NCBI GenBank assembly: GCA_029261435.1
Contig: JAJDBI010000112.1
Coordinates: forward strand, 1 to 34,930
DNA: 34,930 bases
Reading direction: 5' to 3'
DNA from: Nitrospinaceae bacterium
GTDB lineage: Bacteria > Nitrospinota > Nitrospinia > Nitrospinales > VA-1
The position numbers were made by a program, and so were the translations under genes. The notes beneath the pieces are model-generated. The model was not told where the DNA came from. It did no database searches and saw only the letters and a list, made by a program, of their open reading frames with translations. Shown piece by piece: positions 1 through 34,930 of the stretch (its first letter is position 1; every line of letters starts with the position of its first letter).

Positions 1-1
1 G

Positions 2-691
2 GTCAACCCCAACCGTCCAGCAAAACAGAAATTTAAAAATAAAATAACAAGGTATCCCCAAAAAGCTTCCCGCACTAACCACGTGCCTTTGCGAGGACCC
101 ATCGCAGTCGCCATCAACGGCGTAGTCTTCTTTGGTCCGGAAGACAGGGAAGGAAAAATAGCCTTGGAGAATCATGGGCTCGACTCATGCCGGGGGCATC
201 CGGCCCCATCGGGTGTTTATCATTATCACTGTACACCGGGGTGTGTGCATCGGGATTCCTCTCGCCAACATTCTTCGGTGATTGGCTATGCCTTCGATGG
301 ATTCAAAATTCATGGTCTGTTGGGTGAGGGAGGACAACCACCAATAGACCTGGATCAATGTAACGGTCACACTGACAATGACCGTGGCTACCACTATCAC
401 ACGACAGAGAAATACCCTTTCGTGCTGGGATGTTATAGGGGAGCACCCGTAACGGCAAACTATGACAACCGTCAGCAACCTGGGGGAGGAGGGACTGGGA
501 ATGGAAGAAATTCAATGAGAAGAAAAGGTGGGGATTCCATACGCCAGCACTGTGATGCGGGTCGTCAGAGGTATTGTCCCAACATGCCGCCCGGCCGCGC
601 GATGATGCAATGCATGATGCGCAATAAGAATAATTTCAGTATCCGGTGCAGAGAGGCTTTGCAAAACCATCGCCCACCTCCTCGTCGCTGA
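2..691 (+). CDS. YHYH-domain protein with C-terminal four-cysteine module (5' partial)
   Basis: The frame is open from base 2 (VNPNRP...). It has GPIAVAINGV, CRGHP..GVYHYH, IGYAFDGFKIHG and LDQCNGH...YHYH motifs, then a Gly-rich linker and a module with four Cys. Confidence 0.85.
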   Translation, partial: VNPNRPAKQKFKNKITRYPQKASRTNHVPLRGPIAVAINGVVFFGPEDREGKIALENHGLDSCRGHPAPSGVYHYHCTPGCVHRDSSRQHSSVIGYAFDGFKIHGLLGEGGQPPIDLDQCNGHTDNDRGYHYHTTEKYPFVLGCYRGAPVTANYDNRQQPGGGGTGNGRNSMRRKGGDSIRQHCDAGRQRYCPNMPPGRAMMQCMMRNKNNFSIRCREALQNHRPPPRR

Positions 692-918
692 GGTGAGTGG
701 AAATAGCGGGTTCGAGTTGGTAAACAGTGGTCAATGCTTGAAAAGATTTTGTCCTTTATTTTCTAAAGAAACCGTATAATCTTCATACAGCCTGTGCACT
801 TTTTTGTTACTTAAAACCTGCCTCTTTCCTTCCTTAAGTTTCTTATGTTTTTCTTCGATATTTAAATTTAGATTTGTTTTCAAGTGTTTAAAGAGTGTCT
901 CTCAACGGCTGCACCTTG

Positions 919-935
919 TTGGCATGCAAATTGCT
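919..935 (+). promoter_or_regulatory. sigma54 (RpoN) -24/-12 promoter
   Basis: TTGGCATGCAAATTGCT matches TGGCAC-N5-TTGC(A/T) with exact spacing, about 80 nt upstream of the ATG at 1017. Confidence 0.7.
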
Positions 936-1016
936 AATTAAGATAGTATGTGTGCCCGCAGTTGGGGATGACTGAGTTTACAAAACTAATTAAACCTAAT
1001 GGATTGTCGGTGAATC

Positions 1017-1475
1017 ATGAGAATAAATGCGCAGGCTTTAATTAAAGAAGATGCTGGTTGGTTCGTAGCGCAACTCAGGAAAGTTAAAGCCTTTTCAGTT
1101 CTTTCTGATAAAGACCTGGTGGATCTTGTTTCACAAATGAAAAGCTATGATTTTAAGGCCGGGACAACGCTTGTGAATCAGGGGGAGTCTGCAAACTTGT
1201 TTTTTATAGTTCATGAGGGTTTGGTAGAAGTTTCAGTGAAAAAGTTTTTCTTCTGGGAAAAGAAAGTCGCAACCCTTAAAGCGGGGGAATTTTTCGGTGA
1301 AAGCGTTCTGGTCTCGAATTCCAAACGAACTGCTACAGTTAAAGCACTGACAGATACTTCATGCTTCGTTCTGCTCAAGCCCAGCTTTAAATCCACGCTT
1401 AACCATAATGCCCTTTTCAAAGAAAATATGAAGGTCGTTTTCGCAAGACGAAAGCGCCAACTTCAGAGCACTTGA
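1017..1475 (+). CDS. stand-alone cyclic nucleotide-binding domain protein
   Basis: QGESANLFFIVHEGLVEV and GEFFGESVL...RTATV phosphate-binding cassette; no HTH or other output domain. Confidence 0.9.
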   Translation: MRINAQALIKEDAGWFVAQLRKVKAFSVLSDKDLVDLVSQMKSYDFKAGTTLVNQGESANLFFIVHEGLVEVSVKKFFFWEKKVATLKAGEFFGESVLVSNSKRTATVKALTDTSCFVLLKPSFKSTLNHNALFKENMKVVFARRKRQLQST

Positions 1476-1613
1476 TAGACCAGTTGCCGGTAGCGGTAAC
1501 ATATCTCCTGTTTGTTTCTAGTCCAGCAATGACTTAAATTGGTGTGAAAACTGTTTTCGGGATGAGGGTGTGATGCCGGGAAAGCTATGCTTTCTCAGGT
1601 GCTTTAGCTGTTT

Positions 1614-2903
1614 TTAGCTGGCGGTTTGAGAGGAGCGCTTAAAAATAAAAGATTTTGTCTTATTATTTACTTCAGAAACAAGGTTACGCTTTGCATTCAG
1701 GGTTCTCCTGGCATGCTGAAAAAAAGCGATTGTACTTCCAAAAAACAAGCCTGCGAGCAGCCCGGTGAAAATGATTACATTTCTTTTATTTTGGAAGGGT
1801 TGAGTAGGTGGAATGCTGGGTTGGTTAATAATGACAAAGTTGGAGTGCTTCAATGTTTTGAAAGACTCCCATGTCTTGAATTCCATATCCAGGTTCTTTA
1901 TTTGAGTGTTGTCAATCGGCTTAGCTTCCTCGATTACATCAATCGACTTTGCACTCTCAATAACATCACTTTTTTTGGCTTGAGACTGCAATAGATTTAA
2001 TTCGGCTTCAAGAATTTTCGCGCCGAATAAATACCATCTTGGAGCTTTGTTGAGAGGTTGGTCATATTTGAAATTATTTTCTTCAATATTCATACTTCGA
2101 GCCAAGGCCAGGTCTTTTTTCAATAGCGCAATTTCGTTTTCAATTTTTTTCTTTTTTTGTGAAATCTGTTGTTCCTGATTTTTCTTTTGTTGTAATTGTT
2201 TGATCTTTTCTTGTGAGAGAAGAATTGCTTTCTTGGACGATATTTTTTTCAATTGTTGATCAATGGTGTTTAAAAGGTGATCTTCAATACGTATTGTTTT
2301 TATTCCTGTTTTCACCAGAGCGTTAATAAATTCCGCCATGGCCTCAGGTTTAGATCCTTCCATTTCCAGGAATACAGGTTTGTTGAAAAGCTCAGTATTT
2401 TTGGCCGGGACACCTGTCAGAGATATAGACTTATTTATCTCCAGCACCACAGCATCTGAATTAACTGAACCGTCGGAGTTATCAACGAACTTCTTCAGAA
2501 AGTTTCCACTTTCAAGTACTTCTTGTTGAAAATTAAAGGATTGGATCTTCATCAAAAAATTCTGATAAAGAGATGTTTTGGTTTCTTTAATAATTTTCTG
2601 GAATTCAGCAGTGCTTTTTGTCGAGAAAGATTCAACCGGTAAAGTTTCCTGAGGCATTAAAAAACTAATAGTTGTTTTGTACTTAGGAGTGATTGATAGA
2701 GCATAACCGGCAGCAAGCAGCGTGAAAATAATTGCAACAGAAAGAATAATGCTCCTTTTTCTAATCATAAAATCCACTATTCTGACCATATAATCCACTA
2801 TCTCAAAAAGGCTAATTTCGTCATTTTGGGTTTCATTGAATCTCTTATCCGAGGGAATCTGAATAGGGTCAATTTGGATAGGTGGATTTTTAGGAGCATT
2901 CAT
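1614..2903 (-). CDS. wzz: Wzz/FepE-family polysaccharide chain-length determinant
   Basis: N-terminal DEISLFEIV motif, TM1 followed by TPKY, a long coiled-coil periplasmic region, and a Pro-rich segment before a Gly-rich TM2 (PSIPPTQP...GLLAGLFFG). Confidence 0.85.
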   Translation of the reverse strand: MNAPKNPPIQIDPIQIPSDKRFNETQNDEISLFEIVDYMVRIVDFMIRKRSIILSVAIIFTLLAAGYALSITPKYKTTISFLMPQETLPVESFSTKSTAEFQKIIKETKTSLYQNFLMKIQSFNFQQEVLESGNFLKKFVDNSDGSVNSDAVVLEINKSISLTGVPAKNTELFNKPVFLEMEGSKPEAMAEFINALVKTGIKTIRIEDHLLNTIDQQLKKISSKKAILLSQEKIKQLQQKKNQEQQISQKKKKIENEIALLKKDLALARSMNIEENNFKYDQPLNKAPRWYLFGAKILEAELNLLQSQAKKSDVIESAKSIDVIEEAKPIDNTQIKNLDMEFKTWESFKTLKHSNFVIINQPSIPPTQPFQNKRNVIIFTGLLAGLFFGSTIAFFQHARRTLNAKRNLVSEVNNKTKSFIFKRSSQTAS

Positions 2904-2932
2904 GGATTAACCCTCGCTTGCAGCTGATGTTA

Positions 2933-2957
2933 AAAACCCTTGGAGAACAAGGGTTTT
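2933..2957 (-). terminator. terminator-like hairpin upstream of wzz
   Basis: 10-bp perfect inverted repeat AAAACCCTTG-GAGAA-CAAGGGTTTT; on the minus strand the stem ends in a U-run. Confidence 0.5.
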
Positions 2958-3029
2958 AGCCTTTAAGGTCAAGTGACATCGCTCAAAACTAATAGATTAG
3001 GATGTAAACTTAAAGGCCTGTATTTATAA

Positions 3030-3056
3030 GTATCGGGATTTTTGCTCTAAACTTAA
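3030..3056 (-). promoter_or_regulatory. sigma28 (FliA)-type promoter facing wzz
   Basis: Minus strand TTAAGTTT-N11-CCCGATAC versus consensus TAAAGTTT-N11-GCCGATAA. Confidence 0.6.
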
Positions 3057-3105
3057 GTGAGGAAATAACAATAATTCAGTGTAAATCTATAGGTGGGGGT
3101 GCATT

Positions 3106-3789
3106 TTACAGTTTTTCCAGCCATTCCCGGGCATGTCCTATAGCTGTAATTATCTGACCGGGCTGCATTTTCTTTTCTATAATATCGGCATTTTTGCGTC
3201 CGGTTTCATTGCCGTTCACCCCGGCAATATTGAACCATTTGTGTGCTTCTACATAATCCTGTTCAACCCCCTGGCCTCTTTCATACATCAGGCCAAGGTT
3301 CGACTGCGCTCCAGTAATCCTCTGTTCGGCGGCCAGCCGGAACCAGCGGACCGCCTCCTGATCATTCATCGGGACTCCCTCACCCCGCATATGCATCAAC
3401 CCAAGATTGTATTGAGCCTGACCATATCCTTGCTCGGCCGCAAGTCTGAACCATTTGATCGCATCGAAAAGGTCCCGTACAACTCCCTGACCTCTGCCAT
3501 ACATCACCCCGAGATTGTGCTGAGCCTGGGCTAACCCCTGCTCGGCAGCCAGTCGGTACCATTTGACCGCTTCTGCATAATTCTGTTCAACTCCCTGACC
3601 CTTTCCATACATCAGGCCGAGATTGGTTTGAGCCTCGGGGAATCCTTGTTCTGCCGCCAGTCGATACCACCTGACAGACTTCTTGTCGTCCCTGGGAACT
3701 TCCTTGCCTCTGCTGTAAATCAGGCCGAGATTATATTGTGCTTCGGGAACTCCTTCTTCTGCCAGAGGCATCCACTCGTAAAAATTCAT
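3106..3789 (-). CDS. Sel1-like repeat protein
   Basis: About five to six 36-aa repeats of the form AQxNLGLMYxxGxGVxxDxxEAVxWxRLAAEQG; GAGGA RBS upstream; no obvious signal peptide. Confidence 0.95.
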   Translation of the reverse strand: MNFYEWMPLAEEGVPEAQYNLGLIYSRGKEVPRDDKKSVRWYRLAAEQGFPEAQTNLGLMYGKGQGVEQNYAEAVKWYRLAAEQGLAQAQHNLGVMYGRGQGVVRDLFDAIKWFRLAAEQGYGQAQYNLGLMHMRGEGVPMNDQEAVRWFRLAAEQRITGAQSNLGLMYERGQGVEQDYVEAHKWFNIAGVNGNETGRKNADIIEKKMQPGQIITAIGHAREWLEKL

Positions 3790-3826
3790 TTTTGTTATAT
3801 CCTCGTTCTGGTGCTGAAATGTTTTT

Positions 3827-4456
3827 CTATTCCATGTTACGCCGCAATTGCAACCCCATATATCCTACAGTTATGGTGAACAGACTGATAAAGTAAACAA
3901 TTAAAACGGTTACCCAGAACTCTCCTGTATCTGCGACCGAGTCATAGATAGCATGGCAGGTGCTATTCCTGGGAGCAACACACTCCACACTGCCGCTGAG
4001 CACTGACTCCGCAAGGTGAAAAATCATAAACGAACCCAGCGCCATAAAGATGAAAATGGCCTTTTTATCGTATAGATTAAATCCATCCAACCCCCATTTT
4101 TTGTCGCTCTCTTCCTCAAACCGCTCCAACATAGTGGACGCTCTGGGGACAATTTGAACTCCAAGCCAGCACATGGCAAGCAGCATCAACACTCTGAAAT
4201 AGGGGTCTAGAAACGCAGGGAATTGCAGGAAAAGCATGGACCGGGAAAACAGCACTAAAAGAAAAAGGGCCACCATTGCAAAGAACATTAAATTACCACT
4301 ACTGCTTTTTTTTGGCGTGAAAGATGATTTGGAAGAGTGGGTGTCTTTCTGTTGTCTGCTTTCTTGTGCTTCCTTGTATTTTGAAAATATAACACCACAA
4401 TTTGTGCAAACATCCGAGACTTGCTGCTCAAATTTGCATTTAGGACATTTCATCAT
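3827..4456 (-). CDS. zinc-ribbon-domain multi-pass membrane protein
   Basis: N-terminal CPKC...CTNCG ribbon followed by about four hydrophobic segments. Confidence 0.8.
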   Translation of the reverse strand: MMKCPKCKFEQQVSDVCTNCGVIFSKYKEAQESRQQKDTHSSKSSFTPKKSSSGNLMFFAMVALFLLVLFSRSMLFLQFPAFLDPYFRVLMLLAMCWLGVQIVPRASTMLERFEEESDKKWGLDGFNLYDKKAIFIFMALGSFMIFHLAESVLSGSVECVAPRNSTCHAIYDSVADTGEFWVTVLIVYFISLFTITVGYMGLQLRRNME

Positions 4457-4499
4457 TCACACCTGTTTCAGGACGAGACAGCAATTCCAGTGTTGAGGA

Positions 4500-4604
4500 T
4501 CAATACCCTAAAACCGTGTGAAATACCGCACCGATTCCAACACACCAATAAATACCGGCACCGATCAGGTTCCAAATTGTAGCTGTGATTTGTTCAAAGG
4601 TCAT
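4500..4604 (-). CDS. 34-aa single-TM microprotein (MTFEQITATIWNLIGAGIYWCVGIGAVFHTVLGY)
   Basis: Manual translation; ATG overlaps the upstream stop (ATGA at 4601-4604); AAGGTGG SD-like sequence; hydrophobic, Gly-rich core. Confidence 0.6.
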   Translation of the reverse strand: MTFEQITATIWNLIGAGIYWCVGIGAVFHTVLGY

Positions 4605-4705
4605 TGTGCCACCACCTTAATCACAAAGAAAAAGAATGAAAGGGTGGTGATCACGATGTTTGCCACTGCCGACCAAATCATGAGTTTGTGAGATATTTTT
4701 TCCAT
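4601..4705 (-). CDS. 34-aa single-TM microprotein (MEKISHKLMIWSAVANIVITTLSFFFFVIKVVAQ)
   Basis: Manual translation; purine-rich AAAGAAAGGG before the ATG; about 20-aa hydrophobic stretch; stop overlaps the next ATG. Confidence 0.6.
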   Translation of the reverse strand: MEKISHKLMIWSAVANIVITTLSFFFFVIKVVAQ

Positions 4706-4855
4706 AGCCCTTTCTTTAGTTTTAAGATCGTAAAGTGTCGGGTTAAATATACTTACAGCCAAGTCCTTTATCTATACCCTTAAAAGCATAATTGAATTTT
4801 ACAGGTTTGGTGGAGGTAGTACAAGGTTACCAGATTATCGTATAATTTGAGCGCT

Positions 4856-5200
4856 ATGGTAGAACTGATTCTTAGTGTTCATTTTTTTATTATTTTATTT
4901 GTTATTTTGGGGTTTCCGGTCGGGCTTATTATCAACTCTCGGCTGTTCCGCATTATCCATGTCAGCATTCTGGCAGGAATAGCCCTGCTAATGGTTCTGA
5001 AAATCCCATGTCCCCTGACTATATGGGAAGAGACTTTAAGGCAAGCTCCAGTATATGAAGGATCTTTCATTGAGAGCTGGCTCAACCGGATAATCTATCT
5101 GGAAGATTTTGATGCCTCCTTTGTTCCGTACATGGCGGTGGGGTTTCTCGTGCTGACGGTTTCTTCCTTTTTATGGAAACCCTTAAAACCCGCCAAATGA
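4856..5200 (+). CDS. DUF2784-like small membrane protein
   Basis: Hydrophobic protein with H...H and CPLTIWE..LR motif followed by GSFI. ATG 4856 is preferred over TTG 4847 because TATAAT lies at 4841-4846. Confidence 0.8.
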   Translation: MVELILSVHFFIILFVILGFPVGLIINSRLFRIIHVSILAGIALLMVLKIPCPLTIWEETLRQAPVYEGSFIESWLNRIIYLEDFDASFVPYMAVGFLVLTVSSFLWKPLKPAK

Positions 5201-5281
5201 AAGAGGGGGGAATCAAGGTATTTCGATATTTCTCATAAAGGTGTGAGTGGGAGCTGGGTTGATAGCAGAGGCAACACCGCT

Positions 5282-5310
5282 TTGACCCTTTAAAGGCTTG
5301 AAGGTATACT
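5282..5310 (+). promoter_or_regulatory. sigma70 promoter
   Basis: TTGACC-N17-TATACT upstream of the DUF4124 gene. Confidence 0.65.
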
Positions 5311-5341
5311 TGTTAACGATATATTTTTGAGGATCTCGCCC

Positions 5342-5869
5342 ATGGCAAGGATTACTTTAATTGTGCTTTGTTTTTTTTTGGCAACACCTGCCTGGGGAAA
5401 AATTTATAAATGGGTTGATGAAAAAGGGAAGACTCATTTCACCGATGACCTGAGAAAAGTTCCTGCTGACCAGAGGCCTGAAACTCAAAAAGAACCAAGA
5501 CCCCGCCCCCCGAAGAGAAAAGAGGCAGCCAAAAAAAATAAGGTGAATGACAAGGCACCTTCTTCTGACACAAAGCAAGTCTTCAACATATCCATTGAAG
5601 AATGTGGGAATGAAATTAGACAGGGAAAAACCAGGTCTCACCTGGATACGTTGCTCGATACATCCCAATGCAAAGAAAAGACAATCGCCAAAGCTGTAAC
5701 TTCCTGGGAATGTGAAACGGGCCCGAATCAAGAAAGGTTTTGCGATAATCAACTGGCATCTTTCTGTTCTCGAAAATACACATGTGTTAGTGAAACAAAG
5801 AATTATAGTCGATCCAAATTCAGCAAGGAAGAGGAAGCCGGAAATGCTCCGTTATCCCTTGTCGAATAA
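5342..5869 (+). CDS. secreted DUF4124-domain protein with Cys-rich C-terminus
   Basis: Signal peptide, then KIYKWVDEKGKTHFTD (DUF4124 signature); GAGGA RBS before ATG 5342; six Cys in the C-terminal half. Confidence 0.85.
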   Translation: MARITLIVLCFFLATPAWGKIYKWVDEKGKTHFTDDLRKVPADQRPETQKEPRPRPPKRKEAAKKNKVNDKAPSSDTKQVFNISIEECGNEIRQGKTRSHLDTLLDTSQCKEKTIAKAVTSWECETGPNQERFCDNQLASFCSRKYTCVSETKNYSRSKFSKEEEAGNAPLSLVE

Positions 5870-5918
5870 TGGTATGGTGTGCACTTAATTATAACTTTTT
5901 GATGGAGAGATATTCGAT

Positions 5919-6452
5919 ATGAAAAAGACTCTATTTATTTTTGTACCGATGTTTTGCTTTCTGTTTTTAGGAACGTCTTCAGCGGTAGCTGACCAGGGGC
6001 ACCACAAACCCTATGTCGGATCGAAAGCCTTCGAACGCATGAAGCAGCTGGTTGGCAACTGGGAAGGCACTATGGATATGGGGAAGGAAACCATGAAGAT
6101 GAAGGCCAGTTATAAATTGACTGCTGCCGGAAGCGCATTGGTCGAAACATTTCATGAGGGCACCCCGCATGAAATGGTATCGGTCTGGCACGACAACAAA
6201 AATAAGAAGCTGACCATGACCCACTATTGCGCTGAACACAACCAGCCCAAACTGGTTATGCAGGGGATGGGCAAAAGTCAATTAACAATGGACCTTATCC
6301 CTGATAGTGAAATCGATGTTGCCAATGAGAGCCATATCCACTCTGCCGCTATCCAGTTTGAAGGGGATGATAAGATGACTCACAAGTGGACTAGTTTCAA
6401 GGATGGCAAAAAAGATATGGTGGTTGAAATTTCCTTCAACCGCATGAAATGA
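5919..6452 (+). CDS. secreted hypothetical protein, probable beta-barrel (THYC..NQP motif)
   Basis: GGAG RBS, signal peptide, LVGNWEG and THYCAEHNQP motifs, alternating beta-strand pattern. Confidence 0.75.
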   Translation: MKKTLFIFVPMFCFLFLGTSSAVADQGHHKPYVGSKAFERMKQLVGNWEGTMDMGKETMKMKASYKLTAAGSALVETFHEGTPHEMVSVWHDNKNKKLTMTHYCAEHNQPKLVMQGMGKSQLTMDLIPDSEIDVANESHIHSAAIQFEGDDKMTHKWTSFKDGKKDMVVEISFNRMK

Positions 6453-6544
6453 CTCGTTCTTGCCGTAGAGACGCAGGTCCAAAACATCATGCTCGGGCTG
6501 ACCTATGGCCTCGAACTATTCTGAATAACAACAGTGGCTCTGCA

Positions 6545-6871
6545 TTAGTTGTTTAGATCTTTGCTGGAGTTTTCGCCACCCTTGTCTAAGGGTTTTTGGT
6601 CATTACTATCGATGCCGCCCCAGTTGTCGTCTACGAAACGGTCGGTCATGGTGTGCAGGTCTTTTTTGTTTCTTTGGATTTTTTTCAGCAGGAGTTTGGT
6701 CTCTTCATCAGGGAACAGATCGTTGAGGTCGTTTTCTTCATCGGGGAACACTTCATTGAGGTCGACTTCCGATTCTGGAAAAGGCAGTTCGTTTTGTGGC
6801 GCAAAAATTTTCTCTCCGTCTTCTACAATTTCATTGTTTAAAGATGGGGTTTGTTCGGTTGCTTCGTTCAT
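6545..6871 (-). CDS. acidic hypothetical protein with internal repeat
   Basis: GGAG RBS before ATG 6871; very D/E-rich; DLNEVFPDEE/DLNDLFPDEE repeat. Confidence 0.6.
   Translation of the reverse strand: MNEATEQTPSLNNEIVEDGEKIFAPQNELPFPESEVDLNEVFPDEENDLNDLFPDEETKLLLKKIQRNKKDLHTMTDRFVDDNWGGIDSNDQKPLDKGGENSSKDLNN
6702..6764. repeat. 33-bp-period in-frame tandem duplication
   Basis: tcttcatcagggaacagatcgttgaggtcg / tcttcatcggggaacacttcattgaggtcg. Confidence 0.8.
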
Positions 6872-6987
6872 GCTCGGTTCTCCAGAGAAATTCAATTTTG
6901 ACTCGGCATTTTACTTACATTTTTTGAATTAATCAAACTCGCTTCAGGTCAATCACCTCAACGCAGTCCGAGGGAATTGAGTAAAAT

Positions 6988-7053
6988 CTTTTCAAGCCGA
7001 GGTAACGGAATGTCAGCAGATAAAGCCATTGCAGTTGGCTCCACGCCGAGTGG
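6988..7053 (-). repeat. dispersed intergenic repeat, copy A
   Basis: Minus-strand ccactcggcgtggagccaactgcaatggcttt matches 28031-28062 at 28 of 32 positions (manual count); weaker similarity continues to ctcggct. Confidence 0.75.
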
Positions 7054-7056
7054 CCG

Positions 7057-7380
7057 CTAGGAGCAGGCTTCTATTTGAATGAAGTCACGTAACTTGCCTT
7101 TGCCCCAATAGCCGTAGAACGCGCTTCCTGCTGTGGTGCAGGAGGTGGTCATGTGGATGAACTGCTTTTGTCCATTGTCACCTTTCAGAACCCCCACTTG
7201 TGAGAAAGGAGGGATGCAACCCCCGCAATTGGCGCACTGGGTGGAATGGAGTTCGCATAACTTATGCAGGCAGGGTTGGCAGACTATTGGATCAAACAGA
7301 TAGATTTCTTCCCCTTGATATTCAATCACGGTGGGAATAGTACTTACCGGAGCTTTACATTCCTGGCAGACCGAGCTCAT
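7057..7380 (-). CDS. small double zinc-finger protein (LIM-like spacing)
   Basis: C5xxC8-x25-C34xxC37-x11-C49xxC52-x23-H76xxxxC81. Confidence 0.75.
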   Translation of the reverse strand: MSSVCQECKAPVSTIPTVIEYQGEEIYLFDPIVCQPCLHKLCELHSTQCANCGGCIPPFSQVGVLKGDNGQKQFIHMTTSCTTAGSAFYGYWGKGKLRDFIQIEACS

Positions 7381-7429
7381 AGCAATCCGAAAAGATAATT
7401 GGGTGGTGAAAAATTCTACCTCAATCTGA

Positions 7430-8464
7430 TCAACTGATGCAGACTTTTTTCATATTTTGGAAGTCATCGAGAACCGCTCCGGCTCCCTTGACAATGCTGA
7501 GGAGGGGGTCTTCGGGGATAAAGACTTTCAAGGTGGTTTTTTCTTCGATCATCTTGTCCAGTCCTCGGATGAGGGCGCCTCCTCCGGTAAGGTATATGCC
7601 ATTTGAGTGAATATCGGAAGAAAGTTCCGGCGGAATTTTTTCCAGAGCCCGCATGATGACCGTGACAATATTGGTCAGCGGCTCTTTAAGTGCTTCGCGG
7701 ATTTCATCATCGCCTATGGTGATGGACATTGGGACGCCGGTTTTAACATTCAACCCTCTAACTTCGGTCGTCATGGATCCCGGCTGTGGAAACGCGCTAC
7801 CGATTTCCTTTTTGACGCGTTCGCCTTCAAACACGCCGATATTAAGATGATGCTGGAGCCGCATGTAGCGGACGATGGATTCGTCGATTTCGTCTCCGGC
7901 TACACGCACGGATTCGCCATAGGCGATGGCGGACAAGGAAATGACGGCGACATCGGAGGTGCCACCGCCAATATCGATAACCATGTTTCCTTCTGGCCGG
8001 TGTACGGGAATGCCAACGCCAATCGCGGCAGCCATGGGTTCTTCTACAAGATGGACCTCTCGAATTCCAGCCATCATGGAAGCGTCTATCACAGCTTTTT
8101 TTTCCACCTGTGTAATGCAGGTAGGCACGCCAACAACCATACGTGGTTTAAAGAACCGATGTTGACTCAGGACTTTTTTAATGAAGTATTGAATCATCCT
8201 GTTGGTGATATCAAAGTCGGCAATGACCCCGTCTTTCATGGGTCGGACGGTATTGACTCGAGAGTGTGTACGCCCATACATTTTTTTTGCTTCGATTCCA
8301 ACGGCTTCGATGGTGTTGTCATCCACATTCACTGCGACAACGGAAGGCTCGTTCAGAACGATCCCTTTTTCGGTGATGTAAACGAGGGTGTTTGCCGTGC
8401 CCAGATCCATAGCGATATCGGTGGAGAACAAGCTGAAAATATTGTTGAACAGTTTTCTTATCAT
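7430..8464 (-). CDS. mreB: MreB-family actin homolog (paralog outside an mreBCD operon)
   Basis: DLGTANT, VLNEPSVVA, RPMKDGVIADF, EEPMAAAIG, DIGGGTSD and LTGGGAL motifs; N-terminal amphipathic helix MIRKLFNNIFSLFS. Confidence 0.97.
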   Translation of the reverse strand: MIRKLFNNIFSLFSTDIAMDLGTANTLVYITEKGIVLNEPSVVAVNVDDNTIEAVGIEAKKMYGRTHSRVNTVRPMKDGVIADFDITNRMIQYFIKKVLSQHRFFKPRMVVGVPTCITQVEKKAVIDASMMAGIREVHLVEEPMAAAIGVGIPVHRPEGNMVIDIGGGTSDVAVISLSAIAYGESVRVAGDEIDESIVRYMRLQHHLNIGVFEGERVKKEIGSAFPQPGSMTTEVRGLNVKTGVPMSITIGDDEIREALKEPLTNIVTVIMRALEKIPPELSSDIHSNGIYLTGGGALIRGLDKMIEEKTTLKVFIPEDPLLSIVKGAGAVLDDFQNMKKVCIS

Positions 8465-9879
8465 GCCATTGCTTTCTTTTTCTGGGCCAGTCGGTTGCGT
8501 GAAAGATTAATGAGGTTGAATAGTTCTTTTCCTTCCTCAGGATAAACAGAAAGTCCCCATTGAAATTGTGCCTGTATGGAAACGCCATTTACATAAAGAG
8601 GGTTATATTCCAACAGGTGCTTCAGTTTTGATTTCAAGAGCCCCACGTCTTTTTGGTCGCGACCCATGAGTAAGATCAGAAAACAGGTTTCCGACAGGCG
8701 GAAAACAAATTTGGGAGACGGGACTACTTTCGAGAATAAGGCCATCATTTGCTTCAGGTAGGCATCGCCATTTTCTACTCCGTGGTTTTGATAGAGCTCC
8801 GCAAGATTGGTGATATGAAAAGTAAGGAAAAACACCGATTCTTCGGGCTTAAATACTTCTTCAGATAATGAATGATGATACTCCGTCAAAAACCGGTGAT
8901 TAGGAACTCCCGTGATGGGGTCCAGGTTTTTGTCATAAATCCATCGATCTTTGGTGTCAGCGCAGAACAAGGCAGAGGCAGCAGCTGATACGATCAAGGA
9001 TAACTTATCCAGATCGGCGTGGCTCACTCCATCGGGTTCAGCGGAACCGACCAGAAGGACTCCATAAAGTGTTTCGCCATGCTGAATGGGCAAGGCGGCC
9101 GCGCATTGCAGGTCTTCAGATTTTTCATCCTCAGAAAAGATGACAGCCTTTCTGCCTTCATGAATTTGCAGAAGAAGTGGCGACTTGTTTTTTGCGCAAG
9201 AACCTACCAATCCCTTGCCTGGGAATACCTGGGTTTCTGAAAGGTCATGCGCAAATCCTCTATGGCCGATGATTCGTCCTTCAGACTGGTTTTCTTCAAA
9301 CCAGGTCACAGCGATAGCAGGGCAGGGAATTAAGGATGTGGGAATCTGTGTCAACCTGTCAGCAACAGATGATCTATCCGGTGATTCGGCAAGAAACCGG
9401 CAGTATGAATTGATCTCCTGCAAAACAGGTTGTGCTGCTGATGAAGTGTCGGGCATTCTTGATTCCAGACTCCAGGCGACCTGTTGAGCGAATTCAGACA
9501 ATATTTTCTGTAGTTTGATGGAGAATTGGTATCGCTCCTTGGTGTCAATGGCGAGGACTGCTACCTGATCCGCATAAATTACTGGAAGAGCAATAAAACT
9601 TTTAAGGTCTTCATTTTTTTTGTAGATGCCGAGTATGCGAGTGTTCTGGTTAAAGTTTTCTATCAATTGTGGTTTGCGTGTTTGTGCCGCGATACCAATA
9701 GGTCCCTTTCCAATGACAATTTTTGCTCCCCTGTCTAAATTGCGACTGAGGGTGAAATGTTCACCCAGAACGAGTTTTTTTTCGTCCGGTTCCATTGTGA
9801 ACAGAGCGCAAGTATAGGCATCGGCAACGTTTCCGATCAGTTCGATGAGATGTCCCAAAATTATGTTGGATGGCGTCAT
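8461..9879 (-). CDS. GAF-GAF-degenerate GGDEF protein
   Basis: Two GAF-like blocks (GKGPIG...SFIALPV; GKGLVG...AAALPI..LYGVL), then DPITGVPNHR and NHGVENGDAYL; the GGDEF signature is replaced by RLSETCF. Confidence 0.85.
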   Translation of the reverse strand: MTPSNIILGHLIELIGNVADAYTCALFTMEPDEKKLVLGEHFTLSRNLDRGAKIVIGKGPIGIAAQTRKPQLIENFNQNTRILGIYKKNEDLKSFIALPVIYADQVAVLAIDTKERYQFSIKLQKILSEFAQQVAWSLESRMPDTSSAAQPVLQEINSYCRFLAESPDRSSVADRLTQIPTSLIPCPAIAVTWFEENQSEGRIIGHRGFAHDLSETQVFPGKGLVGSCAKNKSPLLLQIHEGRKAVIFSEDEKSEDLQCAAALPIQHGETLYGVLLVGSAEPDGVSHADLDKLSLIVSAAASALFCADTKDRWIYDKNLDPITGVPNHRFLTEYHHSLSEEVFKPEESVFFLTFHITNLAELYQNHGVENGDAYLKQMMALFSKVVPSPKFVFRLSETCFLILLMGRDQKDVGLLKSKLKHLLEYNPLYVNGVSIQAQFQWGLSVYPEEGKELFNLINLSRNRLAQKKKAMA

Positions 9880-9895
9880 AGTTCTTGTCTGGAGT

Positions 9896-10342
9896 TTACA
9901 GGCCTCTTTTTCTGAGCATGTCTTGATAGTTTTTCACGGCTTCTTTGCTGACTGCTACGGCTGCGACTTCATATTCAGGGATGGTGCCAGGTTTTATTTC
10001 TTTGACTCGTACGGCTTGGCAGTCGATGATTTTTTTCTCTCCGGTCGAGGGCACTCTGAAAGAAACTCGTAAAATATCTCCATCAATAACGGTTCCTTTG
10101 ACAGAAAAAACCAAACCGTTGATCGACATTTCACGGATGAAAATTTTGTGAAGCTTATAAAAGAATTCTTTTTCTCGTTCTATTTCCAGGTTCCCGGAAA
10201 TTTTGACCTTGGCTCTTTGGCCTTTCCTTTTCCCCAGATCATCGTCATATTTTGATCGGATCAACTCATCCAGGTTTTTCCGAATAATAAGAAGATCTTC
10301 AGTCGGTAGGCTCTCAAGAGAAGCCATGATTTTTTCTATCAT
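9896..10342 (-). CDS. PilZ-domain protein
   Basis: RKGQR (RxxxR) and EMSING (D/NxSxxG variant) motifs followed by a beta-barrel pattern; short N-terminal helical extension. Confidence 0.75.
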   Translation of the reverse strand: MIEKIMASLESLPTEDLLIIRKNLDELIRSKYDDDLGKRKGQRAKVKISGNLEIEREKEFFYKLHKIFIREMSINGLVFSVKGTVIDGDILRVSFRVPSTGEKKIIDCQAVRVKEIKPGTIPEYEVAAVAVSKEAVKNYQDMLRKRGL

Positions 10343-10424
10343 GGTGAAGCAGTCGGGGGTGATTCAGGTGAACCAGAAACGTTTGAAAAGGGCCCGAAAA
10401 TTCTATTTTCGGACTTTGAAAATC

Positions 10425-10453
10425 ATCTTATAGTGAGGGGGGATAGCTGTCAA
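10425..10453 (-). promoter_or_regulatory. sigma70 promoter of the PilZ-GAF-mreB operon
   Basis: Minus strand TTGACA-N17-TAAGAT. Confidence 0.7.
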
Positions 10454-10512
10454 TCATTTTAAAATCAATCTGTTCAATATTTTAAGGCAAATTTGTCGGT
10501 CACGAAAATCTC

Positions 10513-10541
10513 TTGACAGAGATGGTGCTCGTTTATATACT
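10513..10541 (+). promoter_or_regulatory. sigma70 promoter of the tRNA operon
   Basis: TTGACA-N17-TATACT. Confidence 0.8.
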
Positions 10542-10683
10542 CCTCTCCTCTTGTTGAAGAATTGTCACCGTTCTTATTTTTGAAGTGAGGGAAGAAACCC
10601 TCTGCGGGAAATAAGCCATATTTTTCTGGCTAGCGAAAATTATTTTGGTTCAACGAGTCTATGGCTGCTGGACTCATGCCGAT

Positions 10684-10759
10684 GGGCGGGTAGCTCAGCT
10701 GGGAGAGCACCGGCCTTACAAGCCGGGGGTCACAGGTTCGAGCCCTGTTCCGCCTACCA
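10684..10759 (+). tRNA. tRNA-Val (TAC)
   Basis: Cloverleaf: GGGCGGG/TCCGCCT acceptor, TAGCTCAG D-arm, CCGGC-CTTACAA-GCCGG anticodon arm, GGTTCGAGCCC T-loop, encoded CCA. Confidence 0.98.
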
Positions 10760-10776
10760 TTTAGCAAAACGACCGC

Positions 10777-10853
<77 letters not shown>

Positions 10854-10860
10854 TTTTTTT

Positions 10861-10900
10861 CAGGACCAGATCTCATTGAGCTGGTCCTGTTGTCGTTTTT
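10861..10900 (+). terminator. intrinsic terminator after the tRNA pair
   Basis: CAGGACCAG...CTGGTCCTG stem followed by TTGTCGTTTTT. Confidence 0.7.
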
Positions 10901-10902
10901 GA

Positions 10903-11670
10903 TCAGGAAATGACATTCAGAAGGTTGCCGGTGGTGATGCTGGAGGGATTAAACCGGTTCTCCACTCGTTTGGCAAAAGGATTGTCCTGACTGGTGTCGT
11001 TGCTGCTTTCCAAATTGGATTCGGATTCCTTGTTTCCTTCCACTGATGATGAAGATTTTTCGGTGGCTTCCTCTTTTTCTTCAGCTTTTTCTGCTTTTAC
11101 CTGCTGTCTCGCCTGAGCTTCCAATTGCGCCGCCTGTGCGGCTACTTGCCGGTCTTGAGCGGAAGGGTCGCTGGGGGCCAGAGCGGCTCGTTTAATTGTC
11201 TGTGCCTTGCGGACCGTTGCTTCAGGGTCGCCGGGAACAGGCGACGAGTCGATGGAAACTTCTCCTCCAACGGCATATTGCTGTCCATCAGGACCGGTTT
11301 GAAACTCGTACGTCGGGGCACCGTTGGCATAGGGCCCGGCGGCGGCAAGGTGGGCTTGTTCATGAGCCCTCACTTCTGCGTCCCGCGCTCGGAGTTCTTT
11401 CAATAACTGACGTTCTTCGTCCGACAACTCTAATTCAGATTTGGGACCGGTTTGTTGGGAAGTGCCTTCTTCTTCATCAGCCAATTCTTCGGCCTCGAGC
11501 AGGGCGCTGTGAGACAAGGATGCGCTGGAGAGACTGACTCGATCTCCCTCGATATCTTTTTTTAGCGCGTCTTCAAGTCGCTGCTCCTCTTCGCAATCGT
11601 CGCACTCGCCGGTATTTCCTGCAAATCGCAGTTGTGGACGCGCTTGAATTATTTGAACTTCCATGGTCAT
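10903..11670 (-). CDS. SprA-related family protein
   Basis: LRARDAEVRAHEQAHLAAAG, YEFQTGPDGQQYAVGGEVSID and AALAPSDPSAQDRQVAA family motifs; exact start uncertain (11664-11676). Confidence 0.9.
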   Translation of the reverse strand: MTMEVQIIQARPQLRFAGNTGECDDCEEEQRLEDALKKDIEGDRVSLSSASLSHSALLEAEELADEEEGTSQQTGPKSELELSDEERQLLKELRARDAEVRAHEQAHLAAAGPYANGAPTYEFQTGPDGQQYAVGGEVSIDSSPVPGDPEATVRKAQTIKRAALAPSDPSAQDRQVAAQAAQLEAQARQQVKAEKAEEKEEATEKSSSSVEGNKESESNLESSNDTSQDNPFAKRVENRFNPSSITTGNLLNVIS

Positions 11671-11703
11671 TACCAATTATAGAAACAGTTGTCCGTAGTG
11701 GTG

Positions 11704-11730
11704 ATATCGGTAAAAAAACTTAAAACTTTA
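11704..11730 (-). promoter_or_regulatory. sigma28 (FliA) promoter
   Basis: Minus strand TAAAGTTT-N11-ACCGATAT. Confidence 0.8.
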
Positions 11731-11786
11731 GCTCGACTATGAAAAAATTGGCTGTTTTCTGAAAGTTAGAGTCTAGAGTTGACATG

Positions 11787-11841
11787 CGTTATGCTTAATG
11801 GTATATAGCGATGTATGCGTTATGTATTTGTAGATATAGCG
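11787..11841 (+). promoter_or_regulatory. two tandem ModE-type operator boxes
   Basis: CGTTATGCTTAATGGTATATAGCG (11787-11810) and CGTTATGTATTTGTAGATATAGCG (11818-11841), 31-bp period, each a 24-bp CGTTAT...ATAGCG quasi-palindrome; TTGACA at 11779-11784. Confidence 0.8.
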
Positions 11842-12600
11842 ATGGCTCTAAAGAAAGGCCTGGGTGTGTGGGTAATCGCCTGGATTCTGGCTCTGCCGCA
11901 GGTGGGTTGGTCAGGGGAGGTGCATGTCGCAGTCGCATCCAATTTTTTGAGTCCGCTCAAAGAAATTGCCGCACGCTATGAGCAGGATACGGGAAACAGG
12001 CTGATCCTGATTTCCGGGTCGACGGGCAAGCTATACGCTCAGGCTCGCCATGGTGCTCCCTTTGATGTTTTGTTGGCAGCGGACTCGAAAAGACCGGCTC
12101 TGTTAGAGCGGGAGGGGGTGGGCATAATTGGTACCCGGTTCACCTATGCTGTAGGAGCTCTTGTTTTATGGGGCTTGGAATCGGGAAGGGTGCAGGAATC
12201 TTTAGCTCGAATGAGCAAAGGCAAATTGGCAATAGCCAATCCTAAAACTGCCCCTTATGGCAGGGCGGCACAACAGACTTTAAAAAATTTGGGTTTATGG
12301 AAAAAACTGCAACTGTTTCTGGTGCAGGGGGAAAACATTGCTCAGACCTTGCAATTTGTAGCGACCGGAAATGCAACGCTCGGTTTTGTGGCCAAGTCTC
12401 AGATGAAAGACCCACGTTTCAAATTTAAAGGAAGTCGTTGGGAGGTTCCGGTTGATATGCATGAACCAATTTTACAGCAGGCCATTTTGCTAAAGCCGGG
12501 ACTGGCTAATTCTTCTGCAAAACAGTTTCTAAAATATTTGGATGGCACGGTTGCAAAAAAAATAATGCGGTCTTATGGTTTTCGCTTTTTGGAGGAATGA
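11842..12600 (+). CDS. modA: molybdate ABC transporter periplasmic binding protein
   Basis: VAVASNF, GSTGKLYAQ..HGAPFD, AIANPKTAPYG and GENIAQ motifs; signal peptide begins at ATG 11842. Confidence 0.95.
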   Translation: MALKKGLGVWVIAWILALPQVGWSGEVHVAVASNFLSPLKEIAARYEQDTGNRLILISGSTGKLYAQARHGAPFDVLLAADSKRPALLEREGVGIIGTRFTYAVGALVLWGLESGRVQESLARMSKGKLAIANPKTAPYGRAAQQTLKNLGLWKKLQLFLVQGENIAQTLQFVATGNATLGFVAKSQMKDPRFKFKGSRWEVPVDMHEPILQQAILLKPGLANSSAKQFLKYLDGTVAKKIMRSYGFRFLEE

Positions 12601-12604
12601 AGAA

Positions 12605-13288
12605 ATGGATTTTCCTTTGATGGATATAGAACCCATTTGGCTCTCTCTGCAATTAGCAGGAGTGACAGTGGTGATTCTTTTAGCTCTGGGCACTCCTATA
12701 GCCTGGTGGTTGGCGCAGACTCAATCCCGATCCCGGGTGGTGGTGGAAGCTTTGGTTGCCCTGCCGTTAGTTTTGCCGCCTACAGTATTAGGATTTTATC
12801 TGTTGATCCTGTTAGGCCCGCATGGCTGGGTGGGTGGTCCGGTTCAGGCTTTAACGGGTTCTGCGCTCTCATTTTCCTTTGCGGGCTTGGTGCTTGCTTC
12901 GACTTTATACTCGCTGCCGTTTGTGGTGCAACCCCTTCACAGTGCTTTTGAATCTATCGGGAAAAATCCTATGGAGACCGCACAGTCTTTGGGAGCATCT
13001 CGATTAGATGCTTTTTTCTCCGTCATCACTCCGCTGGCACGCCGAGGTTATTTAACTGCAATGGTGTTAGGATTCGCCCACACCCTTGGTGAGTTTGGCG
13101 TGGTATTGATGGTGGGTGGCAATATTCCAGGGAAGACAAAAGTGATTTCCATAGAAATTTATGACCGGGTTGAAGTTCTTGAATACGCTCAGGCGCATAT
13201 TCTTTCTGCGGGTCTTTTAATATTTTCTTTTCTGGTTTTGGTGATGGTTTACTCCGTTAACCGGAGACTGCCGATGCAGGTGACTTGA
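12605..13288 (+). CDS. modB: molybdate ABC transporter permease
   Basis: LPLVLPPTVLGFYLL and FAHTLGEFGVVLMVGGNIPG motifs; GGAGG RBS before ATG 12605. Confidence 0.95.
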   Translation: MDFPLMDIEPIWLSLQLAGVTVVILLALGTPIAWWLAQTQSRSRVVVEALVALPLVLPPTVLGFYLLILLGPHGWVGGPVQALTGSALSFSFAGLVLASTLYSLPFVVQPLHSAFESIGKNPMETAQSLGASRLDAFFSVITPLARRGYLTAMVLGFAHTLGEFGVVLMVGGNIPGKTKVISIEIYDRVEVLEYAQAHILSAGLLIFSFLVLVMVYSVNRRLPMQVT

Positions 13289-14382
13289 TGGACTTATTAG
13301 AAGCAAAGTTTAAAATGAACTATCCAGAATTCAATCTGGATGTGGAGCTGAACCTTCCTGCCAAAGGCGTTACTGTGGTGTTCGGTCCTTCGGGTTCGGG
13401 AAAGACCACTTTGTTGCGGTGCCTGTCGGGTCTGGAAAAAGCTCCTTCAGGGTATCTGAAAATAGCCGGTCAGGTCTGGCAGGACGATGGAATTTTTATT
13501 CCTATACAAGAGCGAAAGATTGGTTTGGTGTTTCAGGAGTCGAGGCTGTTCCCGCATTTGAGTATTCAGGATAATCTGCTTTACGGTTATCAACGAACCC
13601 AGCCTGCGGAGAGAAATCTCCAGTTGGATGAAGTGGTGCAGGTGTTGAACCTTGAAGCTTTGTTAAAACGCCGTCCTGAAAAATTATCGGGAGGGGAACG
13701 GCAACGGGTGGCGATTGGTCGTGCTTTGCTCACCAGCCCTAAATTATTGCTCATGGATGAACCGTTGGCCTCGCTGGATATGAAACTCAAGGCTGAGATC
13801 ATTCCTTTCATTAAAAGAATAGAAAATGAGTTCAAAACGCCAATCGTATATGTCACGCATTCGATGAATGAGGTGCTTCAGCTTGTTGATACGATCGTGA
13901 TTTTAAAGTCCGGGAAAGTGGAGAACATAGGGTCCGTGGAAGAAGTGTTCTCGGATGTCGGATTACGGGAAGCCGTGGGTGATGAACAGTTGGGAGCAGT
14001 GCTTGAAACATCGGTCTCGGAACATGATGAAGAATATGGACTTACCAGATTGGATTTTATGGGGCAGGTTTTGAATGTTCCCAGACAAAATATTCCTGTG
14101 GGTCAAAGCTTGAGGGTGCATATCCATTCTAAAGACGTAAGTCTATCAACCGCGCCACCAGCAGGAGCTACCAGCGTGTTGAATATTTTAAGAGCAAAAG
14201 TCGACAAGGTGGGTGTTCTTGATCCGAAAGGATATTCCGTCGACATTGAGTTGGATGCCGGGCGTCCGATTCTGGCAACGATCACGAGAAAATCTCTGGC
14301 TAATTTAAACCTGCAACCGGGCCAACCAATTTATGCCCACATCAAAGCTATCAAGATGGTTCATGATCTGGAGGATCTGTAA
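13288..14382 (+). CDS. modC: molybdate ABC transporter ATPase with TOBE domain
   Basis: GPSGSGKT Walker A, LSGGERQR signature, LLLMDEP Walker B, C-terminal SVLNIL...ITRKS...L.LQPG TOBE. Confidence 0.95.
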   Translation: MDLLEAKFKMNYPEFNLDVELNLPAKGVTVVFGPSGSGKTTLLRCLSGLEKAPSGYLKIAGQVWQDDGIFIPIQERKIGLVFQESRLFPHLSIQDNLLYGYQRTQPAERNLQLDEVVQVLNLEALLKRRPEKLSGGERQRVAIGRALLTSPKLLLMDEPLASLDMKLKAEIIPFIKRIENEFKTPIVYVTHSMNEVLQLVDTIVILKSGKVENIGSVEEVFSDVGLREAVGDEQLGAVLETSVSEHDEEYGLTRLDFMGQVLNVPRQNIPVGQSLRVHIHSKDVSLSTAPPAGATSVLNILRAKVDKVGVLDPKGYSVDIELDAGRPILATITRKSLANLNLQPGQPIYAHIKAIKMVHDLEDL

Positions 14383-14390
14383 GTCCGCTC

Positions 14391-14858
14391 TTAGTTGCCT
14401 CTGCTTTCTGCCTTAAACCGGGAGCGTATTTCTTCCAGTCGGCTGCGGTTTTTTCCAAAGTCCCAATAACCCGAACGAGAACTTGAGTGAATATGGATGG
14501 TTTTTTCTTTTTCATCCAAAAAAAACTGTATGTCATCGATAAAGCCAAAAAGGGAAGATGAAATCTCAGCATGAATAAAATTTTCCTCCTCCACTACAAT
14601 CCTGGTTTCTGGGGTTGAATGGAGGATGGCAAGAATCGTTTTTTTTGCTTCTCTTTTTGTGGCGGTATAAGTGAAGGGTTTTATGTGATGTGCAGAGTCT
14701 TGAGCTTGACTGGAGACACAATTGGGGGAGTCAGGACAAGTCTTTAGTTTAAGAGAGGAAGAACTTCCATAAACTTGGCTCGCCTGAAGAAGTAAGAACG
14801 TTAGCGGCAACGTCCATAAGCAGACAGCAGAAAATATACTTCGGATGGGTTGGTTCAT
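14391..14858 (-). CDS. DUF1499 family protein
   Basis: CPDSPNCVSSQ, SSLFGFIDD and SSSRSGYWDFGKNRSR motifs; N-terminal signal. Confidence 0.9.
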   Translation of the reverse strand: MNQPIRSIFSAVCLWTLPLTFLLLQASQVYGSSSSLKLKTCPDSPNCVSSQAQDSAHHIKPFTYTATKREAKKTILAILHSTPETRIVVEEENFIHAEISSSLFGFIDDIQFFLDEKEKTIHIHSSSRSGYWDFGKNRSRLEEIRSRFKAESRGN

Positions 14859-14884
14859 GGTTAATACAGTTCTTAAAGATTCAT

Positions 14885-14937
14885 GCAGGCAGTTCCTTTG
14901 TTTGCTGGTGACGTGAGCTACAAAGAAACTGCCATGC
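14885..14937. other. long intergenic stem-loop
   Basis: GCAGGCAGTTCCTTTGT...ACAAAGAAACTGCCATGC imperfect inverted repeat. Confidence 0.65.
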
Positions 14938-14944
14938 GATAGGG

Positions 14945-16744
14945 TTATAACGTTTTCAAGTACTCGATGATAGCGAGACGTTCTTCTGGAGCGAGCTTAG
15001 GGCCAATAATGCCGTTGCCCCTACCTCCGTCATTGAATTCATGACCGGAGTTGGAACTCCCTTTAATGGAAGTGTCCAGCTCAAAGCCTCCAGAAAAGGA
15101 GCCGGTATTGAAGCCCACGTGTACCGGATCAAACTCTTTACTTCCAAGGAAAAAAGTTTTAGATCTCTCGTAAACAGGAGAAAGTAATTCGTAAAGGTTG
15201 GGAACCGACCCGTTGTGAAGAAACGGGGCTGTTGCCCAAACACCATTTAGAGGCCGGGCTTTGTAACCCCAGGGGGCTTGAATCAAGTTCTTGCGGTACC
15301 CGTTCATCCGATCCCGTTCCTCGGGAGGAATATTGTTAGCGTCGTACCAATAATTGTTCACATTTTCGACCACTTTTCCCAGAGCCGGGCCCATGTGCGT
15401 TCCTTCAGTTATTGGAATCCATTTATTAGTTTTTTCCAGGACCCCTGCATTTTTAACCACTCGCGTGTTGAAATTATCAAGAAGTGTGCGATCGGTTCCT
15501 ACTTGATCAATTTCAATGACATTTAGGTGCAGCAACCAAGGCCCAAACTTTTTGGTCCAGTATTTTGGATCACCACTTTCGAGATCTTTTTTCAACTCGG
15601 CCATGGGTGGAAGGTGACACCCCTGGCAATGCATGTCATACAAATTCTTGCCCTGTTCAGCTTTGGATTGATTGATTTGACCCAGTGTTTCTACGGGCCA
15701 TTTTGGAGACATGAGCCCATTGCTAAAAGGTTTTTCCCCGGCCAGCCATTGCTCGATATGAAAAAGATTGCGAACTTGGACGGTTGATTTATAGAGGTCT
15801 TGTTCTTTTCTCAAGTTGACAGGAGCCTGCACACCAAGAGCCTCTCCAGCATTACGAATCATGGGTTGGTGAATGGAAGCATTGTATTGCACCCAGTCGA
15901 ACCAGGATGAATCCCAGATATGCGGATAGTTAACCGGTGCATCCACTGGAGAAAGGTTTGCTGTGTTTATGGGGCCGGGGGGATTGGTGTTATTCATGCT
16001 CCAGCCGAAAACCTGGTTGAGAATACGACCCAACGCATCGGTACGAGCAAACCCTCCTTCCACCACCTCCAGTTCCAGTTTGTCATTAACTTCTGCTTGC
16101 TTGACTCCCGCATCGATTAGATTTTTAAAACTTGTTTTGAGTTTCTTGGCTGTCTCCTTGGAATAGGCAGTTTTTAAAACCCTTTTGGCAAAACGATCAA
16201 ACCTGCCCGGTACATAATAGGTATACGCCACTGAAAGCCCAACGGCTTTTTGAAAATCCGCGAGGTGGGTCATGGCGGGTCCACCTTCAATACGAATACC
16301 GATGGTTTTTCCATTTTTCTTAATGTGAAGCTCGGCTGTGTGGCAGGCCGCGCAAGTCAGGCCAAGCATAGGCATTTTTGCGCCACTAATAGGATCTGTG
16401 AAATCGGGGTCGAGGGCAAACCCTATGGGTAGATTATTGGGATTCAGCTTTGAGTCATAATTGGTATCGGGAATGAATCCGATTCTTGCTAAATAATCAC
16501 CATGACTGAGTAACTCGGGATCGCTGAAAAAAGTTAAGGTGGGTTGTTCAAGAGACACAAACCAGTCATAAGGAAGAACCCGCGTTCCTTGTGGGGTGTA
16601 ATAAAACTTCTGCCGTATTTCTGTCGACCAGTTCTGGTCCAGAAACTGATTCTCATCGACCTTTTGTAATTCGGGTAATGTTGACATGCAACCCGTTATG
16701 GAAAATAGAATATACAAAGCGGCCCAATGCCTGAAGCTTTTCAT
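14945..16744 (-). CDS. di-heme cytochrome c lipoprotein, RoxA-like / cytochrome c peroxidase superfamily
   Basis: Lipobox ITGC, two CxxCH motifs (CAACH, CQGCH), YKARPLNGVWATAPFLHNGSVPNL and terminal IIEYLKTL. Confidence 0.85.
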   Translation of the reverse strand: MKSFRHWAALYILFSITGCMSTLPELQKVDENQFLDQNWSTEIRQKFYYTPQGTRVLPYDWFVSLEQPTLTFFSDPELLSHGDYLARIGFIPDTNYDSKLNPNNLPIGFALDPDFTDPISGAKMPMLGLTCAACHTAELHIKKNGKTIGIRIEGGPAMTHLADFQKAVGLSVAYTYYVPGRFDRFAKRVLKTAYSKETAKKLKTSFKNLIDAGVKQAEVNDKLELEVVEGGFARTDALGRILNQVFGWSMNNTNPPGPINTANLSPVDAPVNYPHIWDSSWFDWVQYNASIHQPMIRNAGEALGVQAPVNLRKEQDLYKSTVQVRNLFHIEQWLAGEKPFSNGLMSPKWPVETLGQINQSKAEQGKNLYDMHCQGCHLPPMAELKKDLESGDPKYWTKKFGPWLLHLNVIEIDQVGTDRTLLDNFNTRVVKNAGVLEKTNKWIPITEGTHMGPALGKVVENVNNYWYDANNIPPEERDRMNGYRKNLIQAPWGYKARPLNGVWATAPFLHNGSVPNLYELLSPVYERSKTFFLGSKEFDPVHVGFNTGSFSGGFELDTSIKGSSNSGHEFNDGGRGNGIIGPKLAPEERLAIIEYLKTL

Positions 16745-17023
16745 GTTCTTTGTCCTCTCTTAGAATATCTAAATTGGAGTGGGTTGTTTTTTCGTAAACC
16801 GAAAAAATATTATACCCGAAAGGTTTGACTTTGGAAGGGGTTTGCGGGGGATAAACAAGTTTTTGTTTGGTTAGTGATTTGTTTTCATGTGTTTATGTGT
16901 TTTCTTGTTGTGTCTTCAAGTCCAGTTCTTGATGTGTATATTTTTGGTTATTGGAACATGCTCTTTTTATTTTTGGAGTTCCAAATTTTGGGGAGGTAGA
17001 TAGATTTTTTTTTAGCCAACCCA

Positions 17024-17566
17024 TTAATTCAAACTCCTCACGGCACGGACGCCGCCATGTTGACAGTTGCTTAGGTTGCGCCAAAAAGCACGCCCGGTTA
17101 CAAAATAAGCCGTGCGGGCACAACAATCTGCAAGATCATTTTCATCAAACTCTGCGGCCCAGTACCAATAGGCCGCTCCATCGGCAAAGAGTTCCGACAG
17201 GGCTAGAGGTTCTTCCGGATTGTGGTCCCAGGCCATGTTGTTTTCTTTTGTATCGTCATAAATCATTCCATATTCGATGGCCTTGGGAAGCCTCCAGTCT
17301 TTATACCCGCCTGTTTCAAGGTTCCCGACATATTCCCTGGCCTGATACCAGTTCAAACACTTTCCTAGATCGGCATAGCTGTCTTTTTGGGTCCACATCA
17401 AATGAGTCTTGGTTTCGGTCAATGTTCCATCGCCATTATCGACCAGATGGACCCGGGACTTTGGCGGCGGTGGAGGTACCCAGGGGGGTGCCTCGTAAGG
17501 TTCGGCCCAGGCTGACATGGTATTCAGCAAGAACAAGACGATGACTGTGGTGCTTTTGTAAATCAT
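17024..17566 (-). CDS. secreted DUF1566 (Lcl C-terminal) domain protein
   Basis: DNGDGT...LMWTQ, W.QA..Y...L..GGYKDWRLP, YWYW and terminal VRAVR; GGAGGA RBS before ATG 17566; signal peptide. Confidence 0.85.
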   Translation of the reverse strand: MIYKSTTVIVLFLLNTMSAWAEPYEAPPWVPPPPPKSRVHLVDNGDGTLTETKTHLMWTQKDSYADLGKCLNWYQAREYVGNLETGGYKDWRLPKAIEYGMIYDDTKENNMAWDHNPEEPLALSELFADGAAYWYWAAEFDENDLADCCARTAYFVTGRAFWRNLSNCQHGGVRAVRSLN

Positions 17567-17609
17567 TATTAGTTCCTCCGTCTTTTTTTTGCCACTGGTC
17601 GTTGACCGG

Positions 17610-20183
17610 TTAGTTTTCACTTTCCCGGAGTGTCTTCAAGGGTTTTTCGCGAATCACATCAAGGCTACTCAAGATTCCTGTAGCGACTGTGATCAAAACC
17701 GCAAACCAGAATCCCCAGGCCATTGTGACGGGTTGTAAATGCCAGTCGGATTTGATCATATACTTCATCACCGCCCAGGAAAGTCCCTGCGCCAGTCCGA
17801 TACCTACGAATGCTGAAATGACTCCCAGTGTGGCGTACTCGATTCCTAAAATGGAGGCGACAACTTTGCGCCTTGCTCCGAGTATTTTTAGAACCGCCGA
17901 TTCTCGCAGACGTCGAAACTTGGTAGACGCGATAGAACCGGAGAGGATGAACAGTCCGGCGGCAATGGCGAATCCCGACATGAAATCGACAAGAGTGGTC
18001 AGCCTGGCAACCGTGGACTTAAGAGTGTTGACAATATCGCGTGTGCTTAAAGCGGTGATGTTGGGCAGTGCCTCTACAACGGCGTGTTGCAGTTGCATCT
18101 CTATTGAGTCAGGTACATTGACTGTGGCTACATAGGTCAGTGGAGCGTCTTGCAGGGCTCCGGGTGAATAGATCATGTAGAAATTTGTGCGCATGTTGCG
18201 CCAGTTTACTTTGCGGATGCTGGTCACTGTGGCACTAACAGGAATGCCCTGAATGTCGATGGTGAGCTGCGATCCGATTTTAGCTTTCAATCTTTTTGCC
18301 GCATCTTCTTCCAGGGATACTTCGGAATTATTGGCACGGGTTTCATCCCACCATTTCCCTTCGATGACTTCGTTGTCCTTCGGGGGTGGACCGGCCATAT
18401 AGGTTAAAACAAATTCGCGATTGATGAACCACTCTTCCCGTTTCTTGTCCTTATACACCCAGTCTGCGATCAGCCTTTCATCAACACTGTGCAGACGTGA
18501 GCGCACCAGAGGTGTGAGGGTGCGCTCTGCTTCTGGCGCGACCCTGTTAAGAACTTCGGTGAAAACTTCTTTCTGATCATGCTGGATATCAATGAAGAAA
18601 TAATTTGGCGGACTCACCTCGGTATTCTTGTTCAACATTGCCAGCATATCCATTTGCACGAGTCGGACAGTGAGAATCAACATGATGCCCATGCCAAGGC
18701 AGGTGATGATGGCGTTGGCCTGATTGTTGGGTCGACTGAGATTGGACATTCCATAACGACGGGTCATGGAGCCGGATTGAGGCAACGTTTTTAAAAGTTT
18801 TAAAAGAATAAAAGATGCCAGTGCAAGCACTCCTGCTGAAATCACCAACGCAGACAGAAAAATCAAGCCGCGCTTTATGGATTCTGCCTGCCAGCAAATC
18901 ATAGCGGCCAGGCCCAGCCCCAGTGTCAGGGAAGCGAGCCACCCTTCCCATCGAGTTCCCTGCTTTTCTTCCTCTTCAAAGTTGCGGCGGAACAGGCGCA
19001 GGGGTCGGGTTCTTACTGCGCGGATTAAAGGCCACATGCAAAACAAAAGAGTGGTGGTGCAACCAAGAAGAAGTGATTGCAAAGCCGGGACCCAATAGAA
19101 GACCGGTTCAAGAGTTAGATTAATCAGTCCTTCCATTTTTGGCGGAAGCAGGAACGTGAGTGAGAATCCAAGGCCCACACCTAAAAGACTGCCTGCCAGA
19201 CCCATCAACATGGATTGAAGCAAATACACTTTGAACAAAGTTTTGGATGATGCTCCAAGACAATTCAAAATCGCCAGTGTGTCGAGTTTCTGTGCCATGA
19301 AGGTTCGCACGATCATGGCGACACCGATGCCTCCCATGAGCAGGGCGATGACACCGAGGGCACCGAGATATTGGCCCATGCGTTCAATTGAGCTGGATAA
19401 AGAGGACTGCATGTCCTTATAGGTGCGAACAGAAGTTGATTTGTCGGTCAAGCCTGTCTCCAGAAGCACCTGGGCTTTTTCCAGGTCAAAGCTGCGGGGC
19501 AGTCTTATGAGTGTTCTGTGTTTGACTCGGCTCCCCGGTTGAACCAGCCCGGATTCATCCAAAGAGGAGCGGGAAATAAATACCCGTGGGCCTATACTGA
19601 AGGCTCTTGAGATGCGATCCGGCTCTGAGAGCACGACCCCATTGATGCGCACTTTGATTTTCCCCAGAGAAAACAGCTCTCCTTGCTTTAAACCTGTTTT
19701 TAACAGGAAGGAAGGTTCTACCACAGCACCACCATCAGTTAACAACTCTTGTAATGGTTTTTGTGGCTGGGTTTTAAATTCTCCGTAGAAGGGATATTGT
19801 GGTCCATCGATGGGAATGGTTTTGAGTTCGGTGATCAGGGAGGCTGGTTTTTCTCCTCCCTTGGGGTTTTTGAATTGCGCCATGCCGTGAAGTTCCTTGA
19901 TAAAAAGGAACTCGGTTTCAGCAGGTAAAACATTTTTTTGATACTCCAGGTCTTTTTGGCTTTGTTCCCAGCTTCCCTTGATAGCAAGGTCGGCGGATAA
20001 CAGTCCTTTTGCCTGACCTTGTATGGTTTCTCCGACGAGGTTGGAAAAACTTTTAACCGTCATCACAGCGCCGACACCGATGGCGATGCAAAGAACAAAA
20101 AACAGCATCCTGCGTTTGGCGCCACGCGACTCAGCGATTACTAATGCAAAAAGTTGTCGAAGATTTAATTGCGAAGTTTTCAT
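17610..20183 (-). CDS. ybbP: YbbP-like ABC transporter permease (FtsX/MacB family)
   Basis: Two FtsX-like halves, PNYFFIDIQ and VTSIRKVNW..MRTNF motifs; ATGA overlap with the ATPase gene. Confidence 0.85.
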   Translation of the reverse strand: MKTSQLNLRQLFALVIAESRGAKRRMLFFVLCIAIGVGAVMTVKSFSNLVGETIQGQAKGLLSADLAIKGSWEQSQKDLEYQKNVLPAETEFLFIKELHGMAQFKNPKGGEKPASLITELKTIPIDGPQYPFYGEFKTQPQKPLQELLTDGGAVVEPSFLLKTGLKQGELFSLGKIKVRINGVVLSEPDRISRAFSIGPRVFISRSSLDESGLVQPGSRVKHRTLIRLPRSFDLEKAQVLLETGLTDKSTSVRTYKDMQSSLSSSIERMGQYLGALGVIALLMGGIGVAMIVRTFMAQKLDTLAILNCLGASSKTLFKVYLLQSMLMGLAGSLLGVGLGFSLTFLLPPKMEGLINLTLEPVFYWVPALQSLLLGCTTTLLFCMWPLIRAVRTRPLRLFRRNFEEEEKQGTRWEGWLASLTLGLGLAAMICWQAESIKRGLIFLSALVISAGVLALASFILLKLLKTLPQSGSMTRRYGMSNLSRPNNQANAIITCLGMGIMLILTVRLVQMDMLAMLNKNTEVSPPNYFFIDIQHDQKEVFTEVLNRVAPEAERTLTPLVRSRLHSVDERLIADWVYKDKKREEWFINREFVLTYMAGPPPKDNEVIEGKWWDETRANNSEVSLEEDAAKRLKAKIGSQLTIDIQGIPVSATVTSIRKVNWRNMRTNFYMIYSPGALQDAPLTYVATVNVPDSIEMQLQHAVVEALPNITALSTRDIVNTLKSTVARLTTLVDFMSGFAIAAGLFILSGSIASTKFRRLRESAVLKILGARRKVVASILGIEYATLGVISAFVGIGLAQGLSWAVMKYMIKSDWHLQPVTMAWGFWFAVLITVATGILSSLDVIREKPLKTLRESEN

Positions 20184-20854
20184 GGATTCGTTTGATCTGA
20201 AATGATCTGTCCATCCGCAAGGGTCAGAATGCGTTCAGAGCGTTCGGCAACATGGAGTTCGTGTGTTACAAGTATAATGGTGGCCTGCTTCACTCTATGA
20301 AGTTCGAGTATGAGTTTGATGATGCGGTCGCTGTTTTTGGAATCGAGATTTCCTGTGGGTTCATCGGCGAGAATGATATCGGGTTCATTGATAAAAGCCC
20401 GGGCCAGAGACAGGCGTTGTTGTTCTCCGCCGGAAAGTTGTGCGGGGTAATGATGCAGACGGTCGCCCAGACCTACAGTGCCCAAAAGATCTGTGGCTTT
20501 TTTGGTCGCGCCGGGAGTGTTGTTCAATTCGGCTGAAAGGACTACGTTTTCCAGTGCTGTCAAAGTAGGGATGAGGTGAAAATTCTGGAATATGAAACCA
20601 AACCGTTTTCCGCGCAGGAGCGCAAGTTCATCCTCATCGAGTTTCGTGATATCCTGCTCGTCAATCACGATTTGACCGCTGGTCGGGGTGTCCAGCCCTG
20701 CGATCAGGCTGAGAAGGGTGGTTTTACCGCTTCCCGATTGTCCGGTGATTGCTATAAACTGGCCTGTAGGAACTGTGAGGTCGATAGATTTCAGAATTTC
20801 GACTTTATGTCCACCGCCGTGCAGGGTTTTTACTAAACCGATTGTTTCAATCAA
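20180..20854 (-). CDS. ybbA: YbbA/LolD-like ABC ATPase
   Basis: [16 protein letters not shown] and [11 protein letters not shown] motifs; TTG start. Confidence 0.9.
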
Positions 20855-20906
20855 AGGCTGTTACCATTTAGTGTCAGATTTTTATATATTGTAGTATAAA
20901 AATATA

Positions 20907-21551
20907 ATGGTCGTTTTGCTAAACTTTATACATACTTTTCGCGCAGTTTTATTGCTGGGTGCGTTTTTGGTGTTGTCCTCGACACCGGTATTATCGAAGG
21001 AGAAGGCTGTGGTTTTAGCGTTTGGAGACAGTTTGACGGCGGGCTATGGCGTGAAGGATGAAGAGAGCTATCCTTCCAGGTTGCAGGTGAAGATCACCTC
21101 TGCCGGGTTTCCGCATAAAGTGGTCAATGCCGGGGTGAGTGGAGACACCACTGCCGGTGGTGTGCGCCGCATCCGCTGGTTGATGAAGCATGAACCGGAA
21201 ATCGTCATTCTGGCATTGGGTGCCAATGATGGGTTGCGCGGACTTTCTGTCGCTGAAATGCGGAAAAACCTGGAAACCATGATTGCAATCTGCCGCGAAC
21301 ACAACGCGCAAATTTTACTTGCCGGAATGAAGGCCCTGCCTAATTATGGTGAAGATTATATGCGGGAGTTTGAAACAGTCTTTCCTGAGCTTGCTAAAAA
21401 ACACGACTTGATTTTTCTCCCGTTTTTACTGGAGGGGGTCGCAGGGGAACGTGCGCATACTCAGCCCGATGGTTTGCATCCTCTTTCTTCAGGATACAGC
21501 ATTGTCACTGATCTGGTCTGGCAACAGCTTGAACCGATGTTGTCCAAGTAA
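20907..21551 (+). CDS. tesA: arylesterase / acyl-CoA thioesterase I (SGNH-GDSL)
   Basis: FGDSLTAGYG, NAGVSGDTT, LGANDGLRG and DGLHP motifs; divergent from ybbAP as in E. coli. Confidence 0.92.
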   Translation: MVVLLNFIHTFRAVLLLGAFLVLSSTPVLSKEKAVVLAFGDSLTAGYGVKDEESYPSRLQVKITSAGFPHKVVNAGVSGDTTAGGVRRIRWLMKHEPEIVILALGANDGLRGLSVAEMRKNLETMIAICREHNAQILLAGMKALPNYGEDYMREFETVFPELAKKHDLIFLPFLLEGVAGERAHTQPDGLHPLSSGYSIVTDLVWQQLEPMLSK

Positions 21552-21552
21552 A

Positions 21553-21640
21553 TGATTAGTTATCAGTAGATTTGAAATGTTGGGTGACGTCAGCGAACTT
21601 CAATTTTACAATTGTCGGCTATCGGCCAAAAGCGGACATT
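21553..21640 (+). repeat. left degenerate direct repeat of the accessory block
   Basis: TGATTAGTTATCAGT (identical to 24996-25010), GCGAACTTCAA and TGTCGGCT...AGCGGACATT palindrome; aligns with 25050-25118. Confidence 0.7.
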
Positions 21641-21946
21641 TACCACTTCGAAAAGCACAGATTACGTAGAGTGGAAACCTCAAGGGTAATCGAACCTTTG
21701 TTTCCCGAGTGGGAGGCCGACGAACCACACTTCTATAACCGTTCAAGATCAGGAGGCTCGTCTGATAATCCAAAAATTTTAATACGTTACGAAAGCACTA
21801 ATAAAATGAGAATGGAATGATGTGTGCTCAAAAGTCCCGCAAGGGACTCGCAGTATTTGTGCAACTTCGAAGTTTTGATTAAGGTTTAGTAAGTCAGCAT
21901 CCATGACTACGTCATGTCGCGATTTGCCACGGTCAATAAAAAATAG

Positions 21947-22267
21947 CTAAGAAGGCAGACTTAAAATTATCTCATCGTTTTCTATCTTTACCGGATAAGT
22001 GTCAACGTAACACCCGTCATCACACCTGTCGAGAGTAATACATTCCCCACTGGTGATATCAAATTGCCAATCGTGGGCGGGGCAGGTCACCAGTTTGCCA
22101 TTTAGTTTGCCGGTTCCCAAAGAAGCTCCCACGTGTGGGCATTCATCGTCAAAAGCAAAAACCTCACCATCAATGCTAAACATGGCTATCTGCTGCTCAC
22201 CGACGGTAAATGTTTTGCCATGGCCATCGTGTACATGTTGCCATTTTCCTAAATTATGTTCGGTCAT
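21947..22267 (-). CDS. Rieske [2Fe-2S] ferredoxin (NirD-like / dioxygenase ferredoxin)
   Basis: CPH...CPAH.W.FD..SG.C; AGGAG RBS. Confidence 0.92.
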   Translation of the reverse strand: MTEHNLGKWQHVHDGHGKTFTVGEQQIAMFSIDGEVFAFDDECPHVGASLGTGKLNGKLVTCPAHDWQFDITSGECITLDRCDDGCYVDTYPVKIENDEIILSLPS

Positions 22268-22576
22268 AATTCTCCTTCTTATATAGTGAAAGGTAACTAT
22301 TCATTATGACCCCTTTTAGAATAGGGAAGTAAAAGAAAGCGTTTGGGGTGTCAGATTGCCTACCCTGTATTTTATTCACAACGGTAATCTGCTCCAGAAA
22401 ACGAGCAATACCCCACTTATTCTTGCTAAACATCTAACTATTTGTGAAGGAAGATTAACCAAAATTAATCTTAATTACCTAGCTATATGAACTAGTCAGA
22501 GTATTCTGATAGTAACCTTTCCTCTATTACTAATCGAGCTTGGGGAATAAAACACAACTCGGGATTTCTAAATATT

Positions 22577-22603
22577 GCCACTCCCCCTTTGGAGTGGCTT
22601 TTT
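22577..22603 (+). terminator. intrinsic terminator with no upstream same-strand CDS
   Basis: GCCACTCC-CCCTTT-GGAGTGGC followed by TTTTT. Confidence 0.7.
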
Positions 22604-22644
22604 ATTTACCTTCAATGCTTGAAGTTAAAAAGGCAGGTGGCTCT

Positions 22645-22821
22645 ATGCATGAAGTCAAAGTTTTCGATAGCCTCGGAAAATTAAAAAAGATCATATCAGA
22701 GCGAACTTTAATTACACGCTCTAACAAGCAACTGGAAACTCCGTCAATGTTCAGGAAAAATAAAAGAGGGCGACCATGGTCAAAGTCTACTAAAGCTCAA
22801 CAAAAAGTTGAAACACCATAG
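22645..22821 (+). CDS. small basic hypothetical protein (58 aa)
   Basis: AGGTGG RBS before ATG 22645; MHEVKVFDSLGKLKKIIS... Lys/Arg-rich. Confidence 0.6.
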   Translation: MHEVKVFDSLGKLKKIISERTLITRSNKQLETPSMFRKNKRGRPWSKSTKAQQKVETP

Positions 22822-22879
22822 CAATTATCCAGAAACCCTGGTTTCACCTTAAAACTCTCTAAACAAGAATCGAGGCCAA

Positions 22880-23212
22880 ATGATCACAGATCGTTATACA
22901 AAAATCATATTAACTGTTCTCACTATTGCATTAATCCTCAATGTTTTTGACCGATGGATCGCTCCCTCTCATGCGGTGGCAGCAGAAAATACGTCCCTTG
23001 ATATAAACAAAAACCATAACAACTGCTCATCAGTAAACAAAAATTCGATAAAAATTATGGATGGAGTAAATAACGTAGAAAGATTGCTGGGATACATCGA
23101 ATCTTCGGTGAATGACATTCAATTAACCATTTTAGGCATTGATCGAAAGTTGAATAAGTCGTCTTCCAGTAGCTCATGGAACAAGGGCGAATTGATTGTC
23201 ACAAGAGAATAA
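22880..23212 (+). CDS. hypothetical exported or membrane-anchored protein
   Basis: GAGG RBS; DRYTKIILTVLTIALILN N-terminal anchor; heptad-like C-terminal half. Confidence 0.65.
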   Translation: MITDRYTKIILTVLTIALILNVFDRWIAPSHAVAAENTSLDINKNHNNCSSVNKNSIKIMDGVNNVERLLGYIESSVNDIQLTILGIDRKLNKSSSSSSWNKGELIVTRE

Positions 23213-23213
23213 G

Positions 23214-23384
23214 ATGGAAGACCTTGCGTTTTTTACCCTGGTCGCTTCAATGATTGCTAATTTTATCGTTTTAGGTATTTCACTCAATCGACCTGATTCT
23301 TTTTCCCCTGTCATTCTTTCTTCCATTTCCATTTCTCTGCAAGCATACGCATTGCGGTTGATCGCTATGAACGCTGTTAGCTGA
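23214..23384 (+). CDS. small two-TM hypothetical protein
   Basis: ATG 1 nt after the previous stop; two hydrophobic segments. Confidence 0.5.
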   Translation: MEDLAFFTLVASMIANFIVLGISLNRPDSFSPVILSSISISLQAYALRLIAMNAVS

Positions 23385-23467
23385 ATTACTCAAATTAAAC
23401 AAATAGGTAGTTTTAATCATTTCTGTTCACAAAAAATTGATTTGAAGAAAACCACACTGACCATCAA

Positions 23468-24397
23468 ATGAAAAACATAATGTCGGAATCATTGGACCTT
23501 TTGAAGGTCCAATACTCCTTTACTAAGGCAGATGAAGGTTTACTTCTACAAATGAAACCTCACTTGGAATCTCATGTCGTTGAATTTTTGGATGGCTTTT
23601 ATGAGTCGATTTGGAAACTCGGAAATGTCTCTGAATTCTTTGAAAATGATCTGGCATTCAATCAGCATCGCGACATTATTCGTCAATGGTACCTTGACCT
23701 ATTCGCTGGGGCTTATGGAGCTGATTATTTTTTAAGTCTTGCAAAAATCAGAGAGGCACACGCAAAGTTGGCAATCCCTACCCACCATATGATGGCATTA
23801 TTTTACTTTACTCCAACATTTACCATAGACACTATCCAGAAGCATAATTATGACGATAATTACTTGTCCAAAAGGATTAAGGCAATTGAAAAAATCCTGG
23901 CAATTAACTTAGACATTTTAACGGGTTCCGTTCGAGAAATTGAAACAAGCCAATCTTCATCCATTTCCAGGCTTGAAGTTAAGTTACTTAGATATCTACA
24001 TACTGTTGGGGCCTATTTCAATTATCTGCTTATGGGAGCCCTTGTGATGGTGGCAACTTTCGCGATTGGGTTGTTCGGGTATGATATTTATCTCTTGTTT
24101 TCAGGGAACGCTTCTATTGAAATTGGCATTTTAACCACTTTAGGAAGTCTACTGATACTTTGGGCAGCGATTGAGTTAATCAATGAGGAAATTAAACATT
24201 TGAGCGGTGGAAGCTCTGCCTTGGTTGCATTTATAACACTTGCTATTGCGGCATTGATTCGGAAAATATTAATTGTTTCTCTCTCTCCAGATAAGACAAA
24301 CGAAATCCTTATGTATGGGCTATTAGTACTGCTTCTAAGTATTTCTTATTGGACAATTTCACTTACATTGAAACCTCAAAAGCTTCAGGTGAATTGA
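23468..24397 (+). CDS. protoglobin / globin-coupled sensor fused to PsiE-like membrane domain
   Basis: FTKADEGLL...DGFY...QWYLDLFAGAYGADY...IREAH globin pattern; C-terminal four TM with AIAALIRKILI PsiE-type motif. Confidence 0.8.
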   Translation: MKNIMSESLDLLKVQYSFTKADEGLLLQMKPHLESHVVEFLDGFYESIWKLGNVSEFFENDLAFNQHRDIIRQWYLDLFAGAYGADYFLSLAKIREAHAKLAIPTHHMMALFYFTPTFTIDTIQKHNYDDNYLSKRIKAIEKILAINLDILTGSVREIETSQSSSISRLEVKLLRYLHTVGAYFNYLLMGALVMVATFAIGLFGYDIYLLFSGNASIEIGILTTLGSLLILWAAIELINEEIKHLSGGSSALVAFITLAIAALIRKILIVSLSPDKTNEILMYGLLVLLLSISYWTISLTLKPQKLQVN

Positions 24398-24444
24398 TCC
24401 ATAATCATTATTAAACCAAACTTTCATCAGGAAAGAAGGCTGAA

Positions 24445-24915
24445 ATGAACCCAAAAGACGAAATCCAGAAACTCATCCAAGCCGAAATGAAAAAGTGGGA
24501 GGACTACGAAGATAAGAATGATAAATTACGGATTCATCAAGCAGATAACTTCAAATTCATTTGTGCTCTCCTGAATGACCTTGTCGCATCGATCGAACCA
24601 GAATATACCAAGACAAATATTCTGGATGGCCATGCAACATTAAAGGTTGGCAATGATATAGACCGTTCGAGCTTTATCAGTTGGACCATCCAACCGAACT
24701 TTATAACACTGGAGAGTAAGGAAGAGTACTGGAACACCAATCTTTGGCAAGACAAAGTAAATATAGAGGCGGAACCCGGTTTTAAAGTACAGGAGAAGCG
24801 AGGTGATGACGTAGAAACGAACTCTGAGTTTGGGACAGAAAATGATTTAATTAATTATCTCGCTCAAGAAATCGCCAAGAGAGTCGCTTTTTACCGTTAC
24901 AGAAAAAACGTTTAG
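24445..24915 (+). CDS. hypothetical protein
   Basis: 156-aa ORF with purine-rich RBS and protein-like composition; no motif recognised. Confidence 0.65.
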   Translation: MNPKDEIQKLIQAEMKKWEDYEDKNDKLRIHQADNFKFICALLNDLVASIEPEYTKTNILDGHATLKVGNDIDRSSFISWTIQPNFITLESKEEYWNTNLWQDKVNIEAEPGFKVQEKRGDDVETNSEFGTENDLINYLAQEIAKRVAFYRYRKNV

Positions 24916-24995
24916 GATAGGCTCGTTTTCCCCAGGAGAATTAATAATGCCTAATAAATTAATGGAACAGACCACTACCAAACTGTAGATTTTTC

Positions 24996-25118
24996 TGATT
25001 AGTTATCAGTCGGCTTTTTGAAGGGGTTACTAAATACTTTATCAATTGACTTAGAATGCTGTGAGAGGCTGGCGAACTTCAAATATTCAATGTCCGCTTT
25101 GGGTCGTTTGGAGACATT
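24996..25118 (+). repeat. right degenerate direct repeat of the accessory block
   Basis: TGATTAGTTATCAGT, GCGAACTTCAA and AATGTCCGCTTTGGGTCGTTTGGAGACATT. Confidence 0.7.
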
Positions 25119-25166
25119 AAGATTTTTGTAATTTGTGCCACAACGTTCGCCGAGAGGATCTAATGA

Positions 25167-26234
25167 TTAGTTTCCAGCAGTCCATTGCATGAGCGATTCA
25201 TAAGCTTTTCCGGATTCAAGGAGGGCAAGGGCTCGGTCAAACCCTTCCTGAGAGGTGTTGAACACCCCGCAAAGGTGAGTCAATGTCCCTGCCTGACTGG
25301 CTATTTGCAGGCTTGCCGGCCCCTTTCCCGTTTTTAATGCGTTTTCTCCAAGTTTCACTATTGTTTCGAGATTGGATGTTATCGGCTTTAATTCTTCGTG
25401 GGCTTCGGCAATACGTTGTGCTGTTTCTTCGTTGTACAGGTTTTTGAGGGAAAGGTTTTTTTGTTCAGTTTCTTCAGAGCTATTCTGGATAAATACTTTT
25501 GCTTCTTTGTGTACACCGAACAAAGTGGTGCCCTCCATACCATTTCCGACGATAACTTTATCGAACTGGCTGAGTTTTCCGATTTCGGTGAGTGCTGTTT
25601 CGTAGCCGCGATGGAAGTAGGTGGTGGCGAGAATATTTTTCCGAGCTTTGACGGGCATTAGAATTTTTTCCAAAGTGGCGAGCATTGGGCGTTTAACGAT
25701 TTCAGTCCGTAAAGGTCTTAGCGCTTCTAATTGTGGCAGGGTGTCGGCGGTGCTGAGATAACCGAACTGATGTTTTTCCAGCAACGCCAGACGTTGTTTT
25801 CCTTCTGCCACTTTATAATGGTTCTGCAAAATGTCTTCGAAGGTGATGCCGAATTTTGGTGGTAACGGTAATGCCGAATGACCGTAAACAGGGAGGCCAA
25901 GTTGGGCAATCACCGGGATGGCGTAAAACCCGAAATAGGGGATGCGTTGGAATCCGTCAAAAGGATCGGCAATTTGCAGGAGTTGATCAAAGTCAACCGA
26001 TGCTGGAACAACGTGGTTTTGCAAGGCTCGCCAATAGCCGATATTTTCGGGCAGGGTTTCCAGTTTCATACGTGCGGCAATGAGAAAGACTCCAGCGCGG
26101 ACTTTTGAAACCTCATCATCGAGAATCAGGTTCAGGGCATCTTCGGCTTCTGCTGCGGTTAAGTCTTTACTCAAACGGGGACCCGCCGCAATTTTTTGCA
26201 GATAGTCTTTCATTCTGGCTTCCGGGTCCAGCAT
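25167..26234 (-). CDS. anthranilate phosphoribosyltransferase-like protein (YbiB/TrpD2, glycosyltransferase family 3)
   Basis: KIAAGPRLSKDLT..EA, GVFLIAARMKLET, PPKFG and RPMLATLEK motifs; start at 26213 or 26234. Confidence 0.8.
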   Translation of the reverse strand: MLDPEARMKDYLQKIAAGPRLSKDLTAAEAEDALNLILDDEVSKVRAGVFLIAARMKLETLPENIGYWRALQNHVVPASVDFDQLLQIADPFDGFQRIPYFGFYAIPVIAQLGLPVYGHSALPLPPKFGITFEDILQNHYKVAEGKQRLALLEKHQFGYLSTADTLPQLEALRPLRTEIVKRPMLATLEKILMPVKARKNILATTYFHRGYETALTEIGKLSQFDKVIVGNGMEGTTLFGVHKEAKVFIQNSSEETEQKNLSLKNLYNEETAQRIAEAHEELKPITSNLETIVKLGENALKTGKGPASLQIASQAGTLTHLCGVFNTSQEGFDRALALLESGKAYESLMQWTAGN

Positions 26235-26323
26235 TTATTGAGGTTTCCTTTCTCAGTGCCATTATTTAGAGTATGATGATAACTCTTAATTAATAACTAA
26301 AAGTAATTTTTTTTTCGGTATTT

Positions 26324-28027
26324 ATGCAGGTTTCTCATTCAGCCGAATCGGCCCTCGACTCGACTATTTCACGCAATGATTTGCAGGTGCTTCTGGTTTA
26401 CCCCAACACTCGGGATGTGGCTATGGCCAACCTGGGTTTCCAGCAGGTTTATTCTCTATTGAACAAAATTGAAGGAGTGGTTTGTGACCGTTTTGCCATG
26501 CCCGTTGGGTGGAAGCCGGAAACGCAATCGTTGGAACGCGAAGAATTGCGTTCGATGGATCTACAGATGCACCCGCTTGAGTTCGATGTTATCGCGTTTT
26601 CAATTTCGTTTGAACCGGATTACCTGAACACGGTGCTGGCCCTGAAATACTTTGGTATTCCGCTGGATCGCAAGGGGAGAGACGCTTCTTTTCCGATGAT
26701 AACAGCAGGGGGATCGGCGATATTCATCAATCCTGAACCGTTGGCAGAGTGTATGGATGTTCTGTACATTGGTGAAGGCGAAGGCATGGCCGAAGACTTT
26801 TTTAGCTTGTTGCGCGAAAACGAAGATCGGGATCAATTTTTTGAACGCGCAGTTTCCATTCCCGGAATTTATTTGCCGCAGCATTATCGTCCTCGGATGG
26901 AGCAGGGCCTGCAAGTAGGCGTTTTACCTTTAGAGAGTGCCCCTGCCCGTGTGGTACGGCATTGGGTAGTGAAGGAGGAATCACTTTGCACACACTCGGT
27001 TCTGCATGATGAAGACTCTACTTTCAAAGATATGGCATTGATGGAGGTTACAAGAGGGTGCATTTGGGCCTGCCGGTTTTGCACGGCAGGTTTTATATAC
27101 CGTCCTCCTCGTTTGCCCGATCTCGAAAAAACATATAATTCTATGGATACCCTGCTCACCGGCCTTGGTAAATCAGCGCAGACCATCGGTCTGGTCGGGC
27201 CATCAGTGACCGATCACCCGGACTTGCCAGCGTTAGCCCGGAAAATTACCGAACAGGGTAAGAAACTTTCGTTCTCTTCTTTGCGGATGGAAACGCTCAC
27301 CGATGAGTTGGTGGATCTGATTCTGCAAAGTGGTCAGAAAACTCTGACGGTGGCTGTGGATGCTCCTTCTGAAAAAATGCGCGATGTCATTAATAAGGCC
27401 GCAACCGATGACTACATCGTTGAGAAGTGTCGGTTCCTCACCCGCAAAGGCATTCTTCATTTAAAAATCTATTCCATTATTGGACTGCCTTTAGAAACGG
27501 AAGATGATATTGACCAATTCATTCGGCTTGTTGAGAGGGTGCAGGAAGGTTATGTCGAGGAGTGCCGGAAGCTTGGGCGTATTGGCCAGTTGACGATTGG
27601 CCTGAGTCCGTTAGTGCCCAAACCCGGAACACCGTTTCAATGGCACCCGATGGAATCGGTGAAGAGCTTAAAGAAAAAGTTTGCCCGGGTGAGAAAGGCT
27701 CTGGGGAAAATACCGTATCTTAAAATGAGTTTTGGTTCTCCCAACGAAGCCTACCTGCAAACATATTTGTCGCGGGGAGATCGGAATACGCAGGAATTTT
27801 TCAAAACTTATTTGAATAACGGTCATGATGCCAAGAGCGCGTTGAAAGAGCATCCCGTTGATGAGTATGTTTACCGGCAATATGAAAAGAATGATTACCT
27901 TCCCTGGGATATTGTGGATCACGGTTACCGTGAGAACTTCCTTTGGGAAGATTATCAACGCGGATTAAAAGCCGCACACACTCCCGTATGTGATACGGCT
28001 ATCTGTCACATCTGCGGCCTCTGCTAA
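26324..28027 (+). CDS. radical SAM protein (B12-binding-like N-terminus, TIGR03960-like)
   Basis: LVYPN..VAMANLGFQ, EVTRGCIWACRFC (CxxxCxxC), VPKPGTPFQW, LPWD and terminal C...C..CG.C. Confidence 0.9.
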   Translation: MQVSHSAESALDSTISRNDLQVLLVYPNTRDVAMANLGFQQVYSLLNKIEGVVCDRFAMPVGWKPETQSLEREELRSMDLQMHPLEFDVIAFSISFEPDYLNTVLALKYFGIPLDRKGRDASFPMITAGGSAIFINPEPLAECMDVLYIGEGEGMAEDFFSLLRENEDRDQFFERAVSIPGIYLPQHYRPRMEQGLQVGVLPLESAPARVVRHWVVKEESLCTHSVLHDEDSTFKDMALMEVTRGCIWACRFCTAGFIYRPPRLPDLEKTYNSMDTLLTGLGKSAQTIGLVGPSVTDHPDLPALARKITEQGKKLSFSSLRMETLTDELVDLILQSGQKTLTVAVDAPSEKMRDVINKAATDDYIVEKCRFLTRKGILHLKIYSIIGLPLETEDDIDQFIRLVERVQEGYVEECRKLGRIGQLTIGLSPLVPKPGTPFQWHPMESVKSLKKKFARVRKALGKIPYLKMSFGSPNEAYLQTYLSRGDRNTQEFFKTYLNNGHDAKSALKEHPVDEYVYRQYEKNDYLPWDIVDHGYRENFLWEDYQRGLKAAHTPVCDTAICHICGLC

Positions 28028-28030
28028 CCT

Positions 28031-28095
28031 CCACTCGGCGTGGGGCCTGCTGTAATGGCTTTTCCTGGCTAGCAAAAGTTTTTCTCGGCTCAAAG
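28031..28095 (+). repeat. dispersed intergenic repeat, copy B
   Basis: Matches copy A (6988-7053, minus strand) in its 5' half and 10621-10655 in its 3' half. Confidence 0.75.
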
Positions 28096-28097
28096 AA

Positions 28098-28976
28098 TTA
28101 ATGCTGTATTCCTCTCTGTTTAAAAACTTTCCAAGTTAGTAGACCTAAGCTGTATACGTTCATGAAAGTGACCAGTAGGATCATGAATAATTCCAGTTGA
28201 TTCAGTAGAGAAAAAAATACCAGCATCACGTTGTTGGTGCATAAGCATAAGGGGCTGACCCAGGCCAGAAATTTTTTGTCAGAGTACCAGTTCTGCAAAG
28301 CCTCTTCGGTGTCGGGGACCCGTGCAAGTCTTCTGCACATAGCATCCAGCTGTTCCACGGCTTTATCCTGCCAAACGTATGCCCAGACAAACAGCGTTTG
28401 CAGTCTCAGGTCCCAGGGGTCTGTCTGGCCTTCTTCTACTTTGCGCTTATCTTCTTCGGTTACGCTTTCGTCCACTCGGTTTTTTTCGTAGGAACCTACA
28501 CGGGATGTGTAATTGACAAGATAAAAAACAAAAAACGTGCTTTGCATGAAGCAGACCAGTAGTCCAAGCAGTCCCAGAACCCAGTACTCCTGCATTCCTG
28601 TTGTCCGAACCAGATACACCGTTACAGCAATATAAACCAGAACGGTGACGAGGAAATCAGCCAGCGAGTCGAGAAACCTGCCGAAACGTGATGTCGTGCC
28701 CCGCACGCGGGCAAGGTTGCCATCGACATTGTCGAGAAATACTTTTCCATAAAGAAAGATTGCTCCCCACACCAGAGCGTCAGGAATTCCGGAAACATAA
28801 AGTCCGGCTGAAGCCAAACCAAAAACCAGTGAAAGAAAAGTGATCTGGTTTGGCGTGACCGATGTGGGATACAACAGGCGAACGACCCAACGGTTCATGA
28901 AATACCAGATCTCGTTCACATCAAAAAACCGCTCCCCGGCTGGAAGCTTATTCATCTTTTCAATATCAAAATCCAT
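28098..28976 (-). CDS. CDP-alcohol phosphatidyltransferase family protein
   Basis: TPNQIT and DNVDGNLAR...SRFGRFLDSLAD signature; start uncertain (28955-29003). Confidence 0.92.
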   Translation of the reverse strand: MDFDIEKMNKLPAGERFFDVNEIWYFMNRWVVRLLYPTSVTPNQITFLSLVFGLASAGLYVSGIPDALVWGAIFLYGKVFLDNVDGNLARVRGTTSRFGRFLDSLADFLVTVLVYIAVTVYLVRTTGMQEYWVLGLLGLLVCFMQSTFFVFYLVNYTSRVGSYEKNRVDESVTEEDKRKVEEGQTDPWDLRLQTLFVWAYVWQDKAVEQLDAMCRRLARVPDTEEALQNWYSDKKFLAWVSPLCLCTNNVMLVFFSLLNQLELFMILLVTFMNVYSLGLLTWKVFKQRGIQH

Positions 28977-29182
28977 TGCGAAAGAATAGCACAAGAGATA
29001 CATGGTGTTCCTCTATGTAAATCAACATCAAAAATACTCCTCTCAAAATCCACTGAGAAATCGCATGGTATTTTCTCCTGATCCAGCCTTAGAGATATGT
29101 TGCTTGCATTAAGTTTATGGTCATGTCAATAAATCCCCAGTCGAATAATATTCAATTCTAATATTTAGAGGAGGGTTTAAGC

Positions 29183-30673
29183 ATGAAAAAGCAATTGGCA
29201 TTTTTCACGGTATTCAGTTTTTTGTTGGTTTCTACAGGAGTGGGGGCGCAGACCATTGTGTTGGATGGCGTGCCTATAGGGCTTACCAATCCCAAAGAAG
29301 GACATTTCACCAACCTCGAAGCGACCACTCAAATCACACTGGGAGCAGAGACCATCACAAACTTCAGTGGACTAGACGATGACAAGGTTAAAGTTTCTTC
29401 TGGAGACACTGCCGATTTTCTGGAAACCCAGATTGTGGGTGGAACAGGAGTCACAGTAAACTCTGACGGAAGTCAGATCACCATCTCCGCGCCACCTGCG
29501 AATGTGGAAGACAGTACTGATGGAGTGGAAGTCACTTTTGCGGGATTGGGTGAATACGATCCGGGTACAGGAGTTGTACCGGCATTGGATTTGAACGGTA
29601 CGAATCTGGTGGTCAATCAAGCTAATCCCACTGTGACAGTGGGAGGAATTTCTTCGACGGTGCTTGCCAGCTCCGATAACCCGCAGCAGGTCATCGTGCG
29701 TGTTCCTCAAGGTTTGAGCACTGGCAACTATAAGTTGAAAGTGAAAAATGCCAATGGTTTTTCGGAAGGTCTCATTCCACTCAACCAGACTTTCTTTGAT
29801 GGAAGCGCTTGGAATGAAGCGACTGCATCTGCCGACTGGTCAGCTCGCATTTATCACCGTTCGGTGATTTATGACAATAAAATGTGGGTCATGGGAGGAA
29901 CTGATGGAGTTGATAAAAATGATGTCTGGTATTCCAGTGATGGCATCACCTGGACCTTGGCCACTGCCAATGCGGCCTGGTCTGCACGTACAAACCCCAC
30001 TTTACTGGTCTACAATAATAAAATGTGGGTCATCGGTGGATATGATGGAGTTAATAAAAACGATGTCTGGTCCAGTACGGATGGAATTACCTGGACTCAA
30101 GCTACCGGCTCTGCCGGTTGGTCGGCCCGTAGTATCCATACTTCGGTGGTTTTTGATGATGGAAGTGGAGAAAAAATGTGGGTCCTTGGTGGGTTAGGTA
30201 GCTCCAACAAGAATGATGTTTGGTCTTCTACGGATGGTGTTGCCTGGACCCAGACCACAGCCTCCGCTTCATGGTCGGTTCGCATTTTCCACAGCTCAGT
30301 GGTCTATGACAACAAAATGTGGGTCATCGGTGGAACCAACAATGGCTCCCATAAAGGCGATGTCTGGTATTCCAGCGATGGCATCTCCTGGGCTGAAGCC
30401 ACAGCCAATGCGCCCTGGGTTACTCGCTATGGTCACTCCTTGCTGGTCTACAATAATAAAATGTGGATCTTCGGTGGACATGATGGTGTCAGAAAGAATG
30501 ATGTCTGGTCTAGCACCGATGGAATCACTTGGGTTCAAGCCACTGCAGGTGCGGCTTGGGTTGCTCGCCTAAACCACACTTCGCTGGTCTTCAACAAAAA
30601 AATCTGGGTCATCGGCGGTAGTATTTCCAGCGGCGGTGGTTATGATAATGATGTCTGGCACACTTCCAACTAG
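29183..30673 (+). CDS. secreted protein with Ig/IPT-like domain and Kelch-like six-bladed beta-propeller
   Basis: GGAGG RBS, signal peptide, and six ~47-aa repeats WSAR..H...VYDNKMWV.GG.....NDVW.S.DG..W. Confidence 0.85.
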   Translation: MKKQLAFFTVFSFLLVSTGVGAQTIVLDGVPIGLTNPKEGHFTNLEATTQITLGAETITNFSGLDDDKVKVSSGDTADFLETQIVGGTGVTVNSDGSQITISAPPANVEDSTDGVEVTFAGLGEYDPGTGVVPALDLNGTNLVVNQANPTVTVGGISSTVLASSDNPQQVIVRVPQGLSTGNYKLKVKNANGFSEGLIPLNQTFFDGSAWNEATASADWSARIYHRSVIYDNKMWVMGGTDGVDKNDVWYSSDGITWTLATANAAWSARTNPTLLVYNNKMWVIGGYDGVNKNDVWSSTDGITWTQATGSAGWSARSIHTSVVFDDGSGEKMWVLGGLGSSNKNDVWSSTDGVAWTQTTASASWSVRIFHSSVVYDNKMWVIGGTNNGSHKGDVWYSSDGISWAEATANAPWVTRYGHSLLVYNNKMWIFGGHDGVRKNDVWSSTDGITWVQATAGAAWVARLNHTSLVFNKKIWVIGGSISSGGGYDNDVWHTSN

Positions 30674-30700
30674 CGGTCAGGCGAATGCCCATAGCAGTAT

Positions 30701-30735
30701 AGAGGGGGATGCCTGCAGGCATCCCTTTCTTATTT
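30701..30735. terminator. probable bidirectional terminator
   Basis: Perfect 20-bp palindrome GGGATGCCTGCAGGCATCCC (30706-30725) followed by TTTCTTATTT, between convergent genes. Confidence 0.75.
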
Positions 30736-30741
30736 GGCAAT

Positions 30742-31854
<1,113 letters not shown>

Positions 31855-32115
31855 AAGCCTTAAGCTCCTGAAGAAAAATACCGTTAAAAACATAATAGAA
31901 AAGGTACCTCCGAGTTTGGCTCGAGGCTGAAAGAGGTTATCAGAGAGACAGACTGAATACAATCCGGGTCGTCTGGTTTTGCATAGAAAGAGAAGGTATA
32001 CTGAACTTGGTCGACTCAAAGGATTGATTAAACCATTTTACCTTCTTGTCGGATTCCACAAGGCAACTTCCTTTATTGTGAGAACCTAAACCTTATATTT
32101 TGAAATTCACAATCC

Positions 32116-32964
32116 ATGCGTATTGGCGTGACCGGAGCAAAGGGTTTTATAGGAACGCATCTGCACTCTGCGTTAAAGGAGCAGGGAGCGGTGGTCACTC
32201 TTCCACGTCGGAAGGGACTTTCTGGAAAGCAGGAGCTCAAACGGTTTGTTGCGGATACCGATCTTTTTTTCCACTTGGGAGGGGTCAATCGAGACACTGA
32301 TGAGGAGATCATCAATGGGAATATCATTGGCACTGCACAATTGTTGGAATCCATTTTAAATGATGGTAAACCTTCTGCTCGGCTTGTTTTTGCATCCTCG
32401 TCACAGGTCTATACCCTGGCGAATAGCAAATCGCCCATTCGCGAAACAGGGAAGGCTAACCCCGAGACAGTTTATGGAGTGAGTAAGCAGTCTGCGGAAA
32501 ACCTTATAAGAAATTCCGGGATTCCATTTGTGATATTGAGAATGTCAAATGTTTACGGACCAGGGTGCAGGCCGAATTATAATTCTGTTGTGGCAACATT
32601 GTGTCACCGGGCGATAAAGGGTTTGCCCTTGGTGATCAACGGAGACGGTCAACAATGCAGGGATTTTATTTATGTCGAAGATGTGGTGCGGGCATTCATG
32701 CTTGCCGGGTTTGAATCTGTGAAAGGTTCGGCGAAGATATTTAACGTGAGCTCCGGGAGGATGATTTCTCTGAAGCAAATCGTGAAGCAGATTTGCAGAT
32801 TCCACAAAAACACAAAGGTCGAGTTTTTAATGGATAAAAAGAATTCAGAAACTTCCTATAGTTGCGATTCTTCAAAGTTTTCCAGAAAATATGGATGGCA
32901 GCCCTGGGTTTCTTTGGCAAAAGGGATAGAGCAGACGCTGTCCTATTTCCGAGGGAGAAAGTGA
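32116..32964 (+). CDS. NAD-dependent epimerase/reductase, CapF/WbjC (FnlB) N-terminal-like
   Basis: VTGAKGFIG, HLGGVNR, YGVSK and NVYGPGCRPNYNSVVATLC. Confidence 0.88.
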   Translation: MRIGVTGAKGFIGTHLHSALKEQGAVVTLPRRKGLSGKQELKRFVADTDLFFHLGGVNRDTDEEIINGNIIGTAQLLESILNDGKPSARLVFASSSQVYTLANSKSPIRETGKANPETVYGVSKQSAENLIRNSGIPFVILRMSNVYGPGCRPNYNSVVATLCHRAIKGLPLVINGDGQQCRDFIYVEDVVRAFMLAGFESVKGSAKIFNVSSGRMISLKQIVKQICRFHKNTKVEFLMDKKNSETSYSCDSSKFSRKYGWQPWVSLAKGIEQTLSYFRGRK

Positions 32965-32966
32965 AT

Positions 32967-33371
32967 ATGAGACATTATGAAATTCAGGATTTGGACAAGA
33001 AGTCAGATGAGAGAGGATGGCTGATAGAGGTTCTGGGAGGTGAACTGCCGGAAGGATGCAAAGAGTTCGGTCAGCTACATGTGTCGGTGGCCTATCCGGG
33101 GAAAGTGAGGGGAAACCATTACCATACAAGGAAGGTGGAATGGTTTTGTGTTCCGACTGGAACGGGTCAACTATTGCTTAAAGACCGGGAAACCGGAGAA
33201 GTACAAGAAGTAATGATGGGTGTGAACGATCTGAAGACCATCAGAATAGACCCCGGAACCATTCATGCCATCAAGAATGTTGGCGAAGGAGATATGGTTT
33301 TACTGGTGTATGCCAATGAGAAATTTGATCCGGAAGACCCTGATACATATTATGAAAAGATTTTGGAGTGA
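32967..33371 (+). CDS. cupin sugar epimerase, CapF C-terminal / WxcM-like
   Basis: DERGWL.E, PGKVRGNHYH..KVEWF, HAIKNVG and NEKFDPEDPDTY; ATG 2 nt after the upstream stop. Confidence 0.88.
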   Translation: MRHYEIQDLDKKSDERGWLIEVLGGELPEGCKEFGQLHVSVAYPGKVRGNHYHTRKVEWFCVPTGTGQLLLKDRETGEVQEVMMGVNDLKTIRIDPGTIHAIKNVGEGDMVLLVYANEKFDPEDPDTYYEKILE

Positions 33372-33455
33372 TTCATAACGACTGCCATTATTTTTCTGAA
33401 AAAATGAGATTGTGATTTTTCTCCCTTTGTTTCTCGACGCAGATAGAATTTTTTG

Positions 33456-34493
33456 ATGAAAAAAGTTTCCGCAATTGTTGTGAACTGGAACGGCAAGGAC
33501 ATCCTGTCCGAATGCCTTCAATCCTTATTGAAACAGGAATATGAGAACCTGGAAATCTGGGTCAGTGATAATGGCTCTGAGGATGGTTCGCAGGCGATGA
33601 TGAAGGAACTTTATCCTTCAGTGCACTTATTGGAAAACGGCCAGAACCTGGGGTTTGGTTCAGCTGTAAACCGAGCTTTAAAAAAAGCGCAAGGAGATTA
33701 CTTTCTGTTTTTAAATAATGATCTTGAGCTGAAGTCCGATTGTGTTGGGCAGCTTGTGGATTTGTTGGAGTCTGACAATGAAATTGGAGCCGCAATTCCA
33801 AAAATTCTTTATCACCGGGATGCTCAGGAATATTCGCCGAATGATTCAACGGTGATCAACTCATTCGGGGTTGTGGTGAATTATACGGGAGTGTCATACC
33901 CGAATTTGATAGGTCAGCAGGATATGAAAGATTTGCCTTTGACCGAAACTGCGTGTGGTGGAATCTTCATGTTCAGCCGGGAAGTGTATGAGCAGGTAGG
34001 TGGATTCGATGAGGACTTGTTTCTATATCATGAGGATCATGATTTGTCCTGGAGAATCAGGCTGGGAGGGTGGAAGTTGATGGTGACACCCAAGTCCGTT
34101 TGTACACATCACTACGATTTTAACAAAGGCGTGCAAAAGTTTTATCGGTCTGAAAAGAACCGGCTCCATATACTTCTCAAGAATATGGAATGTAAAACTC
34201 TTCTTATGATTTTCCCTGCTCTGATTTTTGTAGAGCTAGCCCAGATTGTTCATGCATTGATGCATGGTTGGTTGGGACTCAAAGTAAAAAGCTATTTTGA
34301 AATTCTTGGGCAATTTGCTCAGATTGCCAGAAAACGCCGGCAAATCAGGTCTTTCAGAACAGTAAGTGATAAAGAGATTACCCGGTTATACCGAGGCACG
34401 ATTGCTGTGAGCGGGATGAAAAACCCGTTAATGGACTATGTACTGAGCCCTCTGCTCAGTGCTTACTGGAAGCTCATTCGAGGTTGGATTTAG
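33456..34493 (+). CDS. GT2 family glycosyltransferase
   Basis: IVVNWNG, DNGSEDGS, NLGFGSAVN, FLNND and GGFDEDLFLYHEDHDLSWR. Confidence 0.93.
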   Translation: MKKVSAIVVNWNGKDILSECLQSLLKQEYENLEIWVSDNGSEDGSQAMMKELYPSVHLLENGQNLGFGSAVNRALKKAQGDYFLFLNNDLELKSDCVGQLVDLLESDNEIGAAIPKILYHRDAQEYSPNDSTVINSFGVVVNYTGVSYPNLIGQQDMKDLPLTETACGGIFMFSREVYEQVGGFDEDLFLYHEDHDLSWRIRLGGWKLMVTPKSVCTHHYDFNKGVQKFYRSEKNRLHILLKNMECKTLLMIFPALIFVELAQIVHALMHGWLGLKVKSYFEILGQFAQIARKRRQIRSFRTVSDKEITRLYRGTIAVSGMKNPLMDYVLSPLLSAYWKLIRGWI

Positions 34494-34929
34494 GGTCTTG
34501 AATAAAGAGTTTTTCGATTTGTTGTCTTCTAAAGATAAAGATTTTCTCAAGATCTTTTTTGACATAGGCGTGAGCTAGAAAATCTCCCGGCACCCATCCT
34601 GGAAGTTTGTAAGCCACATTGTCTCGAATAACTGTGCCTCCCTTAGATTCGTAAAACTCATGGATATGATGCCAGAAAGTATAAGGCCCTCGAGTTTGCA
34701 GATCTGAAAATCGTTTGTCGGGAACCCAGCCTTTAATTTGGGATTGCCATCGCAGAGGAACACTGTGCAGTTTTAACCGGTAGTCCACGACGGTTCCTTC
34801 CTGGGCCTTAGGGTGAGAGACTTTCACAATTTTAAAATGCAGAAAACCGGGAGTCAGGAGTTCTAAATTTTTTGGATCGGAAAAAAACTCAAAAACCTTA
34901 TCAATAGGTTGTGGCACCCATTGCTCGGT
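34474..34929 (-). CDS. SRPBCC (START-like) domain protein, 5' partial
   Basis: EQWVPQPIDKVFEFFSDPKNLELLTP, F.D.Q..GPY..W.H.H.F; the frame is open to the window edge; 3' end overlaps the GT2 gene by 20 bp. Confidence 0.88.
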   Translation of the reverse strand, partial: TEQWVPQPIDKVFEFFSDPKNLELLTPGFLHFKIVKVSHPKAQEGTVVDYRLKLHSVPLRWQSQIKGWVPDKRFSDLQTRGPYTFWHHIHEFYESKGGTVIRDNVAYKLPGWVPGDFLAHAYVKKDLEKIFIFRRQQIEKLFIQDPKSNLE

Positions 34930-34930
34930 G

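Follow-up and report, generated by a model that had tools for sequence, protein, structure and literature searches.

An MreB paralog genetically linked to GAF-GGDEF, PilZ and Cys-rich genes forms a candidate signal-linked accessory actin module in Nitrospinales

The analyzed stretch of DNA, a 34,930-nt window from a Nitrospinota MAG, carries a compact set of four genes that encode a PilZ protein, a GAF-GAF-degenerate GGDEF protein (the GAF protein hereafter), an MreB homolog designated MreBx, and a Cys-rich protein (Table 1). The results indicated that MreBx is a second MreB paralog and not the elongasome copy. On balance, we favor the reading that the four genes constitute an accessory actin-like module of the Nitrospinales, which would work apart from the MreB-MreCD-PBP2 elongasome and be linked to signals via its GAF, PilZ, and Cys-rich partners.

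Table 1. Positions of the four genes and the upstream elements in the window
Feature	Position	Strand	Description
PilZ	9896-10342	-	148 aa ORF, single-domain, N-terminal helical pair and C-terminal helix
GAF-GAF-degenerate GGDEF	8461-9879	-	472 aa ORF; Pfam GAF_2, GAF, GGDEF
MreBx (second MreB paralog)	7430-8464	-	344 aa ORF; PF06723, TIGR00904; GAF-associated MreB subfamily
Cys-rich protein	7057-7380	-	107 aa ORF; without known family, probable two-site metal-binding protein
Sigma-70-type promoter TTGACA-N17-TAAGAT	10425-10453	-	sequence read and scan
Small conserved 5′ leader hairpin	10392-10414	-	RNAalifold prediction

In the read-out of ORFs, strands, and spacings, the four genes were found on the same strand in the order PilZ, GAF, MreBx, and Cys-rich, with gaps of 16, -4, and 49 nt, matching the preliminary description of this locus. 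The 4-nt overlap is an ATGA, in which the stop of the GAF gene overlaps the start of MreBx, that is, the two genes are translationally coupled. The promoter previously proposed for the set is also present (TTGACA at 10453-10448, a 17-nt spacer, and TAAGAT at 10430-10425; 10 of 12 consensus matches in a scan). Although the bare pattern is not above chance, with 8 promoter-like sites in the scan vs. 5.1 ± 2.0 in shuffles, TTGAC and CTATAAGAT are invariant and their spacing is kept in all 16 aligned upstream regions, which represent two otherwise divergent groups. A leader hairpin was predicted by RNAalifold from 14 leaders, with seven pairs, three of them showing compensatory changes, at a consensus energy of just -0.29 kcal/mol, and an Rfam search of the 5′ leader gave no family match. 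Further, one contig of a marine RNA library spans 8388-8712, the GAF/MreBx junction, and others fall on PilZ; these contigs, from a library that may include DNA, reveal neither the strand nor whether one transcript is involved, and give a weak hint of expression of the module.

MreBx matched the MreB_Mbl profile (PF06723) at 435 bits (cut-off 27; E-value 1.8e-130; profile positions 2-326 of 327), and TIGR00904 at 439.8 bits vs. a cut-off of 365.75. When aligned to Caulobacter MreB (4cze) over 13-341, the four motifs DLGTANT, EPMAAAIG, DIGGGT, and LTGGGAL are unchanged, in agreement with the earlier statement that all ATPase motifs are kept, and the nucleotide motifs (phosphate 1, connect 1, phosphate 2, and adenosine) are invariant in 54 orthologs, in which the mean column identity is 82%. 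An N-terminal amphipathic helix had also been ascribed to MreBx; it is supported by a sequence proxy only, namely a hydrophobic moment of 0.72 for residues 2-12, which ranks 7th of the 334 windows of the protein. Because the nucleotide-binding motifs and the amphipathic N-terminus are kept, MreBx most likely forms membrane-associated filaments. MamK was tried as a family assignment and rejected, as MreBx scored 84.6 bits with NCBIfam NF040964 vs. the cut-off of 400. The representative MreB proteins include some that are fused to a Zn-ribbon or a TIR domain, the TIR-MreB fusion being P0102.

The distribution of MreB copies was then compared among relatives. An MreBx ortholog of 69-99% identity was found in 36 of 40 relatives, and most relatives with MreBx also carry an approximately 50%-identical MreB. 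The latter is followed by MreC-MreD-PBP2 in all eight loci fetched for that copy, whereas MreC, MreD, and PBP2 were all absent within about 8 kb of MreBx in 12 of 12 loci. The preliminary description had noted no mreC beside this mreB; none was found in the window, and the genome's sole MreC match is on another contig, C293. The genome's own mreC-mreD-pbp2 contig begins inside mreC, and because the contig break falls there, the canonical mreB is missing from the assembly. With both paralogs present in relatives and only the 50%-identical copy linked to mreC-mreD-pbp2, the earlier suggestion of a second mreB outside the core elongasome held, and the opposite case, a single mreB with mreCD simply relocated, fails.

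Phylogenetic analysis separated the two paralogs into distinct clades with support of 97-98. The MreBx clade obtained with IQ-TREE (SH-aLRT 98) has 33 rows, comprising all 14 MreBx, two sister-family copies, all four GAF-adjacent metagenome copies, and 13 representatives, while none of the 31 MreC-adjacent MreBs was placed inside it. Every GAF-adjacent MreB in the IQ-TREE tree thus falls within one clade (support 98), including those of the sister family and of three metagenome contigs. FastTree grouped MreBx with the sister family at a support of 97.

An alternative is that MreBx is a specialized elongasome isoform, similar to Mbl or MreBH, which co-polymerizes with the canonical MreB and serves the same MreCD-PBP2-RodA, so that the neighboring genes only tune its use. 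The full MreB score with TIGR00904, the alignment to Caulobacter MreB with intact nucleotide motifs, and the fact that most relatives have it in addition to a canonical MreB fit such an isoform. However, its deep clade has none of the 31 MreC-adjacent MreBs examined, its start overlaps the gene of a GAF protein and no wall-synthesis gene, and MreBx is lost in one 97%-complete relative that lacks all four genes together, while it stands partnerless in another relative. An elongasome isoform is thus considered unlikely.

For the PilZ protein, the score of the window's own sequence with Pfam PilZ (PF07238) is low, 16.9 bits against a cut-off of 22.5; the assignment is nevertheless secure, because the ortholog matches, the conserved motifs, and the fold search all point to it, and the identity given previously is thereby upheld. 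Nineteen of 23 orthologs matched Pfam PilZ at E <= 0.1 (best 5.7e-12). R39 and R43 of the RxxxR motif and S73 are invariant, and at least 90% of the orthologs retain G76. The second motif, [D/N/E]xSxxG, starts with E, D, or N in the orthologs and with E in the own protein, a position at which this motif usually has D or N. A Foldseek search against the PDB with the AF2 model (pLDDT 83.2) gave 11 matches at E <= 0.001, all of them PilZ domains, with YcgR, BcsA, and Alg44 as the top ones. A c-di-GMP input is plausible from these intact motifs and fold, together with nine strong GGDEF domains in the genome.

PilZ receptors such as YcgR, BcsA, and Alg44 typically gate motility and secretion machines. 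In line with this, MreBx might instead be a positioning or force scaffold of a non-peptidoglycan machine for secretion, adhesion, surface motility, or organelle positioning, switched by c-di-GMP in surface-attached life, by analogy with MamK or with Myxococcus MreB in gliding. The Zn-ribbon and TIR fusions, which imply that MreB-like cores have been put to other uses, would also suit a scaffold. Nevertheless, no cargo genes conserved beside the module across families were found, and membership in MamK fails, making this reading quite improbable.

The GAF protein matched GAF_2 over two stretches (9.9e-21), GAF (1.7e-13), GAF_3 (1.4e-09), and GGDEF (1.9e-15), with FimX among its sequence matches. 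Its GGDEF domain is catalytically dead, as had been described: alignment to a solved cyclase showed SETCF in place of GGDEF, H and T, read by eye, stand at the expected D-x-D positions, and neither GG[DE]EF nor the RxxD I-site was found in any of the 57 orthologs. Because a conserved PSPK, five residues before the motif, occupies the position of RxxD, binding of c-di-GMP by the degenerate domain is not indicated. A distant GAF-GAF-GGDEF partner (L148) retains DID and GSDEF, which may reflect an ancestral c-di-GMP link.

The Cys-rich protein had been described as a double Zn finger, which was borne out in part. Ten of its residues, nine Cys and a single His (C5, C8, C34, C37, C42, C49, C52, H76, C81, and C106), do not vary across 54 sequences, and it is a putative metal-binding protein, probably with two sites; no Pfam or NCBIfam family was matched. 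Its AF2 model (pLDDT 80.4) gave no Foldseek match at E <= 0.001, and the best structural matches were weak, namely fingers of the ZZ and LIM type (Z <= 4.0) headed by a ZZ domain in VIA-align (Z 4.0). An Atlas search retrieved "hypothetical protein" clusters only, and the sole recorded phylum, Nitrospinota, was given for one of the three best.

Conservation of the neighborhood was evaluated in 76 loci, and it proved to be kept across an order. The Cys-rich gene is present in 71 of 76 genomes of this order vs. none of 15 outside it, and in 75 of the 76 loci the gene immediately before it is MreBx. A full GAF-GGDEF gene occurs in 56 loci, in all of which it is no more than 10 nt from MreBx, and its stop overlaps the MreBx start in 50. 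PilZ was found in 41 loci, and one family of the four lacks it, with no occurrence in any locus of family f2. Identities follow taxonomy, at 88-99% within the genus and 69-90% elsewhere in the order. GAF and MreB genes also lie side by side in the sister family and in three distant lineages from metagenomes (52-56% MreB identity); GAF-mreB pairs, ascribed to some Deltaproteobacteria in the preliminary description, are here seen beyond the order in contigs from metagenomes.

Losses of the partner genes were observed as well. The GAF gene is absent in at least 8 of the 76 loci and truncated in 4, the truncations including three closed genomes, and PilZ still adjoins MreBx in six loci without the GAF gene (in L069 as a partial PilZ match, residues 1-61). 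A fourth closed genome, G005, has an intact MreBx and a PilZ remnant, and lacks both the GAF and the Cys-rich genes. GAF-GGDEF and MreBx occur without the Cys-rich gene in the genome G026 and in the metagenome contig L138, and a MAG contig (L057) carries the Cys-rich gene alone. Natural genomes can thus do without the GAF gene, which has been deleted repeatedly while MreBx stays intact, and together with G005 these losses speak against a strict dependence of MreBx on its partners.

That each partner is separately lost while MreBx persists would also agree with no functional module at all, the neighbors being unrelated signaling genes that only happen to be in one operon with a spare copy of mreB; yet the recurrence of GAF-MreB adjacency in distant lineages, the GAF/MreBx overlap in most loci that have both genes, and the nearly constant adjacency of MreBx to the Cys-rich gene make this very unlikely. 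An anti-phage defense or stress island with an actin-like ATPase, as the TIR-MreB fusion might suggest, is hardly credible, as none of the four proteins had a PADLOC match and the locus is fixed, with identities that follow taxonomy and hence fit vertical inheritance.

For the favored accessory module, the following mechanism can be proposed. The start/stop overlap would cause MreBx and the GAF-GAF protein to be made in a fixed proportion, and the dead, I-site-less GGDEF domain would most likely serve as a docking or dimerizing surface and not as an enzyme. The GAF protein may bind MreBx and gate its polymerization or placement on a small-molecule ligand, the PilZ protein may bring in c-di-GMP, and the Cys-rich protein may act as an order-specific filament adaptor or modulator. 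Control of MreBx assembly or localization by c-di-GMP and GAF ligands, as proposed in the preliminary description, is a possibility suggested by gene linkage and the intact PilZ motifs. The likely output would be conditional envelope growth or a change of cell shape, not basic rod elongation. More tentatively, MreBx could belong to an ancient, multi-lineage subfamily of ligand-gated actins, each acting downstream of a GAF sensor dedicated to it, to which the Nitrospinales possibly added a PilZ-borne c-di-GMP input and a metal-binding adaptor, with second messengers switching filament assembly and remodeling shape. If true, cells could change among several shapes in this way, for example slender rods, curved cells, and cocci.

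In the sea, nitrite is oxidized mainly by Nitrospinota, whose cell biology has, to our knowledge, hardly been studied; the module points to an uncharacterized signal-linked cytoskeleton in these Nitrospina-type bacteria. Signal regulation of MreB filaments is, as far as we know, largely open, and the regulators known to us comprise structural partners and toxins but no receptors of second messengers. A conserved, compact set that links an MreB paralog genetically to both a GAF sensor and a PilZ receptor would offer a direct, testable route to signal-controlled bacterial actin assembly, and the wider GAF-associated MreB clade suggests that the principle is not limited to one phylum.

More than one MreB-family actin per cell is found in Bacillus subtilis (MreB, Mbl, and MreBH) and Bdellovibrio (MreB1 and MreB2), and the Nitrospinales pair resembles these sets in its number of MreBs and in the conserved core fold and ATPase motifs. 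Unlike them, MreBx lies in a deep, separate clade whose hallmark is a GAF-GAF gene upstream, and has PilZ and Cys-rich partners in addition; we know of no such partners for the Bacillus and Bdellovibrio paralogs, and the portions of the literature retrieved in our search mentioned none. With the canonical mreBCD-pbp2-rodA system, MreBx shares the family and, in Nitrospinota, a hydrophobic or amphipathic N-terminus present in both copies, but not the adjacent mreC, mreD, and pbp2. Like the magnetosome actin MamK, it is proposed to form an accessory actin-type filament that has a role of its own outside the elongasome, although it is not a member of that family by score and no magnetosome genes lie nearby. 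Degenerate GGDEF proteins of the FimX, LapD, and PelD types are adaptors or receptors, and the GAF protein likewise keeps the GGDEF fold without the catalytic motif, but differs in having neither an RxxD I-site nor an EAL domain. Finally, the PilZ protein shares its fold and the RxxxR and [D/N]xSxxG-type motifs with YcgR, the BcsA PilZ domain, Alg44, and MotI/DgrA, and differs from all of them as a stand-alone putative receptor encoded together with an actin homolog.

The module consists of four head-to-tail genes on the minus strand, which encode a PilZ-like protein, a GAF-GAF protein with a degenerate GGDEF domain, a second MreB paralog (MreBx) and a Cys-rich protein. As the preliminary description had read them, the ORFs share one strand, with intergenic distances of 16, -4 (ATGA overlap) and 49 nt.

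Features of the module and of other parts of the window
Feature	Position	Strand	Remark
PilZ-like protein	9896-10342	(-)	148 aa ORF
GAF-GAF-GGDEF protein	8461-9879	(-)	472 aa ORF
MreBx	7430-8464	(-)	344 aa ORF
Cys-rich protein	7057-7380	(-)	107 aa ORF
Promoter TTGACA-17 nt-TAAGAT	10453-10425	(-)	upstream of module
Small leader hairpin	10392-10414	(-)	between -10 box and PilZ start
TTGACA-17-TATACT site	10513-10541	(+)	11/12 matches
tRNA-Val and tRNA-Asp	10684-10853	(+)	divergent from module
Acidic ORF	6545-6895	(-)	116 aa
Promoter-like site of acidic ORF	6936-6908
SprA-related protein	10903-11676	(-)
Protein with RoxA-like cytochrome c region	14945-16744	(-)	599 aa
Radical SAM protein	26324-28027	(+)	N-terminal Radical_SAM_N2 domain
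Kelch-repeat beta-propeller protein	29183-30673	(+)

The proposed promoter was present, and its pattern alone was not above chance, with 8 sites in the scan vs. 5.1 +/- 2.0 in shuffles. When 16 upstream regions of two otherwise divergent groups were aligned, TTGAC and CTATAAGAT proved invariant with their spacing kept, and this phylogenetic footprint marks a real promoter. Conservation of the leader hairpin extended over 14 leaders, and three of its seven pairs had compensatory changes; its consensus energy was weak, and it matched no Rfam family. The two tRNA genes lie behind a promoter-like site of their own. Downstream of the Cys-rich gene is a very acidic ORF that matched no Pfam family and was found in the closest relative only (86%, L046/L007), so it is probably outside the module.

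Further, 76 loci were collected with a profile of the Cys-rich protein, and in 75 of them MreBx was encoded immediately upstream; at the remaining one, L057, the Cys-rich gene stands alone. A full-length GAF-GGDEF gene preceded MreBx in 56 loci, while in the other 20 it was contig-cut (3), truncated or internally deleted (4) or absent (8), the upstream sequence was short (4), or the locus was L057 (1). The stop codon of the GAF gene overlapped the start of MreBx in 50 of the 56 loci (-4 in 31), and the distance was ≤10 nt in all 56. A PilZ gene was found in 41/76 loci and in none of family f2; among the loci from which the GAF gene had been lost, 6 have PilZ directly before MreBx (partial in L069). 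The neighbourhood is conserved across the order. In other families (L088 6303-7173 and L124 6612-7856) the module is followed by a conserved gene set, also seen at L057 (6651-7749), which encodes a small ferredoxin-like protein (96-132 aa), a ~151-aa protein that may be JAB/MPN-like and, in L124 and L057, an additional ferredoxin of the 4Fe-4S type; this set was not downstream of the module in the window.

The distribution was evaluated in 92 genomes of the phylum with a completeness of at least 80%. Of these, 71/76 from the order and 0/15 from outside it carried the Cys-rich gene, and MreBx at ≥69% identity had the same range. Most apparent absences of the module are assembly breaks. In detail, MreBx is missing in G017 and G074 because of such a break, as their PilZ and GAF genes are at a contig edge, and G059 has just a Cys-rich gene fragment, also at a contig edge. 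MAG contigs repeatedly broke at or beside mreB paralogs (C293 of the window's own genome, G017:C74, G074:C175 and G020:C220), so that a gene missing from these MAGs is in many cases an artefact of assembly. The only solid loss of all four genes was in G009 (97% complete); G021 (74% complete) was also without them. The idea that MreBx is lost in small genomes was rejected.

Decay of the partners was found in three closed genomes of the same genus (G006, G013 and G007), whose PilZ and GAF genes have suffered deletions or frameshifts. An identical deletion in G006 (L050) and G013 (L048 4321-4926) fuses PilZ at residue ~127 with GGDEF at residue ~396; in G013 the result is an open frame of 201 aa, a PilZ/GGDEF-tail chimera, directly before MreBx. 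G007 has an internal deletion. In the closed genome G005, MreBx is intact with a PilZ remnant only and without the GAF and Cys-rich genes, and G026 has GAF-GGDEF and MreBx without the Cys-rich gene. Since the partners decayed while MreBx stayed intact, the stable core is MreBx, and for each partner there are lineages that do without it, which weakens the model of obligate regulators.

The MreBx protein scored 435 bits with PF06723 and 439.8 with TIGR00904, and over residues 13-341 it aligned to Caulobacter MreB without any change in the nucleotide-binding motifs, in agreement with the ATPase motifs described as intact. The amphipathic N-terminus noticed earlier was also evident, as residues 2-12 were strongly amphipathic, with a hydrophobic moment of 0.72 (rank 7 of 334 windows). 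The C-terminal Cys of MreBx (tail KVCIN/S) was dropped as a subfamily marker, because the MreC-adjacent copies L142, L149, L157 and L211 end in Cys-containing tails and the GAF-adjacent L139 and L146 do not.

The GGDEF domain described as dead is indeed degenerate: SETCF replaces GGDEF in the alignment to a solved cyclase, none of 57 GAF-GGDEF orthologs had GG[DE]EF or an RxxD I-site, and the I-site position is occupied by a conserved PSPK. The window's PilZ protein was weak on its own in Pfam (16.9 bits vs. a cut-off of 22.5), and a profile of its orthologs found nothing meaningful among PDB sequences. Nevertheless, the PilZ assignment made from the sequence can be regarded as secured by the Pfam matches of 19/23 orthologs (best 5.7e-12), by an invariant RxxxR and a conserved [D/N/E]xSxxG, and by the predicted fold, as Foldseek matched the AF2 model (pLDDT 83.2) to PilZ domains alone in the PDB at E ≤ 0.001 (11 matches).

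For the Cys-rich protein, the double zinc finger proposed earlier held in part. Nine Cys and one His were invariant, but neither Pfam nor NCBIfam had a family for it; its AF2 model (pLDDT 80.4) had no Foldseek PDB match at E ≤ 0.001, and the best VIA-align wide score was Z 4.0, with a weak likeness to ZZ and LIM-type fingers. Its Atlas clusters were named 'hypothetical protein', and Nitrospinota was the sole recorded phylum, for one of the three best. Complex prediction of MreBx with the Cys-rich protein gave scores of 0.02 and 0.00 vs. a mark of 0.32, which speak neither for nor against binding.

One rival explanation makes MreBx an Mbl-like isoform of the elongasome. A separate reading takes it as the genome's only mreB, with mreCD relocated. 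The window's genome, a MAG (81% complete, 324 contigs), has MreBx as its one full MreB gene. The sole mreC of this genome opens contig C293 (L005 1-2141) and is followed by mreD and pbp2; as the contig starts in this 5′-open ORF, the canonical mreB is expected just off the contig. An MreBx ortholog at 69-99% identity was found in 36/40 relatives, most of which also had a second MreB at ~50% identity, followed by MreC, MreD and PBP2 in all 8 loci fetched. MreC, MreD or PBP2 was found within about 8 kb of MreBx in 0/12 loci. The relatives thus carry both paralogs, which speaks against a single mreB whose mreCD has moved elsewhere.

The phylogeny also placed MreBx apart from the MreC-adjacent MreBs. 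An IQ-TREE clade with SH-aLRT 98 contained 14/14 MreBx, both copies from the sister family f6, 4/4 GAF-adjacent metagenome copies and 13 representatives, with 0/22 MreC-adjacent metagenome MreBs and 0/9 canonical Nitrospinota MreBs inside; the tree had 109 hand-picked rows, with 58/112 representatives, 14/21 MreBx and 22 MreC-adjacent metagenome loci. FastTree on 144 rows, from which 38/150 representatives outside 325-375 aa were dropped, grouped MreBx and f6 with support 97.

GAF-mreB pairs, which may also occur in some Deltaproteobacteria, were found beyond the order as well. In G045 and G046 (f6, another family of the class), a 324-aa GAF-GAF protein lacking GGDEF is encoded before an MreB of 55-57% identity, and the Cys-rich gene is missing; G045 has in addition a canonical MreB next to MreC. 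A metagenome scan gave 80 loci, mostly MreC-adjacent, and in four a GAF-GAF(-GGDEF) gene is directly upstream of an MreB-like gene with 70% (L138) or 52-56% (L139, L146 and L148) identity to MreBx. The distant GAF-GAF-GGDEF partner in L148 (3471-4937) keeps DID and GSDEF and so could still be, or until recently have been, an active cyclase, unlike the dead Nitrospinales domain, which hints that the ancestral GAF partner may have been an active cyclase.

Searching 1.84 billion representative proteins with MreBx did not isolate the subfamily (top identities 56% or less), because 50%-identity clusters merge MreBx with other MreBs, and the Atlas search gave generic MreB clusters only. Among the representatives, P0045 has an MreB core fused to an N-terminal double zinc ribbon (Zn_ribbon_4), which echoes the Cys-rich partner, and P0102 has one fused to a TIR domain.

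There are 9 strong GGDEF domains in the window's genome (151-189 bits, vs. 60.8 bits for that of the operon) and four further PilZ domains, so c-di-GMP signalling is available in the organism. One marine RNA-library run contained contigs that matched parts of the locus at 90-99%, one piece (8388-8712) spanning the GAF/MreBx junction and others lying on PilZ up to 10374. These are a weak hint of expression, since they carry no strand or single-transcript information and DNA was possibly in the library; no more than one marine metatranscriptome contained a share of the words, a small one (0.05), and stretches that it leaves uncovered are uninformative.

The best-supported reading of these sequence comparisons is that the MreBx system forms accessory, membrane-associated actin-like filaments distinct from the elongasome. 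The GAF-GAF sensor-type protein would be the constant MreBx partner, with translational coupling fixing their ratio. Nitrospinales would have gained a c-di-GMP receptor of the PilZ type and a Cys-rich adaptor, and would have turned the GGDEF domain into a non-catalytic module without an I-site. From the genetic linkage we infer that the partners may bind MreBx and gate its assembly. MreBx might instead be a scaffold for another machine, or the module genes might be mere hitch-hikers in one operon. A defence system is disfavoured, as none of the four proteins matched the PADLOC models.

The individual components, MreB paralogs, PilZ receptors and degenerate GGDEF proteins, are all well known. 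Among the titles and abstract openings covered by a literature search, no report of the PilZ/GAF/MreBx/Cys-rich combination or of a GAF-linked MreB clade was found.
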